The position numbers and the translations under genes are program-made. Of a stretch of DNA of 62,023 nt, positions 1 through 62,023 are shown piece by piece (within the stretch, counting starts at the first letter, position 1; each line of letters starts with the position of its first letter). Source of the stretch: a virus. The stretch is from the IMG/VR virus record IMGVR_UViG_3300001687_001193. One strand, written 5' to 3'. Below the pieces are notes generated by a model. The model was not told the DNA's origin and did no database searches. It was given only the letters and a program-made list of their open reading frames with translations.

Positions 1-8495: not shown

Positions 8496-8837
8496 ATGGA
8501 TACAGAAGAAAGAACACATAAGACGGAATTGAGAGAGCTGTTAGCCCAATTATTGACGCGTGTACATGTACATGGATCCCGTAGCAGCGAAGTCAGAGAG
8601 TTTGTTTCGCAGCATAAAGACGTACCAGAGTTTTCACAATTGGCAGCTACTTGTATCTTTATGGTCGAAGGCCATGAAACTACTAAGCGAAAATCTGCGA
8701 AAATGATCAGGTACGCGGTGAGATGTGGAATGGCAATGGTTTGCTCTATTGTTCTGGGGATCTTTGTACAGCCATATATCGGTTTGATATTCATGCTAGC
8801 ATGGGTCGCTGGATTCATTAGCGGTGTGCGGCAGTAG
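8496..8837 (+). CDS. hypothetical membrane protein
   Basis: GAGGTG RBS; C-terminal hydrophobic segments. Confidence 0.4.
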   Translation: MDTEERTHKTELRELLAQLLTRVHVHGSRSSEVREFVSQHKDVPEFSQLAATCIFMVEGHETTKRKSAKMIRYAVRCGMAMVCSIVLGIFVQPYIGLIFMLAWVAGFISGVRQ

Positions 8838-9111
8838 TATGTGCACGCCAGTATTTTACAGATATAAAAGTGCTCCGATAGTAAAGGGCATGATTACCAA
8901 GCATCTAGAGGGCAAGCTGTTTTGTCCCGCGAAAACTGTTTCTGAGCGCAAAGCGAATATGTTCGATATCTATACGTGCCTCCAAACCCTACAATGTCAG
9001 GGAATTATAGGTAACTGGACAGTTATTCCGAACGAATGCGGTAAAATAACTATTAGATTTCAAACGTCATTTGTGACGTGGGATGAGATGGTAGTTTACT
9101 GCGATGCTTAG
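8824..9111 (+). CDS. hypothetical protein
   Basis: 95-aa ORF. Confidence 0.3.
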   Translation: MCGSSMCTPVFYRYKSAPIVKGMITKHLEGKLFCPAKTVSERKANMFDIYTCLQTLQCQGIIGNWTVIPNECGKITIRFQTSFVTWDEMVVYCDA

Positions 9112-9235
9112 TCAATTATAATACTGGTCGCAGGTGTAACTCAACTGGTAGAATGCCAGAATTTTTAGAATTAGCAGCACATGCATTTTCGTTGTGGAAG
9201 ATAAAAAAGTGCTATAAAGTCAATGGGTTTGGTGA

Positions 9236-9973
9236 TTGGGTAAAATGGTTATAAATAAGAAATACCAGCTAGAAAAAGACATGTGTGATGAATTAACACG
9301 GCGAGCAAAAGAAGCTGGGTGGGTTGTGTATCCAGAACAAGGCGGTTGGGATCTATTGTTGGTTCGAAACCATGTTCAAGTCGGCGTTCAAGCAAAGCTG
9401 AGACCGACCATAAAGTTGTTTTCACAAGCTATTGTCTCTGAGGAATATGCCGGTCCACATTATAGAGCAATCGCCGTCGGAAACATGAGCTTTAAAGAAA
9501 GAGAAGACATAGCCAGGGTTGCTAAAAAGTGTAGGTTGATACTCATAGACATGGGTTATCATCCAGATTATTGGCTCAGTGCCGCCAGAATAGATTTCTA
9601 CCTCGGAAAAGTATCGTGGCGATATTATAGGCATTTTCCTAGTAAGTTGATATGGACGCCTCCTTTTGTCCCCAAATTGGCTGCCGGAGTGCCACACCCA
9701 AAGACTGTGAGTCCTTGGATGGTCGCTGCAGTAAAACTTGAGCTTTTCTATTTAAAGAAAGGATACATTACCATAGCAGATGCTAGAAGAGTCGTCAAGG
9801 AAGAGGTCCCAAATAATAAAAAGAGTTTTCCTGGGACATTGTTACAAACATATTTTAAATGTACTAGAGAAAAAGCCCCGGAGATAAAGAGGGGGAAGAA
9901 GTGGAAGTTGAAAAGCAGTCCCTCCAAAAAATATCCACATGTTCTTAAAGAACTGTTAATATGTAAAAAATAA
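9236..9973 (+). CDS. hypothetical protein (possible PD-(D/E)xK-like nuclease fold, weak)
   Basis: GGWDLLLV...VGVQAK resembles a D...(E/Q)xK nuclease core; Lys-rich C-terminus. Confidence 0.3.
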   Translation: MGKMVINKKYQLEKDMCDELTRRAKEAGWVVYPEQGGWDLLLVRNHVQVGVQAKLRPTIKLFSQAIVSEEYAGPHYRAIAVGNMSFKEREDIARVAKKCRLILIDMGYHPDYWLSAARIDFYLGKVSWRYYRHFPSKLIWTPPFVPKLAAGVPHPKTVSPWMVAAVKLELFYLKKGYITIADARRVVKEEVPNNKKSFPGTLLQTYFKCTREKAPEIKRGKKWKLKSSPSKKYPHVLKELLICKK

Positions 9974-9974
9974 T

Positions 9975-10048
9975 GCAGGAGTAGCCTAACGGTAAGGCAC
10001 CTGACTTCCACTCAGGTATTTTTGCGGGTTCAAATCCCGTCTCCTGCT
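9975..10048 (+). tRNA. tRNA-Gly(TCC)
   Basis: Acceptor GCAGGAG/CTCCTGC, D GCCT/AGGC, anticodon stem CCTGA/TCAGG, loop CTTCCAC, T-arm GCGGG-TTCAAAT-CCCGT. Confidence 0.65.
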
Positions 10049-10073
10049 CAATTCTATACAGGAACATTAAAAA

Positions 10074-10346
10074 ATGATACTCTATATAATCCAAGGATAT
10101 TCATACGAAGAGGTATACGTAGTGTGTGTGATGCATGACAAAGGCGCAGCGATTAATCTCGCTAAAAAACTGGTAAAGCGAGAGTGCGAAAAACATAAAG
10201 ACAACATAGCCTTAAGATCGTATTGGTTTAACGTTTTGGAGGTTGAAACGCAAACTATATATTTCCCGGGATCTGGAACGTTTGCATCTAATAGCGAAAC
10301 ACCATGTATTTGGGACGAACATGACGAATTGGAGGAGAGCCAATGA
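10074..10346 (+). CDS. hypothetical protein
   Basis: 90-aa ORF. Confidence 0.35.
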   Translation: MILYIIQGYSYEEVYVVCVMHDKGAAINLAKKLVKRECEKHKDNIALRSYWFNVLEVETQTIYFPGSGTFASNSETPCIWDEHDELEESQ

Positions 10347-10564
10347 ACAACATATTCTTCAAAATAGGTGACATCGTGATACATAACACTCCGTTTTCTA
10401 CAAAATATGATCCAGGAGATGGCGTAGAAGGGGTTGTTATAGCTATGGTGTGGGGTGACATGCCTAAAGTTCGATGGAGCGACGGGAATGTAGAAACGTA
10501 TTGCCAGAGTGATTTAGAACTTATAGAAAGAAAGAGAGGCGACAGTGGCGAGGAAGAAAAGTAA
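10343..10564 (+). CDS. hypothetical small protein (KIGDIV-type N-terminus)
   Basis: N-terminal KIGDIVIH resembles the N-termini of the paralog set at 20940, 30076, 52328 and 58465. Confidence 0.35.
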   Translation: MNNIFFKIGDIVIHNTPFSTKYDPGDGVEGVVIAMVWGDMPKVRWSDGNVETYCQSDLELIERKRGDSGEEEK

Positions 10565-11564
10565 AAAGCCCGATTATTATGGACTGTTAGAGGTCTCACC
10601 TAGAGCCAGTAAAGAGGTAATAAAAGCCGCTTTTAAGGCCCTGATGGGCAAGTACCATCCAGACCACCACAAGACCGATAGAGTTGCTAAATCATTAAAC
10701 GAAGCGTATAGAGTCCTAATGAACAGCAAATCCCGTGCCGAATATGATGAGGAACGCGAGAATATAGAAGGGAAAATAATAGGCGACTATAGAGTACTCG
10801 AACTGATTGCGGAAGGCGGCTTTGGGAAAACCTATATTGGCGAGCAAATGTTAGTAGGAGAAAAGGTGTGTATTAAACATGCCTTGAGTGTTTCACCTCA
10901 AGACGAGGAAATATTGCTAGAAGAAACAAAGGCGGTGTGGGATCTAAGACATTACGCCATCCCAGCTATGAGGAATATCATTAAACTAGACGACGGAAGC
11001 TTAGCATTAATAATGAGCTATATACCTGGCCCGACATTGGAGCAGATGATAGAGCGAAACAAGAAGATCGATCCAGAGACTGTCTGTTGGATAACACAGC
11101 GAGTACTTAACGTCTTGATGTATTTACATTACCACGGTGTCATTCATGGAGATGTGAAGCCACAAAATATTATCATACAGCCCGAGTCACATATGGTAGT
11201 TCTCGTCGACTATGGCTTGTCTCTAATTAGACCTAAAAAGGACTCAAGTAGCAAAGGGTATACCCCATTCTTTGCGCCTCCAGAGCAGATTAAAGGATTT
11301 ACGCTGTTGCCGGGCTCCGATCTGTATTCTTTAGGTATGACGATGATTTACGCCCTGGGCGGCGATATTCAGAAAAAAGAGGTTCCATCGACGGTGCCTG
11401 CCCCAGTCTGTTCCTTCATAAAGAAGTTAATAGCATATAACGTTTTGAATAGACCCGATTGGGAGAAAGAGAATCTACTGGAAACGATACAAGAAGTCAG
11501 AATAGAAGCATTTGGTAGGGATTGTTCTTTTGGAAAAGGCATCCCTGGATTCACGAAAAAGTAA
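10545..11564 (+). CDS. J-domain (DnaJ-like) fused to a Ser/Thr protein-kinase-like domain
   Basis: GTG start after AGAGAGG. N-terminal YYGLLEV...KYHPDHH carries the HPD J-domain motif. Kinase motifs follow: AEGGFGKTY (Gly loop), VCIKH (VAIK), HGDVKPQNI (catalytic loop, HGD in place of HRD) and DYG (DFG). Confidence 0.65.
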   Translation: MARKKSKKPDYYGLLEVSPRASKEVIKAAFKALMGKYHPDHHKTDRVAKSLNEAYRVLMNSKSRAEYDEERENIEGKIIGDYRVLELIAEGGFGKTYIGEQMLVGEKVCIKHALSVSPQDEEILLEETKAVWDLRHYAIPAMRNIIKLDDGSLALIMSYIPGPTLEQMIERNKKIDPETVCWITQRVLNVLMYLHYHGVIHGDVKPQNIIIQPESHMVVLVDYGLSLIRPKKDSSSKGYTPFFAPPEQIKGFTLLPGSDLYSLGMTMIYALGGDIQKKEVPSTVPAPVCSFIKKLIAYNVLNRPDWEKENLLETIQEVRIEAFGRDCSFGKGIPGFTKK

Positions 11565-11578
11565 GAAGGAGAAAGAAA

Positions 11579-12553
11579 ATGTCAGAAACTGCCGATTTCG
11601 ACCCTGGTCATTGGAGAGGACACGATTTCAAGTCTGCTCGCAGAGCATATGATGTTCACGTCGACCGTAGCTACGACGATGCCGTTAAAGCTGGCAAATC
11701 TGTTAAGGACATGGTGCCAGGCGTTATTAAGACTAACAGTCCGGCGCCGTTGGTTATTCTGTGTGATGTTACCGGATCTATGGGCGAATGGCCAGCTACT
11801 ATCTTTTCGAAGCTGCCATACCTGGAACTGGAAGCTCAAGAATACCTTGGCGACAAGATGGAAATTTGCTGGGGAGCAATTGGCGACTACACTTGCGACA
11901 AATATCCACTACAGATTAGAAAGTTTACGAAGGGCGTCAAACTAAAGGACGAGTTAAAAGAGTTGATCGTCGAAGGTGGTGGCGGCGGTGGTGCCAGGGA
12001 AAGCTATGAGATGGCCGGTCTCTATTGCGCTAGGAACATTGAGATGCCGAAGGCTCTAAAGCCGATACTCATCATTATAGGTGATGAAGGATTTTACGAG
12101 ACTATTAACAAGTCAGACGCTAAGAAATACGCGCTGGTAAGCCTGCAGTCTAGGGTAAGTGCCAAAGAGGTATTTGCGGAGCTGCAAACAAAATTTTCCG
12201 TATATGTCGTCAGAAAGCCTTATGGTTACTTTAGGGGCGACAAAACCAGCGATGCTGACAAGACGATTCATGCCCAATGGGCAGAAGTCGTAGGAGATGA
12301 TAGGATTGTTATGCTGCCAGATGCTGGAAGAGTGGTGGACGTCATCTTTGGGTTGCTGGCGAGAGAGACTGATAGAGTCGAGTATTTCGAAGATGAGCTA
12401 AAAGATAGGCAGAAACCGGGTCAAGTTAAGACAGTGATGAAGGCTCTTGAAACGATACACGGCCTTGCTTCTGATAGCAAAAAGCTCTTAAGATCTGGTG
12501 CGTCGAAGATGCACAAGAAAAGTGATGGCAAGAAAACCAAATCGCTCCTATAG
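11579..12553 (+). CDS. von Willebrand factor A (vWA) domain protein
   Basis: AAGGAG RBS; MIDAS-like LCDVTGSMG; poly-Gly run. Confidence 0.55.
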   Translation: MSETADFDPGHWRGHDFKSARRAYDVHVDRSYDDAVKAGKSVKDMVPGVIKTNSPAPLVILCDVTGSMGEWPATIFSKLPYLELEAQEYLGDKMEICWGAIGDYTCDKYPLQIRKFTKGVKLKDELKELIVEGGGGGGARESYEMAGLYCARNIEMPKALKPILIIIGDEGFYETINKSDAKKYALVSLQSRVSAKEVFAELQTKFSVYVVRKPYGYFRGDKTSDADKTIHAQWAEVVGDDRIVMLPDAGRVVDVIFGLLARETDRVEYFEDELKDRQKPGQVKTVMKALETIHGLASDSKKLLRSGASKMHKKSDGKKTKSLL

Positions 12554-12569
12554 AAAGGTAAGGGATACC

Positions 12570-13550
12570 ATGGCCGAAAAGGCAACGAGTGGACTTGAAT
12601 TGTCAGCAACTTTGCTACCGACGTTTCCACATTTTAACGCATTTGTGGACGATCCTAGACTTGGTTTTATTAGAATGAATAGTGCCCAACTAGAAGGCGA
12701 TGAGTTAAATCATGAACTAGCGGAAGCTCATAGATTTCAAGATGTTAAGCCCTTATATTTCGATATTAAGGGCAGACAACTTCGCGTTACCAAGTCTTAT
12801 CCTCTGCCGGATAGGTTGGAATTAGACTTGAATCACGACGTCTACGTAGAGACCCCAACCACGGTCCTTTTTAAAGGAGGTGCCGACGGCTGTATACTCG
12901 AAAAAGTAGAAGGGAATCATCTTGTTTTCCGTGGCGGCCCGGAGTGGATGGTAGTTGAAGGAGAGTCATTACACATTCGGCATCCTAGCCTAGAAGTTGG
13001 TGATCCAATTTTTACGGAAATAGAAGTAGATAAGGTAGAAAAAGCACGTAAAGCCGGATTTGATAAATTTTTCCTGTCTTATGTAGAAGAGCAGAGAGAC
13101 ATAAATCTCGTACGGGAACTCATCGGCGACTCGATGTTGATGCTTAAAATCGAGAATAAAAAAGGGCTAGCGTTCGTAGAGAATCATTTCAAGAAAGAAG
13201 ATAATTTATGTCTGGTCGCAGCAATGGGTGATCTATATGTAGAAGTTGAAAGACCGCATCATATTTTATCTGCTCTCAAGTTAATCATTGGAAAAGATTC
13301 AAGAGCCGTGGCAGGTTCGCGGATGTTGCTTTCTATATCTGAAGAGCCGGTTCCGTCGGCAGCAGATTTTATGCAGTTGGCGTGGCTGTATGAAATAGGA
13401 TATCGTAGGATGATGCTCTGCGATGAGATCTGTTTGAAAGAAGAATATTTCACTACGGCGGTTAATGTTTTCGACCATTTCAGAAGGTCATATATAAAAG
13501 TAGAGCCTCCTAAAAAGAAAGGGTGGCTTACTAGAATTTTAAACAGTTAG
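12570..13550 (+). CDS. pyruvate-kinase-like / PEP-utilising TIM-barrel protein (putative)
   Basis: LKIENKKGLAFVENHF...AAMGDLYVEVE...MLLSISEEPVPSAADFMQLAWLYEIGYRRMMLCDE parallels the KIEN...ARGDLGVE...MLESM..PTRAE..DVANA...MLSGE barrel pattern of pyruvate kinase. Confidence 0.4.
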   Translation: MAEKATSGLELSATLLPTFPHFNAFVDDPRLGFIRMNSAQLEGDELNHELAEAHRFQDVKPLYFDIKGRQLRVTKSYPLPDRLELDLNHDVYVETPTTVLFKGGADGCILEKVEGNHLVFRGGPEWMVVEGESLHIRHPSLEVGDPIFTEIEVDKVEKARKAGFDKFFLSYVEEQRDINLVRELIGDSMLMLKIENKKGLAFVENHFKKEDNLCLVAAMGDLYVEVERPHHILSALKLIIGKDSRAVAGSRMLLSISEEPVPSAADFMQLAWLYEIGYRRMMLCDEICLKEEYFTTAVNVFDHFRRSYIKVEPPKKKGWLTRILNS

Positions 13551-13681
13551 TAGATGTTGCACGGTCCAGTGAAGGGATACTTCTATCAAGGACGTTCGTG
13601 GGAATCGAGACCCACTTTAGCCGATAGGGGCGAACCACCAATAAAGCCTCTTTGCGTTCTTTCCTGCACTCCTCTTATCAC

Positions 13682-13713
13682 AATGCCATTGGAGTGTGCC
13701 CTCCAATGGCATT
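13682..13713 (+). other. perfect 13-bp inverted-repeat hairpin (AATGCCATTGGAG-TGTGCC-CTCCAATGGCATT) downstream of gene 12570-13550; possible terminator or operator
   Basis: Seen directly; followed by ttcatctc (weak T-run). Confidence 0.35.
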
Positions 13714-13732
13714 TTCATCTCGAGCAAACACT

Positions 13733-13936
13733 ATGGAAGACATTATAGAAATCACAGTACGCCAAGTTATGAATGGTAAAGAATACAAGCGCGTCTTAAA
13801 GGTAGAACCGTCTAGTTTTAATATACATATAACGAGAAATGTCTCGTACGAGTATAAGGACGAAATTTGGGGCAAGCCATCGAAGATTGTACCAGATCCA
13901 GACAGTTTCGTCCACATTACGGCAAGATTGAGGTAA
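13733..13936 (+). CDS. hypothetical protein
   Basis: Internal ATG of ORF 13652-13936, downstream of the hairpin. Confidence 0.3.
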   Translation: MEDIIEITVRQVMNGKEYKRVLKVEPSSFNIHITRNVSYEYKDEIWGKPSKIVPDPDSFVHITARLR

Positions 13937-14059
13937 AGAACGGGACGCTGCCAACAATTTCCATTTCAATCATGGACTCGGCAGAAGTAAACGTTTAGCC
14001 AAAGCTAGGGGTAGTGCCCTTAGGTGTATCTCGGAGCTGATAGAATATTTAGAGGAAGA

Positions 14060-14893
14060 ATGAAAGACTACGAAACAAAATTGAAAGAGAAACAAGATTA
14101 TGGGACAGGTGCTACCAGGGATGCTGCCAAAGGTAAAGGTCGTTTCGACCTTATCCCTGATCTTGCATTGGCGAGGCTGGCGGGAGTGTATGAAAGAGGG
14201 GCACTCAATCATGGCGCTAGAAATTGGGAGCAAGGCCTCCCCATTTCGAGGCTTATAGATAGTGCGACTAGACACCTAGTACAATACAAAATGAGTAAAT
14301 ATATGCCAGAATTGGACGATGAAGACCATTTGGCGCACTCTGCTTGGAATATACTTGCTATCATACATATGGAAGAAATGATAAAACGCGGTAGTCTACA
14401 AAAAGAGTTAGATGACTTGCCGCGTTATGAAAGGCTGCAACAAAAGAAAGAGTGTGTCGAACTAAACAGTCAAGATATAATTAAGATAGAAAACGAACTG
14501 GGTCCACTTAGCGTCGATATCCATACAGATCAAAGAACCGTAAAGATACATCATCCTGCATCCGGCCACAGCGTTACTAAGTTTCGAAGCCCCGATCAAA
14601 GACACAACTACTCTTGTGCTTTAAAAGAATTGAAAGACATCTTGGACCACACAGAAGAGACCCGGCGAGAGGAAAAGAAAAAAAAGATAGAGGAATACTT
14701 TGAAGAAAATGCGCCCGTGAAGCCGACTGACTTCGACTTTGGTTTTGGCGACGAAGAAGAGGAAAAATTTGTGCCACATGAAAAAGCAGCTAGATCTGTA
14801 TCGTTAGATCGCGTGGCCAAACGTGGAAGTAAACATGTATGTAAAGGCGGACGTGGGTGTGGTCGCCATGCAGAGAAATTAAGTAAAAAATAA
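14060..14893 (+). CDS. dATP/dGTP pyrophosphohydrolase-like N-terminal domain protein (putative) with Lys/Glu-rich C-terminus
   Basis: AGAGGAAG RBS; GRFDLIPDLALARLAGVYERGALNHGARNWEQG resembles the phage dATP/dGTP diphosphohydrolase N-domain signature (recalled from memory, not a searched match). Confidence 0.35.
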   Translation: MKDYETKLKEKQDYGTGATRDAAKGKGRFDLIPDLALARLAGVYERGALNHGARNWEQGLPISRLIDSATRHLVQYKMSKYMPELDDEDHLAHSAWNILAIIHMEEMIKRGSLQKELDDLPRYERLQQKKECVELNSQDIIKIENELGPLSVDIHTDQRTVKIHHPASGHSVTKFRSPDQRHNYSCALKELKDILDHTEETRREEKKKKIEEYFEENAPVKPTDFDFGFGDEEEEKFVPHEKAARSVSLDRVAKRGSKHVCKGGRGCGRHAEKLSKK

Positions 14894-14907
14894 ACAAGGG
14901 ATTTGAA

Positions 14908-15153
14908 GTGAACGCCAAAGTAAGATATGAAGTACAAGAACATCCCGTCACGGTGGAAGAATCGGAAGAATGGGGTATAATTAGAGGGCAGCCATCTGCA
15001 ACCTTTCTAGTACTGGTCGTAGTCTGCAGGGGGATGTTTTTACAACAGAAGAAAATAGCCGTATTTAAGAGCGGAGCCGACGCGCTGACATTTGAAAAAT
15101 GGATCAATGAGCAGAGAGACATAGAGAAGATTATTGAAGAAAATACTATATAA
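14908..15153 (+). CDS. hypothetical protein
   Basis: 81-aa ORF, GTG start. Confidence 0.3.
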   Translation: MNAKVRYEVQEHPVTVEESEEWGIIRGQPSATFLVLVVVCRGMFLQQKKIAVFKSGADALTFEKWINEQRDIEKIIEENTI

Positions 15154-15195
15154 TTCCTTGGATGTTAAATCCAAAGGTCATGAGAGAGGTGTAAT

Positions 15196-16926
15196 ATGTC
15201 TAAGTTAAATATGAATAAAACCAAAACAATAGACGAGTCCGTGAGGAGTCGTATAGATGCCACGATTAATAAAGCTGGCGGATTAGCGTTTGAATTCGAG
15301 GATCCAGCAGAGTACTTGTTGGCGACCGTAGGGTCTGCTATGTTCGTAGAGCCACGATATTATGCAGACGAAGTTGACCTTGAGTCACTAAAAAAGGGCG
15401 AGTTTAATCATAAGGACTTGGACGAACAAGCTATAAAAATCATAGACGCGTGTATTTTGGTGGCCGAAGGTGAAAACCCAAGGGATCTGTTGGCTTTGGC
15501 GCATTGGGCTCGTACAGAGTTGCATATGCGCACAACCCCGCAAATTATGTTGGCGGTGGCTGCCAAGCATGTGAATACCAAGCCTTTTGTGCGAAAATAC
15601 GTACCACTAATTGCCCAACGTGCGGACGAAGTAAAACAAATTGTCGGAGCATACGAACATTTGTTCGGATGGAAGAAATTCCCTGCTTCTCTGAAGAAAG
15701 GGATTGCTGATCGCATGTCTACGATGAGCGAATACGAGTTGCTGAAATACAACACTAAGGGACACCCTTCTTTCGCCGATATACTGCGGTTTTGTGATCG
15801 CAGGCACAACTACCCGCTTTCAAAGCCGCTCAGAGAATATATTCTGAGGGGAGAAGTTATAGATCCAGAAGCCACTCCAATAATTGCTGCACGAAAGAGA
15901 CTTACGTCTTTGAGCGAATGGAACGATGATGTCCCATTTCTAGCTAAACAAGCTGGGGCGACATGGGAAGTTTTGGTATCTCAGTTTGGTAGCAAACAAG
16001 AAGTATGGGAAGCAGTGATTCCTTTGATGGGGTATATGGCTTTGCTGAGAAATATCGCCAACTTTTTGGACGCCGATATTTCTATGGAGAAAGTGCGTTT
16101 TGTAGTCGATAGGATCTCGGATCCAGAAAACGTCGCGAAATCAAAGCAACTACCGTTCAGATTTATGTCTGCTTACCGTATGCTCCATCCAGACCCAATG
16201 ACTTTCTATAGAACGCGCGATAGAAGGAATGTGGCTCGAAACAGAGATGCATGGAATAGGGCGAAGCTTCAAGCTTTTACAGAGGGCATAGAAGCTGCTA
16301 TGGATGCATCTATAGTGAATGTCCCGGTTCTTCCAGGTGTAACTGTTGTGGCAGCGGATAATTCAGGTAGCATGCAGGCACCCATCTCTGAGAAATCTGT
16401 TATGACTGTACGTGATGCCGCTAACGCACTGTGTGCTATAGTACATAAGCGCTGCGAAGAATCCTATGTATGTTCATTCGGCGATAATGCAATCTGGCCG
16501 CCTTTGACTAAACGCAATTCTGTATTGACAAATATGGAGAAAATTGCCACTCATGAAGCCAGACTTCGCGGACATTCCACTAATGCGTGGAAGGTTATAG
16601 AATATATGATAGATCATAATATAATTGCTGATAGAGTGATTGTATTATCTGATATGCAATGTTATGATTCTACTGGTTGGCGAGGCGGCGGCAATAGTGC
16701 TGCTGCACTTTTGGTAAAATATCGTAGAAACATCAAGAATGATTGTTACGCACATTTTTTCGATCTCCAAGGCTACGGCACAGCTCAGTCTAAGACTGAA
16801 TATGACAATATAGTTGGTGGCTTTAGTGAGAAAATTCTCAGCCAAATTCTGGTATTCGAGAATGCTGAGTCATCGGCCGGCGACAAGCCGCTTCCAACTA
16901 TGGAATATATTAGGGAAAACTTCTAA
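15196..16926 (+). CDS. Ro60-like RNA-binding protein (TROVE domain + C-terminal vWA)
   Basis: GAGAGAGGTG RBS. MALLRNIANF parallels the Ro60 TALLRNLGKM segment, and QLPFRFMSAYRML parallels Ro60 RIHPFHILVALETY. C-terminal VVAADNSGSM matches the Ro60 vWA MIDAS; length 576 aa. Confidence 0.6.
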   Translation: MSKLNMNKTKTIDESVRSRIDATINKAGGLAFEFEDPAEYLLATVGSAMFVEPRYYADEVDLESLKKGEFNHKDLDEQAIKIIDACILVAEGENPRDLLALAHWARTELHMRTTPQIMLAVAAKHVNTKPFVRKYVPLIAQRADEVKQIVGAYEHLFGWKKFPASLKKGIADRMSTMSEYELLKYNTKGHPSFADILRFCDRRHNYPLSKPLREYILRGEVIDPEATPIIAARKRLTSLSEWNDDVPFLAKQAGATWEVLVSQFGSKQEVWEAVIPLMGYMALLRNIANFLDADISMEKVRFVVDRISDPENVAKSKQLPFRFMSAYRMLHPDPMTFYRTRDRRNVARNRDAWNRAKLQAFTEGIEAAMDASIVNVPVLPGVTVVAADNSGSMQAPISEKSVMTVRDAANALCAIVHKRCEESYVCSFGDNAIWPPLTKRNSVLTNMEKIATHEARLRGHSTNAWKVIEYMIDHNIIADRVIVLSDMQCYDSTGWRGGGNSAAALLVKYRRNIKNDCYAHFFDLQGYGTAQSKTEYDNIVGGFSEKILSQILVFENAESSAGDKPLPTMEYIRENF

Positions 16927-16929
16927 GAT

Positions 16930-17043
16930 ATGACACGGCTGGGGTTATAAAGATCAGAACTACTCCAGCATGGCAGCTTGAAGAATGATCTGGACGAGGC
17001 TTGGCATATAGCACTCACCTTATCCCAGCCGTGTCATTTTTTT
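16930..17043 (+). ncRNA. candidate structured ncRNA (Y-RNA-like) immediately 3' of the Ro60-like gene
   Basis: A 14-bp terminal stem, ATGACACGGCTGGG (16930-16943) paired with CCCAGCCGTGTCAT (17024-17037), encloses internal hairpins and is followed by T7. It starts 4 nt after the Ro60-like stop. Confidence 0.35.
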
Positions 17044-17115
17044 CTAGATAAATCTATCAATAAGATAACATATTATTTGAGTCGCCGTGACTCGTCGTAT
17101 TTAAGCGAGGTACAT

Positions 17116-17262
17116 ATGTCTTTTTACAAGTATCTGAGAAATTCGCAAAAACCGGCGCATGGACTATCAGCCCGTGGTTGGGGATTTGTGCGCGAAGCCT
17201 CCTTGAATACAATTCCAGCAGGCAGTGTCTGCGATAAGGAGGCGAGGCCACCAGGCGGCTAG
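17116..17262 (+). CDS. possible small basic protein (48 aa), low confidence
   Basis: GAGGT RBS 4 nt before ATG; lies between two terminator-like hairpins. Confidence 0.2.
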   Translation: MSFYKYLRNSQKPAHGLSARGWGFVREASLNTIPAGSVCDKEARPPGG

Positions 17263-17287
17263 GCAATTTACACAAATCACTATGCAT

Positions 17288-17320
17288 GCCGCCTTGGGGA
17301 ACCCCAACGGCGGCTTTTTT
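17288..17320 (+). terminator. rho-independent terminator
   Basis: GCCGCCTTGGGGAACCCCAACGGCGGC stem-loop followed by TTTTTT. Confidence 0.55.
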
Positions 17321-17344
17321 ATTGCTGTTAAGAAAGAAGAAACA

Positions 17345-17749
17345 ATGGCACAGCTTGAAAATCAGACTATAGCAAGGATGCCGGTTAGGGAAACTTCTCG
17401 TATAAGGTTGCTGCTTAACGGAAATTGGCATACAGAAATTGATAGGATGTGGGGCAGGAAGCGCGTGAAGCGACATATATTCCGTATAGAGAGTACTGAT
17501 GGCACGCATACGTGGTTCGAATGTAACGAACAGTTGGCCGCAAACATCTTGGCTAATATAGAGCTTTTTATAGTGAAAAACCGCGTAGATAGAAAGAAGC
17601 TTGAGAAACTGACCATGGTAATTAGCCGTTCCGATAACGGCGAAGGTATGGCGACCGTGTGCGAGGACAGTAATGACCGTGTCCCAAGGGTCGGTAAGTT
17701 GGCCAGATTTGTAGGATGGTTGAAAGGTCTCGCGAAGATAAGAGACTGA
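17345..17749 (+). CDS. hypothetical protein
   Basis: Internal ATG of ORF 17225, just downstream of the terminator. Confidence 0.4.
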   Translation: MAQLENQTIARMPVRETSRIRLLLNGNWHTEIDRMWGRKRVKRHIFRIESTDGTHTWFECNEQLAANILANIELFIVKNRVDRKKLEKLTMVISRSDNGEGMATVCEDSNDRVPRVGKLARFVGWLKGLAKIRD

Positions 17750-17813
17750 AGCTTTGATGGCGAAGCAGTGGGCTCTTACCCCACAGAATCCGGTTCGATT
17801 CCGGGCAGTCTCA
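17742..17813 (+). tRNA. tRNA-Lys(CTT)
   Basis: Acceptor GAGACTG/CAGTCTC, D GCTT/AAGC, anticodon stem GTGGG/CCCAC, loop CTCTTAC, T-arm TCCGG-TTCGATT-CCGGG. Confidence 0.65.
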
Positions 17814-17830
17814 CATATGGTGAGGTGCAA

Positions 17831-17990
17831 TATGAAAAGGTGGGAACGAATAACTGTTATAGCAAAAAGCAAGTCTGTCATGAAACGGGTCCAGACTCAG
17901 GCTACAGCGGAGGGGTGGGAGATTGATTCTGTCAAAATGCAAGACAATGACGTGATCATTGTCCTAAAAAAGGAGGCGAAGAATGCATAA
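17831..17990 (+). CDS. hypothetical small protein
   Basis: GGTGAGGTG RBS then ATG; the longer ORF-track start would overlap the tRNA. Confidence 0.35.
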
Positions 17991-18041
17991 GTCTAAACGA
18001 AAACAGGAAGACGAACCCGGCAAATACGATTGCCTCCTTCA

Positions 18042-18125
18042 TCTAATGGTATGATACCGGACTTTTAATCCGGCGTCCCGTAAGGGCATTGGGGGTTCGA
18101 TTCCCTCAGGGGGCACTGGGAGATT
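18042..18125 (+). tRNA. tRNA-Lys(TTT)-like with a 17-nt variable region and 3-bp D stem (class-II-like architecture)
   Basis: Acceptor GCCTCCT/AGGGGGC (1 GU), anticodon stem CCGGA/TCCGG, loop CTTTTAA, variable CGTCCCGTAAGGGCATT, T-arm GGGGG-TTCGATT-CCCTC, A73; hand-folded. Confidence 0.45.
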
Positions 18126-18127
18126 AT

Positions 18128-18481
18128 ATGAATATCTTAAAAAAGCTGTATAGTATGATACCGACACTGGAATTTATTATTGGTAGAAAATCGGACGGAT
18201 GTGGTCTACCAGCTGCTGGATGCCCATGTCCAACTTGTGTCATCGAAGGGTCACTTGGAGAACCAGAAAAAGGCGATATGGTAGCTTATACTCCTTTTAC
18301 AGATGACGATATACCAGTCAAGTTTGGGACTGTAGAAAACGTAGAAATGACAGAAGAACGAGTACTTGTGCCAAGATATATTGAGACTACAGTTTTTCGT
18401 GTAAAATGGGATGACGGTGACGTTACTATACACGAAAATTGGAATGATTTGACAGTTATCAAGAGGACAGGGGAAGAATAA
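18128..18481 (+). CDS. hypothetical protein with CPCPTC motif
   Basis: GGGAG RBS before ATG at 18128; avoids overlap with the upstream tRNA. Confidence 0.4.
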   Translation: MNILKKLYSMIPTLEFIIGRKSDGCGLPAAGCPCPTCVIEGSLGEPEKGDMVAYTPFTDDDIPVKFGTVENVEMTEERVLVPRYIETTVFRVKWDDGDVTIHENWNDLTVIKRTGEE

Positions 18482-18666
18482 TGCCGGAGATTTTCTTAGT
18501 AATCATGGTGCTTGGCATTTTAATTATAGGAATTGGCCTTCTTGGCGCACGTTTTGATGCTACAGAGTCTGCTGTATGGGTCTTTGGAAGTATAATGACG
18601 GGAGTTAGTTGTCTAGGTTACATTGGATATTATATTCAAAAATGGATAGCAGGTTTGCATGTCTGA
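18481..18666 (+). CDS. small membrane protein
   Basis: 61 aa with two hydrophobic segments; ATGA overlap with the upstream gene. Confidence 0.4.
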   Translation: MPEIFLVIMVLGILIIGIGLLGARFDATESAVWVFGSIMTGVSCLGYIGYYIQKWIAGLHV

Positions 18667-18961
18667 GAAAAAGAAGCTCATTAGACAAGAATTTAGAGAC
18701 ATGGTGTTCTCTAGAGACGATTTTAAATGCAGGATATGTAAAAAGGGCGGAGTCGACGTATTAGATGCGCATCATATTACTGGCAGGAATTTCTTCCCCA
18801 ACGGCGGATATGTAGCCGAAAACGGCATCACTCTTTGCCCAAACTGTCATTATAAAGCAGAATATGGTATATATGGTATTAATTTTCTTTACAAAACAAT
18901 AGAGTCTTCATTAAGTAAGGCTATAGAGGCCGATCTTAGAAATGAGGCTAAAAATGAATAA
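18659..18961 (+). CDS. HNH endonuclease
   Basis: CRIC...DAHHITGRN...NGITLCPNCH is a canonical HNH/His-Me zinc-finger nuclease. Confidence 0.7.
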   Translation: MSEKKKLIRQEFRDMVFSRDDFKCRICKKGGVDVLDAHHITGRNFFPNGGYVAENGITLCPNCHYKAEYGIYGINFLYKTIESSLSKAIEADLRNEAKNE

Positions 18962-19286
18962 GCTGGAATTTTATACCAAGTTAATTCAAGAAAACGGGCT
19001 GTCCAAGGAGATTTTAACAGAGTTGTTGTGCGACATTGGTAAAGCATACGCCGAACATCCTTGTAATTTAACCAGTGCAGACGACTCTGACGTTATGGTG
19101 GACTTTGAGGATGACAGTATGTCTATCGAACATGAGATCACTGTATATGGTCGTTGCGGAGAGTGGCATACCGAAAGAGCAACGATTTATGTATTCTGGG
19201 AGGAGCTTGTCGAGAATTTCCTGGATTGTTCTTCTAGAGAAGAAGAAGTTGAGCAGCAAATAAGGAAATTGCTGCGTTTGGCGTGA
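18942..19286 (+). CDS. hypothetical protein
   Basis: 114-aa ORF. Confidence 0.35.
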   Translation: MRLKMNKLEFYTKLIQENGLSKEILTELLCDIGKAYAEHPCNLTSADDSDVMVDFEDDSMSIEHEITVYGRCGEWHTERATIYVFWEELVENFLDCSSREEEVEQQIRKLLRLA

Positions 19287-19448
19287 ACATTTTGGTCAAA
19301 GGAATTGCGCCCAGCGAGGAAGTGAAGAAGGAAAGGTCGCAGTCTGAGTGGTTTACAACCGAGGATGAGGACAAATCTAAAAGAGTATTCGGAGGCCGGA
19401 ATTAAGCTAGCTCAGGGGATGGAAGCGGGAAATAAAATAGACACCTGA

Positions 19449-19519
19449 TCGGGCATAGCTCAATGGTAGAGTAGCAGGCTCTGACCCTGTTTATCTAGGT
19501 TCAAATCCTAGTGCCCGAG
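19449..19519 (+). tRNA. tRNA-Gln(CTG)
   Basis: Acceptor TCGGGCA/TGCCCGA, D GCTC/GAGT, anticodon stem GCAGG/CCTGT, loop CTCTGAC, T-arm CTAGG-TTCAAAT-CCTAG. Confidence 0.6.
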
Positions 19520-19626
19520 CGATTCATAATGGTTATTTATGGACCGGCATGTACCAAGGGATGGCGACCTGGTTTTGCAATCCGGGTGTGTCGAGAATTT
19601 TTAAGAAACAAGGAATCAGATAATTA

Positions 19627-20097
19627 ATGCAGTTCGACAACGAAACAGAGTTGATAATTTGGCTTGCAGGGCTGCTAGAGGGAGAAGGGACTTTTATCGC
19701 AGCAACAAGTAAATATACAGCATGTCTGTCATTGAATATGACCGACCACGATATCATTCATTATGTTGCACAATTATGGGACGTTTCCATCTCAAGGCCA
19801 AGAAAGCAAAAAAATCACCACAGGCAATCATACAGATGTATGATTAGGGGTGGTAGAGCAATCAGATGGATGAAGGCCATCAGGAAATATATGGGTGTCC
19901 GTAGAAAAAAGCAGATAGACCGCGCCATCGTGTCACACCGGCCTAAAGGACGAGATCAAAAAATTACGAGGGCACAAGCCGGTGAGATCCTTAGAAGGTA
20001 TATTAATGGAGAGACAGCAATTGAACTTGCAAAGGAATTCGGAATATCTAAATGGATGGTATATGCCATTAAGAAAGGACGCAGGACGACGGGGTGA
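19627..20097 (+). CDS. LAGLIDADG homing endonuclease (single-motif type) with C-terminal HTH
   Basis: IWLAGLLEGEGTF is a canonical LAGLIDADG motif; C-terminal ETAIELAKEFGISKWMV helix-turn-helix. Confidence 0.75.
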   Translation: MQFDNETELIIWLAGLLEGEGTFIAATSKYTACLSLNMTDHDIIHYVAQLWDVSISRPRKQKNHHRQSYRCMIRGGRAIRWMKAIRKYMGVRRKKQIDRAIVSHRPKGRDQKITRAQAGEILRRYINGETAIELAKEFGISKWMVYAIKKGRRTTG

Positions 20098-20159
20098 GTG
20101 CCGGGGCACAGCTGACTTTTGCACGGTCGGCCCGCCGAGTTCAACTCTCGGTCGCTCCA
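20091..20159 (+). other. tRNA-like 3' element (T-arm + acceptor) starting at the HEG stop codon
   Basis: T-arm CCGAG-TTCAACT-CTCGG; 3' acceptor TCGCTCC pairs with GGGGTGA (2 GU); no convincing D or anticodon arms. Confidence 0.3.
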
Positions 20160-20231
20160 CAGATGATGACTTAGACTTATTAAGCGGTGGCTTTCTGCAG
20201 GTTATAGAAGAAAAATTAGATTAGATAATAA

Positions 20232-20309
20232 GGGCCATTAGCTCAGCCTGGAAGTAGCGCTACGGTGACATCGTAGGTCTTGTCGCTGGTTCAAATCCAG
20301 CATGGCCCA
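20232..20309 (+). tRNA. tRNA-Val(GAC) (probable; 8-nt variable loop)
   Basis: Acceptor GGGCCAT/ATGGCCC, anticodon stem CTACG/CGTAG, loop GTGACAT, T-arm GCTGG-TTCAAAT-CCAGC. Confidence 0.5.
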
Positions 20310-20601
20310 CACGAGGTGGAAAATGACAGACAAAACCAGAAAAATAGTGGACATAGATGACCTTAAAAGGATGACTTACAAGAATTACGAACCGTTTTTC
20401 ATCGTCCTCCCAACTGAGAGGGTTATAGTTAGTTCAAAAGAAATCCGCTGGTCTGGAAGAAAATATTTCTACGTTACACACCTCGTAGACGGCTCTAAGG
20501 AAAAACTTACTATTGAAGAGCTGAAAGAATCATATATTGGTAAAGCTATAAAGGCTGGGTGTCTATATTGGGAAGACACAGATCCAAGTTGTTTTATATA
20601 A
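20302..20601 (+). CDS. hypothetical protein
   Basis: 99-aa ORF; GAGGTGG RBS. Confidence 0.4.
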   Translation: MAHTRWKMTDKTRKIVDIDDLKRMTYKNYEPFFIVLPTERVIVSSKEIRWSGRKYFYVTHLVDGSKEKLTIEELKESYIGKAIKAGCLYWEDTDPSCFI

Positions 20602-20849
20602 TAAAGATCTTTGAAAAAAGAATAGTTGGTTGTGAATAGAAATCTCTAGGAGGTTAGCTTAGAAGCAGCTATGTGGGGTTAAGCTAATTAGTGAAAACCC
20701 ACACGCGTTGTGGTTGACAACGTGCCTTTAAAGAGTAGGGTGAAGCTATACGTGATCCATGGTAAATGATTATAGCACATATGCAGAGTATATACCTGCG
20801 GCCGAGCGCATCGGTCCCCTTTTGGCGTAATAGCACACTAGAGATTTAT

Positions 20850-20920
20850 ACTCCGGTCGTCTAATGGTAGGACGCAACTCTGATAAGGTTGAGGAGGCAG
20901 TTCAATTCTGCCCCGGAGTA
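20850..20920 (+). tRNA. tRNA-Ile(GAT)
   Basis: Acceptor ACTCCGG/CCGGAGT, anticodon stem CAACT/GGTTG, loop CTGATAA, T-arm GGCAG-TTCAATT-CTGCC. Confidence 0.6.
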
Positions 20921-20939
20921 CTCTTTTAAGGAGGTAGAT

Positions 20940-21203
20940 ATGATTCCGAAAGAAGGAGACATAGTTCGTCTGAATAAAGAGTTTGTCGATATACTGGCCC
21001 GGAACAACGATGATAGTTGGATCACGAGTAGAGGTGTTGATTTATGTATTCGCGATGTTACATACGAACCTATACATTGTGTGTATAGGGTAACGTGGAA
21101 TATAATCGGTACCATTTCAGGTTATGGCTGTACGTGGCTCAAGCCCGATGGGTCTTTAAATACGGGAGTAATGCAAGATTCCATGGTGTGCCCATATTCG
21201 TAA
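20940..21203 (+). CDS. hypothetical protein (MIPKxGD paralog)
   Basis: AAGGAGG RBS; N-terminus MIPKEGDIVRLNKEFV is paralogous to ORF 30076. Confidence 0.45.
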   Translation: MIPKEGDIVRLNKEFVDILARNNDDSWITSRGVDLCIRDVTYEPIHCVYRVTWNIIGTISGYGCTWLKPDGSLNTGVMQDSMVCPYS

Positions 21204-21334
21204 AGGCAGACGGTAAAAAGGAATGTAGACCACACAGCACTCTGTGTGACTGTCAAAACCCTGAGATAATAGCCACAGGATTTGGTTCTCTCGCATTTAA
21301 TGTATGTCGCAAATGCAAAAAGGAAGTCGGCTAG
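21095..21334 (+). CDS. hypothetical Cys-rich protein (start uncertain; GTG at 21188 is an alternative)
   Basis: C-terminal CDC...CRKC cluster; overlaps the upstream gene in another frame. Confidence 0.25.
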   Translation: MEYNRYHFRLWLYVAQARWVFKYGSNARFHGVPIFVKADGKKECRPHSTLCDCQNPEIIATGFGSLAFNVCRKCKKEVG

Positions 21335-21337
21335 AAG

Positions 21338-21604
21338 TTGTATATAATGAGTAACGTTGAACTATATATAGAGAAAGAACTACTAAAATACGCGGGGAAA
21401 GATGTTATAGTGTATTACGAACGTGGCCTTTTAAAACTTACATGGGGATTCTATGTATGGAGCGGACACAGCCATACTCCAATCACACTCACAGAGCTGC
21501 GCGAGGACGGATTCGAGAAAGGAGACATTAAAGAACTTAGATCTGAAGCGGTTAAATTTACAGTAGTAGAAGTAACGTTGAATGAATTTGAAACAAAGGT
21601 ATAA
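21338..21604 (+). CDS. hypothetical protein
   Basis: 88-aa ORF. Confidence 0.35.
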   Translation: MYIMSNVELYIEKELLKYAGKDVIVYYERGLLKLTWGFYVWSGHSHTPITLTELREDGFEKGDIKELRSEAVKFTVVEVTLNEFETKV

Positions 21605-21617
21605 TCAAGGAGCCATA

Positions 21618-21962
21618 ATGAGCCAAGAACAACAATTATTGTATGACATGCATGCAGACCTAGCCAATACGGTATATGAATCAATCGACCAACGCAAAGA
21701 AGAAGGATTCTGGGAAGTTATTGAAGCCGCAATCATTAAAGCTCTGGGAGTTATGACCGGTCGCTATACTCTGGGCGAATACGGTTCGATGGACAAAGAA
21801 GATTTGGAGATATTGGATGAGATTAGATATGTGTCTAAGTATATGGGCAGGCGCTTGCAAGGCGTTGACGGCCTAGAAACTATGGACGAATTTGAAGCTA
21901 AAGTTGTAATTCTGACGAGCTATTTGGAGGGAAGGAGAGAGTTGGATGTGGGGAAAAACTAG
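21618..21962 (+). CDS. hypothetical protein
   Basis: AAGGAG RBS before ATG at 21618. Confidence 0.4.
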   Translation: MSQEQQLLYDMHADLANTVYESIDQRKEEGFWEVIEAAIIKALGVMTGRYTLGEYGSMDKEDLEILDEIRYVSKYMGRRLQGVDGLETMDEFEAKVVILTSYLEGRRELDVGKN

Positions 21963-22218
21963 GAAGATAACACGCGCCGATCGGCCATGCACTGAGTTCA
22001 CAATACGGGTTGTTATGGAGGATCATTGGATTCCCCACTTCCTGTCGATGCTTAAGTATATGGAACAACTAGGAAAATCTGGATGTTCTAGAAGGGTTTC
22101 CGTTTTTGCAGACGGAGATGGCGATTTTCACCCCACTTTTGAGTGGGATGATGTCTTGTCAGATGATGTTGCCCCGGCAACAGAACATGACGGCAATAGA
22201 CTATATGACGCTGGATAA
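21946..22218 (+). CDS. hypothetical protein
   Basis: 90-aa ORF. Confidence 0.3.
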   Translation: MWGKTRKITRADRPCTEFTIRVVMEDHWIPHFLSMLKYMEQLGKSGCSRRVSVFADGDGDFHPTFEWDDVLSDDVAPATEHDGNRLYDAG

Positions 22219-22229
22219 AGGAAATTGCG

Positions 22230-22427
22230 ATGAACATTAAAGCGACGGAAATTAGGAGCGGTGATACTATTATCAGGGATGATTTTACCGCATTAGTAAT
22301 CAATGTTAGGCGATTGGTGGTGTGCGGCGTGCCGCAAATCGTCCATATAATTTTGAGCAATCCGGACGGACATAATCCTGGCAGTCTGTTGCTCGACTCC
22401 GAGAGTATGGTAAAAATCAAGCACTAG
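22230..22427 (+). CDS. hypothetical protein
   Basis: 65-aa ORF. Confidence 0.3.
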   Translation: MNIKATEIRSGDTIIRDDFTALVINVRRLVVCGVPQIVHIILSNPDGHNPGSLLLDSESMVKIKH

Positions 22428-22436
22428 GGGGTAAAA

Positions 22437-22703
22437 ATGGAAGACGCGATACGTTCGGTGGCACTTGCTATTTGGGTACTAGTACTTATAGTATTTATGA
22501 GTACTTGTGCTACGTGTCATATAGAAGAACATATAAGCGACATAAAGAGTGAAATACGTAATATGGGTGCCGTAATAGAATTAGAGTTGAAGAACATAAG
22601 AGAAACTGGCTCTATCGACTACGATTCTATGCGCGGTGTAAAGAGAGACCTTAACCGCGTCGCAGATGAGCTTGGACGGATCAAATATGAGTACACCAAA
22701 TAA
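22437..22703 (+). CDS. hypothetical membrane-anchored protein
   Basis: N-terminal hydrophobic helix; GGGGG RBS. Confidence 0.35.
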   Translation: MEDAIRSVALAIWVLVLIVFMSTCATCHIEEHISDIKSEIRNMGAVIELELKNIRETGSIDYDSMRGVKRDLNRVADELGRIKYEYTK

Positions 22704-23538
22704 GCGGAGTAAATTCAGCATTTTACCAGAGCAATTCCCTCCAGAAATTGTCAGTTTTGTAAGGAAGCATTACTGGGAAGTCTTTGGCGATGGTGCAGCA
22801 CAAGTATATCTTGCCAGCTTGATAGATAATAAGTCGGCACTGTCGTTTGTGGCGAGAGATGGTTTTAGGATCTTGGGCGGCTATAGAATGTTGATGCGTG
22901 ATTACTCGGCTCAGATACTTGATTTCGCCGTTTTACCAGCCGCGCGCGGAAAAAGGTTGGGCAGGGAGCTTATAGAACACGCCAAGGAACGAGCTTCTTT
23001 ACACACTGCCAGGCCGCACTTGAAAATCGAACTTGAAAAGCCAACGATATTCTTGGACACTAGGATCTATCCTGAAGATAATGAGTTTGTCTCATTTATA
23101 CGTAAAATGGATTTTTTGTCTTGGGAACCATATATTCCGATGCTTGGCGAAGCAGAGTGGATAGCATATAACGAATATAAGAAAGCAGGCAAACAGCCGA
23201 AATCTTTCAGAAAAAGAATATGGCACGGTCCTATCCTGTCGCATGCTGTTGAAAGAGAGTTAGACGGACTAACAGAGAAACAGGCTAGAATAGTGCTGTC
23301 TGGACTCGACAAAAAGTTGGGTCATTTCGCTAAGTCTAATAAGCTGTCATACAAATACGAAATATGTCCCATCTGTAAAGACGTTGGCTCTACTATTGAT
23401 GATCCTAAGTGCGAAGAGTGTTATTTGAGATTAGGATGTAAGACGCCGTTTTTCCGTGGATTTAGGCATGACCCGCAAGTCGGCGCCATCTATTTCACCC
23501 AAATGAGGAGCTATCTGTGGAAAAAGCACAAGAGATAG
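22666..23538 (+). CDS. GNAT-family N-acetyltransferase domain protein with C-terminal Cys cluster
   Basis: ILDFAVLPAARGKRLGRELIEHA matches the GNAT motif A (Q/RxxGxG/A); C-terminal CPIC...CEEC. Confidence 0.5.
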   Translation: MSLDGSNMSTPNKRSKFSILPEQFPPEIVSFVRKHYWEVFGDGAAQVYLASLIDNKSALSFVARDGFRILGGYRMLMRDYSAQILDFAVLPAARGKRLGRELIEHAKERASLHTARPHLKIELEKPTIFLDTRIYPEDNEFVSFIRKMDFLSWEPYIPMLGEAEWIAYNEYKKAGKQPKSFRKRIWHGPILSHAVERELDGLTEKQARIVLSGLDKKLGHFAKSNKLSYKYEICPICKDVGSTIDDPKCEECYLRLGCKTPFFRGFRHDPQVGAIYFTQMRSYLWKKHKR

Positions 23539-23735
23539 AAAGCTATTATTACTTTGAAGATATTTATGGCTCTATGGTATCTGTCAAAGTGGAGACGCCT
23601 AGTGGACATATCCAACATGTAGAAAAATTGGAAGGAGTGGAATTAACGCCAGAGGCATGGATAGTGAGATTGAGGTACAAAGTTATTCATATACCGAAAG
23701 AATTGTTCTTCGTGATTAACATTCGTAGTAGATGA
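23517..23735 (+). CDS. hypothetical protein
   Basis: 72-aa ORF. Confidence 0.3.
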   Translation: MEKAQEIESYYYFEDIYGSMVSVKVETPSGHIQHVEKLEGVELTPEAWIVRLRYKVIHIPKELFFVINIRSR

Positions 23736-23745
23736 TGGAATAAAC

Positions 23746-24015
23746 ATGTCAACTATATATATTGTATTTGGCAAGACTGGCGAGTATAGTGATTATACAG
23801 AATGGCCGGTCAAAGCATTTAGATCGGAAGAACGTGCCATTGCATTTGTAGAAGAAGTCTCAACAGAATATAGGAAATTGCGCGACAAATATGGCACATA
23901 TATGTTTCACGAGATGATCGAAGCAGGTGACAAAAATCGTTTGGACCCACATATGGGATACGACCACGTGACTGGTACTGAATACGAGTACTTTCCCCTA
24001 GAACTAGAAGAATAA
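23746..24015 (+). CDS. hypothetical protein
   Basis: 89-aa ORF. Confidence 0.35.
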   Translation: MSTIYIVFGKTGEYSDYTEWPVKAFRSEERAIAFVEEVSTEYRKLRDKYGTYMFHEMIEAGDKNRLDPHMGYDHVTGTEYEYFPLELEE

Positions 24016-24611
24016 TGGAAGAAATATACACATATTGGATTGGACATCAAGATGACGAAGGACCATACTATGATTCCATCGATGAAGCCGAACGTGCGTT
24101 AAAAGAACGCCTCAAAAAGCTGGATTATTGCAGCGATGAGAAGTCATTCAGAGCGGGTCTCAACGACGATTGGGGTTTTAGGTCGTCTTTGTTATATGGG
24201 CGGTCACAAGTGAAGGAGACGAGTAGAATGGAAAAATGGGCGTTTACTTATAACTATTATAGCCACTTAGACAGATTTGTCGGCCCGTTTGATTCGTACG
24301 AGAAAATGCTGGAATTTATAATCAATATGACAGATGAAAATTGGGACGACGAGGTGACAAGCCATCACATTAAAGATTCCTTCTTGGATGGCGAGTTGTC
24401 TTCTCCAGATGATGTAAGAGACATTTTTAATATCCGATTTTTTCGGGTATCCGAAGAGCCCGTAGATGTCCACCACATTTATAACGGCTGGGACAAGAAA
24501 CTTGACGAAATAAGATCAGAATGGGAAATGATAGAAATAGAACAGCGCGAAGAGAAAGATAGGCAAGAATACGAGAGATTGAAGAGAAAGTATGGAGATA
24601 GTCCGGGGTAG
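24015..24611 (+). CDS. hypothetical acidic protein
   Basis: 198-aa ORF; ATGA-type coupling to the upstream gene. Confidence 0.4.
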   Translation: MEEIYTYWIGHQDDEGPYYDSIDEAERALKERLKKLDYCSDEKSFRAGLNDDWGFRSSLLYGRSQVKETSRMEKWAFTYNYYSHLDRFVGPFDSYEKMLEFIINMTDENWDDEVTSHHIKDSFLDGELSSPDDVRDIFNIRFFRVSEEPVDVHHIYNGWDKKLDEIRSEWEMIEIEQREEKDRQEYERLKRKYGDSPG

Positions 24612-24672
24612 CATAATGGTAATGCACACGACTGTTAATCGTGGGGATACAAGTTCGAATCTTGTCCCTGGA
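24602..24672 (+). tRNA. tRNA-Asn(GTT)
   Basis: Acceptor TCCGGGG/CCCTGGA (1 GU), D GCAT/ATGC, anticodon stem CACGA/TCGTG, loop CTGTTAA, T-arm ACAAG-TTCGAAT-CTTGT. Confidence 0.65.
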
Positions 24673-24725
24673 GCTTTAACCACATAAAAGTTATTAATTA
24701 CTATTTCGTAGAATGGAATAAGGCC

Positions 24726-25259
24726 ATGATAGATTGGATGTATATTAAAGAAGGCGAAAATCGAGTACGCATAGGTGGGCACCCAGAACAGAGACTAATA
24801 CACTGGATTACGGTCTCATCGCGTACGACATCCGTGATGTGTGAAGGTAGTTGTCAGTACTGTCAGAACGGAGACAAAGTCCAAGTACGATTTGATGTCC
24901 CTGTCATTGATAGGTTCGATAGTAAGTGCAAAATGCTGCGAATCGGGAAACAAGTATATCAAGGAATTAGGGATTTTGAGACGGACGTGGATTGGGGAGA
25001 TCCACGGGACTATGACATAATAATATACAGAGGCCCACGCAGGTCGCAGCCGTGGTATTATGTAGCTGCTATCCCACACAAACATCCTTTGACTGAAGAA
25101 GAAAAGGACGAGATAGATCGCTTGCTACGCGAGGCCAAAATGCCCAAATCGCACAAAGTTGCCTCGCACGACAAGTGCAATTCGTGTGGTGGGATTGGAG
25201 AAATGAGAGGGATGGCGTGCGTTTGCAAGCAATGTAACAATATAGTCTGGGGCTGTTGA
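24726..25259 (+). CDS. hypothetical protein with Cys clusters
   Basis: CEGSCQYCQ and a C-terminal CNSCGG...CVCKQC. Confidence 0.4.
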   Translation: MIDWMYIKEGENRVRIGGHPEQRLIHWITVSSRTTSVMCEGSCQYCQNGDKVQVRFDVPVIDRFDSKCKMLRIGKQVYQGIRDFETDVDWGDPRDYDIIIYRGPRRSQPWYYVAAIPHKHPLTEEEKDEIDRLLREAKMPKSHKVASHDKCNSCGGIGEMRGMACVCKQCNNIVWGC

Positions 25260-25265
25260 TTAAAT

Positions 25266-25336
25266 CCCCCGTCATCTAATGGCTAGGATCCTAGATTTTG
25301 AATCTAGTCATGTTGGTTCGAATCCAGCCGGGGGAT
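25266..25336 (+). tRNA. tRNA-Gln(TTG)
   Basis: Acceptor TCCCCCG/CGGGGGA, anticodon stem CTAGA/TCTAG, loop TTTTGAA, T-arm GTTGG-TTCGAAT-CCAGC. Confidence 0.6.
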
Positions 25337-25349
25337 CTGAGGAGGTACT

Positions 25350-25613
25350 ATGTGGGTGATAATTGGAGAAGAATGGCCTGACTATTACAGTTGTTATTGT
25401 ACTTGTACGTGTCATCCTGGTTGCGAGCCTAAGAGGGAATATGTTGCCTTATTCGATGAAAAGGAAGATGCCATGGAATATATAAAAAAATCTAGACTAA
25501 AGACTCCCCTGAGATATAGAGTTTTTAGAAAGAGGTCTTTACTTAGCTATTATAGACACGCATTTGTAGAGTTTTATGAACATGAAAATCTGCCAATTAA
25601 TCCAGAAATATAG
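25350..25613 (+). CDS. hypothetical protein
   Basis: GAGGAGG RBS; 87 aa. Confidence 0.4.
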   Translation: MWVIIGEEWPDYYSCYCTCTCHPGCEPKREYVALFDEKEDAMEYIKKSRLKTPLRYRVFRKRSLLSYYRHAFVEFYEHENLPINPEI

Positions 25614-25621
25614 GAGTAAAG

Positions 25622-26392
25622 ATGAGGGTATGGATTCTTGGAACTGGTGATGCCTTTTCCGAACAACGGTATAATGCGTCTTTTATAGTGCAAAGCAAAC
25701 ATGATAATCGTTTCCATGATCCTTCAGATGGATTTTTCAACTTGGCCGTAGAATGTCCACATCCCTACAGGAAAATACTTTTAGATTGCGAGATGAAAAG
25801 AGGCATTGCTAACGGCCCGAAACTAGAAGATATAGACCATTTCCTCATTAGTCATCTTCACGGAGATCATATGAATGGTCTAGAAGATGTGATTTTTTAT
25901 AAGCGGTTCGTGCAGGGTGTATATCCTCACGTTTACATGTCTCGTTGGGACTTGGATCAATTATGGAAGCATAGATTGAAATGTGCTATGGGCACCACTT
26001 ATGATGGCCAATGGCATCTCGATGTAGGGGAAGATTTTTTATATTATAAACATAGCTTGTCAGGTCCACAGTGCCATATAGGACCATTCGTTGTAGAAAC
26101 CAGAGTAACGCAGCATCATATCCCTGCAATTGCTATGTTGATTAAAGAAGGGGATAAATCTGTCGCTTTTTCATCTGATACTGTGTTCGACCCCTCTTTA
26201 ATTGATTGGATGAATCAAGCAGATCTTATTATACATGAAGCAACCGGTGGTCTTGGTCATACACGCTATGAAAGCTTAGTAACTTTATCGAAGAAAATTA
26301 AGGATAAGATGGTATTGATTCATTACCCTGACAGTTTTAATCGTGATACAGAGATCAGGAAGTTAAGAGAAGGCGAAGTACTTGAAGTATAA
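25622..26392 (+). CDS. metallo-beta-lactamase-fold hydrolase, RNase Z (tRNA 3'-processing) -like
   Basis: N-terminal ILGTGDAF, a LLDCE block, and ISHLHGDHMNGL (HxHxDH) match the short-form RNase Z / ElaC pattern. Confidence 0.5.
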   Translation: MRVWILGTGDAFSEQRYNASFIVQSKHDNRFHDPSDGFFNLAVECPHPYRKILLDCEMKRGIANGPKLEDIDHFLISHLHGDHMNGLEDVIFYKRFVQGVYPHVYMSRWDLDQLWKHRLKCAMGTTYDGQWHLDVGEDFLYYKHSLSGPQCHIGPFVVETRVTQHHIPAIAMLIKEGDKSVAFSSDTVFDPSLIDWMNQADLIIHEATGGLGHTRYESLVTLSKKIKDKMVLIHYPDSFNRDTEIRKLREGEVLEV

Positions 26393-26401
26393 GGAGAAGA
26401 T

Positions 26402-26926
26402 ATGAGAAATGTACCAGAATTACCAGAGCTTATGGGGGAAAAGAAAGCTGGAGCTATAGAGAAAGTCTTTGAAGCTATCCGCAAAGAGAGAGAATATCAG
26501 AACAGATTGTGGGGAGGAACTCAGGAGGAAGGTATTCATTCCGTTACAGAGTATCTTGTATTTATCCAAGATTATGTACAAGAAGCTTTACATATCTGTA
26601 GTAGAAAAGCGGCTCCATATTGTGATCAAGATGCTCTACATATTATGCGTAAGGTAGCGGCGATGGCCGTCGCGTGCATGGAGCAAAATGGCATAGAGCA
26701 GCGGGATATGGGAGACTTGGACAAATCATGTGAACTTCATAGCGTGAAATGCGAAGAAGTCGATGATAAGAGTATTGAAGAGCTAAAAGACGAGGAACAG
26801 GAAATTTGTGAAGCCCTTGCGCAACCAATCGAACAGGAAGTCAGAAAAACTTTGCTACAGGAATTAAAGGCAGTGCAGCAACAATTGCGAGACCTCCGTA
26901 ATAAGGGAGCGCGATATGGCTACTAA
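26402..26926 (+). CDS. hypothetical acidic helical protein
   Basis: 174-aa ORF; AGGAGAAG RBS. Confidence 0.4.
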   Translation: MRNVPELPELMGEKKAGAIEKVFEAIRKEREYQNRLWGGTQEEGIHSVTEYLVFIQDYVQEALHICSRKAAPYCDQDALHIMRKVAAMAVACMEQNGIEQRDMGDLDKSCELHSVKCEEVDDKSIEELKDEEQEICEALAQPIEQEVRKTLLQELKAVQQQLRDLRNKGARYGY

Positions 26927-27113
26927 TACAGAAAAGCAGGCCTGGATAAACTTAGAATCGCGGTCGGTTATGGGCACTCGCCGAGAATTTTGCGCGCGGG
27001 AAATACGGCGATGCAGATGACTTTGACGAAGCCATAGCAACCATTGATTTTGAGGATGCAATAGGTAATTATATGGCAGATCTTGCGCTTGATTCAGGTG
27101 ACGAAGAAAACTA

Positions 27114-27185
27114 GGCGAGTCCGCGTTTGGGCAAATTCACCTTTGTAGCGGGGGAGAATCGTGGGTTCAATTCCCATGCTCGCCG
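27114..27185 (+). other. tRNA-like element with canonical acceptor and T-arm but no foldable anticodon arm
   Basis: Acceptor GGCGAGT/GCTCGCC, T-arm GTGGG-TTCAATT-CCCAT, total 72 nt; an exhaustive hand search of the 40-nt core found no 5-bp stem with a 7-nt loop. Confidence 0.3.
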
Positions 27186-27190
27186 CTTAT

Positions 27191-27262
27191 GGTGGATATA
27201 GTGTAATGGTAGCATACCTCGCTGTGACCGAGTCGGAAAGGGTTCGAATCCCTTTATCCACC
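27191..27262 (+). tRNA. tRNA-His(GTG) with genome-encoded G-1 and C73
   Basis: G-1 then acceptor GTGGATA/TATCCAC, anticodon loop CTGTGAC, T-arm AAGGG-TTCGAAT-CCCTT, discriminator C. Confidence 0.6.
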
Positions 27263-27331
27263 CGAATCTATTAATAACTTTCTATTGAGATGTTTAGCTG
27301 TCGATTCGACATTCTCAATGCGGAGGTTAAT

Positions 27332-28012
27332 ATGAAATGGAATAAAGAAGAATTTATTTCTGCAGTGAAAGAGTCAACATCTGGTTTACAAGTAATTAAA
27401 AAATTGGGCCTAAAGTCTCATGGTGGAAACTATAGAACGATCTATAAGTATATAGAAGATTTTAACCTAGATACTACTCATTGGACAATATTTGGTCCAA
27501 ATGGTTTGCAAAAGAAAATACCCTTGAAAGATATTTTAGTGGAAAACAGTTCATACAGTAATCGTTCCGAACTCAAGAAGAGATTAATTAAAAAGGGCTT
27601 TTTAGATTATAAGTGTTATGAGTGCGGAATTATAAACTGGCGGGGTAGAAGATTATCTCTACACCTAGATCACATCAATGGGATGTGTAATGATAATAGA
27701 TTAGAAAATTTGCGGCTTCTCTGCCCCAATTGTCATTCGTTAACCGAAACTTACAGCAAGGGTAGTAAAGGTAGAAAAATCTACAACAAGGGTGTTCTTC
27801 AGAATCGTTGTCTCGATTGTAAAAAACAAATAAATAGACATGCGCGGCGTTGTAAAAAATGTGCTGGACATAATTGTGCCACTACTAAAATAGACTGGCC
27901 ACCTGTGGAACAACTGATTGAGATGGTTAAAAAATCTTCTTTCTCTGCTGTCGGACGAGAATTAGGTGTATCAGATAATGCCATAAGGAAAAGAATAAAG
28001 AATCATGGATAA
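27332..28012 (+). CDS. HNH homing endonuclease with C-terminal HTH
   Basis: GCGGAGG RBS; LHLDHINGMCNDNRLENLRLLCPNCH HNH motif; C-terminal GVSDNAIRKRIKNHG. Confidence 0.7.
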   Translation: MKWNKEEFISAVKESTSGLQVIKKLGLKSHGGNYRTIYKYIEDFNLDTTHWTIFGPNGLQKKIPLKDILVENSSYSNRSELKKRLIKKGFLDYKCYECGIINWRGRRLSLHLDHINGMCNDNRLENLRLLCPNCHSLTETYSKGSKGRKIYNKGVLQNRCLDCKKQINRHARRCKKCAGHNCATTKIDWPPVEQLIEMVKKSSFSAVGRELGVSDNAIRKRIKNHG

Positions 28013-28217
28013 ATATAATGTCTGGGAAAAGGCCGCAGATCTCTGGGAGAAAGAAGACCTCCCAGAGTTTGAAGTGAAAGGGTACTTGGACGGCAAAAAT
28101 AAGACTTGGACTGTACCAGAAGTCTTGAAACTGGCCGCACAGAGAATAAGAAAGATGAAGAAAGAGACCACTAAAGAACACTTAGAAAACTTAAGAGAGA
28201 AACAACTCAAGCACTAA
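28005..28217 (+). CDS. hypothetical protein
   Basis: 70-aa Lys/Glu-rich ORF. Confidence 0.3.
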   Translation: MDKYNVWEKAADLWEKEDLPEFEVKGYLDGKNKTWTVPEVLKLAAQRIRKMKKETTKEHLENLREKQLKH

Positions 28218-28356
28218 AAGAGTTGCGCGACGGAGATTTTGCCGATGATTGGAAAAATCCAGCAACTATAAAGAGAAGACTAAATAAAGAAATTAAAGAG
28301 TTGGAAAACTCTTGATATAGAGCTTGTTCAATTTTAAGAACAGGATGGAGGATACG

Positions 28357-29559
28357 ATGGCTGAGAAATTCGTAAGAGACAAGCCCCATGTCAATGTGGG
28401 GACGATTGGTCATATTGACCATGGAAAAACTACCCTGACAGCTGCCATCACGAAAGTTTTGGCACTGGAAGGTGGTGCCAAGTTTACATCGTTTGACGAG
28501 ATCGACAAGGCACCAGAAGAGAAAGAGCGTGGCATTACGATTGCTACGGCACATGTTGAGTATACGACAGAGAAAAGGCACTACGCACATGTTGACTGCC
28601 CAGGACACGCCGACTATATTAAGAATATGATTACAGGAGCGGCCCAGATGGACGGAGCAATTCTGGTTGTAAGTGCTCCAGATGGTCCAATGCCGCAGAC
28701 AAGAGAACACATCCTGTTGGCAAGACAGGTAGATGTACCAGCAATGGTAGTTTTCCTCAATAAAGTAGATATGGTAGACGAGGAAGACGTAGAGTTGATA
28801 GATTTGGTGGAATTAGAATTACAGGAGCTACTTACCAAGTATCAGTTTCCTGGGGAAGAAATTCCGATTATACGCGGATCTGCTTTACAGGCATTGGAAT
28901 CTAATAGCGACGACCTTGGTGCCCCTGAGTATCAGTGCATTAGGGAATTGGTGCGGGCGGTTGACGATTATATCCCAGAGCCAGAGCGAGATACAGACAA
29001 GGATTTTCTCCTTCCTGTCGAGAACGTATATACCATCGGTGGTAGAGGGACGGTCGTTACCGGAAAGGTAGAGCGTGGCAAGATCAAGGTGAACGATCCT
29101 GTAGAAATAGTGGGGATTAGAGAAACCAATCGCACTGTATGTACCGGTGTACAAATGTTCTATAAGGATATGGATGAAGGAATAGCGGGCGATAGTATCG
29201 GTGCTCTGCTGCGTGGAGTAAAAAGAGACGAGGTAGAGAGAGGAATGGTGTTGGCCGCTCCGGGCTCTATAACGCCTCATAGGAAATTTAAGGCAGAAGT
29301 TTACGTCTTGAGGAAAGAAGAAGGCGGGAGACACACTCCGTTCTTCAGCGGTTACAGGCCACAGTTCTATTGCAGGACCACTGATGTGATGGGTGAGATC
29401 AAACTCGACGAAGGCATCGAGATGGTAATGCCAGGCGACAATGTTAATGTCAACGTAGAACTGCACGTACCTATAGCCGCAGAAAAAGGATTGCATTTTG
29501 CGGTGAGAGAAGGAGGTAAAACCGTAGGTGCAGGAATGGTAACGGAGATTATCGAATGA
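28357..29559 (+). CDS. tuf: translation elongation factor Tu (EF-Tu) homolog
   Basis: GGAGGA RBS 4 nt before ATG at 28357. [32 protein letters not shown] is near-identical to bacterial EF-Tu, including the G1-G4 GTPase motifs (DCPGH, NKVD) and the C-terminal beta-barrel domains. Confidence 0.9.
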
Positions 29560-29640
29560 TAACAACAGGCAGGACTCTATGGGGAAGGTCAACGCGATGA
29601 ACATCGCGCATCTCCCATTTTCATAGCATTCTTGCCTTTT

Positions 29641-29725
29641 GGGCGATTAGCTCAGCTGGAAGAGCGCCAGTCTTACAAACTGGAGGCCGAATAGGTACAC
29701 GCAGGTTCAAATCCTGCATCGCCCA
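29641..29725 (+). tRNA. tRNA-Val(TAC)-like with a 17-nt variable-region insertion
   Basis: The body matches bacterial tRNA-Val(UAC): GGGCGATTAGCTCAGCTGGAAGAGCGCCAGTCTTACAAACTGG, then 17 nt AGGCCGAATAGGTACAC, then T-arm GCAGG-TTCAAAT-CCTGC and acceptor. Confidence 0.5.
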
Positions 29726-29890
29726 CAGACTCCCGGCCAGGAGTTTAGACGACTGCTAGGAATATTTATTACTAACTCTTACAATCTGGTAGATGCCCCT
29801 CCCAAGGGACAGGTGCGAACGGCAGAATTGATCACCTGCTTATGAGCACGAAGTCAGATCGGTTGTCGTTTTTATGGCTGGGCAGATTAT

Positions 29891-29963
29891 GGGGCTGTAG
29901 CTCAACTGGGAGAGCGCGGGCTTTGCAAGCCTGAGGTCGTCGGTTCGACTCCGACCAGCTCCA
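29891..29963 (+). tRNA. tRNA-Ala(TGC)
   Basis: Acceptor GGGGCTG/CAGCTCC with G3:U70, anticodon loop TTTGCAA, T-arm GTCGG-TTCGACT-CCGAC. Confidence 0.65.
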
Positions 29964-29966
29964 TAT

Positions 29967-30039
29967 GGGGTCATAGCTCAACTGGGAGAGCATTTGGCTG
30001 GCAGCCAAAAGGTTGGGGGTTCGAGCCCCCCTGACTCCA
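29967..30039 (+). tRNA. tRNA-Ala(GGC)
   Basis: Acceptor GGGGTCA/TGACTCC with G3:U70, anticodon stem TTTGG/CCAAA, loop CTGGCAG, T-arm GGGGG-TTCGAGC-CCCCC. Confidence 0.65.
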
Positions 30040-30075
30040 CTAAACGTCTAAGATCACTAGCGTAAGGAGGCCGAC

Positions 30076-30381
30076 ATGATTCCAAAGGTGGGAGACAGGG
30101 TGTATCTGAACAGCGAATTTGTCTCTGTATACTTAAAAACTCGCGGCGACTATTGGGTCAAGCCATTTATAGGTAAAGAGCTTGAAGTTGTACGCACTTC
30201 TTCTAACGTTGACATGCATGGACATAAGATAAACCCGATATTTGCACATCATTCTGTAAGATTTAAGATAGTTGGGACATCATTAAATGATCCTGTGACG
30301 CAATGCAATGTTGGCGTGGATTTGGGAGGCAGACAACACGGCATCTGCCATCCAGTTTTCGAAGTGATAAACTCAAATTAG
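30076..30381 (+). CDS. hypothetical protein (MIPKxGD paralog)
   Basis: AAGGAGG RBS; MIPKVGDRVYLNSEFV is paralogous to ORF 20940. Confidence 0.45.
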   Translation: MIPKVGDRVYLNSEFVSVYLKTRGDYWVKPFIGKELEVVRTSSNVDMHGHKINPIFAHHSVRFKIVGTSLNDPVTQCNVGVDLGGRQHGICHPVFEVINSN

Positions 30382-30489
30382 GATGTGTGGTATGCGAAAA
30401 ATTAGGAAAATTCTACTCTGCATATATGCAGTTGTACTGGCGTCAGCATCTATAAAGTATTAGCATTTCGTATTAAATAGGGGAATAAG

Positions 30490-30840
30490 ATGAAATTAAG
30501 ATCAGGATTCGTATCCAATAGCAGCACTTCTAGCTTCGTACTGGTTACTAGCGTCGAAAATCATGAGAGGATTTTACAGCAGTGTACAGAATACGAGAAA
30601 GATGTCATAAAAGCTATGACAATGACTAGGGAGCACAAGTTATTTGGCCGAGATATCGTATTTATGGAAGAATATAGCAGTAGTAGTTGGTGGACACTTG
30701 CCGAACTACCGTTCAATGAGAAATGGGAAGAGTTTGAAGACGAAAACCCACACGCTAGATCAGAGGCTTGGGACAAATACATAAGCCTAATAGGTGAGTC
30801 GCCAGATGAAGAAGTTTTTACCATAACTGTAGAAGGTTAA
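30490..30840 (+). CDS. small acidic protein with N-terminal GFVSNSSTSSF tag (SNSS-tag family member 2)
   Basis: Shared N-terminal motif; acidic C-terminus. Confidence 0.5.
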   Translation: MKLRSGFVSNSSTSSFVLVTSVENHERILQQCTEYEKDVIKAMTMTREHKLFGRDIVFMEEYSSSSWWTLAELPFNEKWEEFEDENPHARSEAWDKYISLIGESPDEEVFTITVEG

Positions 30841-31338
30841 ATGAAAGAACTTGACGTAGTATATGCAGAGCCCCGGAAGAGTCTTATATATGTCTCACCG
30901 GACACTCCCTCTGTTTTTCTTGCTGGTCCAACTCCTAGGAGTCCACATATCCCTTCATGGCGCCCGCTTGTCCTGCACCGTTTGTCGCAAATGGAGTTCG
31001 AGGGGTTAATATTTGTCCCAGAGACTCGCGAAGGCGGCGTACTTATGGAATACGAAGAACAGATCGAATGGGAAGAAACGTATTTAACGGATGCCAGTTG
31101 TATAATGTTTTGGATTCCTAGAGATTTAACACATTTGCCTGGGTTTACGACAAACATAGAGTTTGGTAGGTGGTATAACAGCAATAAAATTGTCGTAGGG
31201 TGGCTGCCTGGCAGCCCAAAGATGAGATATATAGAATATTATACAAGAAAGCTCAAGATACCTACGGCAGACACGCTTAATGAGACTGTAGAGCTAGCCG
31301 TAGAAATGGCTAATGAATACGTCAAAAGGGTAATCTAA
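30841..31338 (+). CDS. nucleoside 2-deoxyribosyltransferase-like protein (putative)
   Basis: VFLAGP...W...E pattern is reminiscent of the YFAGP/E core of deoxyribosyltransferase/Rcl-fold proteins; weak. Confidence 0.3.
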   Translation: MKELDVVYAEPRKSLIYVSPDTPSVFLAGPTPRSPHIPSWRPLVLHRLSQMEFEGLIFVPETREGGVLMEYEEQIEWEETYLTDASCIMFWIPRDLTHLPGFTTNIEFGRWYNSNKIVVGWLPGSPKMRYIEYYTRKLKIPTADTLNETVELAVEMANEYVKRVI

Positions 31339-31345
31339 GGAGTTA

Positions 31346-31573
31346 GTGATGACAGGTAAAAAGATGTTCGTAGACAATACGTGGACAGATGCGGCTCTTA
31401 CAATAGAGCGGGATGCTATATCCAAACTTAAGCCCATAATGGAGGTGTGGCTCGAATTAGGCTACGAACCACATGAAATTTCGCATATTTTTATGATTGC
31501 TGCGCAACAGGTTGAGCTTGAAGCTCGCATGAATTTGCGCATGAAGAAAAAAGAGGCTAATGATGCCCGATGA
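31346..31573 (+). CDS. hypothetical protein
   Basis: 75-aa ORF. Confidence 0.3.
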   Translation: MMTGKKMFVDNTWTDAALTIERDAISKLKPIMEVWLELGYEPHEISHIFMIAAQQVELEARMNLRMKKKEANDAR

Positions 31574-31865
31574 AAAACAGACATACGTCGGTGGATCTGG
31601 GAAAGTAAAAATTAAGAAATGGGAATTCATTGGCGTTTTGCCGCTTGGCATTACTTTGCTTCGCGGTTTGGTGTACGGGCACCCTAGATTTGAAGATGGA
31701 GAAGAAATCGTGACGTCTCCGATCGTTGAAATGGATTTGCTGTCACGTTCGGCGAAAACATACTCTGGTAGCCATTACCATTTGGAAGATCCTAATCCAG
31801 AATGGATTAAATGGTTAGAAGATAACAACCATACGGAATATTTAAATCAACTATTCCCCAACTAA
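31560..31865 (+). CDS. hypothetical protein
   Basis: 101-aa ORF. Confidence 0.3.
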   Translation: MMPDEKQTYVGGSGKVKIKKWEFIGVLPLGITLLRGLVYGHPRFEDGEEIVTSPIVEMDLLSRSAKTYSGSHYHLEDPNPEWIKWLEDNNHTEYLNQLFPN

Positions 31866-31878
31866 AGAGGGCAGAACC

Positions 31879-32673
31879 ATGTCTAAGGAAAAAACTGTCA
31901 GAGGAACATACGAATGGGCCTCATATAATGCAAATTGTGCTGTTGGATGTTCACATAACTGTGCCTACTGCTATGCTAGGACAAAAATCATACGCATGGG
32001 TAAAAGAACTCCAGATACGTGGAAAGACGAGTCATTAAATACCAAAGCGTTCACTAAAAAACTGGCTAAACGCAAGGGTACTACTATGTTTCCTACCCTG
32101 CACGATATTACGCCTTCCAATCTACACGGATGTGCTATATATTTAGAAAGATTGCTGTCGGCAGGGAATAAAGTATTAATAGTATCCAAGCCACACTACG
32201 AATGTATTGTGTTCTTATGCAACGCGTTTGAGATTTATAAAGAACAAATCTTATTTAGATTCACCATTGGCTCAGCAAACGATCATGTCCTGTGCCTTTG
32301 GGAGCCGGGCGCGCCAAGCTATTCGGAGAGAATTAATTCATTGGCGCACGCGTACAACTCTGGCTATCAAACCAGCGTTTCCTGCGAGCCGATGCTGGAC
32401 GACAACATACACAAAGTAATCGCGGATGCTGCGCCATTTGTATCGGATGCCATATGGCTGGGGAAGGCAAACAAGCTGATAGAAAGGCTGACGGTCAATG
32501 GGGCCTCCGATGACATCCTTAAGCATGCAATGAATCTTATACAAACTCAAAGTGACGATAAGATAAAGAAGTTGTATGAGAAATATAAAGGAAATAAGCA
32601 AATAAAGTGGAAGGAAAGCATTAAGGAGATAGTCGGGCTGGAAATCCCGACAAAGAAGGGATTGGACGTTTAA
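31879..32673 (+). CDS. phage Gp37/Gp68-family (DUF5131, radical-SAM-like) protein
   Basis: YEWASYNANCAVGCSHNCAYCYA parallels the family signature EW...WNP..GC...S.GC..CYA with a CxxxCxxC cluster. Confidence 0.45.
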   Translation: MSKEKTVRGTYEWASYNANCAVGCSHNCAYCYARTKIIRMGKRTPDTWKDESLNTKAFTKKLAKRKGTTMFPTLHDITPSNLHGCAIYLERLLSAGNKVLIVSKPHYECIVFLCNAFEIYKEQILFRFTIGSANDHVLCLWEPGAPSYSERINSLAHAYNSGYQTSVSCEPMLDDNIHKVIADAAPFVSDAIWLGKANKLIERLTVNGASDDILKHAMNLIQTQSDDKIKKLYEKYKGNKQIKWKESIKEIVGLEIPTKKGLDV

Positions 32674-32705
32674 TAAGGAGCCGAATTGAAGGAGAACAAA
32701 ACACC

Positions 32706-33023
32706 ATGAATGATTCTTACTGTCCGGATTGCGGCGGATATCTGTATTGGCACGCATCGGATTGTCCCAGCGCGGCCGATGTTCGGCATGTACTCGAGGG
32801 GATAATAAGGAAATATCGCGAGCGCGTTGCCGCCCTTGAAAAAGAAAACGAAGACCTTCGGAATTATCGCGATTGTTGTGACTGCGTTAATCATATTGAG
32901 CGTATTGCACGTCTTAAGATCCTTTTAACGGCAACAATTGGATATGTGGAACAATGCGGTGCGTTTGGCCTAGCAAATGAAATTCGCAATGTGTTTGCTG
33001 AGCTAACAGCATACGATTTATAA
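32706..33023 (+). CDS. hypothetical protein (CPDCGGYLYWH family, AT-normal copy)
   Basis: N-terminal MNDSYCPDCGGYLYWHASDCP is paralogous to ORF 40447. Confidence 0.45.
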   Translation: MNDSYCPDCGGYLYWHASDCPSAADVRHVLEGIIRKYRERVAALEKENEDLRNYRDCCDCVNHIERIARLKILLTATIGYVEQCGAFGLANEIRNVFAELTAYDL

Positions 33024-33040
33024 GCACTAGCGCAGTCGAA

Positions 33041-33247
33041 GTGGGGTTAAGATATATGACAGAACATAAAAAACCGCCGGTGTTGTATGTCAATATGCCG
33101 GATGAAATAAGAAGACGAGTTTATAATCATGAAGTATTATTGTCTTTTGGACGCGATGACGACGCCGTGATGTTTATATATTGGTGGAATCAGCGCGGCA
33201 AGAGGCTTTTCGATGAGTGGCGCGAATGCAATTTCGAAGAATTTTAA
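33041..33247 (+). CDS. hypothetical protein
   Basis: 68-aa ORF. Confidence 0.3.
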   Translation: MGLRYMTEHKKPPVLYVNMPDEIRRRVYNHEVLLSFGRDDDAVMFIYWWNQRGKRLFDEWRECNFEEF

Positions 33248-33259
33248 TATCAGAGTAGA

Positions 33260-33343
33260 AGGAGAGTACTGCTGAATGGTCGGCAACACGGCCCGAACCC
33301 GTGGGCGGTCTTCATGGCTGGGCGTTCGATTCGTCTACTCTCC
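33260..33343 (+). tRNA. tRNA-Ser(CGA)
   Basis: Class II fold: acceptor GGAGAGT/ACTCTCC, 3-bp D stem, anticodon stem CACGG/CCGTG, loop CCCGAAC, 16-nt variable arm, T-arm GGGCG-TTCGATT-CGTCT, G73. Confidence 0.55.
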
Positions 33344-33347
33344 GCTA

Positions 33348-33432
33348 TGGTAGGGCAAGCCGATGGGCGACGGCAGCTGGTTTGAACCCAGTCGAGCGTA
33401 ACTGCCTTGGGGGTTCGATTCCCTCCCCTACC
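33348..33432 (+). tRNA. tRNA-Ser(TGA)
   Basis: Class II fold: acceptor GGTAGGG/CCCTACC, anticodon stem GCTGG/CCAGT, loop TTTGAAC, 16-nt variable arm, T-arm GGGGG-TTCGATT-CCCTC, G73. Confidence 0.55.
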
Positions 33433-33493
33433 GCGAAGGGAGGGATCCCTTATATTTCGATTACTCTAACTGTCAGCAACAAGGAGGATAACT

Positions 33494-33682
33494 ATGGCTC
33501 AGATCACTTTTGCATACGAACCTATGGCTCAGATTGATTTTACGTGGGGTCTTAAAGAAAAATTAGACCGGGACCAAAGCATTATGAGAGATATTGGTGA
33601 AAATTACGTCGATTACGTAGACAGAGATACTGGTGAAATTATTGTTCGAGTGCCCAGATCGTCGTGGGAAAGGATAAAATAA
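33494..33682 (+). CDS. hypothetical protein
   Basis: AAGGAGGA RBS. Confidence 0.4.
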   Translation: MAQITFAYEPMAQIDFTWGLKEKLDRDQSIMRDIGENYVDYVDRDTGEIIVRVPRSSWERIK

Positions 33683-33683
33683 G

Positions 33684-34031
33684 ATGTGTTACGATGACTT
33701 AGGAAATATAGCAAGTGAATTGGATAATCTTAAATACACAGTAGAAGATTTAGAAACGGCGGTATACAACATACAGGAATTAGTAGGCGACGCATGCTGG
33801 TTTTTTCTGGTGGGCATAAAAGGTACTAGGAGGCACCACATAGCGATATTTGACGATGCTTTTAAACTTAGAGAATTTTTGTTTAGTTGTCAGCTTGCAA
33901 AACAGCCTAACTTGCACACCATAGCATACAAAAAGAAATCTCCAGTATACGGATTCGACAAATTGATAGTCGAACGCAGCTATGCGCCGCCCGACATTCC
34001 TTATAACCCAACTATTGAGGATTTTAGATGA
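33684..34031 (+). CDS. hypothetical protein
   Basis: 115-aa ORF; its 3' end lies in the 158-bp repeat. Confidence 0.4.
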   Translation: MCYDDLGNIASELDNLKYTVEDLETAVYNIQELVGDACWFFLVGIKGTRRHHIAIFDDAFKLREFLFSCQLAKQPNLHTIAYKKKSPVYGFDKLIVERSYAPPDIPYNPTIEDFR

Positions 34032-34040
34032 ATTTTAAAA
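33883..34040 (+). repeat. 158-bp direct repeat, copy 1 (about 96 percent identical to 34981-35138)
   Basis: Aligned by eye; about 6 mismatches. Confidence 0.7.
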
Positions 34041-34354
34041 CACATAACGACAAGGCAATTAACGCTGTTGGGACTAGTTATCAAGGTCGCGTTATAATAA
34101 ACTATTTCGCGCTTAAGAGGTTATTCGGCAAGCCACACGACGGTGATCAGTATAAAGCGGACGCGGAATGGGAGATAGAGTTTGAAGACGGCGTTGTAGC
34201 TACTATATATAATTATAAAAATGGTATTAGCTATTTAGGTAGAACGCACGGCATCCCAAAATCGAGGATTGTTGAATGGCACGTTGGAGGCCATACCAGG
34301 GAAGCATTTGAGAGGGTGAACGCGATAATTGCAGCGAACATGGGTGGGCTATAA
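34028..34354 (+). CDS. hypothetical protein
   Basis: 108-aa ORF. Confidence 0.4.
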   Translation: MNFKTHNDKAINAVGTSYQGRVIINYFALKRLFGKPHDGDQYKADAEWEIEFEDGVVATIYNYKNGISYLGRTHGIPKSRIVEWHVGGHTREAFERVNAIIAANMGGL

Positions 34355-34536
34355 TGAGCGCGATAATCTGGCTGATCGTGGCTGTAATAATAGCAACAAG
34401 ATTATTTATTTGGCCGCGCGTCAAATATATTAGTGGACCAAGCAATACTGTGCTCAAAACGCGCGGTAACAGGATAGTTAAAGTAATTCCATATCGAGAA
34501 GCAATAATAAAAAAGAAACACATAGGGTGGTTTTAA
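34354..34536 (+). CDS. small single-pass membrane protein
   Basis: N-terminal TM helix, then basic residues. Confidence 0.4.
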   Translation: MSAIIWLIVAVIIATRLFIWPRVKYISGPSNTVLKTRGNRIVKVIPYREAIIKKKHIGWF

Positions 34537-34549
34537 CCGGGAAAATAAA

Positions 34550-34897
34550 ATGAAAAAAATGGCCTTTATAGTAAGCCTCATTATATCTATAATAGTAGGC
34601 ACAATTATAGGACTGTCATTTGCAATAGATATAAGTTTTTCGGGCACATTCGAAACCGGCGCGATCTTCATGCTTTCTAGTGCAATTGTCGGATTCACAA
34701 CGTTCTCTATAATAAATGCCATAATGATCGTAGTGGCGGGAATCTATAGATATTTCACTATCGGTGAGTTTGATCACGACTATGTAGTATATGAAGAATT
34801 TGGTAAGGGTATGTCGTTAGCCTTTGGCACATTATGTCTGCTCATTATCGTTTGCTACACGATTGGACGTTTGATATCTACATTAACGGGAGGGTAA
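34550..34897 (+). CDS. membrane protein (3 predicted TM helices; holin-like size)
   Basis: Three hydrophobic stretches in 115 aa. Confidence 0.4.
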   Translation: MKKMAFIVSLIISIIVGTIIGLSFAIDISFSGTFETGAIFMLSSAIVGFTTFSIINAIMIVVAGIYRYFTIGEFDHDYVVYEEFGKGMSLAFGTLCLLIIVCYTIGRLISTLTGG

Positions 34898-34973
34898 ATA
34901 GGGACGGGTTTCCTAGCTGGCCTGCTAAGCCATGCGCGTCGAGAGGCGTCTAGTTCAAATCTAGTGCCCTCCG
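34889..34973 (+). tRNA. tRNA-Ser(GCT) (probable)
   Basis: Acceptor GGAGGGT/GCCCTCC, anticodon stem (C)TGGC/GCCA(T), loop CTGCTAA, 15-nt variable arm, T-arm TCTAG-TTCAAAT-CTAGT, G73; the D arm is irregular. Confidence 0.4.
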
Positions 34974-34980
34974 CTTTGTG

Positions 34981-35138
34981 TTAGTTGTCAACTTGCAAGA
35001 CAGCCTAACTTGCACACCATAGCATACAAAAAGAAGTCTCCAGTATATGGATTCGACAAATTGATAGTCGAACGCAGCTATGTGCCGCCCGACATTCCTT
35101 ATAACCCAACTATTGAGGATTTTAGATGAATTTTAAAA
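34981..35138 (+). repeat. 158-bp direct repeat, copy 2 (degenerate pseudo-copy of the 3' end of gene 33684-34031 plus the start of 34028)
   Basis: An in-frame stop appears in copy 2. Confidence 0.7.
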
Positions 35139-35219
35139 TCCGTGCCGGCTATGATTCCTGATAGACGGAAAATCTTCGATTCTAGAAGAGCCCCTAACCT
35201 TCATTGGAAAATTAAAATC

Positions 35220-35723
35220 ATGTACATCTACACAGACAAAACAACAGTATACAAGTCAGATATTGTGTCTTTTGTTGAATCTTTCTCTGAGACAGCAAAT
35301 GAAAAAATTATAAAAGAATGTATTAGAACACTAATGCGATGGTATGATTCGTTAGAAGCATCTATGGCCAGTTATCTTGTGGCAAGAGGTGTTAAGATAG
35401 TCTACATGTTAGGATCTTGTTTTGTTAGCATAAAGAGCGAACAAGAGCGAGAACTTGTAGAAAAAATCATGGTAGGCGGTGTGGAAATGATGCTAGGGCC
35501 TAAGAGTACCGAGATCACCTCATGTGAGCCTATAGTATTTTCTACGTCTGGATGTGGTCTCATGATCGGTATAGCTGCGCAACCATGGGTGGTTGAAACA
35601 TATCAATGGTTGATGGATAATAAAAGTAATTTACCCGAACGCGTATTTGAATCCCTAGAAGGACAGTTATTGGGATACGACTCTATTTCTATACAGAAGT
35701 TTGTTGACACTAGATGTGTCTAA
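35220..35723 (+). CDS. hypothetical protein (start uncertain)
   Basis: Internal ATG of ORF 35142, downstream of the repeat copy. Confidence 0.35.
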   Translation: MYIYTDKTTVYKSDIVSFVESFSETANEKIIKECIRTLMRWYDSLEASMASYLVARGVKIVYMLGSCFVSIKSEQERELVEKIMVGGVEMMLGPKSTEITSCEPIVFSTSGCGLMIGIAAQPWVVETYQWLMDNKSNLPERVFESLEGQLLGYDSISIQKFVDTRCV

Positions 35724-35750
35724 GAAAGCAGATATCGATACAATATATAA

Positions 35751-36230
35751 ATGTCAAACAGAACAACAACTTTTACGGACTATTGGACGGAAGACCTTAC
35801 CTACACGTACACCGGTACCACCGCAAATAATACCACTCCATCGCCAAGGTACTACCTTTATACAACCTGGTCTGATTCGCAGTCCGTTGGCAGAAATGCA
35901 GGACGCAGCACTGATCCGTTTGTCGTGGAGCCTAACCCATTTACTACAGAAGTTGACGAAGAACCCAGCGTAGAAGAGCGTCTTATAGAGTTTTATCAGT
36001 GGTTGAAAGAGGATGCTAGGGAAATTGAACTGGAAGACCCAGATGCTGCTAGATGCGTGGAGTCGGTTATTCGCGATATGAAGCGGGTTTTCTTAGAGTT
36101 GCTTGATGCCGAGGTGTTTTGGGAATCATATGAAAAAACTCGGCTCCCATGTGCTACACATGTAACAGATTACCAAAATCTCGTGACGTTCGGCGGTTCT
36201 GATGTTGAGCGTTTCAGAGAACATGGGTAA
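35751..36230 (+). CDS. hypothetical protein
   Basis: 159-aa ORF. Confidence 0.35.
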   Translation: MSNRTTTFTDYWTEDLTYTYTGTTANNTTPSPRYYLYTTWSDSQSVGRNAGRSTDPFVVEPNPFTTEVDEEPSVEERLIEFYQWLKEDAREIELEDPDAARCVESVIRDMKRVFLELLDAEVFWESYEKTRLPCATHVTDYQNLVTFGGSDVERFREHG

Positions 36231-36250
36231 CATTATATAGGTAATAAAAA

Positions 36251-36595
36251 ATGACAGTATACCAGCAACCTGGAATATATATAAATAATATATCTTATTC
36301 GTGGTGTCCTAAGGATACATACAAAGAGAATCCGCTTGAGGTAAAGCTTAAAAAATTTTACCAATCATTAATACAGAGAGCAGAAAAAATCAGAAAGAAA
36401 GACCCGAAGGCGATGGGCTCTATAGAGGCCATTATAGATAAGATTGAGGAAATGTTTCCAGAATTATCTCCGGAAGTAACAGAATGCGATGGTTCGTCTA
36501 GGAACTTGCCTCCGAGCCGCGTGGGCATCAGAGAGGATATAAATGAAAACGATAATTGCGATCGGCTTATTGACTTTGGTAACCTGTCTTACTAG
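36251..36595 (+). CDS. hypothetical protein
   Basis: 114-aa ORF. Confidence 0.35.
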   Translation: MTVYQQPGIYINNISYSWCPKDTYKENPLEVKLKKFYQSLIQRAEKIRKKDPKAMGSIEAIIDKIEEMFPELSPEVTECDGSSRNLPPSRVGIREDINENDNCDRLIDFGNLSY

Positions 36596-36926
36596 TAATG
36601 AAACGTTGGCTAGAGGGTGCAAAAATTCAAGCGAAGGATTTTATGCGTCGCAAATTGTTAGTAAGTTAGAAACTATACCCGTGTTGAAGTGGGAAATTGA
36701 CAATTTGACTGACGCTATTTTGCTACGTCGGCGCGGCGTGCTTATAGAAATTAGAAAGGATGGCAGCTTGTTATCAAGTTATCAGCCCATTACACTGCCT
36801 GCTATCACTGTGAAAAAAGCCAAGGAATTGTACCAAAGAGTTATATGTTCTAAACAGTCAAGAAATATGCAAATAATTATCAAGACCCTTAAGGTACTTG
36901 GTATTGATTGGAGGCGATGGCCCTAG
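36543..36926 (+). CDS. secreted protein (signal peptide)
   Basis: N-terminal MKTIIAIGLLTLVTCLTSNE hydrophobic signal. Confidence 0.4.
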   Translation: MKTIIAIGLLTLVTCLTSNETLARGCKNSSEGFYASQIVSKLETIPVLKWEIDNLTDAILLRRRGVLIEIRKDGSLLSSYQPITLPAITVKKAKELYQRVICSKQSRNMQIIIKTLKVLGIDWRRWP

Positions 36927-36995
36927 TTGGTCGGGGCAACCGGCTGGAACCCGGTGGGTTGAGAGGCTCCTAGAGTTCAATTCTCTACGCCTCCG
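36910..36995 (+). tRNA. tRNA-Ser(GGA)
   Basis: Class II fold: acceptor GGAGGCG/CGCCTCC, anticodon stem ACCGG/CCGGT, loop CTGGAAC, 15-nt variable arm, T-arm TAGAG-TTCAATT-CTCTA, G73. Confidence 0.55.
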
Positions 36996-37103
36996 CATGG
37001 AGAAGATTGATATATGACCGAGGCGAACAATGATGAAATTACTGAAGATAGTCAATAAGTTTCGTTGTTTTCTCAACAAGTTGGAACAGATAGGCAGGAA
37101 AAA

Positions 37104-37211
37104 ATGGGAAAATCTGATTCGGGACTAGACATTGGAGTCTTGCTATTTTGGGCTATTGTAGCTGGGATAATAATATTAGTATCTGGGCTAACCATATATG
37201 CGTACTGGTAA
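37104..37211 (+). CDS. small hydrophobic peptide (35 aa; not in the ORF track)
   Basis: AGGCAGGAAAAA then ATG; single TM helix. Confidence 0.35.
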   Translation: MGKSDSGLDIGVLLFWAIVAGIIILVSGLTIYAYW

Positions 37212-37226
37212 GGAGCCGGAACATAA

Positions 37227-37322
37227 ATGCCAATAGAATTTCCAAATGAAGCTATTATTCTGGGTGCTCTTGCCCTACTAATCATAATAGTTATGCTATC
37301 TGTGTCTGGTAAAAATAAATGA
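37227..37322 (+). CDS. small hydrophobic peptide (31 aa; not in the ORF track)
   Basis: AAGGAGCC RBS; single TM helix; ATGA overlap with the next gene. Confidence 0.35.
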   Translation: MPIEFPNEAIILGALALLIIIVMLSVSGKNK

Positions 37323-37726
37323 GAAAGAAATACAGAGAAGATTGCAGAAAAAGGCTAATCATTCCCGAGATATACCCGCTAACCGAAATAGTTTCTAGAG
37401 GCAATATATACTTCTATACTAAATCCGGGACGCCGATAGCAAAAAATTATGTAAGAGTGGTAATAGGTGATCGTGGGCCGTACATTGAATTTACTGAGAA
37501 GAATATGAATCATGATGCATTGCGCATACCTGATTCTCAAATGTGGCGCGTATCACATGGAGGCTGCTATTACATAGAGTTAAGGTCGACAGACGAGGCA
37601 TATGTTAAAGTGTACTTACAAAAACGGGCAGTAAAGTACGCTGATTATGTAGTAGGGTTTTACTATATTTCCCCATTTGAACTAAAATCGGATAAATATC
37701 CTATTTTAATAACGAAGGAGTCGTGA
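37319..37726 (+). CDS. hypothetical protein
   Basis: 135-aa ORF. Confidence 0.4.
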   Translation: MRKKYREDCRKRLIIPEIYPLTEIVSRGNIYFYTKSGTPIAKNYVRVVIGDRGPYIEFTEKNMNHDALRIPDSQMWRVSHGGCYYIELRSTDEAYVKVYLQKRAVKYADYVVGFYYISPFELKSDKYPILITKES

Positions 37727-38001
37727 TGCGACGTTTACTATTAGTGGCCATCAGTTTTGCATTTATTACTGGTTGTAGTGGGGCCAAACAAATGTATCTG
37801 GGTACTGCTATGCAAGTTTGTGGAGAGCATTGTACCGCTTTACACCCAGATACTACTATAATTGGAATCGCTGTTAATGTCACACCGGGCGGGATGGAAA
37901 ATGGCATTATAGACCAGTGTATCTGTACACTTAGTAATGGTGAAACTTCCACCATAGATAGAGTCAAGAGCGATAAACAACTTGTCGTAGAAGTTGAATG
38001 A
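37723..38001 (+). CDS. lipoprotein
   Basis: Signal peptide with lipobox FITGC. Confidence 0.5.
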   Translation: MMRRLLLVAISFAFITGCSGAKQMYLGTAMQVCGEHCTALHPDTTIIGIAVNVTPGGMENGIIDQCICTLSNGETSTIDRVKSDKQLVVEVE

Positions 38002-38005
38002 AATA

Positions 38006-38078
38006 GCGGGCGTAGTATAACGGTTTAGTACGTTACATTGCCGGTGTAGAGGTGGGAGTTCAATTCTCCCCGCCCGCA
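38006..38078 (+). tRNA. tRNA-Gly(GCC)
   Basis: Acceptor GCGGGCG/CGCCCGC, anticodon stem TTACA/TGTAG, loop TTGCCGG, T-arm GGGAG-TTCAATT-CTCCC. Confidence 0.65.
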
Positions 38079-38089
38079 CGGAGGAAACA

Positions 38090-38755
38090 ATGAGAATAGT
38101 TGCAGTTTCTGATACGCATGCAGATCATAGGGACATTCCTTACATTCCAGACGGAGATGTGTTTATACACGCTGGCGATTTCTTGAATTTTGGCTACGAA
38201 ACAGATTATCTCGGCGGCGATATACTTGGCGATTTTTATAAGTGGATAGAACATTTACCACACAAGTATAAGATTTTGATCGCTGGTAATCACGATTACT
38301 TTCTAGATAAAGAACCAAAAAGAATACAAGAACTTCCATGTACGTATTTACAGGATGCCTCTATCGAAATAGAAGGTCTAAAGATATATGGAAGCCCATG
38401 GGTCCCACACGTTATAGGTATTGGTTCTTTTAGTGTTATCGAAGGTAGCGATATGATTGAAAAATGGTCACTGATGCCCAATGACGTGGACATATTAGTC
38501 ACCCATGCCGCTCCATTTGGCTATGGGGACACGCCGTATAGAAAAGGAGGCGTCGTGAAAAGGTCTGGTAGTGAAAAAATACAGCATGTGGGCTGCGTTG
38601 ACTTAATGAATAAAGTGAAAGAAGTAAAGCCGAGAATACATATCTTCGGTCACATACACGCCAGTAGTGGTTTCGACGAAGAAACTGACGGCACACGATT
38701 CATCAACGTCTCTTATGACAAACATAGAAAAGAAATTGTCGTTATAGATATATAA
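38090..38755 (+). CDS. calcineurin-like metallophosphoesterase
   Basis: VSDTHADH ... HAGDF ... AGNHD ... GHIH are the ordered MPP motifs. Confidence 0.65.
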   Translation: MRIVAVSDTHADHRDIPYIPDGDVFIHAGDFLNFGYETDYLGGDILGDFYKWIEHLPHKYKILIAGNHDYFLDKEPKRIQELPCTYLQDASIEIEGLKIYGSPWVPHVIGIGSFSVIEGSDMIEKWSLMPNDVDILVTHAAPFGYGDTPYRKGGVVKRSGSEKIQHVGCVDLMNKVKEVKPRIHIFGHIHASSGFDEETDGTRFINVSYDKHRKEIVVIDI

Positions 38756-38766
38756 GGAGTTTTAGA

Positions 38767-39222
38767 ATGTCTTATGCATGGAAAAACGAGCCACATATGC
38801 CAAGTTATCTACATAGTTTAGAGGCGCATAGACTTTCTTATTTAAAAGCAATTGTAGAAAACCATAGCCGACCTTTTAATCTCAGCCCTGGAACAACGCT
38901 GGAAAACTTAATAGAATTAGACCTATGGCCGTGTACCAGGTGTATGTCGGATGGCAAGATATTCGACCCAGCAGACTATGATATAATCGAAGGGAACAAA
39001 TTAGCCAGGCATATAGCGTGTCCCCTATGCGGTGGTCGCGGTCATATAAGCAAGGAATTGTTCCAAAAAATACATGACAAGGCAATCAGGCCGTATCGAC
39101 GGACGATCAAGAAACACATTGAAATAGCCCTAGAAGTCGAAAAGATATTAGAAAAGTTGACAGAAGAAGAGATAAAGATACTAGAGAAGTGGTATGGTTA
39201 TGTAGAGCCATCTCGTCGTTGA
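38767..39222 (+). CDS. hypothetical protein with CPLCGGRGH motif
   Basis: AAGGAG RBS. Confidence 0.4.
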   Translation: MSYAWKNEPHMPSYLHSLEAHRLSYLKAIVENHSRPFNLSPGTTLENLIELDLWPCTRCMSDGKIFDPADYDIIEGNKLARHIACPLCGGRGHISKELFQKIHDKAIRPYRRTIKKHIEIALEVEKILEKLTEEEIKILEKWYGYVEPSRR

Positions 39223-39224
39223 AG

Positions 39225-39308
39225 GCCCCTGTGTCGTAATTGGTAGGCGAGCCGGTCTCAAAAATCGGTGCTCATAGGAGCGTGCTGGTTCGAATCCAGC
39301 CAGGGGCA
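39225..39308 (+). tRNA. tRNA-Leu(CAA)
   Basis: Class II fold: acceptor GCCCCTG/CAGGGGC, 3-bp D stem, anticodon stem CCGGT/ATCGG, loop CTCAAAA, 15-nt variable arm, T-arm GCTGG-TTCGAAT-CCAGC, A73. Confidence 0.6.
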
Positions 39309-39322
39309 CATGGAGGAAGAAC

Positions 39323-39604
39323 ATGAAATGTGATAGGTGCGGATGTCAGTTCAGTATATGTGATAAGTGCGGCATGTCTGTATTGCTCGGCTCGTCAAGT
39401 GCTGAGCATTATATGAAGTGTGCTTGGGGAAATCCGGTATTTGCGTGTAAGGATGGCGGCTATCTGCCGTGGGAAGCACCAGGCGGAGAATGCCCACAGT
39501 GTTGGAACAAAGAAAATGGCCGTGGCAAGCCGGTTCTTGCAGATTCGCCATTAGGCCGCAGAATAAAAGAGGTTACGTGCCGTGAAAAAGGAGAGATAAA
39601 ATGA
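39323..39604 (+). CDS. hypothetical Cys-rich protein
   Basis: Multiple CxxC motifs; GGAGGAAG RBS. Confidence 0.4.
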   Translation: MKCDRCGCQFSICDKCGMSVLLGSSSAEHYMKCAWGNPVFACKDGGYLPWEAPGGECPQCWNKENGRGKPVLADSPLGRRIKEVTCREKGEIK

Positions 39605-39795
39605 TAGCGCTCAGTTTAACCGCTCTTTGCCTTGGACTTGTGTTTATAATTGGCGGCACAATAATATCTAGAGTTGTCGATGACGAACTGGGACTTGGGA
39701 TGACTACAGTTGGTACAATTATGTCTATTTTTTCAGTGGTATTTGTGATAGGAACACTTTTATACAGATTCTTTACAAGTTTGGGTGTAAGTTAA
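39601..39795 (+). CDS. small membrane protein
   Basis: Two TM helices. Confidence 0.4.
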   Translation: MIALSLTALCLGLVFIIGGTIISRVVDDELGLGMTTVGTIMSIFSVVFVIGTLLYRFFTSLGVS

Positions 39796-40104
39796 ATGAG
39801 TCAAATCGTTAAATATTACGACAAATGTATTAGAAGATATAAGATAGCGCTATGGATAAGCGTAGTAAGCATAATAGTGCTAATTGGGTTGTCTATATTC
39901 AGCGGAGCCACGGGCCATAATGCGGCATTAATATCGTGCATCATATTATGCATATTCCCATTTTTCCAGATTATATCGAATCAGAAAAATATTGATCATT
40001 TCGAGAGAATGAAAATGCATACACTATCTATTAAAAGTTCTATGGAGGACTTAGCTGATCGTGTAGTTGAAAATTCTTTAGAAAAGGAGTTAGGCGAGGA
40101 GTAG
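39796..40104 (+). CDS. membrane protein
   Basis: Two TM helices, then a soluble tail. Confidence 0.4.
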   Translation: MSQIVKYYDKCIRRYKIALWISVVSIIVLIGLSIFSGATGHNAALISCIILCIFPFFQIISNQKNIDHFERMKMHTLSIKSSMEDLADRVVENSLEKELGEE

Positions 40105-40311
40105 ATGTTTGGAGAAATTTTTAAAAGAATATTCTTAGAGTGTTGGTGCAGACATGAGTGGGTAGACATCGGAAACGGCGAACTTACATATGACGAAAAA
40201 GTTTTGGCACAATGTGCCGTATGCTTTAAAACCAAGAGCTTCCAGCCGCACATGGCTAGGGACTTCATAACTTACGACGAGTGGATAGAAAAAAGAAATG
40301 CAGAAATGTGA
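40105..40311 (+). CDS. hypothetical protein
   Basis: 68 aa with Cys pairs. Confidence 0.35.
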   Translation: MFGEIFKRIFLECWCRHEWVDIGNGELTYDEKVLAQCAVCFKTKSFQPHMARDFITYDEWIEKRNAEM

Positions 40312-40446
40312 TTGGTGTCATAGATTGACAAGATGCGAGGACTTAGTTGAATGGCCCCCTACAGGCGGTGAATTCATGATTATCTGTATGAGGTGTTGTC
40401 AAAGATTGAAAATAAGGCCCAATAAGGCATTAGGAGGCAATGAACG

Positions 40447-40770
40447 ATGAGCGACAGCAACTGTCCGGATTGTGGCGGGTATCTGTACTGGCACAAAACG
40501 GACTGCCCGAGAACAACAGAGAAACTTCGCGCCCGCATCGCCGACCTAGAGGCCGAGGTGGAGCGGCTGCGAAGCTACATCAGGGGCGTACAAGAGGCGC
40601 AGGCAGTGTCTGAATCGCTGGCCAGTGAGCGCAGCATCGAGGTGGAGCGGCTGCGGGGGTTGCTGCGGAAGGCGTTGAAGGCGTTTGAGGGGTGTATCTG
40701 CGGTGACGAAACGCGAAAGTGCGCAGACATTGAGCGCCGCATCGAAGCCGCGCTGAAGGAGGGGCAGTGA
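40447..40770 (+). CDS. hypothetical protein (CPDCGGYLYWH family, GC-rich copy)
   Basis: N-terminus paralogous to ORF 32706; about 60 percent GC versus about 42 percent background; internal 17-bp direct repeat GAGGTGGAGCGGCTGCG. Confidence 0.45.
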   Translation: MSDSNCPDCGGYLYWHKTDCPRTTEKLRARIADLEAEVERLRSYIRGVQEAQAVSESLASERSIEVERLRGLLRKALKAFEGCICGDETRKCADIERRIEAALKEGQ

Positions 40771-40817
40771 ACCACATCACCCAGCTCACTTTCCTTGCTG
40801 GGTTTACGCGTCTCTAG

Positions 40818-40892
40818 GCCCCAAAAGTGTTAATGGTTGCACGCTAGTTTCGTAATCTAGAAGACTTCGCGGTTCGATTCCGAGTTGGGGCT
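40818..40892 (+). other. tRNA-like element with apparent 9-nt anticodon loop
   Basis: Perfect acceptor GCCCCAA/TTGGGGC, T-arm CGCGG-TTCGATT-CCGAG, anticodon-region stem CTAG/CTAG with loop TTTCGTAAT. Confidence 0.3.
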
Positions 40893-41140
40893 CGCTTCCT
40901 TGCCCGCTGAGGGTTGAAGAGGTAGGGGACCAGAAGGTCTATACTAGTTATGACTGGAAGTCAGTTGCGTTAGCCGGTACCCCCGCAGAGGCGGGGCGGA
41001 AACGGGGCAAGCCGGCCCGATGGCTGGTGGGCATTTCGGTGTACAACGGATGCTCGGCCTAGGCGAGAGGTAGTTGCCACAACGGGAGACAGGGTTCGGC
41101 ACACTCCCACACCGCATGGTGCCGTCATACGCCCCTGAAG
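40893..41140. ncRNA. GC-rich structured noncoding region (candidate ncRNA) between two tRNA-like elements
   Basis: No + ORF; local GC about 60 percent; hairpins CCCCGC-AGAG-GCGGGG, TGACT-GGA-AGTCA, GGGAG...CTCCC. Confidence 0.25.
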
Positions 41141-41213
41141 CATTTATTGGATGATGCCTGGTCTTGTAAACCAGAGAATTCGGATCGTTACCGAGCTGGG
41201 GCTCGACTGTAAA
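41141..41213 (+). tRNA. tRNA-Thr(TGT)-like with atypical T-loop (ATCGTTA)
   Basis: Acceptor GCCCCTG/CTGGGGC (1 mismatch), D GCAT/ATGC, anticodon stem CTGGT/ACCAG, loop CTTGTAA, T-arm TTCGG-ATCGTTA-CCGAG. Confidence 0.4.
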
Positions 41214-41224
41214 ATGGAGAGATA

Positions 41225-41662
41225 ATGAAGAGAAAATCAAGCATGCAACGCTATGCGGAAAGATATCCTGGGTGCAGATTCGTGGGGTTTTGGCGGAAAT
41301 ATAAATATGAAGAGGACTATTTTTCTTCCTCTGTAATTCTACGGGCAAGAGAATTAGAAGATATTGAGGACGATTTTAACGTAGATTGCTTGCCATGGCC
41401 AGCAGATCTAGTAGATGAGGCACAGAGCCCAGTTATCTTAGAAAAGCTCGCGGAATATCTAGATAAATGCCCCAACAAAGAAAAATATTGCGGCTATTCC
41501 AGATGTCGGATATGTAAAGAACATGTTGGATCTAAGGACAAAGGAGACGGAACTTGGGTGTGGCCTGAGGGTTTGTCGCATTACGTACGAGAACACAAAG
41601 TGAAGCTACCTGATGATTTTATTAGGTGGGTTATTTATGGTGTACAGGAGCAAGAATCATGA
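41225..41662 (+). CDS. hypothetical protein
   Basis: GGAGAGATA then ATG; CxxC pairs. Confidence 0.4.
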   Translation: MKRKSSMQRYAERYPGCRFVGFWRKYKYEEDYFSSSVILRARELEDIEDDFNVDCLPWPADLVDEAQSPVILEKLAEYLDKCPNKEKYCGYSRCRICKEHVGSKDKGDGTWVWPEGLSHYVREHKVKLPDDFIRWVIYGVQEQES

Positions 41663-42057
41663 ACGCGGCCGATTATTATCTATTTGGCGGAGCAGCAACA
41701 ATTGGATATGTATTTTTAGTAATGTTAGTGCATAGCATAGCAATTAGAATACACGATTTCGAGGATGAATTTAACGCGTGGTTGTTCTGTAGTTTCTGGC
41801 CAATCATGGGCGTCGGCGCTGTACTTTGGCTTGCAACGCATCGTTGGCCATCTGTCATAGCCGCTAAGATTTCAGTATGGCGCACAAGCAGGATAAACAA
41901 AGCTGAAGAGCTGTATGACACTGTCCGCATACCAAAAGAAAATATTAGCGACTTAAACGAATATAGGCGCTTAGGAGAGGCAGTGATGCTAATCCAGTAT
42001 AAACTGACGTCGTATGAAACCGCAAACAAGGTTCCAATTGAAGAGAGAATGATGTAA
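41626..42057 (+). CDS. membrane protein
   Basis: Three hydrophobic helices. Confidence 0.4.
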   Translation: MGYLWCTGARIMNAADYYLFGGAATIGYVFLVMLVHSIAIRIHDFEDEFNAWLFCSFWPIMGVGAVLWLATHRWPSVIAAKISVWRTSRINKAEELYDTVRIPKENISDLNEYRRLGEAVMLIQYKLTSYETANKVPIEERMM

Positions 42058-42428
42058 TGAAGCTGCTTAAAGATTATTTTAGACTTAAAAAAGAAATTCA
42101 TGACTATTTCGGGTACCGCGAAGATTGGGTAGACATTCCGCTATCAGACGAGACAGATTGTTACTGGTTCGTTACAGGGGAAGGCCATGGCGGTGTCTGT
42201 GTGTGGGGAGATGAGCCCCTAACTGAAGAATTTGTGAGAGATGGGGGAATATATAGCGGTCCCATATATACACAAAGGTTTTTACCAAAGTGGGTTTACA
42301 GGAAAGATGACTATACCATGGTTTGCGTCGATACCCAAACCGACGGGAACAAATTTCTAATGATATTCGATAACTCCAAGGAATGTAAAGATCAGAAAGT
42401 AGTAGAAGCATATAAAGAAGCGTGGTGA
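42057..42428 (+). CDS. hypothetical protein
   Basis: ATGA overlap with the upstream gene. Confidence 0.4.
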   Translation: MKLLKDYFRLKKEIHDYFGYREDWVDIPLSDETDCYWFVTGEGHGGVCVWGDEPLTEEFVRDGGIYSGPIYTQRFLPKWVYRKDDYTMVCVDTQTDGNKFLMIFDNSKECKDQKVVEAYKEAW

Positions 42429-42429
42429 A

Positions 42430-45201
42430 ATGTTGGACAAGATACGCAAAGCCATAGAAAATAGGCTCAATAAGAAATATATCTCCAACCCAACATCTGA
42501 AGAAAACCTTTGGTCTTACATTGAAAAGACAGAGCGCGAGCTAGAAATCGCCGAAGGCGAACTTAGGGCTCTTAGAGAAAAAATAAAAGCGTTAGCCGAT
42601 CGAACTGGATTCCGTGGCATATTTCTAGAGTTTGTGGGGCCTCGCAGAGCGTTGGTGGCAATAGGTCCGCTTAAGGAAGAAGTGCTTATCACCCCGAATG
42701 TAGAAGAATCGCGGCTAAAAAAGGGCTGCGAAGTCTTAATTACCCTCGACGATAATGGTAAAATGTTGTCTGAGGATCGTGGACGCAGCGCATATGGCGG
42801 CAGAGTAGGCAAAATACATATGGTGTTAGACTCGGAACGAGTATTGATCGAGGAAGCTGGTCATATCGCTATGTTTATTCTAGCCGAAGGAGTGGAATGT
42901 CAAACTGGCGACGAGGTACGATACGATCCAATTTCTCAAGTAGTATTCGAAGTGATTGGAGAAAAGAGAGAATCGGCCTTCGCTTTGGCGGAACAACCTA
43001 AAACTACTTTCGACGATGTAAAAGGCTTGTGCGAAGAAAAAGAGTTTCTCAAAGAAAAGATAATATATCCTATAATTTACAGCGATAAGTTTGAAAAATA
43101 TGGGATTAAGCCCGCGAGAGGGATCTTGTTTCATGGTCCTCCTGGTTGTGGTAAAGCCCAACCCCTAGATAGTTTGGTGTTGACTCCCAACGGTTATGTA
43201 AAAATGGGAGACATTTTGCCTGGAAGTTTTGTCTCTACTCCAGACGGCAATAGTGCCAAAGTTCTGGAAACGTTTCCTCAAGGTGAAATAGAAATTTATA
43301 AAGTAAATTTTAGCGATGGAACATCAGCGGAGTGTTGTGAAAATCATTTATGGAAAATACGAAATAAATATGACATCGCAATGAAGCGACACGGCAGAGT
43401 AGTAAAACTTAAAGATATTATGTATAAGGTAAAACTTCCTTCAGGACGCAGGAAATATTCCATTCCGATGACAAAGCCGGTTAAATTTGTTAGACACAGC
43501 GTTCCACTTGATCCATATTTACTCGGGTGTTTACTTGGTGACGGTTCTTTTAGTAGCAAAAAGGTGGGTTTTACTACAATGGATCGTGAGATTATTGACA
43601 CTCTAACTCCGATTATACGTCGCCTGGGTTGTAAATTTACGAGACATGATAGATATAATTACGATATCGTAGAAATATTAAAACAGAGCGGCCCTGTTGG
43701 CCGCGCAGTAGAATCTATCACTGATAGCGGTGAAGTTATTACTTACGATTGTATCTCGTCTGCGGTGGCAGCTGGGTTTAGTAAACACGGAATATATAAA
43801 ACTTGTTCTGGGCGACAGCACACGCATGGGGGCAGAAGGTGGAGATTTTTACAGAAATTGGCTGCAGCACACCACCCAATAAAAAATGCGTTGCACCAAC
43901 TTTGCCTGTTTGGGACAAGATCTTCCGAGAAATTTGTGCCTCACGTCTATAAGATTAACTCTAGACAAATTAGACTTTCTCTATTAAGAGGATTAATGGA
44001 TACGGATGGGTGTGTCGACAAAAAGGGCATGACTGTATTTTTCTCCAGTACATCATATCAGTTAATAATGGATGTTAAATTTCTCGTGGAATCACTTGGT
44101 GGGAAAGCTAAAGTGGGTCGCCCACGCAAATCTAAGTATCGAAAGAACACTGGCGAAGTCGTAGAAACCGGCAATGTATCCCATAATCTTTTCATTTCCA
44201 TGCCACCCGACATAAACCCATTTCTGGTATCCCGAAAAAGGCTGCGCGTATGCCCCAAAACCAAGTATCCACCGACGAGATATATAGAAGAAATATGTTA
44301 TGTGGGCAAAAAGAAAGCGCAGTGCATATTAATAGACCATCCAGATCATTTATATATAACAAATGATTTCATTGTTACACATAACACATATCTAGGAGAA
44401 GCGGTATTCAACGAGTCCATGAAAATCAGGGGTGGAAAAACTGCCGGCAAGGGTTTTTTCCTGGTGAATGGACCAGAAATATTATCAAAATGGGCCGGCA
44501 ACACTGAACTAGCCATAAGAGAGGTGTTCGAGGCGGCACGACGAGAAGCTAATACCTCCGGATTTCCATCGGTTATATTCTGGGACGAAGTAGACAGCGT
44601 GGCTGGGAGGAGAAAAGATGTTGATACATTTACTCCAGAAAAGACTGTTGTTCCCACATTGTTGTCCGAAATACACGGAATTAACAACACGAACAATGTT
44701 ATTTTTATCGGAGCGACCAATATGCCTAATTTAATTGACCCAGCCTTAATGCGCCCTGGGAGACTTGGAGACGCGATTATAGAAATCCCGAGGCCCGAAA
44801 GTAATGCCGCAATGGACATTTTAGATAAGGAGTTCAACCGTGAGAGTCTCCCAGCAGCCCTTACAGCTCTTTTAAAAGAAGGCCTGACTCAACGGATAGT
44901 TGACCATTGTTATGCGAACACCAAACCTCTTGCATATGCGAGCAGGAAAAGTGGTGCTAAGCAACCACTAATGAGACAGGAATTGGTGAGCGGTGCACTA
45001 TTCGCCCAGATTGGGGAGGATTTGGTGCGTAGAGCCTGCATGGCAGAGATAGATGAATCTAGGCCACCCACAATTGAAGATGCTATAGACATGGTAGATA
45101 ACATATTATTGACACAGATTGGAGTGTTGGATGCTGGCGTGAAAAGTGGTTTTACTATCGATACTTCTGACTACGTTGTCGATGTATCATTAGATGGGTA
45201 A
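42430..45201 (+). CDS. AAA+ ATPase of the proteasome-activating (PAN/ARC/Rpt/Cdc48-like) type, interrupted by an intein in the Walker A motif
   Basis: N-terminal coiled coil. Walker A GPPGCGK|...|T is split by the insert, then Walker B VIFWDEVD and the SRH ATNMPNLIDPALMRPGRLGDAIIEIPRP follow. The extein is about 513 aa. Confidence 0.75.
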   Translation: MLDKIRKAIENRLNKKYISNPTSEENLWSYIEKTERELEIAEGELRALREKIKALADRTGFRGIFLEFVGPRRALVAIGPLKEEVLITPNVEESRLKKGCEVLITLDDNGKMLSEDRGRSAYGGRVGKIHMVLDSERVLIEEAGHIAMFILAEGVECQTGDEVRYDPISQVVFEVIGEKRESAFALAEQPKTTFDDVKGLCEEKEFLKEKIIYPIIYSDKFEKYGIKPARGILFHGPPGCGKAQPLDSLVLTPNGYVKMGDILPGSFVSTPDGNSAKVLETFPQGEIEIYKVNFSDGTSAECCENHLWKIRNKYDIAMKRHGRVVKLKDIMYKVKLPSGRRKYSIPMTKPVKFVRHSVPLDPYLLGCLLGDGSFSSKKVGFTTMDREIIDTLTPIIRRLGCKFTRHDRYNYDIVEILKQSGPVGRAVESITDSGEVITYDCISSAVAAGFSKHGIYKTCSGRQHTHGGRRWRFLQKLAAAHHPIKNALHQLCLFGTRSSEKFVPHVYKINSRQIRLSLLRGLMDTDGCVDKKGMTVFFSSTSYQLIMDVKFLVESLGGKAKVGRPRKSKYRKNTGEVVETGNVSHNLFISMPPDINPFLVSRKRLRVCPKTKYPPTRYIEEICYVGKKKAQCILIDHPDHLYITNDFIVTHNTYLGEAVFNESMKIRGGKTAGKGFFLVNGPEILSKWAGNTELAIREVFEAARREANTSGFPSVIFWDEVDSVAGRRKDVDTFTPEKTVVPTLLSEIHGINNTNNVIFIGATNMPNLIDPALMRPGRLGDAIIEIPRPESNAAMDILDKEFNRESLPAALTALLKEGLTQRIVDHCYANTKPLAYASRKSGAKQPLMRQELVSGALFAQIGEDLVRRACMAEIDESRPPTIEDAIDMVDNILLTQIGVLDAGVKSGFTIDTSDYVVDVSLDG
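43156..44385 (+). other. intein (410 aa) with LAGLIDADG homing-endonuclease domain, inserted between K242 and T653 of the P-loop
   Basis: Begins AQPLDSLVLTPNGYVKMGDI (block-A-like), contains LLGCLLGDGSF and LLRGLMDTDGCV (two LAGLIDADG motifs), ends IVTHN followed by Thr +1. Joining the exteins restores GPPGCGKT. Confidence 0.7.
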
Positions 45202-45204
45202 TAG

Positions 45205-45405
45205 ATGGAAGAAAAGGCAGAGTATAGACTATTTATTAAGGTTCCTGAAGAAGAGCCAAAGCATATAAAGAGGGTAGATTGGGCGTGTGTCATGTGTGGA
45301 ACTCAATATTATATATATCTCGTTACTGATGGAGATATATGTCTTACTTGCCCCAATTGCGGCCTTTATCAAGAAATTACGGGGCCTTGGGTCATTTGGA
45401 ATTAG
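45205..45405 (+). CDS. small zinc-ribbon protein
   Basis: CVMCG...CPNCG. Confidence 0.4.
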   Translation: MEEKAEYRLFIKVPEEEPKHIKRVDWACVMCGTQYYIYLVTDGDICLTCPNCGLYQEITGPWVIWN

Positions 45406-45416
45406 GAGAGAAACGG

Positions 45417-45773
45417 ATGTCGGATGACTATTATGAATCAATAGAGATTGTGTATCCGAAGAAGGGAAAGCATGAGAAGAAATCACAGCGCGGAAAGAAA
45501 GTGAAGCCTGTGAGAAAGGTATACCACGTAGTATGTAGTAAGCTTAAAGTCAAAAAGGATGGAATGGCTACACACAAAAACGTGTGGAAGGTCAAACTCG
45601 CAGGAAAATCTACCGTGGCAAACGGTGTATTTTCCAAAAAAAGCGATGCTATAGCCCGTGCCAAGGAATTAGGAAAGAAGGCGAAGCTCGGACAAGTCGT
45701 GGTTCATGGCGTAGATGGCAAAATACAGACAGAATATACGTATGGTAACGATCCTAGAGATATAAAGGGTTAG
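45417..45773 (+). CDS. Lys-rich basic protein (possible nucleic-acid binding)
   Basis: GGAGAGAAACGG then ATG; more than 25 percent Lys/Arg. Confidence 0.4.
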   Translation: MSDDYYESIEIVYPKKGKHEKKSQRGKKVKPVRKVYHVVCSKLKVKKDGMATHKNVWKVKLAGKSTVANGVFSKKSDAIARAKELGKKAKLGQVVVHGVDGKIQTEYTYGNDPRDIKG

Positions 45774-46241
45774 ATGAACATATTTGTATTGGATACTGAT
45801 CAAGAGAAGGCGGCGCATTATCACGTAGATAAACACGTTGTGAAGATGCCACTCGAAACGGCACAGCTTTTATGCACTGTACATCACCTATCCGGTACCA
45901 AATCGGACATGATACCATACCGTGCGACTCATAAAAACCACCCAAGCACCAAATGGGCGGCTGAATCTCTATCTAATTATAAATGGTTGGTAGAACTAGG
46001 TATTCGAATATGTGAAGAATACACGTATAGATATGAGAAAGTTCATAAATGTGAAGAGGTTGTACGCTGGTGCGAAAAAAATATTCCAGACATACCTGAC
46101 AGCGGGCTAACATCATTTGCACAAGCGATGCCAGATGAGTGCAAAAGAGCAGACGCAGTCGAAGCATACAGGGAATACTATAAGAAATCTAAAAGCCATC
46201 TGTTTAGTTGGAGAAAGCGAGGAAAACCATCATGGCTTTAA
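45774..46241 (+). CDS. hypothetical protein
   Basis: 155-aa ORF; ATGA overlap. Confidence 0.4.
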   Translation: MNIFVLDTDQEKAAHYHVDKHVVKMPLETAQLLCTVHHLSGTKSDMIPYRATHKNHPSTKWAAESLSNYKWLVELGIRICEEYTYRYEKVHKCEEVVRWCEKNIPDIPDSGLTSFAQAMPDECKRADAVEAYREYYKKSKSHLFSWRKRGKPSWL

Positions 46242-46333
46242 TCGACAAAGGAAAGATTATTCGTTGTTTAAGAAATCTTAGAAAATCGTTTTGGCTAAAG
46301 CATAACACGTAGGTTTTCCCAGAGTTCGAGTTT

Positions 46334-46885
46334 GTGCGCGACGACAGGGGTGCTCCCGAACATGCGCTTAAAAACGGGAAAAAATGGCCAGAGTCGCAGT
46401 ACACAAAGGCATTTCAATTCGGAAGTGGCATATTTTGGCCATCCAGATTCGATATGGTGTCGAATCATAAAACTTTACTACACGAGGAGAAACAGATGCA
46501 AATTCTTAATTCTGGTACCAAGCCATTACTAGTTATCCATGCCGACATCAATATGACCTGCATTTTATATAATACCGATGGTAGTTGCGAACCAATGCCA
46601 TTGTTCCATAAAAGATTGTGGAATCATCTTCCAGCAAGTCTAGTTGGAGAATACTATCATTGGCGCAAAGAAGGGGTTGACGCCGGGATGGCCAATATGG
46701 ATGGGAATACTAGCGCCCAGTATAGCGATACCAAGGATTGGGTGGAATACTATACTAGAGGTGGACTATTATCTTTGCGCGTAGAAGAAGAATTTAAGAA
46801 AACTCATTTAAATTGGGACGTAGAATACCGTTTCGATGACTCATTTTATTGGAACAAAAAACATAGAAAGGTGTATACTAAATGA
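46334..46885 (+). CDS. hypothetical protein (start uncertain)
   Basis: 183-aa ORF. Confidence 0.3.
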   Translation: MRDDRGAPEHALKNGKKWPESQYTKAFQFGSGIFWPSRFDMVSNHKTLLHEEKQMQILNSGTKPLLVIHADINMTCILYNTDGSCEPMPLFHKRLWNHLPASLVGEYYHWRKEGVDAGMANMDGNTSAQYSDTKDWVEYYTRGGLLSLRVEEEFKKTHLNWDVEYRFDDSFYWNKKHRKVYTK

Positions 46886-47169
46886 AAAAATCTAGAAAAA
46901 CGCTTTACGAAGCTAGGCACTACGCTATTGATTGTGAAAAAAATGATCCTGTAGATATTCGATGTGGCGGGCCTTTGATGCTCGGGTTTGACTTTTATAT
47001 AGATGCTAGTTTGCCTGAAAAAGAGGTGATAGGTTGGCTACGGAAAGCTCTCATAGAAGCGGGACACAATTGTTCGAGAATTGGGGCATTGGGTCTAAGG
47101 TATATACCGAAGAAAGATCTATGGACGCAGAAGAAAATATGGGCATGTATGCTTGGGACTGATTTCTAA
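46882..47169 (+). CDS. hypothetical protein
   Basis: 95-aa ORF; ATGA overlap. Confidence 0.35.
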   Translation: MKKSRKTLYEARHYAIDCEKNDPVDIRCGGPLMLGFDFYIDASLPEKEVIGWLRKALIEAGHNCSRIGALGLRYIPKKDLWTQKKIWACMLGTDF

Positions 47170-47185
47170 TGAAAGGGGAAATCAA

Positions 47186-47785
47186 ATGTACCGCACTCGC
47201 GTTGTTGACCCGTTAATCAGGAGTCAAATGGCTAATGCTTGCGATATACTTCACGATTGGAAGAAATTCAAACCAATAATTGCTGGTGGCAGTCTGTGGT
47301 CTTGGGCAGCTGGCAAGCCGGCAAGAGATATAGACATATTTATCAAAAGTACGTGGAGGGCTCGTAGAAAAGCAAGATCGCTCGTTACTGATAAATCAGA
47401 TGCTGGCCTAAAAGTGCAAATAATTAAGAATGGCTATTTTGGTGAAATCGAAGTAATACGTAAGCTAAAAAACACAGTCTATACGGCAGTAATGCCAGAT
47501 GGTACTCCGGTAGACATTATTCTCTCCTCAGTTGGTGGGACAAAAGTATTACAATATTTTGACTATAGACATTGTGCAGTTGCTTTTTGCCCGCCATGTA
47601 CAACTGATTTAACTGGCGCTAGAAGTTATACGGCGGGAGAGTTAGAAATGCTACATAAAAAGGCTCGCAGCAAAGAAATGATAATTTCTAAAATACAAAG
47701 AGGCTTGTGGGGTAGTGTAGACGCGAAGGAAGAATTAGTTAGAGTTATTCACGAACTAAAGGATATTTATCTTAACAAGGAGTAG
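47186..47785 (+). CDS. Pol-beta-superfamily minimal nucleotidyltransferase (paralog A)
   Basis: AAGGGG RBS; IIAGGSLWSWAAGKPARDIDIFI fits the GS x9-13 DxD motif; YFDYRHC is shared with paralog B. Confidence 0.45.
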   Translation: MYRTRVVDPLIRSQMANACDILHDWKKFKPIIAGGSLWSWAAGKPARDIDIFIKSTWRARRKARSLVTDKSDAGLKVQIIKNGYFGEIEVIRKLKNTVYTAVMPDGTPVDIILSSVGGTKVLQYFDYRHCAVAFCPPCTTDLTGARSYTAGELEMLHKKARSKEMIISKIQRGLWGSVDAKEELVRVIHELKDIYLNKE

Positions 47786-47786
47786 T

Positions 47787-48221
47787 ATGAAGATTGGGAC
47801 GAAGGCAAGGCCGGCGATTAGCAGGTTTTGCCTGGAAGTTGGTTGGCCGTATCCAAAAATTATCGCGACCGGTGACAACCTTCGCGTGTATACTTGGCCT
47901 GACGAGCCATTTTTCTTAGAAATTGGGTGCAATGGGGCTCGGAAATTATATGCTCTAATTGTTGAAAATTTCGACGACCTTGACGACAATATACTCCCAG
48001 ACTGTTTCACTGACTGCGACAATCAATGGGGATTTACTCACATTTTGTTTAGTTCCTTAATGCGTTGGGAGAGTGCAATAAGAAGCTGGGATCGAGATGG
48101 GAGATTGATGGGCGAAGAGTTTAGTTCCTTAATGCGTTGGGAGAGTCCGCCCGAAACTGTAGAATTGCTTCCAAAGACCGTTAGGCAGACAGAGACCCCA
48201 GTGACTAGTCAAACTGGGTAA
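47787..48221 (+). CDS. hypothetical protein containing an in-frame 28-bp tandem-spaced duplication
   Basis: FSSLMRWES is encoded twice, 72 nt apart. Confidence 0.4.
   Translation: MKIGTKARPAISRFCLEVGWPYPKIIATGDNLRVYTWPDEPFFLEIGCNGARKLYALIVENFDDLDDNILPDCFTDCDNQWGFTHILFSSLMRWESAIRSWDRDGRLMGEEFSSLMRWESPPETVELLPKTVRQTETPVTSQTG
48047..48146 (+). repeat. two perfect 28-bp direct repeats (48047-48074 and 48119-48146) inside gene 47787-48221
   Basis: GTTTAGTTCCTTAATGCGTTGGGAGAGT appears twice. Confidence 0.7.
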
Positions 48222-48375
48222 ATACGGAGATAAGATGACTCGCGACCAGAATATTCTGAGAGTCGCAAAAACAAGGATCTTCCGACAGAGGAGAGCTGGT
48301 AACTAAACCCTCCGCAGTGCGACTGCGAATAAAGGCCACAGACTGGCCCACTGTGTACACATCATTGTAATTTTA

Positions 48376-48448
48376 CGGGCCTTCTGCTCCCATCGTCTAA
48401 AGGCCTAGGATCTCTGATTCTCGATCAGAGGATGCCGGTTCAAGTCCG
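48376..48448 (+). tRNA. tRNA-Glu(CTC)
   Basis: Acceptor GCTCCCA/TGGGAGT (1 GU), anticodon stem TCTGA/TCAGA, loop TTCTCGA, T-arm GCCGG-TTCAAGT-CCGGC. Confidence 0.6.
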
Positions 48449-48465
48449 GCTGGGAGTACTTTAAT

Positions 48466-48699
48466 ATGCATGAACTATATAAGGGAATGTACGTCACTCT
48501 TACCGAAGTGACGTCTAGGGGAAAAGAAAGGATAGCCAAATACGGCACAGAGTGGGTTATCACGTGCTTCGTTACGGGTGGAATGATGTGCCGCCCTATT
48601 CGTGGACTATTCGATTGTTTTTTTCGGTACGAGCAAAATAAAGATGTAGAAATTAATGAGCTACGCCAAGCAGATGTACTCGGGAAGGTGAAAACTTGA
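48466..48699 (+). CDS. hypothetical protein
   Basis: 77-aa ORF. Confidence 0.35.
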   Translation: MHELYKGMYVTLTEVTSRGKERIAKYGTEWVITCFVTGGMMCRPIRGLFDCFFRYEQNKDVEINELRQADVLGKVKT

Positions 48700-49634
48700 A
48701 AGCTAGAACAATTAAAGTAATACTCAGGGATAAAGTCGATAGTTGGTTGAAATCAATAAATGACGAAAAGTTAAGAGAAGACATCCGTAACAATTGCATT
48801 GTGACCGGTGGGGCTATAGCCTCCATGTTGTTAGGCGAGGATGTAAATGACTATGATATTTATTTCACTAATAAAGAGGTCACTAAACGTGTCGCCGAAC
48901 ACTACGTAAAGGAGTTTCTAAAGAATCCGCCTTCTAAATTCAAGGATGATGGTAAAGTCGTGCCGATATCAGTGGTCGAAGACGGCGACAGGGTTAAGAT
49001 TCTGGTGAAATCACAGGGGGTTGCGTCGGACACAGGTACAGATGAATACCAATACTTCGAAACCACTGATATGAATGATCCGTCGTCAGATACGTTCATT
49101 TCGCACGTTACCACTGTGTTAAGGGCCAATGACCGGCAAACATCTAAGGAAGACAGTAAGTATATCCCAGTTTTTATATCCAGCAATGCCATAACACTGT
49201 CTGGGGCAATACAACTGGTGATTAGGTTTTATGGCTCTCCAGATAAAATTCACGAGAATTACGATTTCGTGCATTGTACAAATTATTGGGTAAGTAGAAC
49301 GAATGAACTGGTGCTTAGACCAAAAGCACTTGAGGCGTTACTCACAAAGGAGTTAGTCTATATTGGTTCCAAGTACCCGCTCGCAAGTATTATTAGGACG
49401 CGCAAATTTATAGAGCGTGGATTTACCTGTAATGCGGGACAGTACTTGAAAATGTGTTGGCAAGTCTCGGAACTCGATCTCAGCGATATTAACGTACTGG
49501 AAGACCAGCTAATAGGCGTTGACACCGCATATTTCATGGTCTTAGTTGACGCTCTAAAGGCTTATCAGAATAAGAACTTCCACACAGACTATAATTATTC
49601 ATATGTTGTAGAACTCATAGACAAGATATTTTGA
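48696..49634 (+). CDS. Pol-beta-superfamily nucleotidyltransferase (paralog B, 312 aa)
   Basis: IVTGGAIASMLLGEDVNDYDIYF fits the GS x9-13 DxD motif; NYDFVHC is shared with paralog A. Confidence 0.45.
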   Translation: MKARTIKVILRDKVDSWLKSINDEKLREDIRNNCIVTGGAIASMLLGEDVNDYDIYFTNKEVTKRVAEHYVKEFLKNPPSKFKDDGKVVPISVVEDGDRVKILVKSQGVASDTGTDEYQYFETTDMNDPSSDTFISHVTTVLRANDRQTSKEDSKYIPVFISSNAITLSGAIQLVIRFYGSPDKIHENYDFVHCTNYWVSRTNELVLRPKALEALLTKELVYIGSKYPLASIIRTRKFIERGFTCNAGQYLKMCWQVSELDLSDINVLEDQLIGVDTAYFMVLVDALKAYQNKNFHTDYNYSYVVELIDKIF

Positions 49635-49861
49635 AACATCGGGGAAAACGAATGAAAGTTCTTAATGCAACTAAAAAATCAGATATCGTGGCTGGGGCTC
49701 TCTTCGATTTCTGCGGCCGGCTCTCGACAATGGCTCGTACCTTGAAAGTTGGCTCTTCCGAAGACCCGTCAGAATTGCTTGCGATCTTAAGGAAATGGGC
49801 CGAGCAACGCGGTTTAGACATTAACCACGCCGACGTCCAAGATTGGGAAAAGAAAATATGA
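49631..49861 (+). CDS. hypothetical protein
   Basis: 76-aa ORF. Confidence 0.3.
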   Translation: MKHRGKRMKVLNATKKSDIVAGALFDFCGRLSTMARTLKVGSSEDPSELLAILRKWAEQRGLDINHADVQDWEKKI

Positions 49862-50190
49862 AACAGAGACTTGGATTTATTAGCAACAGTAGCTCCAGTA
49901 GCTTTGTAGTTGGGCCATCTGATCTCGAACATTTAGCACTTTATAGCATTAAGTGCTACAATGTCAAAGATATAATCGACTCTATAGCTTATGTGAAAAA
50001 TGCTATAAAAGAGATGGAAGAAGACATGCCGGTCTTTATATGGCAGGAATTCAGTTGGCTTGGCAGACACTATGATGATCTCATCTGCCTAGAAGAAAGA
50101 AGGCCTGGATGCTATATAACAGAAGAATTCGATAGAGACGAAGCCTACAGTGAAGGATTCACATACGAAATTTTCGAGACGGATCTATGA
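49858..50190 (+). CDS. small acidic protein with N-terminal GFISNSSSSSF tag (SNSS-tag family member 3)
   Basis: ATG at 49858 gives MKQRLGFISNSSSSSFV. Confidence 0.5.
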   Translation: MKQRLGFISNSSSSSFVVGPSDLEHLALYSIKCYNVKDIIDSIAYVKNAIKEMEEDMPVFIWQEFSWLGRHYDDLICLEERRPGCYITEEFDRDEAYSEGFTYEIFETDL

Positions 50191-50978
50191 GTAACAAGTC
50201 AATCAGGGCACAAGTGGAAAAAGAGTTCGCTGACCGAAAACACAGAAAAGGGCAAGACGAAGTGGAAGTATCGCCCTCTGGCCGACACACATTGTTAATT
50301 AGGCGTTATGAAACCAAGAAGGGGTGCTGGGACTATTCCCGTGGCACAGTGTATAAAACTTCCAGTGGAGCAGAAGTCTGCGACATTAAAAGAAATTATC
50401 TCACTTTTCACCATTCATTTGTCCAGAGGGAAGGCGAAGAGTGGCTGATAACTGGACGATCTTACATGAGCCAGACCATGGTGAACTTGGATACGGGGGA
50501 GGAGTTTGAACCGTCGGATGACCACTATTACGGGGCCGCTTTTTGTTGGGCAGACTGTGTACTCAGCATGGATGAAAAGACTTTGGTAGTAGATGGTTGT
50601 CACTGGGCTGCTCCATATGAATATAGATTTTTCGATTTCACTGATCCGTCTGAGGGATGGCCCGAGCTTGATATAGAGCCAGCACAAAGAATTGAATCGA
50701 CCGGCGAATGCGGCCCTGAATGGATGGAAGACGGTACGGTGGTATGTTATAAGTCAGATGAGTATTATCTTCCACTAGGCAAATTTGACGCTGACATTTC
50801 ATGGGAAGAAGCAGAAGAAATAGGTGATCCGTACGACGACCCAGACAATTGGGTTTATGTTCCACAAATAAAAGTTACGTTGCGCAGGCAATTCAACAAA
50901 ATGATTGTCGTCAGCACATGGTTATCTGATAGGATGACCAAAAGATTGGAAGATGCACGTGCATGGAAAGGAAAATAG
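50187..50978 (+). CDS. hypothetical protein
   Basis: 263-aa ORF; ATGA overlap. Confidence 0.4.
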   Translation: MSNKSIRAQVEKEFADRKHRKGQDEVEVSPSGRHTLLIRRYETKKGCWDYSRGTVYKTSSGAEVCDIKRNYLTFHHSFVQREGEEWLITGRSYMSQTMVNLDTGEEFEPSDDHYYGAAFCWADCVLSMDEKTLVVDGCHWAAPYEYRFFDFTDPSEGWPELDIEPAQRIESTGECGPEWMEDGTVVCYKSDEYYLPLGKFDADISWEEAEEIGDPYDDPDNWVYVPQIKVTLRRQFNKMIVVSTWLSDRMTKRLEDARAWKGK

Positions 50979-50979
50979 T

Positions 50980-51243
50980 ATGTTGCCAAGAGAAATTCAT
51001 AAACAGAGGATGAATCAGCTACGTGAGAAGTCAGGCAAAGTCATTTCAAAGGATCCGCTGGTCAGTTTTCTATACGAATTGATGCGAGACCATTTGCCAG
51101 CTGGTACCGTAGAAACGCTAATAAACGGGACTCTTTGGCCGGGAAGTGAAGAAGTATTATTTACGAACGGATTTTTGGCTCGCTACGCCGAGAATCTAGC
51201 GGAAATATTGAGGTCTAAAGACCACATGTTAAGAAAGGGTTAG
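50980..51243 (+). CDS. hypothetical protein
   Basis: Internal ATG after the upstream stop. Confidence 0.35.
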   Translation: MLPREIHKQRMNQLREKSGKVISKDPLVSFLYELMRDHLPAGTVETLINGTLWPGSEEVLFTNGFLARYAENLAEILRSKDHMLRKG

Positions 51244-51247
51244 TGAG

Positions 51248-51766
51248 ATGGCCACAGAAATAGAACGTAGATTTTTGGTAAACTCGGATGATTGGAAAAA
51301 AGAAGTCAAATACGTGTCTCCTGAAGAATGCACGCCGTTCACGGAATGGGACGGGTCTGACGTTATACAAGCATATTTCCGCACCGAGAACGAGGCAATT
51401 AGAATACGTATTGTGTATGGAAGTTCCGCTCACTTATGTATTAAAATACCTGTAGGTCCGGCGGAGCGAGATGAGTTCGAGTATCTTATCCCACTAGAAG
51501 ATGCTCAAGATATGATTGGCTGTGGGAAAGTAGATATAATAGTTAAGAGGAGATTCCGTATAATCCATCATGGTTTGGAGTGGATCGTTGACGAATTTTT
51601 AGGCAGAAATAATGGACTTGTAATAGCCGAGGTAGAGCTTTCGCGTGTCGACCAAAAAATTGATATGCCTGGTTGGTTGGGTCGGGAGATTACTCATAAT
51701 AGAAGATACTCGAACATGAGCTTAGCCAGGTTCCCTATTAATGGCTGGGATGATTTATACGATTGA
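51248..51766 (+). CDS. CYTH-domain triphosphate tunnel metalloenzyme (CyaB / inorganic triphosphatase-like)
   Basis: N-terminal EIERRFLV is the CYTH EXEXK signature start; size and Glu/Arg pattern fit. Confidence 0.55.
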   Translation: MATEIERRFLVNSDDWKKEVKYVSPEECTPFTEWDGSDVIQAYFRTENEAIRIRIVYGSSAHLCIKIPVGPAERDEFEYLIPLEDAQDMIGCGKVDIIVKRRFRIIHHGLEWIVDEFLGRNNGLVIAEVELSRVDQKIDMPGWLGREITHNRRYSNMSLARFPINGWDDLYD

Positions 51767-51773
51767 GAACACT

Positions 51774-51848
51774 AGAGAGCGTATCGGATAACTGTCGTCG
51801 GGATGGATCCAACTCGTGCGACACCAGGTTCGAGTCCTGGGCTCTTTG
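51774..51848 (+). other. tRNA-like element with canonical acceptor and T-arm but no foldable anticodon arm
   Basis: Acceptor AGAGAGC/GCTCTTT, T-arm CCAGG-TTCGAGT-CCTGG; an exhaustive hand search of the 43-nt core found no 5-bp stem with a 7-nt loop. Confidence 0.3.
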
Positions 51849-51877
51849 CCGCGTAAAGCGAGAAAGGAAGAAAAACA

Positions 51878-52198
51878 ATGTATTGGTCTAGTAGTGGATG
51901 GCTTGCCCCATATGATGGGGAAGTAGAAACGATAAGATTGCGAGTACACCCGTTAAAGGCCGAAAGGGGTCCGTTTGGCTATACTAAGTGTGCAGATGGA
52001 AAGGACTGGGACTTCAATGGGTATATAGATGGATGCGTACTAGCGCGCAGAATTGTATTGGGGTATGATCCATGGTATTCGAACGTCACAAATACTGTGC
52101 CATGCGGAACTAGAGAATGGCGTCCGTATAAAGTAGAAATCGTAGGAGATGAAGATGTGCAATCATACGTGGATAGCGGTGCAGAGGTGGACGACTAG
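51878..52198 (+). CDS. hypothetical protein
   Basis: 106-aa ORF. Confidence 0.35.
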   Translation: MYWSSSGWLAPYDGEVETIRLRVHPLKAERGPFGYTKCADGKDWDFNGYIDGCVLARRIVLGYDPWYSNVTNTVPCGTREWRPYKVEIVGDEDVQSYVDSGAEVDD

Positions 52199-52331
52199 AC
52201 GTGACTGCAATATAAAGGAATCAGAACTTGAGTCGTACATGGTAACTTGGCAGTGCACAAAATGTAGTGCATTGGCGCATATAGAGATGTACCACAAAAT
52301 TGTCCCAATTGACAAGGAGCACAAGGAATGA
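52149..52331 (+). CDS. hypothetical small Cys protein
   Basis: 60 aa; CNH...CTKC. Confidence 0.3.
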   Translation: MKMCNHTWIAVQRWTTRRDCNIKESELESYMVTWQCTKCSALAHIEMYHKIVPIDKEHKE

Positions 52332-52720
52332 AGAAGGTGCCTGAGATAGGAGATCTGATAAAGGTCAATCCAGAGTTCAAAAAAGAGTGGTGGAGGAAGA
52401 TATCTAAGACTGCTGCATTCCCCGATAATGGGAAAACTTTAGAAGTCAAGACAGTAGAAATTAGCGGAGACGACATATATGTATCGTGGGATGATGAGCA
52501 CGGACTGGTTGTAGATAAAAATTGTCGCTGCGTTCAGCCTCCTTTACATTATAGTGACAATGAAGTATTTATAATTGTTGAGGACCGCGCAGAAAAACGT
52601 AACGATAACAATGCAATACAGGAAGGAACTTATTGTTCTTGCGGTGGCACAGGAAAAGAGAACTGGGCGCGTGGCGCACGTTTTATGGTATGCACTATCT
52701 GCAAGAAAGAGCAAGTGTAG
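52328..52720 (+). CDS. hypothetical protein (IGDLIKVNPEF N-terminus; C-terminal Cys cluster)
   Basis: ATGA overlap; CSCGG...CTIC. Confidence 0.4.
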   Translation: MKKVPEIGDLIKVNPEFKKEWWRKISKTAAFPDNGKTLEVKTVEISGDDIYVSWDDEHGLVVDKNCRCVQPPLHYSDNEVFIIVEDRAEKRNDNNAIQEGTYCSCGGTGKENWARGARFMVCTICKKEQV

Positions 52721-52797
52721 AGAACGGCGTGGTTTGCGGTCGTCACAGATTGTGACTCTGTGTGCAAAGGGTCTTTCACCGTCTTTTTGGAGGAAGA

Positions 52798-53406
52798 ATG
52801 GAAGTTTCACTGACTGAATTTATAAAGAAAATGGATATATGTAGCGACGGCCATATATTCACCATTGTTTCGTCGTGTTGTCTTAATAGAGATAAAAAAA
52901 GGAAAGTGGTCTCCCCTGACGCAATACTCGTAGATACCTGTTGTCTTTCTGGTTATTATACATTACTTTTCGGAAACGTAGACAAACATACCCCACTATG
53001 GAGTTTTGTTGACCTGGAAGAAGCATTAGCTGCTGGAGATTGTATAGACATTTCAGGGGGTATTATAGATGCTTTGGTTGACGCTGAGCCGCCACTGATG
53101 CTAGATATAAACCCAGATTCTATAAGAAAATACGCGAGGATGGAAAAATTAACAAAAGCACAGCTGGTATGGAAAGTCTTGGAACTCATCGATATCGCGG
53201 AATTAGTAGAATATCTGGGATTGGATGTTGAGATGGAAGATTATGTTGATGGCTGCAGTTTTGTAGAAAGTCTTGGAAAAAAGACCTATGACGAAATATG
53301 TGAAACATTAATGTCGGCTTTTGAAATGATGCTAACGAGACAAGGCAAAGAAAAAGGTCGCAAAGCAGTGCGTGCTCGCCGCTGCTCTTACTTTGCTTTT
53401 TTCTAA
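52798..53406 (+). CDS. hypothetical protein
   Basis: GGAGGAAGA then ATG at 52798. Confidence 0.4.
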   Translation: MEVSLTEFIKKMDICSDGHIFTIVSSCCLNRDKKRKVVSPDAILVDTCCLSGYYTLLFGNVDKHTPLWSFVDLEEALAAGDCIDISGGIIDALVDAEPPLMLDINPDSIRKYARMEKLTKAQLVWKVLELIDIAELVEYLGLDVEMEDYVDGCSFVESLGKKTYDEICETLMSAFEMMLTRQGKEKGRKAVRARRCSYFAFF

Positions 53407-53418
53407 TATTGGTGAATT

Positions 53419-53652
53419 ATGGTCATAAAGATCAAAAATACTAGTATATACAAGGCCTTGGAACAAAAGATCGGCTCTATTGCCACTTTTGTGGCTCTAT
53501 TAATATTTTGGATTATTGACGTTACCGAACGTAAATGGCACGTAGCCAGGATGATGTGGGATGCTATCAGAGACATATTCATGCATTTTGAGTTGACGTT
53601 GATGTGGATAATTGTAATTGGGTTTTTACTTTTTTGTGCTTATTTAGCTTAA
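53419..53652 (+). CDS. small membrane protein
   Basis: Two TM helices. Confidence 0.4.
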   Translation: MVIKIKNTSIYKALEQKIGSIATFVALLIFWIIDVTERKWHVARMMWDAIRDIFMHFELTLMWIIVIGFLLFCAYLA

Positions 53653-53656
53653 ACAA

Positions 53657-53739
53657 GCCACCTGTTCCCTACCATCGGCTTCTAACCGATTGCCTTAATA
53701 GTGGGGTGGAGGCGAGGGGTTCGATTCCTCCAGGTGGTT
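53657..53739 (+). tRNA. atypical tRNA-Arg(TCT)-like gene (8-nt D region, 24-nt variable region)
   Basis: Acceptor GCCACCT/AGGTGGT (1 GU), perfect anticodon stem ATCGG/CCGAT with loop CTTCTAA, T-arm AGGGG-TTCGATT-CCTCC; paralogous in architecture to 55870-55953. Confidence 0.35.
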
Positions 53740-53755
53740 CAATATAGGGGAAATT

Positions 53756-54847
53756 ATGGAGATTGGGCTATCTTTTGATGATGTGTTGTTGAAGCCGCGT
53801 AGGCTCACCTTTTTGAGTAGGTTTAATGGAGAAATCGATTTATCTGTTCAATTATTACCGAATGTTAGACTGAAATATCCCCTTGTATCTGCCAATATGG
53901 ACACAGTTACCGAATACAAATTAGCCAATAAAATCAATGAGTTGGGTGGGCTGGGCATAATCCATAGATTTATGGACATAGAACGACATAAAGAGGAGTT
54001 ATTCTCTATTAAAGACACTAGGATTCTTTGTATAGGTGTTGGGGATCACAGCAGGGAGAGGCTCGTTCGTATAAATGACAGACACGATCGGGACAATGCA
54101 TATATACAAGGAATCTTAGTTGACGTGGCACATGGCCATTCTAATGCTGTTCTTGAGCAGATCAAGGAGGTTAAAGAGAAATTTCCAAGCAAGCCTATAA
54201 TAGCCGGAAATGTCGCTACGTATGAGGGTGCCATGGATTTACTTTCCGCTGGAGCAGACTGCATCAAGGCGGGAGTAGGACCTGGCAGCCTTTGTACGAC
54301 AAGAATTAAAACTGGTTGTGGCATCCCACAGCTAACGGCTATAGTGGAAGTAAGGAAGGCTGTCGAAGATTATGTGGCACGCTGCCTACTGCCTCGCGGT
54401 CATCGGGATGGACCACGGGAGCGTCCGTGGAAACCTACTATCATATCCGACGGCGGGATCAAGAACAGTGGCGATGGTATTAAAGCAATTGCCGCTGGTG
54501 CTGACGCAGTTATGGTCGGAAATTTATTCGCTGGCACAGATGAAAGCCCTGGCAGAGTCGTTAGTTTCCCAGGGCACGGAAAAATGAAGGAATATAGAGG
54601 TATGGCTAGTCTTGAGGCGCAAGAAAGTTGGAAAGGCAGAGCCACGTCTATCGAAGGAGAAATGACATATGTACCGTATAAAGGCTCTCTGGAAAGCGTA
54701 TTCGACGACTTTGTTTCCGGTATGTTGTCAGGAATGAGTTATCAAGATGCAAAGAATCTTTCGCAACTAAGAGAGAATGCAGAATTCATACGCATAACTC
54801 CCTCTAGTCTACAGGAAAGTTTACCGCATGGGGTGGTGCTAAAATGA
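53756..54847 (+). CDS. IMP dehydrogenase / GMP reductase family protein (GMP-reductase-like, no CBS domains)
   Basis: FDDVLLKP start, [18 protein letters not shown], catalytic loop [11 protein letters not shown]; carries a GC-rich insertion of about 20 aa ([20 protein letters not shown]) before the IISDGG strand. Confidence 0.7.
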
Positions 54848-55092
54848 ACCTAAAAGAATTGAAATATGTAATAGATTCTGCGCTAGACAAATGTCCAGGA
54901 GCAGCACAATGGGATATTATTGTATCACGAGATGGAACTATGAGGGAAGAACTCTTTGAGGTAGATGGAGTAGAAAGCTGTGTATATGAACCAGATCCTA
55001 CTTTAATAGGCAATTATTTTAGGGTAAGAATTGCAGAAAGCGAAGAAAAAGAAAACGCGCTGTGTTTTTATGTTTTGCCAAGCTCCCGCTAG
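54844..55092 (+). CDS. hypothetical protein
   Basis: 82-aa ORF; ATGA overlap. Confidence 0.35.
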   Translation: MNLKELKYVIDSALDKCPGAAQWDIIVSRDGTMREELFEVDGVESCVYEPDPTLIGNYFRVRIAESEEKENALCFYVLPSSR

Positions 55093-55153
55093 TGGATTTC
55101 TAGACTCGGGACTCCTAATCCTGATGTTCCCGGTTCGATTCCGGGCGGGAGTT
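55082..55153 (+). tRNA. tRNA-Arg(CCT) (probable)
   Basis: Acceptor GCTCCCG/CGGGAGT (1 GU), anticodon stem CGGGA/TCCTG (1 GU), loop CTCCTAA, T-arm CCCGG-TTCGATT-CCGGG. Confidence 0.45.
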
Positions 55154-55165
55154 CGACGGTGACTT

Positions 55166-55441
55166 ATGAAAGTTATTAATGCCAATGATATTACCATATC
55201 ATGTGTGTGCAAATCAATCAAGATAAGATTTAATGATATATTAGTCGACGCTGAAAAGTACGGATGGTCGAGAGCCGAGATAACCAGCGAAGCATCGTGT
55301 ATGCTGTTCAATTATGCAGCTGCACACGATGTGATCAAACGCTCTGCGATTATTGATGTATACGAAGATAATATTCTAGCGAAGATTTACTTTACTGGAA
55401 CAATGAGATTAGTAGGTTGTACCCGCTTACGAAGTAAATAG
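55166..55441 (+). CDS. hypothetical protein
   Basis: 91-aa ORF. Confidence 0.35.
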   Translation: MKVINANDITISCVCKSIKIRFNDILVDAEKYGWSRAEITSEASCMLFNYAAAHDVIKRSAIIDVYEDNILAKIYFTGTMRLVGCTRLRSK

Positions 55442-55447
55442 GAAAGG

Positions 55448-55864
55448 ATGATGAAGATCAGAACATATTTTATCAGTAATAGTAGCAGCAGCAGTTTTGT
55501 TGCAGTGGTAGATCCGGATGCATACAATGACTTGAAGGAAGAACTTAATCGAGTAGAATTAGAACTTCTCGAAGATATGGAAAAGCGCGAAAAGCGAAAA
55601 CTCAACGACAACTATTACGTATTGTTGGCTGACTATATGTATACGGAAGAACCAGAACAGGCAGAATTGCTCGAAGAAATATTCGAAGAAGAAGGTATAG
55701 AAGCACTAAGAGAGGCTCTAGACATGGAAGATGACGGCGAAATAGACCTCTCTTCGGAATATATAAGGGCAGAGATAGCTGTAGATATAGTAGGAGAGTT
55801 ACGAGATAAAATAAACCGCTTGGCAGCAAGTGGAAAAGCAATTACATACTATCAAAATTTATAA
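55448..55864 (+). CDS. small highly acidic protein with N-terminal YFISNSSSSSF tag (SNSS-tag family member 4)
   Basis: Shared N-terminal motif; about 35 percent Asp/Glu. Confidence 0.5.
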   Translation: MMKIRTYFISNSSSSSFVAVVDPDAYNDLKEELNRVELELLEDMEKREKRKLNDNYYVLLADYMYTEEPEQAELLEEIFEEEGIEALREALDMEDDGEIDLSSEYIRAEIAVDIVGELRDKINRLAASGKAITYYQNL

Positions 55865-55869
55865 AACGC

Positions 55870-55953
55870 GCCCCCCGCTCCCGACGCCGCGCTACGGACG
55901 CGGTCCCTAAGTGTTGGGCGGATGGGCATGGGGTTCGATTCCTCCGGGGGGTT
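55870..55953 (+). tRNA. atypical tRNA-Arg(ACG)-like gene (8-nt D region, 25-nt variable region)
   Basis: Acceptor GCCCCCC/GGGGGGT (1 GU), perfect anticodon stem CCGCG/CGCGG with loop CTACGGA, T-arm TGGGG-TTCGATT-CCTCC; same odd architecture as 53657-53739. Confidence 0.35.
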
Positions 55954-55968
55954 CTTTAAGGAGAAAAG

Positions 55969-56199
55969 ATGTATATGAAGTTTACTTGTAGTTGCGGTGG
56001 GCCGGGAATTGTTATGATGATGACATCAGAACAACATATCGGGGTATTGGCTAGAATGATGTTTCCAAGATGTCCAATGTGTAATAATATAATGAAAGAA
56101 TCGCGATCTTATCGTTATCATCCTTTAGGTTCAGCGTTAGTTGATCCTCAGGATCTTTCTTGGGTTTCATATGCATTGGACTTTGAGTTTGAGGAGTAA
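55969..56199 (+). CDS. hypothetical Cys-rich protein
   Basis: CSCGG...CPMC. Confidence 0.35.
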   Translation: MYMKFTCSCGGPGIVMMMTSEQHIGVLARMMFPRCPMCNNIMKESRSYRYHPLGSALVDPQDLSWVSYALDFEFEE

Positions 56200-56201
56200 A
56201 T

Positions 56202-56438
56202 ATGAAAGTCGAGATAAAAGAAAAAATTAAAAGAGAGGTGAGCAGACAGATTAAGAAATGCTGCTTGGAAAATGGAATATTTAGAGGACATAAGAAAACT
56301 ATTATTAGAACCAACGGGGAAAGGTACCCGTGGGTGATAATGCACCAATGTGATTTATTTGGTAAAAGCTCGGAATTCTATGAGAATTTAGATGACGCTG
56401 TATATGACTTCGTTGAGCTGTGGGCAGTTTATGGATAA
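56202..56438 (+). CDS. hypothetical protein
   Basis: 78-aa ORF. Confidence 0.35.
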   Translation: MKVEIKEKIKREVSRQIKKCCLENGIFRGHKKTIIRTNGERYPWVIMHQCDLFGKSSEFYENLDDAVYDFVELWAVYG

Positions 56439-56628
56439 AGCAATGCAAGCAACTTTGAAAAGAATCGAGACAGGACATTTTACGACAATTGATGAAAAAA
56501 TTTATAGACTTTATGTCGTACGTGTTACTTGGGAAGATGGACGAACAAGAATATTTCCCAGCGAAGAACATGCAAAGGCACATTTAGAAGGCCGGGAGCC
56601 AGAATTTGTGCCGTTTAAGACTCCATAA
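56431..56628 (+). CDS. hypothetical protein
   Basis: Internal ATG overlapping the upstream stop. Confidence 0.3.
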   Translation: MDKAMQATLKRIETGHFTTIDEKIYRLYVVRVTWEDGRTRIFPSEEHAKAHLEGREPEFVPFKTP

Positions 56629-56633
56629 AGAAG

Positions 56634-57698
56634 GTGTACATGCGTGAAGAATCCATTAAGTTTTTGAAAAATTTGATCGAGGCTCCAAGCCCATCTGGCT
56701 TTGAGAGCCCTGCTTCTAAGATTTGGAGGGAATATTTAAAACCACACGTCAGTGAAGTGCGCGGAGACGTATATGGCAATTCTATAGCCGTTGTAAACCC
56801 GGAAGGATCTCCAAAAATTATGCTCTGCGGCCACATTGATGAAGTAGGATTCATGGTTAACTATATCAACGACGAAGGTTTTTTGTATATGTCAGCCATA
56901 GGTGGCGTCGATCCTCTTATAGCTCTGGGAAGAGATGTAATTATCCATAACAAAAATGGCCCGGTGCGCGGAGTAACGGGCAGGATCCCCACGCATTTGC
57001 AAAATGACGAAGAAGAAGAAGAGATAAAGTTACATAAAATATACGTGGATATCGGGGCGCTAGATAGAGAAAATGCGTTTGAAATGGTATCCGTCGGAGA
57101 TCCTGTAACCTTCGACGTCGGGTTTCGTGAGCTGTCTAACGGTAGGATTGTGGCTAGGGGCCTTGATGATCGGATGGGCGCGTGGTGTGTTGCCGAAGCG
57201 TTAATGGAGCTGGTCAGATCCGATAAGCTATCCGCCGCCGTTTACGGCGTAGCTACTGTGCAGGAGGAGATTGGGACTAGTGGAGCCATCATCTCCTCTT
57301 TTGCGCTAGGTCCAAAGGCTGCCGTTGCCATAGATGCGACGCACGCCACGGATATTCCTGACGTTACTAAGGAAAAGACCGGAGACGTACAGCTAGGTGG
57401 GGGTCCAACTATCTCTGTCGGGTCTTTAATGCATAGAAAAGTTAGGGAGATGTTAAAGGAAGCGGCAGAGAACAACAGGATTCCCAACCAAATCGTGACA
57501 GCTCCGTGTTGGTCTGGGACAGACGCTGATGTAATATCGGTAAGTCGTAGCGGCATCCCATCAGGACTAGTATCGGTGCCAAATAGATATATGCATACGC
57601 CAGTAGAAATGATTCAACTGGACGATTTAGAAAATACTGTCAAACTGTTGGTCGCTTGGTGTGAGGCCATGGACGACGATATAGATTTCAATATTTGA
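56634..57698 (+). CDS. M42-family metallo-aminopeptidase (FrvX/CelM-like)
   Basis: LCGHIDEVGFMV (the HxDExGF metal-binding motif), GRIPTH and distal D/E ligands fit peptidase family M42. Confidence 0.65.
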   Translation: MYMREESIKFLKNLIEAPSPSGFESPASKIWREYLKPHVSEVRGDVYGNSIAVVNPEGSPKIMLCGHIDEVGFMVNYINDEGFLYMSAIGGVDPLIALGRDVIIHNKNGPVRGVTGRIPTHLQNDEEEEEIKLHKIYVDIGALDRENAFEMVSVGDPVTFDVGFRELSNGRIVARGLDDRMGAWCVAEALMELVRSDKLSAAVYGVATVQEEIGTSGAIISSFALGPKAAVAIDATHATDIPDVTKEKTGDVQLGGGPTISVGSLMHRKVREMLKEAAENNRIPNQIVTAPCWSGTDADVISVSRSGIPSGLVSVPNRYMHTPVEMIQLDDLENTVKLLVAWCEAMDDDIDFNI

Positions 57699-57904
57699 GG
57701 TGCAGAATGCCTGTTATTACATTGGATTTAGATATGGCCGATTTCGTATCGGAACTGGTCGCCAAGACTCCTAGGGACGAATTGTTAGACCTAATCAAAC
57801 AAATTGACAGAGAAGTATCTGAGTATGAGTTTACAGAAGAATTGAGAGACTATTTTGTTAAAGAGATGGATGTAGAAGAAGAGTACGAGTACGAAGATGA
57901 ATGA
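57695..57904 (+). CDS. hypothetical acidic protein
   Basis: 69-aa ORF. Confidence 0.35.
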   Translation: MRCRMPVITLDLDMADFVSELVAKTPRDELLDLIKQIDREVSEYEFTEELRDYFVKEMDVEEEYEYEDE

Positions 57905-57911
57905 GTGGATT

Positions 57912-57995
57912 GTCACCGTGGCGGAATTGGCAGACGCCCTGGACTTAGAATCCAGTGTCCGCAAGGACGTGGGAGTTCGACTCTCCCCGGTGACA
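57912..57995 (+). tRNA. tRNA-Leu(TAG)
   Basis: Class II fold: acceptor GTCACCG/CGGTGAC, D GCG/CGC, anticodon stem CTGGA/TCCAG, loop CTTAGAA, 15-nt variable arm, T-arm GGGAG-TTCGACT-CTCCC, A73. Confidence 0.6.
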
Positions 57996-58011
57996 CGTAA
58001 CGAGGCAAGGT

Positions 58012-58452
58012 ATGAAAACAATAAAGACTGTTACACAGGAAAGAAACCATCAGGTCCGTAGTAAATACGAAGAGAAATATAATTGCACGATAAGGGACGC
58101 GGAGTGGCTCCAGACCAACTATCCAGATCTATACAACTGGGCCAATTATATAGGAAAATGGGCTTATATTTCGCGCGTGGGGATCATATGCGAATTCAAA
58201 GGAAGCGTCGTGATTAAGGTGGCCACAGAGAAACATATATATCATATAAATGCTGTAAAGCCGAATGGTAATGGAAATAGTGGCAATACAGACAAGGGAT
58301 ATTTAGGTTGTACAATGTCTAATAGAGCACCTGAATTTGGCGAGTATTGGACCAGGGGAAGTGATTTAATGGATGGGCCGTATGATAAAGAAACGTGGTA
58401 TAAGATCATGTCAGATATTGTGGCATGTGAGTTGATAAAACCAGTTATATGA
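58012..58452 (+). CDS. hypothetical protein
   Basis: 146-aa ORF. Confidence 0.4.
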   Translation: MKTIKTVTQERNHQVRSKYEEKYNCTIRDAEWLQTNYPDLYNWANYIGKWAYISRVGIICEFKGSVVIKVATEKHIYHINAVKPNGNGNSGNTDKGYLGCTMSNRAPEFGEYWTRGSDLMDGPYDKETWYKIMSDIVACELIKPVI

Positions 58453-58464
58453 CTTGGAGATAGC

Positions 58465-58806
58465 ATGACATCATCTTTTAAATACAATATTAAAGTCGGA
58501 GATATTATCGTCGCTCATCGCAAAGGTATTCATGTCGTAGTTGAAGTGGAGCGACGCTTTGTTGACGAATATCTTGCTGGATGTTCGGCATGCGGCAATC
58601 TTGGAGACGAGTATAATAGTCTTATTCACTACCGCCAGATAGCCAAAGTTAGCGGAGTAAAAGTAAATGGCAAAAAAATATATATGTGCGATGAGTCATA
58701 CTGTGCTATAGTTGGCGATGATTGGTTTCAAAACAGGATCACCGAATTGGATGATACGAGAAGGGCAATAGAGAGACTCCGCAGGAAGCTTGTAGAAGAT
58801 GAATAA
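58465..58806 (+). CDS. hypothetical protein (KVGDIIV N-terminus)
   Basis: 113-aa ORF. Confidence 0.35.
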   Translation: MTSSFKYNIKVGDIIVAHRKGIHVVVEVERRFVDEYLAGCSACGNLGDEYNSLIHYRQIAKVSGVKVNGKKIYMCDESYCAIVGDDWFQNRITELDDTRRAIERLRRKLVEDE

Positions 58807-59428
58807 ATACCCGAGAAGCGTTCCCATATGTCCGACATGTAACATCCAAAGTGGCTTGGAACAATGCGTTCTGTGTGGGCGCGACTACAAGTTAAAGGCT
58901 AAGCGAGACGCTGCGCGAGCAGCAAAGGCAGAAGCGGAAAGAATTGCTTCTCTAATACCTTTAAGAGTAAGTTGCCCAGAAGACGGAGTCGTCCGTATAT
59001 ATTTCAGGAATCCAAATGGTGCTCCCGTTACAATAATGTGGATTAATCTCGAAATGAAAGGCAGAAAAAAATGGAAAAATACTTTCCACATGGTAGAGGC
59101 TCTAAGAGAAGAAGGTTATACAAATATTAAGGAAGCTATAAAATCAATAAAGACACGTAGATATCAGTATCGCAACAGGTCTAAAAGCTGTCGCGATTTC
59201 GCGAAGAACAGAAATATTGAGATATGGGCTCACGCTGTAGTTGGGATAGAGTCGCAGGGATTAACTTGTGTAGATAACGTTAGATATGCCAGGATGTCTG
59301 ATAGAGGAGCGATGCGAAGATATTATAAACAGAAGAGAGATGGGTGTTGCGGTTCAATGGATTTCGTTAAAAGATGCCCGTTTGACTGGCTTAGAAAATA
59401 CATGATAGGATTCAATTATGGCCATTAA
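58799..59428 (+). CDS. hypothetical protein
   Basis: 209-aa ORF; N-terminal Cys pairs. Confidence 0.4.
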   Translation: MNKYPRSVPICPTCNIQSGLEQCVLCGRDYKLKAKRDAARAAKAEAERIASLIPLRVSCPEDGVVRIYFRNPNGAPVTIMWINLEMKGRKKWKNTFHMVEALREEGYTNIKEAIKSIKTRRYQYRNRSKSCRDFAKNRNIEIWAHAVVGIESQGLTCVDNVRYARMSDRGAMRRYYKQKRDGCCGSMDFVKRCPFDWLRKYMIGFNYGH

Positions 59429-59798
59429 ATTTTCAGTACTCGCGGTCGCTTCAATGTTGTTAATAGTTGGATGTTCCGGTAACAATCAAACTTGTGTACA
59501 TCCTACGGCACGTGCAGTCGAGATTGAAGATATAGACAAAATAGACAGATTATTAAATAGATTAGAGCGCGTTTCTATCAAACATTGGTGGTACGATGAG
59601 TGGACTACTCCAATTATAAAGACGTATCAACTCAATGGAGTTAGAGTAGTGGTTACTCCACATGGAGACATAAAAGTAGACGACTGGCGGATTAACACAC
59701 AACGCGACCAAACGGTACGTGCTATAGAATTATTCGACTGTGTTACCACCAAGATGGGGGTAAGTATGGATATAGCAATTGACGAGGCACTTAAATAG
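59418..59798 (+). CDS. lipoprotein
   Basis: Signal peptide with lipobox LIVGC. Confidence 0.5.
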   Translation: MAIKFSVLAVASMLLIVGCSGNNQTCVHPTARAVEIEDIDKIDRLLNRLERVSIKHWWYDEWTTPIIKTYQLNGVRVVVTPHGDIKVDDWRINTQRDQTVRAIELFDCVTTKMGVSMDIAIDEALK

Positions 59799-59806
59799 GT
59801 AAAGAC

Positions 59807-60136
59807 ATGAAAAGTTGGGCAGACGGTGCGATTAAGGATCTCGCAAGAAACGGGACAGCGAAAATACGACCGAAAGGTCATTCTATGAAGGGAAAAGTAG
59901 AAAGCGGCGACGAGGTGGAGCTGTCTGTTTGTAAGCCCGAGGAATTGTCTGTTGGAAACGTAGTGTTGGTAAAGGTTAAGGGAAGAATATATTTACATTT
60001 AATAAAAGCCATTAAAAACATGAAAGGCAGATTAAAATTCCAGATAGGTAACAATTATGGCGGGATCAATGGTTGGGTTGGACCGAATGCCGTATATGGA
60101 GTAATGAAAGAAGGAACCAAGAATGGAAATAAATAA
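59807..60136 (+). CDS. S24 (LexA/UmuD-like) peptidase-domain protein (putative)
   Basis: GHSMKGKVESGDEV parallels the GDSMxP...GD catalytic Ser region; a Lys lies further downstream. Confidence 0.4.
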   Translation: MKSWADGAIKDLARNGTAKIRPKGHSMKGKVESGDEVELSVCKPEELSVGNVVLVKVKGRIYLHLIKAIKNMKGRLKFQIGNNYGGINGWVGPNAVYGVMKEGTKNGNK

Positions 60137-60425
60137 TATGGCACGAGCCATGATAGAAGCAAAGGTAGATTATGACAAGTATGGCAAAATTACAGAAGTA
60201 ATAGTTCTACCGATGGAGTGGCTTGATACTTTTTTACAAGCGGCAGAGAAAGGCGCAGTAGACAGTGTGAATAAATATGGAAACATATTTAAAACGCCAT
60301 CAGGCATATATTCGGTATGGGGGGCCGACGTTTTATTTGCCCACGGGATCGATAAGCCGATTGCTGCCGGATACAGTTATCTATACCCTGATTCTACAAA
60401 ACAAAGTGACGGAGATGAGGCATAA
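60123..60425 (+). CDS. hypothetical protein
   Basis: 100-aa ORF. Confidence 0.35.
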   Translation: MEINNMARAMIEAKVDYDKYGKITEVIVLPMEWLDTFLQAAEKGAVDSVNKYGNIFKTPSGIYSVWGADVLFAHGIDKPIAAGYSYLYPDSTKQSDGDEA

Positions 60426-60736
60426 TGTCTACAGCTATTAAATATGGAATTGTAGTAGTAATGACAGAAGAAAAGCTCAGCACCGTCTTTTCTGCGGACT
60501 TGTTATCAGAGCCGAGCGACGGATTAAAACAGGCGATCAAAGGATTGGCGCTAGCAAACTTAAAAATACCTGTCGAAAAATGGCATAATGTTGAATGTGA
60601 AATGTCGAAAAACTGTCTTAATGACACATATATGTTTAGACTACGTTCCTTCGAGAAAATAGATGGACTTTATGAAATCCGTGCCGAAGGAATAGAATAT
60701 CCAAAAAGATTCTTCAAATGGAACGAGAAAGAATAA
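60425..60736 (+). CDS. hypothetical protein
   Basis: ATGA overlap. Confidence 0.35.
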   Translation: MSTAIKYGIVVVMTEEKLSTVFSADLLSEPSDGLKQAIKGLALANLKIPVEKWHNVECEMSKNCLNDTYMFRLRSFEKIDGLYEIRAEGIEYPKRFFKWNEKE

Positions 60737-61149
60737 TGGAAGATTCTAAGTGTCCCAAGTGCTGGGCCCCTATACATCCTGGTCATTATGAAACCCATGT
60801 TGCAAAATGTCATGATTGGTTAGAGTATGGAGTGACAATATTATTAACCTCTGATTTGGCAAGACGTCTTACAAAAAGCAACTCAGTCGAGAACTGGAAT
60901 AGTACGTATGGTAAAATTGTTCTGGAGTTTGCGCTAAATTTTTGTGATATACCTGTTTCTGACCGCCACAAAGTATTGTCTGAGATTGACCGAAGCGTAA
61001 TTAGAGACCAGTACATCGTGAGGCTTAGGTCAAGACACTCTCTGCCGGGGTTACATAAAATGGAAGAAGGAGCACCCTACTACGAGATATATCTAGACCG
61101 CAAAGTACTTGAAGGATGGCTGTTTAGAATAGAGAATCCGGGGAGATAA
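60718..61149 (+). CDS. hypothetical protein
   Basis: 143-aa ORF. Confidence 0.35.
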   Translation: MERERIMEDSKCPKCWAPIHPGHYETHVAKCHDWLEYGVTILLTSDLARRLTKSNSVENWNSTYGKIVLEFALNFCDIPVSDRHKVLSEIDRSVIRDQYIVRLRSRHSLPGLHKMEEGAPYYEIYLDRKVLEGWLFRIENPGR

Positions 61150-61209
61150 GGGAATGGGCGACCCCGCAACAGAAATAAAGGTGGCTGCTATTGCAGTCAT
61201 ACTTATCAT

Positions 61210-61731
61210 TTGGGTAATAACCGGGATTATTGGCTACAAAGCTTGGAGAGAACCGTGATAACTGAAGTCGTCCCTAAAAGACTATGGGCATGTGCTCACA
61301 AAGATATACACGAGCCACATGCTATGGAAAAACTTATAGATCAAGGCCTAGAGTGCGTTGTTTCCATTTTACCAGCTGGTATTTATAATATATGTGATAT
61401 TGATCCAAAGCCGCAAGTGCACAAAGTGCTTGTGTGCCTAGACAACAGCCAAGTCTCGCCAGAACGCATAGAGGGAGTGGTTAGCCTAATGGCACCTACG
61501 TTGATTCACTGCAATGCGGGGAAAAATCGTTCCACTGCCATTGCAGCTTGTTGGCTAATAAAACAGTGTAGTTTTATTTATGATCGAGGCGGCAATACCG
61601 CTACAATAGTCAACAGAGCTATCGACTACGTCATAGAAAAACGGGCAGCGACGTTTGGATACTTACCACAAGTAACGGAAACTATGCGACACAATGTATA
61701 TAAGTATTTTAAATGGTTGAGATTATTATAA
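61210..61731 (+). CDS. Cys-based dual-specificity phosphatase (start uncertain; GTG at 61256 is an alternative)
   Basis: HCNAGKNRSTA is a canonical HCx5R(S/T) P-loop. Confidence 0.55.
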   Translation: MGNNRDYWLQSLERTVITEVVPKRLWACAHKDIHEPHAMEKLIDQGLECVVSILPAGIYNICDIDPKPQVHKVLVCLDNSQVSPERIEGVVSLMAPTLIHCNAGKNRSTAIAACWLIKQCSFIYDRGGNTATIVNRAIDYVIEKRAATFGYLPQVTETMRHNVYKYFKWLRLL

Positions 61732-61733
61732 AA

Positions 61734-61803
61734 CGGCAACGATAGGTGGTCCTTGGCCTGGGCTCATATCCTGGTGCTTTCGAGTTCGATTCTCGGCGTT
61801 GCC
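61734..61803 (+). tRNA. tRNA-Met(CAT) (initiator, elongator or Ile-lysidine type not resolved)
   Basis: Acceptor GGCAACG/CGTTGCC, anticodon stem CTGGG/CCTGG (2 GU), loop CTCATAT, T-arm TCGAG-TTCGATT-CTCGG. Confidence 0.45.
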
Positions 61804-61816
61804 ACAAGGAGGATAA

Positions 61817-62023
61817 ATGCCAAAAGTAAAAACTACTCCGATCTATAGCCATGACTATTTGGGTGGCTGGGAATTTGAAGATATACAAGAGGGACACACT
61901 ATTGTGGAATTAGATAAAGGTCTGATAGATGAATATAATAAAGCGATGGATAAGTATCTGGCGGTGTGTCAAAAGATTAAAGACAAACTCCATGAGCTTG
62001 GCGTACTACATGAAGCCTCATAG
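61817..62023 (+). CDS. hypothetical protein (window-end ORF, possibly short)
   Basis: AAGGAGGA RBS; ends at a TAG at the window edge. Confidence 0.35.
   Translation: MPKVKTTPIYSHDYLGGWEFEDIQEGHTIVELDKGLIDEYNKAMDKYLAVCQKIKDKLHELGVLHEAS

Follow-up and report, generated by a model that had tools for sequence, protein, structure and literature searches.

A window of 62,023 nucleotides from a huge phage (the whole stretch of DNA analysed here, IMG/VR record IMGVR_UViG_3300001687_001193) contains a short island that is much richer in GC than the rest. The island comprises a gene, two tRNA-like elements and a noncoding stretch between these elements. A preliminary description, made from the letters of the window, considered it a possible remnant of a small horizontally acquired element or, alternatively, a structured non-coding RNA such as an intron. 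The question is what this island consists of, where its composition comes from and whether the stretch between the tRNAs is an RNA in its own right. The relevant features are as follows; coordinates are those of the window and the evidence is given in brackets.

40447-40770, + strand: orphan gene of 107 aa, zinc knuckle and long helix (open reading frame, ribosome-binding site, paralogy, codon-position GC)
32706-33023, + strand: its paralog, 105 aa, 45.6% GC, GC3 0.39
40554-40571, + strand: direct repeat, copy 1 (18 bp, CGAGGTGGAGCGGCTGCG)
40638-40655, + strand: direct repeat, copy 2 (18 bp)
40780-40805, + strand: hairpin CCCAGC-(11 nt)-GCTGGG followed by TTT, between the stop codon of the gene and the first tRNA (sequence, folding)
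40818-40892, + strand: tRNA-Thr(CGU) (ARAGORN, Rfam, orthologs)
40893-41130, + strand: 238-nt non-coding spacer, 61% GC, no recognised family (ORF, period-3, homology and folding tests)
41131-41203, + strand: tRNA-Thr(UGU) of the type found in huge phages (ARAGORN, Rfam, homologs, covariation)

A GC-rich island with an orphan gene

The 786-nt region 40440-41225 has a GC content of 58.0% compared with 42.8% for the window, in good agreement with the first estimate of about 60% versus about 42%. It ranks first among all 786-nt windows (mean 42.8%, sd 2.6%) and is an outlier by about 6 sd; the runner-up that does not overlap with it reaches 51.4%. At a resolution of 60 nt the island resolves into two GC lobes, one at about 40490-40790 (the gene) and the other at about 40880-41120 (the spacer). 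The dip of 43-48% that separates them coincides with tRNA-Thr(CGU). The base composition is alike in both lobes, with 61.7% GC in the gene and 61.2% in the spacer and an excess of G over C in each. All genes of the island are on the + strand. The surrounding part of this huge phage genome is rich in tRNA genes, and the GC-rich gene is also found on a 461-kb contig. ARAGORN detected at least 24 tRNA genes on one strand of the 62-kb window, some of them arranged as adjacent isoacceptor pairs.

The gene at 40447-40770, which had been placed correctly from the start, has a ribosome-binding site (AGGAGG) 9 nt upstream and is joined to the preceding ORF by an ATGA overlap. It carries a period-3 GC signal (p=0.0002) and its GC3 is 0.75, while that of its neighbours and its paralog is 0.37-0.39. 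The product has an N-terminal zinc knuckle (CxxC...H...C) followed by a single long helix. An AlphaFold2 model (mean pLDDT 76) places this helix at residues 21-81 and is, as one long helix, uninformative. Searches against Pfam and PHROG resulted only in coiled-coil matches, all of them sub-threshold. Among 5.8 billion protein clusters and 1.84 billion representatives the sole homolog is the paralog in the same genome, and no relatives of the protein occur in IMG/VR.

The proposed paralogy with 32706-33023 is upheld by BLASTP (E 4e-18, 52% identity), albeit only for the N-terminal 44-54 residues. On the DNA level the two genes are about 82% identical across the first 62 nt, and the synonymous differences within this conserved part favour G or C in the GC-rich copy. 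The paralog is located upstream of an adjacent tRNA-Ser(CGA)/tRNA-Ser(UGA) pair and is missing at the syntenic site of a related phage (L022). The internal repeat of the GC-rich gene does exist, but it measures 18 bp and not the 17 bp (40555-40571 and 40639-40655) originally given; the copies are 100% identical and each encodes EVERLR inside the coiled coil. Downstream of the gene, the hairpin at 40780-40805 may, judging from its sequence, act as a weak terminator or in processing. It is absent from the calls of the terminator scan because its loop exceeds 8 nt.

The only related phage lineage that we found (L022/L024/L026) retains the flanking synteny and tRNA-Thr(CGU) but lacks both the GC-rich gene and the spacer. 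Relatives of the neighbouring 145-aa protein are absent from IMG/VR, and its homologs elsewhere are on short contigs without the tRNAs; the neighbouring AAA ATPase, when used as a query for relatives, gave only intein matches. A search with blastn against 50,697 phage records matched tRNA-Thr(UGU) and no other part of the block. Neither a homologous phage with the same block nor an overlooked protein was found, and these data support the view of a block that is specific to the lineage and foreign in composition.

Two threonine tRNA genes with similar 3' ends

The first tRNA, tRNA-Thr(CGU), scores 39.7 bits with the Rfam tRNA model (RF00005), which is above the gathering score of 29. It had been described as having a 9-nt anticodon loop; the loop actually has 7 nt and is closed by a U31.U39 mismatch, which is retained in the orthologs of L022 and L025 (L022:10641-10714 and L025:241-312). 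The gene has a canonical T-loop (UUCGAUU) and a 2-nt insertion ahead of the T-stem, and CCA is not encoded. With about 90% identity to the tRNA of the related phage, it looks native rather than foreign. Matches in a pattern scan were limited to the L022 lineage and one 1.1-kb contig, and the same scan of GTDB genomes was empty.

The identity of the second tRNA as a Thr(TGT) element was recognised in the preliminary description, although its position has to be moved from 41141-41213 to 41131-41203. With 26.1 bits (E 6e-4 in a 106-nt search) it remains just below the RF00005 gathering score of 29, and it is atypical in that nucleotide 26 is missing, U6.U67 is mismatched and the D-loop has 10 nt. 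Its T-loop, GGAUCGUUACC, carries the variant A54/U58. This loop is not degenerate, as had been assumed, since it is found in exactly the same form in homologs from five other huge-phage contigs. We found homologs of the tRNA in LR756502, LR745206 and four IMG/VR contigs of 55-476 kb; each of them scores about 45 bits, in contrast to the lower score of the window copy with its missing nucleotide and mismatch. In an alignment of the family (7 sequences, 4 distinct) the cloverleaf is 98.8% paired, compared with 34-45% in slid controls, and 7 pairs are altered on both sides. This tRNA-Thr(UGU) is a member of a conserved huge-phage family whose helices are kept by compensatory change.

A suitable comparison is provided by the tRNA gene clusters of huge and T4-like phages (Al-Shayeb et al. 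2020, PMC7162821). The second tRNA of the window is 81-83% identical to tRNA-Thr(UGU) genes that stand in dense tRNA arrays of phages with genomes of 634-642 kb, with which it shares the T-loop variant, and it also matches four more huge-phage contigs. The spacing of the Thr pair is different. Spacers in huge-phage tRNA arrays and in the rest of the window measure 2-100 nt, and other adjacent isoacceptor pairs in the window are separated by 2-3 nt, whereas the two tRNA-Thr genes enclose a GC-rich stretch of 238 nt.

The two tRNAs share a 3' motif at 40880-40894 and 41191-41205, as the preliminary description stated; it is part of a direct repeat of 25 nt over the tRNA 3' ends, in which the copies are 84% identical and 311 bp apart. 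The motif corresponds to the T-stem plus the acceptor stem. The description read this duplication as a sign of tRNA-targeted integration, and a directly repeated tRNA 3' end is indeed what the window has in common with tRNA-targeted integrative elements. If the duplicated 15-25 nt were the att sites of a small element integrated in a tRNA-Thr gene, however, the second copy would be expected to be a partial 3' fragment, and it is a whole tRNA with another anticodon and with its own conserved homologs. Furthermore, the 5' acceptor strands (GCCCC) are shared as well, because pairing requires that they match. The interval of just 311 bp contains no ORF, integrase or recombinase, and the trailing UCG is also found after unrelated tRNAs in L022. 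Similar ends are expected from the common acceptor-stem and T-stem design of two tRNAs that are charged by the same threonyl-tRNA synthetase. We consider integration at att sites a very remote explanation; what stands of the claim is the shared motif. By sequence, both elements are genuine and complete tRNA-Thr isoacceptor genes, presumably working, each with its own huge-phage homologs.

The spacer between the tRNA genes

The spacer at 40893-41130 abuts a tRNA at each end with zero gap. The absence of an ORF between the tRNAs, which had been noted before, is confirmed in that no ORF of at least 30 aa is present on the + strand. A period-3 GC signal is absent (p=0.65) and six-frame translations matched nothing in Pfam and PHROGs. 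When stretches of 1101 nt and 281 nt that include the spacer were searched in Rfam, nothing relevant appeared at E<=10, and only tRNAs were detected over the whole window at the gathering threshold. A plasmid search gave a single marginal match of 42 nt, which codes for a coiled coil, and left the spacer unmatched. Exact-pattern scans of IMG/VR and GTDB genomes were empty, as were blastn and nhmmer searches of the spacer against all retrieved loci and the remaining window.

The hairpins that were regarded as strong and as a sign of a structured RNA are no more numerous and no longer than in dinucleotide shuffles (P about 0.3). The minimum free energy (MFE) of the spacer has a z-score of +0.14, which means that there is no excess folding stability over shuffled sequence. 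These thermodynamic tests are weak evidence: an authentic RNase P RNA, that of L022, reaches just -0.6 in the same MFE z-score. By eye the spacer resembles a T-box motif (UUAGCCGGUACCCCCGC), with no support from Rfam. Because the spacer belongs to no known RNA family and its structure is at chance level, the region counts as an oddity of composition rather than as a demonstrated new RNA.

A tmRNA was rejected as a candidate. Such an RNA combines an alanine-type domain with G3.U70, a tag ORF ending in hydrophobic residues and Ala-Ala and a match to the model. ARAGORN reported none with default settings, Rfam gave no tmRNA match and both acceptor stems have C3-G70. A "permuted tmRNA" was called only at a threshold of 70%; it spans both tRNAs, its tag ends in ...NGCSA and it is a low-threshold artefact.

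We considered several explanations for the spacer. It is possible, though rather doubtful, that it represents a new family of non-coding RNA that is stable and functional, with a 3' end made by RNase P and a 5' end made by 3' maturation of the first tRNA. Its exact delimitation by two tRNAs speaks for this view, and so does the fact that it is the sole GC-rich noncoding gap of the window (61% versus 36-49% for all others); structured RNAs of AT-rich genomes are typically GC-enriched, and the tRNAs of the window have 49-67% GC. In the MFE model nt 57-237 are closed by an 8-bp helix, UAUGAC(U)GG/CCGUCAUA, which ends at the boundary of the second tRNA. All assemblies that cover the spacer (three completely, one partially) moreover agree on its sequence, and the related phage has a real structured RNA, an RNase P RNA, directly 5' of its tRNA(UGU). 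On the other hand, the folding energy and the hairpins are at chance level, no GNRA or UUCG tetraloop occurs among the hairpin loops and the Rfam searches were empty. Covariation gives no evidence, since the spacer has no homolog. The adjacent protein-coding gene is equally rich in GC, which suggests that the composition of the spacer comes from its origin and not from an RNA function. A noncoding stretch in this position is not in itself exceptional, as 5 of the 8 gaps in the window have noncoding leaders of 120-265 nt directly 5' of tRNAs. The tRNA cluster of phage T4 contains small stable RNAs, species 1 and 2 (rnaC/rnaD). By analogy, the spacer is a noncoding segment bounded by tRNAs, which the tRNA-processing enzymes would release with defined ends; it differs in having no sequence or structure relationship to these RNAs and no support from a family or from covariation. 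A more specific proposal, which we regard as improbable, is that the spacer is a lineage-specific, tRNA-punctuated stable RNA, released by RNase P and tRNA 3' processing, whose role during infection would lie in tRNA or translation biology, a niche that the sister lineage may fill with its own RNase P RNA beside tRNA(UGU).

The comparison with this RNase P RNA can be made directly. In L022 the sequence 11864-12133 is a class-A RNase P RNA (145.8 bits versus RNaseP_bact_a) that stops 4 nt before tRNA(UGU). Like the spacer it is GC-enriched, non-coding, about 240-270 nt long and ends at a tRNA(UGU), in the window tRNA-Thr(UGU), and motif likenesses can be seen by eye (GGAAGUC at 40956-40962, GGCCUAGGCGAGAGG versus GGCCUAGAUGAAUGAUGG and ACAGGGUUCGGC versus ACAGAAUCCCGCC). 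It is nonetheless hardly credible that the spacer corresponds to this L022 RNA as a phage RNase P RNA that has diverged or been minimised, because the spacer fails every sequence and model test as well as synteny. RNAs of RF00010 have a P1-P4 core, CR-I (GGAAAGUC), CR-IV and CR-V (ACAGAA..GGCUUA), and the candidate motifs yield no consistent P4 pairing. The Rfam families for RNase P, all classes included, were unmatched at E<=10 in the 1.1-kb and 281-nt searches. A custom covariance model (R1), constructed from the L022 RNA and the Rfam structure and run with filters off, gave at most 2.9 bits from trivial stems, and the whole window was empty. Local alignment to the L022 RNA did not surpass shuffled sequence (316/500), with a score of 17 and a shuffle mean of 17.6. 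Finally, the L022 RNA is downstream of a DUF2188 gene, whereas the spacer is upstream of a DUF2188 gene.

The size of 238 nt and the GC content resemble those of the smallest tRNA group I introns, and theta ribozymes are known beside phage tRNAs (PMC10879173). A group I intron would interrupt a tRNA, usually in the anticodon loop, and leave split exons around a conserved P3-P8 core; both tRNAs are intact, which leaves no split exons. An HDV-like or theta ribozyme would start at the tRNA 3' end with a P1 closed by G1.U and form a nested double pseudoknot. Such a P1 could not be drawn by hand after the first tRNA, where only 4 bp closed by G.A are available. The Rfam models for Intron_gpI, the HDV family and other introns and ribozymes were unmatched at E<=10, and the intron mode of ARAGORN added nothing at normal thresholds. 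With chance-level structure in addition, we find hardly any room for a self-splicing intron or a self-cleaving ribozyme of these or similar types, and the intron proposed in the preliminary description is not supported. It is almost as implausible that the island is due to a chimeric assembly or to the decay of a protein-coding gene. Stop-free stretches of 68 and 54 codons in two + frames of this GC-rich DNA would agree with decay, and one JGI contig (L029) terminates within the spacer, but the stretches have no start codon and, like the whole spacer, no coding signal. Four assemblies, derived from three samples, gave one and the same sequence, and the junctions are traversed in independent Logan, JGI and ENA assemblies; this rules out a chimera.

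Origin of the island and its significance

The explanation that we prefer, at about even chances, is that the island is a lineage-specific foreign patch in a plastic, tRNA-rich region of a huge phage and that the spacer is discarded in tRNA processing. Insertions of mobile genes are known to concentrate in the tRNA region of T4. The orphan gene is most economically explained as a xenolog of the paralog that resides at 32706; the orphan gene would have been acquired by recombination from an unsampled, GC-richer relative. The spacer most likely arrived with the foreign DNA. Since no donor and no homolog in any GC-rich genome was found, it is the composition that argues for a foreign origin. The native-looking tRNA-Thr(CGU) between the two GC lobes means that a single insertion would need recombination anchored at the tRNA; otherwise two events are required.

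The scan for promoters and terminators found neither inside the spacer, between the tRNAs, so that the spacer is probably transcribed through and would be co-transcribed with both tRNAs. A cut by RNase P at 41130/41131, together with maturation of the 3' end of the first tRNA, would then remove it as a by-product. A fact that speaks against a discarded spacer is that 238 nt of non-functional DNA with 61% GC are unusual for a compact phage; this size and composition could point instead to selection on an RNA.

The more notable by-product of the analysis is the RNase P RNA of the related phage. It is a convincing, reduced class-A RNA beside a tRNA, and in the searchable literature we came across no description of an RNase P RNA encoded by a phage. 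The GC-rich region as it stands is of little import: it adds two tRNA-Thr genes and an orphan gene to the accessory repertoire of huge phages and illustrates how patchy their tRNA regions are. The region would gain in importance if the spacer turned out to be a stable RNA; this would be a new non-coding RNA of phages, with ends defined by tRNA processing.

A GC-rich gene in a huge phage genome

The window comes from a huge phage genome. Its long ORFs all lie on the + strand, ARAGORN finds 24 tRNA genes in the 62 kb, and the contigs bearing the 107-aa protein of 40447-40770 in JGI, Logan and ENA assemblies reach 460,921 bp. The island and the paralog of its gene comprise the following features:

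40447-40770, +, orphan zinc-knuckle/coiled-coil gene, 107 aa (ORF, good ribosome-binding site, ATGA overlap with the upstream ORF)
40818-40892, +, tRNA-Thr(CGU) (Rfam 39.7 bits; gathering score 29)
40893-41130, +, noncoding spacer between the two tRNAs, 61% GC
41131-41203, +, tRNA-Thr(UGU) (Rfam 26.1 bits, just short of the gathering score of 29)
32706-33023, +, normal-GC paralog of the orphan gene (BLASTP, DNA identity)

Sliding-window analysis confirmed that the island is GC-rich. At 58.0% GC, 40440-41225 is the highest of all 786-nt windows against a background of 42.8% (the mean; sd 2.6%), and the next non-overlapping one has 51.4%. At a resolution of 60 nt the island resolves into two lobes, the gene (~40490-40790) and the spacer (~40880-41120), between which GC falls to 43-48% over tRNA-Thr(CGU). 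Gene and spacer resemble each other in their unusual make-up: both are ~61-62% GC, richer in G than in C, and poor in T.

The two gene copies are clearly related (BLASTP E 4e-18, 52% identity over 54 aligned positions; ~82% DNA identity in the first 62 nt). The paralogy noted in the preliminary description is thus sound, as is the difference in GC, with the qualification that homology is confined to the N-terminal zinc-knuckle part. GC by codon position is 0.62/0.48/0.75 in 40447-40770 and 0.58/0.40/0.39 in the paralog; the third-position value of other window genes is 0.36-0.44. The synonymous-site enrichment extends into the conserved N-terminal part, which suggests that all of the gene evolved in a genome of higher GC. 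The internal direct repeat, previously given as 17 bp, is a perfect repeat of 18 bp, and EVERLR is encoded twice in a predicted long helix. Only these two copies were found among 5.8 billion clusters and 1.84 billion representatives; the related phage locus L022 has no copy of the zinc-knuckle/coiled-coil gene, and none was found at the site syntenic with the paralog.

An adjacent pair of C34/U34 isoacceptors follows closely on each copy (32706-33434 and 40447-41203 with the genes that follow). Downstream of the paralog come a 59-aa gene, tRNA-Ser(CGA) and tRNA-Ser(UGA); downstream of the GC-rich copy come tRNA-Thr(CGU) and tRNA-Thr(UGU). These are two cases only, and in so tRNA-dense a region they may be due to chance. 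Further downstream, 42430-45201 (Pfam PF14528 and PF00004) encodes a 923-aa AAA ATPase split by an intein whose homing-endonuclease domain is of the LAGLIDADG type; the IMG/VR relatives found with it as query align to the intein part only (residues ~200-660).

Two threonine tRNA genes

Both tRNAs are additions to kinds that are already known. tRNA-Thr(CGU) is ~90% identical to its counterpart in the related phage (L022:10641-10714); the Metallophos proteins of the two phages are 60% identical. Its anticodon loop, first read as 9 nt, has 7 nt and is closed by a U31.U39 mismatch; since the same arm occurs in L022 and in the third lineage, L025, this is a conserved feature.

The second element is indeed a Thr(UGU) tRNA, although it lies at 41131-41203 and not at 41141-41213. 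In it nucleotide 26 is missing and U6.U67 is a mismatch. It belongs to a huge-phage tRNA-Thr(UGU) type: it matches LR756502 and LR745206 (642 and 635 kb), and four IMG/VR contigs, 55-476 kb in length, carry the type as well. The aligned members are:

window 41131-41203
L027:3003-3074
L033:7798-7870
L034:646-718
L035:1416-1488
L036:3147-3219

The T-loop GGAUCGUUACC, at first taken for degenerate, is an unusual one that the five aligned huge-phage homologs (~45 bits) have too. This loop, AUCGUUA, with A54 and U58 instead of the usual U54...A58, is strictly conserved in the six contigs (window included) and looks like a swapped reverse-Hoogsteen pair. Pairing in the family cloverleaf is 98.8%, against 34-45% in slid controls, and seven pairs are altered on both sides.

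The two tRNAs do share a 3' motif, which sits in a 25-nt repeat (84% identical) and consists of the 3' T-stem strand, the 3' acceptor-stem strand and the discriminator U. Their 5' acceptor strands are similar as well (GCCCCAA and GCCCCUG). Isoacceptors under one synthetase resemble each other by general tRNA identity rules, and such ends would be expected of two isoacceptors of one threonyl-tRNA synthetase. The proposal that they are att duplications left by tRNA-targeted integration fails: the second copy is part of a full tRNA that has an ancestry of its own, the copies are 311 bp apart, and no integrase is present.

Elsewhere in the window, ARAGORN missed two tRNAs that Rfam calls, 8108-8182 and 55083-55152. 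Rfam also calls one at 5295-5431 (54.5 bits over 136 nt) whose anticodon-loop region holds an insertion of 61 nt; in intron mode ARAGORN reads this tRNA as Cys(ACA) with intron (36,61). In its own right the insert looks tRNA-like (D-arm-like GGTCTAATTGGAAAGAC, T-arm-like TTAGGTTCGAGCCCTAA). The noncoding gaps 26927-27191 and 34898-35141 hold tRNA-like pieces below threshold in both ARAGORN and Rfam (for example GCGAG...GTGGGTTCAATTCCCATGCTCGC immediately 5' of tRNA-His, and ...CTAGTTCAAATCTAGTGCCCTCCGC), which may be atypical or decayed tRNAs.

The spacer between the tRNAs

Of the noncoding gaps in the window the spacer alone is GC-rich; seven others reach 120 nt or more, with 36-49% GC, and five of all eight lie directly upstream of tRNAs. 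As described before, it holds no ORF: the + strand between the tRNAs has none of at least 30 aa, stops occur in all frames, no start codon is usable, and its translations match neither Pfam nor PHROG. Period-3 GC is absent (p=0.65; 0.0002 in the gene). A scan found no promoter-like or terminator-like sites inside it. No similar sequence was found in phage and plasmid collections, IMG/VR, GTDB genomes, the rest of the window or the fetched loci. The spacer is identical in independent assemblies (two Logan contigs in full, a JGI contig from 41013 onward), which excludes an assembly chimera but also means that no sequence variants exist against which base-pairing could be checked.

The hairpins, described as strong, are what composition predicts: perfect hairpins are as many and as long as in dinucleotide shuffles (P ~0.3), and the MFE z-score is +0.14. 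Folding stability is no decisive test of structure in the spacer, since the genuine RNase P RNA of L022 itself scores only -0.6. No Rfam family matched at E<=10, even with a search space of only 281 nt. The intron reading, like those as att site, tmRNA, theta-ribozyme and RNase P RNA, lacks a tested defining feature; the theta-ribozyme was judged by Rfam search and hand check only. With its threshold lowered to 70% of the default, ARAGORN reports a permuted tmRNA over 40818-41204, spanning both tRNAs and the spacer (tag GTPAEAGRKRGKPARWLVGISVYNGCSA), which we judge an artefact of the flanking tRNAs because it has no G3.U70 and no Rfam tmRNA match.

The sister lineage encodes a bacterial class-A RNase P RNA (in L022, 145.8 bits with Rfam, gathering score 100, E 7.6e-47) at these sites:

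L022:11864-12133
L024:745-1014, -
L026:9959-10228, -

The contigs that carry it include IMGVR_UViG_3300028840_008185 (318 kb) and Ga0180437_10000007 (452 kb). The L022 RNA has 270 nt and lacks P3 and P13/P14, with CR-I, CR-IV, CR-V and P4 intact. It ends 4 nt 5' of an 81-nt tRNA(UGU); this tRNA has a long variable arm and reaches 39.9 bits with the tRNA-Sec model too. Because the spacer likewise ends at a tRNA(UGU), we considered it as a diverged counterpart, a reading that the tests led us to reject. No RNase P family of any class matches it, a covariance model made from the L022 RNA on the Rfam structure gives <=2.9 bits with filters off, and local alignment to that RNA is at shuffle level. 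Motifs picked by eye (GGAAGUC, GGCCUAGRYGA, ACAG..CGGC) yield no consistent P4 helix. Nor is the position syntenic: the L022 RNA is downstream of a DUF2188 gene, the spacer upstream of its homolog (45513-45770). The L022-based model found nothing across the whole window, and the 62 kb contain no RNase P RNA.

Origin of the patch

The L022 lineage lacks the GC-rich gene and the spacer, yet has tRNA-Thr(CGU) and the wider gene order; the region is evidently plastic. The composition common to gene and spacer, their absence from the related lineage, the two-copy family and the N-terminal GC enrichment favour an acquired patch. The horizontal origin suggested earlier may well hold in this form, as a foreign, lineage-specific patch recombined into the plastic region from an unsampled GC-richer relative; the route through att sites does not. 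The spacer would then be transcribed with both tRNAs and removed by an RNase P cut at 41130/41131 and 3' maturation of tRNA-Thr(CGU).

The main rival holds that the excised spacer is a functional stable RNA. The T4 tRNA cluster contains small stable RNAs, which the tRNA-flanked spacer would at most resemble in its working, with no family relationship. The exact tRNA boundaries, the GC content relative to other gaps and a predicted closing helix ending at the tRNA-Thr(UGU) boundary are compatible with such an RNA and no more, and we regard it as less likely than the acquired patch.

The island is a genuine anomaly of composition, though its core is ordinary. No phage-encoded RNase P RNA came up in the searchable literature, and that of the sister lineage merits separate attention.

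Follow-up and report, generated by a model that had tools for sequence, protein, structure and literature searches.

An interrupted ATPase gene

The 62,023-nucleotide viral sequence analysed here (IMG/VR record IMGVR_UViG_3300001687_001193, hereafter the window) contains a single unbroken frame of 923 amino acids (aa) that encodes an AAA+ ATPase interrupted within its Walker A motif (Table 1). In the translation, the interruption lies between the Lys and the Thr of GPPGCGK|T: The translated junctions read ...GILFHGPPGCGK | AQPLDSLVLTPNG ... DFIVTHN | TYLGEAV..., and once residues 243-652 are taken out, GPPGCGKT is regained, with a predicted joint after splicing of GPPGCGK-TYLGEAVFNESMK (GPPGCGK-TYLGEAV...). 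The spliced sequence gives one contiguous match to Pfam AAA (aa 232-371, profile positions 1-125, E 3.4e-31), compared with a shortened match for the precursor (profile positions 12-125, E 9.8e-25). Calculated masses amount to 103.2 kDa (precursor), 56.9 kDa (spliced protein) and 46.3 kDa (intein).

Table 1. Position of the ATPase gene, its exteins and the sequence features of the intein in the window
Feature	Coordinates (strand)	Residues	Description
ORF	42430..45201 (+)	923 aa	Single unbroken frame
N-extein	42430..43155 (+)	aa 1-242	Coiled-coil helix, then two beta barrels of OB type and the first part of the AAA module; ends GPPGCGK
Intein	43156..44385 (+)	aa 243-652 (410 aa)	HINT splicing domain interrupted by a LAGLIDADG homing endonuclease with two motifs (homologs, Pfam, AF2, Foldseek)
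Block A (AQPLDSLVLTPNG)	43156..43194 (+)		Residue 1 is Ala243; no N-terminal nucleophile
Block B (GTSAECCENHLW)	43318..43353 (+)		His64 is B:10 (43345-43347), Trp66 is B:12 (43351-43353)
LAGLIDADG motif 1 (LLGCLLGDG)	43519..43545 (+)	aa 364-372	Acidic residue retained
Extra module	43672..43875 (+)	~68 aa	Between the endonuclease halves
LAGLIDADG motif 2 (LLRGLMDTDG)	43981..44010 (+)	aa 518-527	Acidic residue retained
Block F (AQCILIDHPDHLYI)	44317..44358 (+)		Cys390 (ORF C632, 44323-44325) is F:4, predicted initiating nucleophile
Block G (NDFIVTHN)	44362..44385 (+)		Thr408 is G:5, His409 G:6, Asn410 G:7 (ORF T650, H651, N652)
Thr653	44386..44388 (+)	aa 653	Predicted +1 splice nucleophile; after splicing also the Mg2+-coordinating Walker A Thr
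C-extein	44386..45201 (+)	aa 653-923 and stop	Rest of the AAA module, helical lid, C-terminal tail

An alignment of 12 sequences resolves the insertion to the residue: Six homologs are gapped exactly from after K242 to before T653, five carry a related insert at the identical K|T position, and the Walker B motif IFWDE (F717-E720) is invariant throughout. The gene family is accordingly polymorphic for presence and absence of the intein. Since Lys differs from Asn and Ala differs from Thr, the boundary is fixed; a shifted boundary, for example a start at Cys240, was rejected, as the intein-free homologs read GCGKT and any shift breaks the P-loop. The original prediction, made from the letters alone, had placed a 410-aa insert at precisely these residues, expected its removal to restore the P-loop and named the downstream Walker B motif, all of which is borne out by the translation, the Pfam match and the alignment. 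It had also called for an alignment with intein-free AAA+ homologs; the segment is precisely missing from six of these and is therefore not a normal domain of theirs. The G+C content of the intein (0.402) is barely below that of the exteins (0.434 and 0.454), thereby giving no strong sign of recent acquisition, and the identities across alleles (48-56% for the intein versus 43-55% for the extein) carry no clear signal of recent horizontal transfer.

Splicing blocks and intein class

Class 3 inteins are defined by a non-nucleophilic residue 1, a WCT triplet at positions B:12, F:4 and G:5, and Ser or Thr at +1 (Tori et al. 2010, PMC2807308; PMC5050341). This signature is complete in the insert, which comprises Ala1, His64, Trp66 (the W of the triplet), Cys390, Thr408-His409-Asn410 and Thr+1. 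The residues H64, W66, C390 and T408-H409-N410 align with H65, W67, C118 and T137-H138-N139 of Msm DnaBi1 (PDB 6BS8), the best sequence match in the PDB (E 2.2e-07), in which C118 and N139 have been mutated to inactivate splicing (PMC6195587). Across the 43 sequences of alignment A2, the His and Trp of block B, the Cys of block F and the block G residues are invariant, with the A-Q-P start conserved to 90% or more. Cys60 (B:6) is a near-invariant neighbor of Cys61 (B:7); the Cys at B:7 departs from the Ser or Thr of characterised examples, which counts against a class 3 assignment. Among 124 tabulated relatives, all 124 keep H, W, C and THN together with T (121) or S (3) at +1, and the K|A junction is visible in the alignment for 108. 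The WCT triplet by itself is no proof of mechanism, because 3 of 37 WCT-triplet inteins also start with Ser or Cys (PMC2807308); here, residue 1 is Ala. From its sequence we conclude that the insert is a class 3 intein, for which splicing activity is predicted.

The Ala start and the terminal HN followed by Thr had been correctly recognized in the original prediction, and both withstand comparison, the former with the intein-free homologs and the latter with the blocks B, F and G of solved inteins. Of the outcomes it had derived from the Ala start, a class 2/3-like mechanism or degeneracy, class 3 is the one favored by the WCT triplet and the alignment to 6BS8. The rarity it implied was overrated: Inteins of the form GK|A...THN|T are abundant in phages, and the solved MchDnaB1 intein has the same GK|Ala1 junction.

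The closest solved counterparts are the class 3 inteins Msm DnaBi1 and M. chimaera DnaB-1 (6RIX/6RIY), which are likewise inserted after the Walker A Lys; in MchDnaB1 the sequence is described as SVGK preceding Ala1, so that residue 1 is non-nucleophilic as it is here. Residue-by-residue correspondence extends over H-x-W in block B, over the Cys of block F with the ...P-[DE]-H-L-Y that follows it, and over the THN at the end. However, these DnaB inteins are mini-inteins of 139-146 aa without endonuclease in a bacterial replicative helicase, whereas the present intein, within a phage unfoldase, contains both an endonuclease with two LAGLIDADG motifs and an extra module; at +1, DnaBi1 has Ser and the present protein Thr. 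The class 3 prototype, MP-Be DnaB of Mycobacteriophage Bethlehem, is phage-borne and carries a LAGLIDADG endonuclease, as does our intein, and has W67, C320 and T339 as its WCT triplet, a terminal HN and Thr+1 (PMC2807308). It differs in its host, a DnaB-like helicase, in its start (Pro1 after Gln-1 instead of Ala1 after Lys-1) and at B:7 (Ser62 instead of Cys61). In the MP-Be model, the block F Cys sulfur is 4.9 Å away from the carbonyl carbon of residue -1 and 2.6 Å from the +1 hydroxyl oxygen.

The tabulated relatives interrupt phage proteins of the PhoH, RecA, RuvB, AAA, terminase and SNF2 types, in each case at this Walker A site. The Lys|Thr site has been termed the "classic" P-loop insertion (PMC5050341). 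The pattern GK|AQPL...VTHN|T recurs in Vibrio phage 1.161.O, in PhiPA3 gp233, in Clostridium phage phi8074-B1 and in the TerL of Acinetobacter phage TaPaz, whose annotation mentions an intein. Junction, AQP[LM] start, WCT/THN residues and endonuclease type are shared with the inteins of TaPaz TerL, Vibrio phage 1.161.O gp150, PhiPA3 gp233 (SNF2), mycobacteriophage TerL1-a and metagenomic PhoH, RecA and RuvB. The metagenomic PhoH, RecA, RuvB and AAA inteins reach 42-49% global identity over the whole intein, those of cultivated phages 28-35% (tblastn). An extra module between the endonuclease halves is present in only a minority of the phage P-loop inteins, and outside the present gene family none of the relatives listed resides in an Mpa/ARC-like ATPase.

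By homology, the following course of splicing can be proposed. The 103-kDa precursor would be translated with a split P-loop, making proper ATP binding impossible. The thiol of Cys390 would be activated by the block B His64/Trp66 environment and attack the Lys242-Ala243 bond, which would yield a thioester-linked branched intermediate at block F. In the next step, the N-extein would move to the hydroxyl of Thr653 (+1), thereby forming the standard branched intermediate at block G. Cyclisation of Asn652, assisted by His651, would then free the 46-kDa intein, and an O-to-N acyl shift would produce the 57-kDa ATPase with GPPGCGKT intact.

Other readings of the insert have to be weighed against this. 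An ordinary, lineage-specific ATPase domain that is never removed, such as a DNA-binding or nuclease accessory domain, might account for the nuclease-like domain and the possible helix-turn-helix within the insert; yet the segment is exactly missing from the closest homologs, it breaks the invariant Walker A GK|T, the intein blocks A, B, F and G and the HINT fold are recognizable in it, and related inserts (42-49% identity) interrupt PhoH, RecA, RuvB and TerL at the same Walker A site, which leaves this explanation a negligible chance. Very unlikely is also a class 2 intein of the KlbA type. Residue 1 is Ala in both cases, but W66, C390 and T408 are all present and invariant in the family, and among solved structures the closest relative belongs to class 3. 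Furthermore, KlbA inteins have Cys at +1, compared with which the Thr found here is a poorer nucleophile; the WCT triplet together with a +1 Thr in place of Cys excludes class 2.

The insert could, moreover, be a degenerate remnant that no longer splices, in which case the 103-kDa product, its P-loop broken, would be inactive or serve some other function. Splicing is deduced from sequence, and two allelic inteins show endonuclease decay: P0016, which reads LMDSNG, is also devoid of most of the first half-domain, and P0026 reads LMDSGG. This decay indicates that the inteins of this ATPase gene family are ageing. It is, however, confined to the endonuclease and never affects the splicing blocks. 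Every splicing residue is intact in the present intein, and the retention of all catalytic residues in the tabulated relatives makes degeneracy unlikely; with the WCT, THN and +1 Thr residues complete and kept in relatives, the Ala start points to a class 3 mechanism and not to degeneracy. The exteins, in turn, are 74% identical over their full length to an intein-free homolog and conserve the key ATPase motifs, a pattern to be expected only of an ATPase that continues to be produced. We therefore regard a remnant as quite improbable. A somewhat speculative reading, to which we assign a small chance, retains the class 3 intein and adds a conditional switch: C60 would form a reversible disulfide or a zinc site with C390 and hold the unfoldase inactive, so that splicing might be delayed until the infected cell offers suitable reducing or metal conditions; control of this type has been shown for the class 3 intein Msm DnaBi1 under oxidative stress. 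In the second half of the same reading, a NUMOD1-like module may broaden endonuclease targeting and may help the intein family move between unrelated P-loop genes. Very probably, the locus is a mobile class 3 intein with a LAGLIDADG endonuclease in the Walker A loop of the Mpa/ARC-like unfoldase gene of a probable huge phage.

Fold, endonuclease and predicted homing site

The AF2 model of the intein (pLDDT 89.1, pTM 0.83) has a HINT fold, which is supported by Foldseek matches to PI-SceI, VMA, gp41-1, DnaB and Prp8 inteins (E 1e-15 to 1e-4). PI-SceI (yeast VMA1) and the Thermococcus/Pyrococcus VMA inteins are the best matches to the whole model (TM about 0.6), with PI-SceI and the TliVMA intein on top at E 1e-15. 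They share the HINT plus LAGLIDADG architecture and a P-loop ATPase host with the present intein, but belong to class 1 and are only 10-14% identical; TliVMA and PhoVMA were matched as entries with a C1A mutation. Of the mini-inteins matched by fold, those of DnaB are closest in sequence (22-30% identity), including 6BS8 with 28-30% at an rmsd of 1.6-2.7 Å.

Both of the LAGLIDADG motifs that had been claimed were located (Table 1), and their G-D-G and D..G residues are invariant in alignment A2. Pfam LAGLIDADG_3 (PF14528) matches in two stretches (E 3e-16, 59.9 bits versus a cut-off of 22.5), and Hom_end (PF05204) likewise exceeds its threshold (25.8 bits versus 21.1). By these profiles, the intein carries a double-motif LAGLIDADG homing endonuclease, for which cleavage activity is predicted. 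The extra module is possibly a NUMOD1-like DNA-binding helix-turn-helix, as suggested by a sub-threshold match to Pfam PF22083 (E 0.044, 13.8 bits versus a cut-off of 27); its region has a lower pLDDT of 50-80. The module is absent from all five allelic inteins, and among the matches listed, 5 of 120 relatives have inteins of similar extra length, four of which, identifiable by a recorded Pfam hit or source name, are in PhoH/YlaK-type proteins. In the rest of the window, tblastn detected no further intein of this kind; other P-loop genes there include an EF-Tu homolog at 28324-29559.

During co-infection, the endonuclease is predicted to cut the P-loop coding sequence of intein-free alleles; repair with the intein-bearing allele as template would then insert a copy of the intein (homing). 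An empty site is present in the syntenic contig L005, where it reads GGTTGTGGAAAG|ACTCTACTAGGT (...CATGGGCCGCCAGGTTGTGGAAAG|ACTCTACTAGGTGAAGCC...); it serves as an example of the predicted endonuclease target.

The host ATPase and what its intein means

The closest homolog of the host protein, P0001, is intein-free, 74% identical at 100% coverage, and encoded on a contig that has at least seven neighbouring genes in common with the window. Its AF2 model, from which the domain layout of the N-extein was inferred, consists of a helix (residues 2-57), two beta barrels (62-119 and 126-178) and the AAA module, and thus has the Mpa/ARC domain order of coiled coil, double OB fold and single AAA module. 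Among the fold matches of this model, Mpa structures score best (E 1.6e-34, 28-32% identity over ~450-485 aligned columns), which lends support to the "PAN/ARC-like" label of the original prediction. The best NCBIfam match is TIGR03689 with 231.1 bits, scored on the intein-containing precursor, versus an equivalog cut-off of 504.75, and the PDB sequence match to Mpa covers aa 84-470. Walker A, Walker B, pore loop and arginine fingers are conserved in the exteins; the C-extein comprises the pore loop KWAG, the Walker B IFWDE, the second region of homology and a conserved tail.

The actinobacterial Mpa/ARC proteins (PDB 5KWA, 7PX9, 7LJF; TIGR03689) resemble the host protein in having an N-terminal coiled coil, a pair of OB barrels and a single AAA module of the classic type. 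The host protein differs from them in that it scores far below the TIGR03689 cut-off, ends in ...VDVSLDG and is encoded by probable huge phages. The proteasome-docking motif at the Mpa C-terminus is GQYL; the host protein, with its C-terminus ...DYVVDVSLDG (family consensus ...DVSLxx), has no docking tail of the GQYL or HbYX type. Genes for a 20S proteasome, Pup, Dop or PafA were not found among the ~39 ORFs scanned in the window, which is part of a genome only. Taken together, the data support an Mpa/ARC-like AAA+ unfoldase without a proteasome-docking tail.

This ATPase family is encoded by probable huge phages, on viral contigs of ~300 kb or larger. A megablast search of window positions 30000-54000 against 50,697 phage records gave no match, so no close cultivated relative is at hand as a source of annotation. 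With the spliced extein as tblastn query, the matches in cultivated phages were partial and limited to the AAA domain (coverage up to 59%), for which reason the family was taken from metagenomes. A structured RNA in the GC-rich upstream stretch 40440-41130 was considered and rejected, as Rfam returned tRNA only; the 237-nt spacer upstream folds no better than shuffled sequence (z = 0.01).

Gene callers report this gene as a 923-aa "AAA ATPase / LAGLIDADG" fusion, but the protein that functions is most likely an Mpa/ARC-like unfoldase of 513 aa. The hosts of P-loop-targeting class 3 phage inteins noted earlier are helicases, terminases, PhoH, RecA and RuvB; an AAA+ protein-unfolding machine is now added to them. 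In the literature searched, intein surveys included, we found no report of inteins in proteasome-type ATPases. What is new is the host gene only, as this kind of intein is known and common in phages, and the knowledge of intein chemistry is unchanged: The Ala start is what class 3 predicts. The window and L005 provide a matched pair of filled and empty sites that is usable for a homing assay. Of greater interest than the intein may be the host protein, which represents a family of Mpa-like unfoldases without proteasome-docking tail on large viral contigs.

The P-loop insertion and its empty counterpart

The original prediction placed an intein between the Lys and Thr of the Walker A motif of an AAA+ ATPase, and translation of the unbroken frame returns exactly the insert boundaries it had proposed. 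At the N-terminal junction the ORF reads ...GILFHGPPGCGK followed by AQPLDSLVLTPNGYVKMGDI..., at the C-terminal junction ...HLYITNDFIVTHN followed by TYLGEAVFNE.... Within the insert, Pfam recognizes two LAGLIDADG_3 stretches (E 3e-16) as well as Hom_end. The AAA match of the precursor is truncated to profile positions 12-125 and runs from aa 653 on; in-silico removal of the 410 residues gives a contiguous match at aa 232-371 (profile 1-125, E 3.4e-31). The computed masses are 103.2 kDa for the precursor, 56.9 kDa for the spliced protein and 46.3 kDa for the intein.

Features of the ATPase gene, its intein and other contents of the window
Feature	Window position (nt)	Strand	Remarks
ATPase ORF	42430..45201	+	923 aa, one frame
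Insert (intein)	43156-44385	+	aa 243-652, 410 aa
C60-C61	43333-43338		block B:6-B:7
Extra module	43672-43875	+	intein aa 173-240, about 68 aa, between LAGLIDADG half-domains
ATPase tail	45139-45198		...VDVSLDG
24 tRNA genes	2084-57996	+	ARAGORN
tRNA candidate	5295-5430		Rfam, 136 nt
tRNA candidate	8108-8182		Rfam
tRNA candidate	55083-55152		Rfam
GC-rich island	40440-41130		G+C 0.57-0.62, window mean 0.43
Small Cys-rich coiled-coil ORF	~40448-40771		in GC-rich island, read by eye
EF-Tu homolog	28324-29559
Ro60/TROVE protein	15196-16926
DnaJ-protein kinase fusion	10545-11564
IMPDH/GMP reductase-family protein	53756-54847
M42 (TET-type) aminopeptidase	56634-57698
Ham1 NTP pyrophosphatase	379-996
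Metallo-beta-lactamase	25622-26392

The competing possibility, that the extra 410 aa are a normal domain also found in intein-free relatives, was judged on homologs. A search with the spliced sequence yielded about 50 close homologs (E 1e-84 or better), most of them 505-564 aa long; the best, the metagenomic protein P0001 (514 aa), shares 74% identity over 100% of the query. P0016, P0017, P0026, P0045 and P0047 are 838-878 aa long and contain LAGLIDADG Pfam domains. In a 12-sequence alignment (A1) that includes six short and five long homologs, the short ones have a single gap from exactly after K242 to before T653 and read GPPGCGKT[LFM]..., with the exceptions P0049 (GKN) and P0051 (GPPGTGKT). 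In the long ones, an insert that starts GK/A[QG][PS]L and ends FIVTHN/T (slash, junction) occupies this position. Moreover, L005, the contig encoding P0001, has neighbouring genes in common with the window on either flank of the gene (window ORFs starting at 38021, 42042, 45205, 45330, 46882, 48660 and 49595), and its empty site reads ...GGTTGTGGAAAG joined directly to ACTCTACTAGGT.... The 410 aa are no normal domain of intein-free relatives; the test that the prediction had set for itself favours the intein.

Class 3 signature and fold

From the Ala start, the original prediction had deduced either a class 2/3-like mechanism or a degenerate intein. The defining features of class 3 are a non-nucleophilic residue 1, the non-contiguous Trp B:12, Cys F:4 and Thr G:5 (WCT) and Ser or Thr at +1, the block F Cys being the obligate initiating nucleophile (PMC2807308; PMC5050341). 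The window intein has Ala1, His64 and Trp66 in GTSAECCENHLW, Cys390 in AQCILIDHPDHLYI, and Thr408-His409-Asn410 at its C-terminal end, followed by Thr+1. Class 2, by definition without WCT (PMC2807308), is ruled out by the presence of WCT and of Thr at +1. The Ala-start intein is real and was read correctly in the original prediction; its seemingly exceptional first residue is a textbook class 3 signature. Among solved structures, Msm DnaBi1 (6BS8, E 2.2e-07), a class 3 intein, gives the best sequence match; its H65, W67, C118 and T137-H138-N139 align with the signature residues of the window intein, and it is inactivated by C118A and N139A (PMC6195587). Lys before an Ala start also occurs in MchDnaB1, the other class 3 intein with a solved structure ('SVGK preceding Ala1').

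No splicing residue has been lost, the endonuclease keeps its two acidic residues, and conservation of the exteins spans their full length and takes in the pore loop KWAG, Walker B IFWDE and the arginine-finger region. For these reasons, we infer that splicing occurs, the functional product being the 57-kDa ATPase; by homology, splicing would involve the block F intermediate and the endonuclease would be active.

Two adjacent cysteines, C60 and C61, precede the block B signature residues: conservation of C60 in the intein family is at least 90%, the gp41-1 intein has it too, and the family shows Cys or Ser at B:7 versus the usual Thr. By analogy with Msm DnaBi1, a redox or zinc switch might form between these cysteines and the catalytic C390.

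An AlphaFold2 model of the intein with five flanking residues per side, built from 43 aligned sequences, has a mean pLDDT of 89.1 and a pTM of 0.83, with lower confidence only at modelled residues 181-250, the extra module. In Foldseek against the PDB, the best whole-model matches are the PI-SceI, TliVMA and PhoVMA inteins (E 1e-15 to 3e-11); mini-inteins rank next, among which 6BS8 has the highest identity (28-30%) and the lowest rmsd (1.6-2.7 Å). The extra module (…ITDSGEVITYDCISSAVAAGFSKHGIYKTCSGRQHTHGGRRWRF…) is possibly a NUMOD1-type helix-turn-helix, matching Pfam I-HmuI_NUMOD-like at an E-value of only 0.044. It is missing from all five allelic inteins, and similar extra length occurs in 5 of the best 120 intein relatives (P0121, P0122, P0143, P0170, P0210).

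The host ATPase and its probable phage

Of the proposed label PAN/ARC-like, ARC/Mpa-like is correct as a description of architecture: The P0001 model (pLDDT 80.7) has a long helix at its N-terminus, a pair of beta barrels and a single AAA module, and structurally it comes closest to Mpa chains of M. tuberculosis (E 1.6e-34, 28-32% identity), with 26S Rpt subunits far behind (about 1e-23 and weaker). In a PDB sequence search, Cdc48/p97 D2 is best for the AAA module alone, and the Mpa match covers aa 84-470. Membership in the Mpa equivalog is unsupported: The top NCBIfam match, TIGR03689 (proteasome ATPase, pup_AAA), scores 231 bits, well under the cut-off of 504.75; the C-terminus has neither a GQYL motif, the proteasome-docking motif of Mpa, nor HbYX; and the window ORFs that were scanned turned up no proteasome or Pup gene. 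The tail is strongly conserved in the family as …GVLDAGVKSGFT.D.S.YV.DVSL.. (alignments A1/A3), again without such a motif; in the P0001 model, pLDDT is below 50 at residues 490-502.

The source is likely a huge phage. ATPase relatives lie on two viral contigs from IMG/VR (301,683 and 340,392 bp), and the window itself has 24 tRNA genes and an EF-Tu homolog, though no virion gene. Of the three further tRNA candidates, the longest may hold an intron, given its length versus the 71-position model. Unusual phage cargo is listed in the table; the EF-Tu homolog is full-length with all three EF-Tu domains, and the metallo-beta-lactamase has a sub-threshold Apyc1 (anti-Pycsar) match. The composition of the GC-rich island suggests foreign origin. 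It also contains two tRNA-Thr genes and a 237-nt spacer, which matches no Rfam family and folds at the level of shuffled sequence (z = 0.01).

Distribution and homing

This kind of intein is very common; class 3 is abundant in phages, typically at exactly the same Walker A position. By tblastn against cultivated phages, the ORF matched 845 records via its intein part, with hosts including terminase large subunits and SNF2 or 'DarB-like' helicases, and with 300 mycobacteriophage records. Four that we translated (Clostridium phage phi8074-B1, Vibrio phage 1.161.O, PhiPA3 gp233 and Acinetobacter phage TaPaz TerL, the last annotated as intein-containing) all read GK/AQPL...C-I-x-[VI]...VTHN/T. At metagenome scale, the intein matched 2406 proteins at E 1e-5 or better, of which the best 120 have mostly PhoH and some RecA, RuvB and AAA proteins as hosts. 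We aligned 124 relatives to the junction regions; every one has His B:10, Trp B:12, Cys F:4 and THN, followed by Thr in 121 and Ser in 3; K at -1 and A at 1 are visible in 108, the alignment stopping short of the junction in 12. In the 43-sequence alignment, neither the signature positions nor the Gly-Asp-Gly element of either LAGLIDADG motif varies. The gap between the invariant Lys and Thr has already been termed the 'classic' P-loop intein insertion (PMC5050341), and a 2025 preprint proposes that inteins may pass from one host protein to another via nucleotide-binding sites.

Among the ATPases, the three closest homologs (P0001-P0003, 73-75% identity) are intein-free and more distant ones (43-55%) contain an intein, a sporadic distribution in keeping with the usual cycle of homing, in which inteins are gained, decay and are lost. 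The endonuclease has decayed in two alleles: the P0016 intein has lost most of its first half-domain and reads LMDSNG, and that of P0026 reads LMDSGG. Both keep intact splicing blocks, a snapshot of this cycle. No recent transfer is demonstrable from identities among alleles (intein 48-56% versus extein 43-55%), inteins from other host proteins being only slightly more distant (42-49%). The G+C content of the intein (0.402) is slightly under that of the exteins (0.434 and 0.454), as is its GC3 (0.349 versus 0.405 and 0.417).

The intein-free P0049 has an unusual P-loop, GPPGCGKN rather than GKT, which would also lack the +1 nucleophile needed by an incoming intein. On the 115.6-kb contig encoding P0017 (L006), a free-standing GIY-YIG/NUMOD3 homing-endonuclease-like gene (13708-14178) sits some 5 kb downstream of the allele with the intein; related phages thus carry several kinds of mobile endonuclease.

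The novelty is modest and comprises the extra, possibly NUMOD1-like, module in the endonuclease, the matched filled and empty alleles of the window and L005, and a previously unlisted intein host family, the Mpa/ARC-like unfoldases of probable huge phages.

Follow-up and report, generated by a model that had tools for sequence, protein, structure and literature searches.

Two arginine-anticodon elements of a phage genome point to a tRNA class with a rewired D-arm core

How might a tRNA be built where its gene leaves no room for a D hairpin? The question arises at two points in IMG/VR virus record IMGVR_UViG_3300001687_001193, a 62,023-nt stretch of DNA that is analysed whole and called the window here. 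Two elements, E1 and E2, each occupy a gap of ~103-104 nt between plus-strand open reading frames (53652 to 53756 and 55864 to 55969, respectively). Re-checking the sequence returned the coordinates, intergenic placement and anticodon loops of the original prediction (CTTCTAA at 53679-53685 in E1, CTACGGA at 55892-55898 in E2). The anticodon stem is a perfect 5 bp in each; 9 nt separate it from the acceptor stem, and 25-26 nt precede the T stem. Neither element encodes CCA, with CAA following E1 instead.

53657..53739, plus strand: E1, whole putative rewired tRNA-Arg(UCU) gene, 83 nt including discriminator U73 (sequence and family models)
55870..55953, plus strand: E2, whole putative rewired tRNA-Arg(ACG) gene, 84 nt including discriminator U73 (family models)

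Standard searches do not recognise these elements. ARAGORN, run on the window, calls neither, and neither reaches the Rfam gathering score: the best Rfam match of E1 is tRNA-Sec at a sub-threshold 31.6 bits (cut-off 47), whilst E2 has no match at E<=10. A canonical cloverleaf, which the original prediction had named as its refutation, was returned by none of the tools, and 9 nt are too short for a D hairpin. The answer we favour, and consider probable, is that E1 and E2 are arginine-accepting elongator tRNA genes of a phage class whose core is wired unlike the cloverleaf. Such a class would matter because bacterial-type tRNAs have, to our knowledge, been believed to be invariably cloverleaves; D-arm-less tRNAs are otherwise known to us only from animal mitochondria.

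The first support comes from relatives. A covariance model built from members of other contigs only, leaving out E1 and E2 (model R2), gives E1 76.6 bits (E=2e-21) and E2 65.6 bits (E=6e-18), the next-best match in the window being another tRNA at 23.7 bits; a second family model, R1, gives 84 and 75.4 bits. By these scores, both elements match the family far above chance expectation. The claim of two paralogous tRNA-like genes with arginine anticodons is thus borne out, in a layout that recurs as a family. The fold predicted for this family comprises an 8-bp acceptor stem, a 4-bp T stem, a helix X formed around the anticodon arm and a short helix Y that crosses X in a pseudoknot. A 2-nt linker follows the acceptor strand, and six nucleotides of X (pattern CCCNAC) then run directly into the anticodon stem and pair with six nucleotides of the variable-arm loop; behind X stands a conserved N-GG-A, its GG almost invariant. 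The parts of E1 are placed as follows.

53657..53664, plus strand: acceptor 5' strand GCCACCUG, 8 bp with 53731-53738, G1.U72 wobble
53667..53672, plus strand: helix X 5' strand CCCUAC, in the D-arm position, predicted to pair with 53701-53706
53674..53690, plus strand: anticodon arm, stem 53674-78/53686-90, loop 53679-85
53681-83, plus strand: anticodon UCU, with U33 and A37 present
53691..53695, plus strand: helix Y 5' strand UGCCU (variable-arm stem), predicted to pair with 53710-53714
53701..53706, plus strand: helix X 3' strand GUGGGG, within the variable-arm loop (covariation, swap test, RNAalifold)
53707..53710, plus strand: U-GG-A after helix X, proposed equivalent of D-loop 17, G18, G19 and A20
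53710..53714, plus strand: helix Y 3' strand AGGCG (Y swap test)
53716..53730, plus strand: T arm, 4-bp stem GGGG/CCUC, loop UUCGAUU
53731..53739, plus strand: acceptor 3' strand CAGGUGGU and discriminator U73

Those of E2 correspond.

55870..55877, plus strand: acceptor 5' strand GCCCCCCG, 8 bp with 55945-55952, G1.U72
55880..55885, plus strand: helix X 5' strand CCCGAC, predicted to pair with 55913-55918 (GUUGGG)
55886..55904, plus strand: anticodon arm, stem 55887-91/55899-903, loop 55892-98, ACG 55894-96; possible sixth stem pair G55886.U55904, chosen by RNAalifold in model R2
55905..55907, plus strand: helix Y 5' strand CCC, alternative register CCUA 55906-09
55913..55918, plus strand: helix X 3' strand GUUGGG (covariation and swap test)
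55919..55922, plus strand: conserved C-GG-A after helix X
55924..55926, plus strand: helix Y 3' strand GGG, alternative UGGG 55923-26, weaker than Y of E1
55930..55944, plus strand: T arm GGGG / UUCGAUU / CCUC
55945..55953, plus strand: acceptor 3' strand CGGGGGGU and discriminator U73

In both elements X is complementary at 6/6 pairs (CCCUAC/GUGGGG in E1, CCCGAC/GUUGGG in E2), the fourth being U.G in E1 and G.U in E2, while Y has 5 bp in E1 (UGCCU/AGGCG) and is CCC/GGG or CCUA/UGGG in E2. The anticodon loops CUUCUAA and CUACGGA have 7 nt, U33 and a purine at 37, and the T loop UUCGAUU is of the GTTCRA type. Several features of the original description are recast by this arrangement: the acceptor and T arms are indeed good, in an 8/4 rather than a 7/5 register; the odd layout is real, what had been read as an 8-nt D region being one strand of the 6-bp helix X; and the 24-25-nt variable region is present and holds the partner strand of X plus a short stem that crosses it. 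Owing to the 8-bp acceptor and 4-bp T stems the acceptor/T limb retains 12 bp, and an apparent 49-65 mismatch disappears because the partner of G8 is the base 3' of the T stem (column pair 8-84, paired in 100% of 29 family members, in four pair types).

Indeed, compensatory change is found in every helix. The 8 acceptor pairs (columns 1-8/84-91) and the 5 anticodon-stem pairs (columns 18-22/30-34) are 100% paired and covary without exception, T-stem columns 69-72/80-83 are 99.1% paired, and X is 99.4% paired in alignment A2; both sides change in 22 of the 26 pairs of the fold. Across the proposed structure 98.1% of alignment cells pair, versus 38-52% with slid partners. RNAalifold, given no structural input, predicts the 8-bp acceptor, 6-bp X, 5-bp anticodon and 4-bp T helices, and at the one X position that a first scan had left free, 75/75 members could form a pair, six pair types being represented. 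Shuffles and permutations point the same way, with figures that overstate independence because the family sequences are phylogenetically related: none of 500 shuffles matched the observed pairing; own-strand complementarity of X was 5.33/6 versus 4.58 when strands were swapped (0/20000 permutations; members retrieved with no constraint on X, 13 different 5' strands); and in 42 members own Y helices averaged 4.00 bp versus 3.42 bp swapped (0/20000; p~0.03 in the strictly unbiased Arg subset). Recurrence and compensation together support the earlier claim that the odd layout is functional and not decay. That the elements are decaying pseudogenes, chance tRNA-like sequences or mis-parsed ordinary cloverleaves is accordingly the least probable reading of all: rejection by standard finders speaks for it, and it is effectively refuted by the covariation, the X swap test and the R2 scores, by an architecture conserved, compensatory changes included, in dozens of unrelated contigs and in several phage families, and by nine nucleotides that cannot make a D hairpin.

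The fold is not uniform across the family, which contains 6-bp-X and 5-bp-X subgroups and some members with 9/3 instead of 8/4 limbs. Helix Y is short (3-4 bp) and of ambiguous register in E2, and is ~2 bp in the subgroup L051, L058, L078 and L162. MAFFT aligned the 6-bp-X and 5-bp-X subgroups together out of register, as happened to the 5-bp-X group in an X/Y-blind model alignment and with a fixed-spacer anchor. A per-sequence shuffle test of the 5' strand against the variable region was powerless, since C-rich and G-rich strands pair by chance, and position-specific covariation and swap tests were used in its place. Single-sequence minimum-energy folds are unlike the proposed fold, and the folding energy of E2 is no better than that of shuffles (z=0.11), as is common for tRNAs.

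How far does this architecture extend? The same layout occurs in many viral contigs, in metagenomes (ACG types included) and in cultured phages of E. coli, Salmonella, Acinetobacter, Vibrio, Aeromonas and Nitrincola, whose members score 62-68 bits against the model. Carriers include E. coli O157:H7 phage Av-05 (KM190144.1, ~7397-7478, minus strand), Salmonella phage Arash, A. baumannii phage Lazarus and V. parahaemolyticus phage PG07. One member is matched by 336 records. At eight GenBank sites checked with the model there was no annotated feature at any, and we found no description of the fold in the searchable literature. On this sequence evidence, E1 and E2 belong to a widespread class of phage tRNAs that annotation has so far missed. 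Searching GenBank phages by BLAST with the complete 2.8-kb region gave no match, nor did a BLAST search with one Tyr-type member; IMG/VR relatives of the flanking IMPDH/GMP-reductase gene had no adjoining tRNA-like element, and the downstream ORF had no relatives that we could find. A native bacterial occurrence of the fold was considered and set aside: in bacterial assemblies only 7/121 matches were family-like, all 7 in MAG contigs, and 3 of the 7 adjoin arrays of 6-20 tRNA genes that look phage-derived.

The anticodons of members are of Arg (UCU, ACG, CCU) or Tyr (GUA) type, and further features suggest that these RNAs function as tRNAs. CCA is encoded in 67/75 members, and members sit in phage tRNA arrays, where they supply a missing anticodon in 11/11 loci of a by-eye tally (11 of the 22 loci scanned, with ARAGORN calls alone taken as canonical genes). 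Identity features follow the anticodon: A73 is found in 65/65 Tyr-type members, and A follows GG in 24/26 Arg-type versus 3/16 Tyr-type members (p=1.9e-6), A20 being the main determinant for E. coli ArgRS (PMC9976931). Arginine identity also lists A/G73 (PMC9976931), instead of which E1 and E2 carry U73; other Arg-type members have G, A or C there. In E1 the A behind GG doubles as the opening base of the Y 3' strand, and this predicted pairing would fit awkwardly with a free A20-like identity base.

A third arginine tRNA lies between the two.

55082..55153, plus strand: companion tRNA-Arg(CCU), 7/5 register, weak D hairpin (Rfam tRNA, 30 bits)

Its acceptor end has the same G1.U72 and U73 as E1 and E2, and it completes an Arg isoacceptor set within 2.3 kb. 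AGA is the commonest Arg codon of the phage (36%), and UCU, ACG and CCU anticodons together would cover ~94% of its Arg codons. No tRNA of the window encodes CCA, and one of the others has an insertion of ~63 nt at the anticodon loop. The window also encodes Ro60/TROVE and an EF-Tu, the latter aligning end to end with a solved bacterial-type EF-Tu at 641 bits. An EF-Tu specialised for rewired tRNAs, as in nematode mitochondria, was considered, and we do not count EF-Tu as evidence because the comparison shows no sign of specialisation. There is no phage aminoacyl-tRNA synthetase among the 30 largest ORFs of the window.

Taken together, the sequence comparisons make it most likely that E1 and E2 work as tRNAs in which the D arm is permuted; its 5' strand and loop would have been relocated beyond the anticodon arm. 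The X 5' strand would stand in for the D-stem 3' strand of a normal tRNA and for nucleotide 26, and the X 3' strand for the D-stem 5' strand. In three dimensions, we infer that the six layers of X stack on the 5-6-bp anticodon stem to give a 12-layer anticodon/D limb of the L shape, and that the GG after X touches the T loop like G18 and G19; the next A would serve arginyl-tRNA synthetase as A20. RNase P and 3' processing would release the RNA, a host enzyme would add CCA, ArgRS would charge it, and EF-Tu and the ribosome would use it. E1, with UCU, would read AGA, while E2, its ACG presumably deaminated to ICG, would read CGU/CGC/CGA. Why should phages keep such a form? Our leading guess is that it lets the tRNA evade nucleases that act on host tRNA-Arg or tRNA-Tyr by recognising the tRNA body. 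A fuller proposal, which we offer as tentative and rather doubtful, is that phages of E. coli, Salmonella, Acinetobacter, Vibrio, Aeromonas and many uncultured hosts use a natural, translationally active non-cloverleaf topology with a permuted D arm and a pseudoknotted core. It would be kept because the phage's tRNA-Arg and tRNA-Tyr then go unseen by host defences, or by host-shutoff nucleases of the phage itself, that target the bodies of the corresponding host tRNAs, and it would also be an orthogonal tRNA scaffold ready for use.

Could these RNAs instead act outside decoding, as nuclease or defence decoys, Ro60 substrates or regulatory RNAs, with an authentic anticodon arm and acceptor/T limb kept only for recognition? 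The core is non-canonical and use by the ribosome is only predicted; the Ro60/TROVE gene lies in the same window, and bacterial Ro60 partners include Y RNAs with tRNA-like domains. Arg and Tyr tRNAs, moreover, are known targets of colicin D and retron-Eco7, and some allo-tRNAs are charged yet unused in translation (PMC5389517). However, members in the tallied arrays bring an anticodon that the ARAGORN-called genes there lack, identity features track that anticodon, most members encode CCA, the 12-layer length is kept in both limbs, and codon usage offers a decoding job; in the retron-Eco7 study, rescue by a phage tRNA-Tyr required decoding function. We therefore regard a role outside decoding as unlikely.

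Much less probable is that E1 and E2 are missense or recoding tRNAs, as the 8/4 geometry, variable arm and U73 known from allo-tRNAs, and the tRNA-Sec match of E1, might suggest. Against this, C35 with U36 or G36 and the Arg-specific A after GG fit arginine identity, and SerRS recognises a free long variable arm, whereas the variable stem of E1 and E2 is merely 3-5 bp with its loop tied into helix X. At the acceptor end, U73 stands in both elements; the near-canonical tRNA-Arg(CCU) of the same genome also has G1.U72 and U73, and position 73 varies among Arg-type members elsewhere. Harder still to credit is that the elements are precursors, cut, spliced or rearranged into an ordinary cloverleaf by intron removal or a permuted-gene pathway. 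Permuted tRNA genes do exist in a red alga, and the anticodon-loop insertion in another tRNA of the window could be cited in its favour, but contiguous excision can never yield a D hairpin from the E1 or E2 sequence, the helix halves covary in unprocessed order, and the two acceptor ends already face each other, as they do in any ordinary tRNA gene.

If E1 and E2 are indeed working tRNAs, the bacterial translation apparatus naturally accepts a different chain connectivity in the tRNA core. The tRNA sets of carrier phages would then be under-annotated, affecting inferences on codon usage and host range, tRNA finders would need a new model, and the class would offer a natural scaffold for engineering orthogonal tRNAs. 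Every step is testable at the bench, since members occur in cultured E. coli and Salmonella phages.

It is worth asking which known RNAs this class most resembles. The canonical cloverleaf (RF00005) was rejected on the 8/4 register, the missing D hairpin and the absence of Rfam or ARAGORN calls. In Cyanidioschyzon merolae the order of tRNA parts is likewise non-standard; there, circular permutation is confined to the gene and the mature tRNA folds as an ordinary cloverleaf, whereas here the changed connectivity would persist in the mature RNA. The 3' tRNA-like structures of plant RNA viruses (TLS-Val/His/Tyr), which can be aminoacylated, share mimicry built on a pseudoknot (PMC9976931). Theirs, however, forms the acceptor stem, within a part of the genome that decodes no codon (PMC9976931), while ours would lie in the D/variable core, in a stand-alone gene whose anticodon arm is canonical.

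D-armless animal mitochondrial tRNAs such as tRNA-Ser(AGY) (PMC9427863, PMC4013460) also lack a D hairpin and are functional. They are shrunken, with a short unpaired loop for the D arm and a short variable region, and need dedicated partner proteins. In the rewired class, found in bacterial viruses, the helix would be kept by long-range pairing, and the RNA is longer than normal; E1 and E2, with their 5' strand paired in helix X and a variable region of 25-26 nt, are not of the mitochondrial type.

With tRNA-Sec (RF01852) the class shares an 8-bp acceptor stem, a 6-bp anticodon stem, a long variable arm, and a 6-bp D helix with a short loop containing GG behind it, a likeness that accounts for the weak match of E1. 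But in tRNA-Sec the limb is 13 bp long (8/5 in bacteria), the anticodon is UCA and a D hairpin is present, and membership was rejected on the 12-bp branch, the UCU and ACG anticodons, the sub-threshold score of E1 and the lack of any match for E2. The (8/4) and (9/3) tRNAs, including the allo-tRNAs and bacteriophage (8/4) tRNA-Ser and tRNA-His described by Mukai et al. 2017 (PMC5389517), share the 12-bp acceptor/T limb, the longer anticodon stem and the variable arm. [quoted passage not shown] Both kinds occur in phage tRNA clusters, and the window itself holds a plain (8/4) tRNA-Ser(GCU) at 34889-34975.

Both elements lie exactly where the original prediction had placed them, each in an intergenic gap, said to be of about 100 nt and measured at about 103-104 nt, with plus-strand ORFs on either side, and each with the perfect 5-bp anticodon stem that had been described:

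E1, 53657-53739: arginine tRNA-like gene, anticodon UCU (loop CUUCUAA)
E2, 55870-55953: arginine tRNA-like gene, anticodon ACG (loop CUACGGA)

[quoted passage not shown] A D hairpin is impossible in either gene, since 9 nt are too few to form one. A canonical cloverleaf was sought by software and none was returned: E1 and E2 are not among the 24 tRNAs called by ARAGORN in the window, and neither is detected by Rfam at gathering thresholds. Under permissive Rfam thresholds, the best result for E1 was a sub-threshold tRNA-Sec match (31.6 bits, cut-off 47), and E2 had no match. A pair between G8 and the nucleotide immediately 3' of the T stem is possible; it extends the acceptor stem to 8 bp and leaves a T stem of 4 bp, and in this 8/4 register what had looked like a mismatch at the T-stem base disappears. 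The 5' strand standing in place of the D arm (CCCUAC in E1, CCCGAC in E2) is complementary to GUGGGG and GUUGGG, respectively, in the variable region; in the resulting helix X, a U.G in one copy is swapped for a G.U in the other. A covariance model built from other contigs only, with its structure chosen by RNAalifold, gave 76.6 bits for E1, 65.6 bits for E2 and 23.7 bits for the best other tRNA of the window, a gap indicating that the window holds exactly two members of this family.

We consider this rewired fold to be well supported and very probably correct. In a MAFFT alignment of 29 members that was not fitted to any structure, the proposed structure was paired in 98.1% of cells, compared with 38-52% when partners were slid by 1-3 columns, and the observed pairing values were reached by 0 of 500 shuffles. 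Pairing was 100% in both the acceptor stem (8 bp) and the anticodon stem, 99.1% in the T stem (4 bp), 99.4% in helix X, and 86%, with some MAFFT misregister, in helix Y, a short stem of the variable arm. RNAalifold, given no structure, returned the same nested fold with X included, and on a second alignment added a sixth anticodon-stem pair. To remove retrieval bias, a model encoding only the acceptor, anticodon and T stems was used to assemble 22 members sharing the subtype of E1 and E2 (subtype B), from loci found without any constraint on X. Their 5' strands paired with their own variable regions at 5.33 of 6 positions, versus 4.58 with those of other members, and none of 20,000 permutations scored as high; across 13 different 5' strands, the match was invariably at the homologous place, immediately 5' of N-GG-N. 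The homologous loci carry compensatory changes, seen both in the swap tests and in compensated variants of X (CCUGAC/GUUAGG, CUCUAC/GUAGAG, CCCGCG/UGCGGG, CCCUCC/GGAGGA, CCCCGA/UCGGGA and CCAGC/GCUGG). Helix Y was absent from every search pattern, and its swap test (n=42) gave 4.00 bp for own against 3.42 bp for swapped partners (0/20,000), with only p~0.03 in the strictly unbiased Arg subset. As X and Y cross, the core is pseudoknotted. The earlier claim of arginine tRNA-like genes with a functional layout is supported and sharpened, by a recurrent family, by compensatory changes and by model scores.

How might such a molecule keep the shape of a tRNA? The acceptor/T limb would retain 12 bp, divided 8/4, and the second limb would consist of X (6 layers) atop a 5-6-bp anticodon stem, about 12 layers that would equal the anticodon stem, 26.44 layer, 4-bp D stem and two tertiary layers of a normal tRNA. 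Strand polarity suggests a part-by-part correspondence to the normal D arm: the 5' strand of X could be the counterpart of the 3' strand of the D stem plus nucleotide 26, its 3' strand that of the D-stem 5' strand, and the N-GG-A motif right after X that of D-loop 17, G18, G19 and A20. This is probably a permuted D arm, whose 5' strand and loop have moved past the anticodon arm into the variable-arm loop. GG is followed by A in 24 of 26 Arg-type members versus 3 of 16 Tyr-type members (p=1.9e-6), and E. coli ArgRS recognises arginine tRNAs chiefly by A20 (PMC9976931), which together support N-GG-A as the D-loop equivalent. The 6-bp D stem and short GG loop of tRNA-Sec and allo-tRNAs are a likeness to this arrangement, but the chain connectivity of the rewired tRNAs differs.

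A first search pattern, drawn from features common to E1 and E2, matched 96 places in IMG/VR, and 75 of these shared the architecture of E1 and E2; 65 have a Tyr anticodon (GUA) and 10 an Arg anticodon (UCU). CCA was encoded in 67 of the 75, A73 was present in all 65 Tyr-type members, and the sole unconstrained X position was pairable in 75/75, with six pair types. Because five of the six X pairs were built into this pattern, retrieval was repeated with looser ones that fixed no more than the anticodon loop, a long spacer and the T loop, and these yielded numerous Arg(UCU) elements whose 5' region is short. Subtype B has the 8/4 or 9/3 register (bp in acceptor stem/T stem), as in E1 and E2. 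Subtype A, a second class without a D hairpin, has a 7/5 register, an X of 3-4 bp directly on the anticodon stem, then a UAAYUGGA motif, and no clear Y; it carries the Arg anticodons UCU, ACG and UCG and perhaps also UAU, and in some members nucleotides 8-11 form an additional, covarying pairing with the stretch ahead of the T stem (UAGC/GCUG, UAAC/GUUG). Examples of subtype A, by contig, are:

L103: 5878-5961 region
L104: 10526-10604
L227: 2270-2348
L192: 4495-4575
L402: 5638-5718

Among 106 well-formed phage tRNA-Tyr genes sampled without constraint, 104 were canonical and one was rewired, so the rewired form is a rare minority within any one isoacceptor. E2 is not unique, as scanning of metagenomes turned up ACG types in subtype A and subtype B alike; UCU and ACG members also stand in tandem on a jumbo-phage contig. 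In bacterial assemblies, 7 of 121 pattern matches were family-like, all in MAG contigs, and three of these, beside arrays of 6-20 tRNA genes, look to be of phage origin. A Tyr-type member on a 175-kb Phycisphaerae MAG contig (L507, 1794-1880) has no second tRNA within the 8 kb around it.

Relatives were also found in cultured phages, by BLAST of GenBank phages with family members and a check of the sites with the family model and ARAGORN:

Nitrincola phage 1M3-16
Vibrio phages Va1, PG07 and D423
Aeromonas phage AhSzw-1 (MG676225.1): 1399-1483, CCU; 1493-1574, UCU
Escherichia phage Av-05
Salmonella phage Arash
Acinetobacter phage Lazarus

The sites carry no annotated feature and score 62-68 bits with the family model, and ARAGORN was silent at every one, though it called neighbouring tRNAs. 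In the T5-like AhSzw-1 the two unannotated Arg tRNA genes lie in tandem, the CCU one first, and each encodes its CCA. A single query matched 336 records, mostly a large set of ~114 kb Vibrio phages, the one representative of which that was checked proved a true member.

On indirect evidence from sequence, E1 and E2 likely function as arginine tRNAs. Family members occur within phage tRNA arrays, and at 11 tallied loci the member provides an anticodon absent from every canonical gene called there by ARAGORN: a Tyr-type member flanked by Asn and Trp is the only Tyr gene in an array of 22 tRNAs (L009), and UCU-type members stand alongside canonical ACG (L008 and L078). Just three genes of the window have Arg anticodons, namely E1, E2 and, between them, a weakly canonical one sharing their G1.U72 and U73:

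55082-55153: tRNA-Arg(CCU), Rfam 30 bits, weak D arm, uncalled by ARAGORN

Of the phage's Arg codons, AGA is the most frequent (36%), and UCU, CCU and ICG together would read ~94%. None of the window's tRNAs has an encoded CCA, so CCA addition would have to be post-transcriptional for all of them.

Perhaps phages keep the rewired form for immune evasion, an attractive candidate reason given that host systems deplete tRNA-Tyr (retron-Eco7 PtuAB) or cut tRNA-Arg, the target of colicin D, which is listed among host tRNases. The family has ordinary anticodon loops. As for precedents, 8/4 and 9/3 tRNAs, including phage (8/4) tRNA-Ser and tRNA-His, are described in the allo-tRNA paper (PMC5389517), but all of these have a D stem-loop, unlike the rewired tRNAs, and the "irregular tRNAs" of that paper are different kinds of acidobacterial tRNA; phages go unmentioned in a 2020 review of non-canonical tRNAs. 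In full-text searches of openly accessible papers, D-armless tRNAs appeared only in animal mitochondria and pseudoknotted tRNA mimics only at plant-virus 3' ends. The "(8/4) tRNA-Ser of bacteriophages" type is present in the window at 34889-34975, a tRNA-Ser(GCU) whose D hairpin and variable arm are normal but whose acceptor and T stems have 8 and 4 bp; it was undetected by ARAGORN and Rfam.

The 62-kb window holds ~31 tRNA-type genes. Three of them, of 84-86 nt, have hairpin variable arms (tRNA-Trp(CCA) 2084-2167, tRNA-Lys(UUU) 18032-18116 and tRNA-Val(UAC) 29641-29726), which is unusual because variable loops are normally short in these isoacceptors. Other features are:

5295-5430: tRNA (Rfam 54.5 bits), uncalled by ARAGORN, with a ~63-nt, strongly structured (fold z=-4.3), intron-like insertion at the anticodon loop
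27114-27186: uncalled tRNA-like element 5 nt upstream of tRNA-His, with a 7-bp acceptor stem, 5-bp T arm and X-like CCGC/GCGG then GGGA; a short hairpin, GCAAA-UUCACC-UUUGU (6-nt loop), replaces the anticodon arm, and family models give only 15-18 bits
28324-29559: complete, ordinary-looking three-domain EF-Tu (641 bits to solved EF-Tu structures)
15196-16926: Ro60/TROVE protein with a vWA domain
42430-45201: AAA ATPase with an inserted, intein-like LAGLIDADG homing-endonuclease domain
14024-14893: MazZ-like dATP/dGTP diphosphohydrolase N-terminal domain, which may point to modified DNA bases
25622-26392: MBL-fold hydrolase, RNase Z- or Apyc1-like, below threshold
10545-11564: Ser/Thr kinase fused to a DnaJ domain
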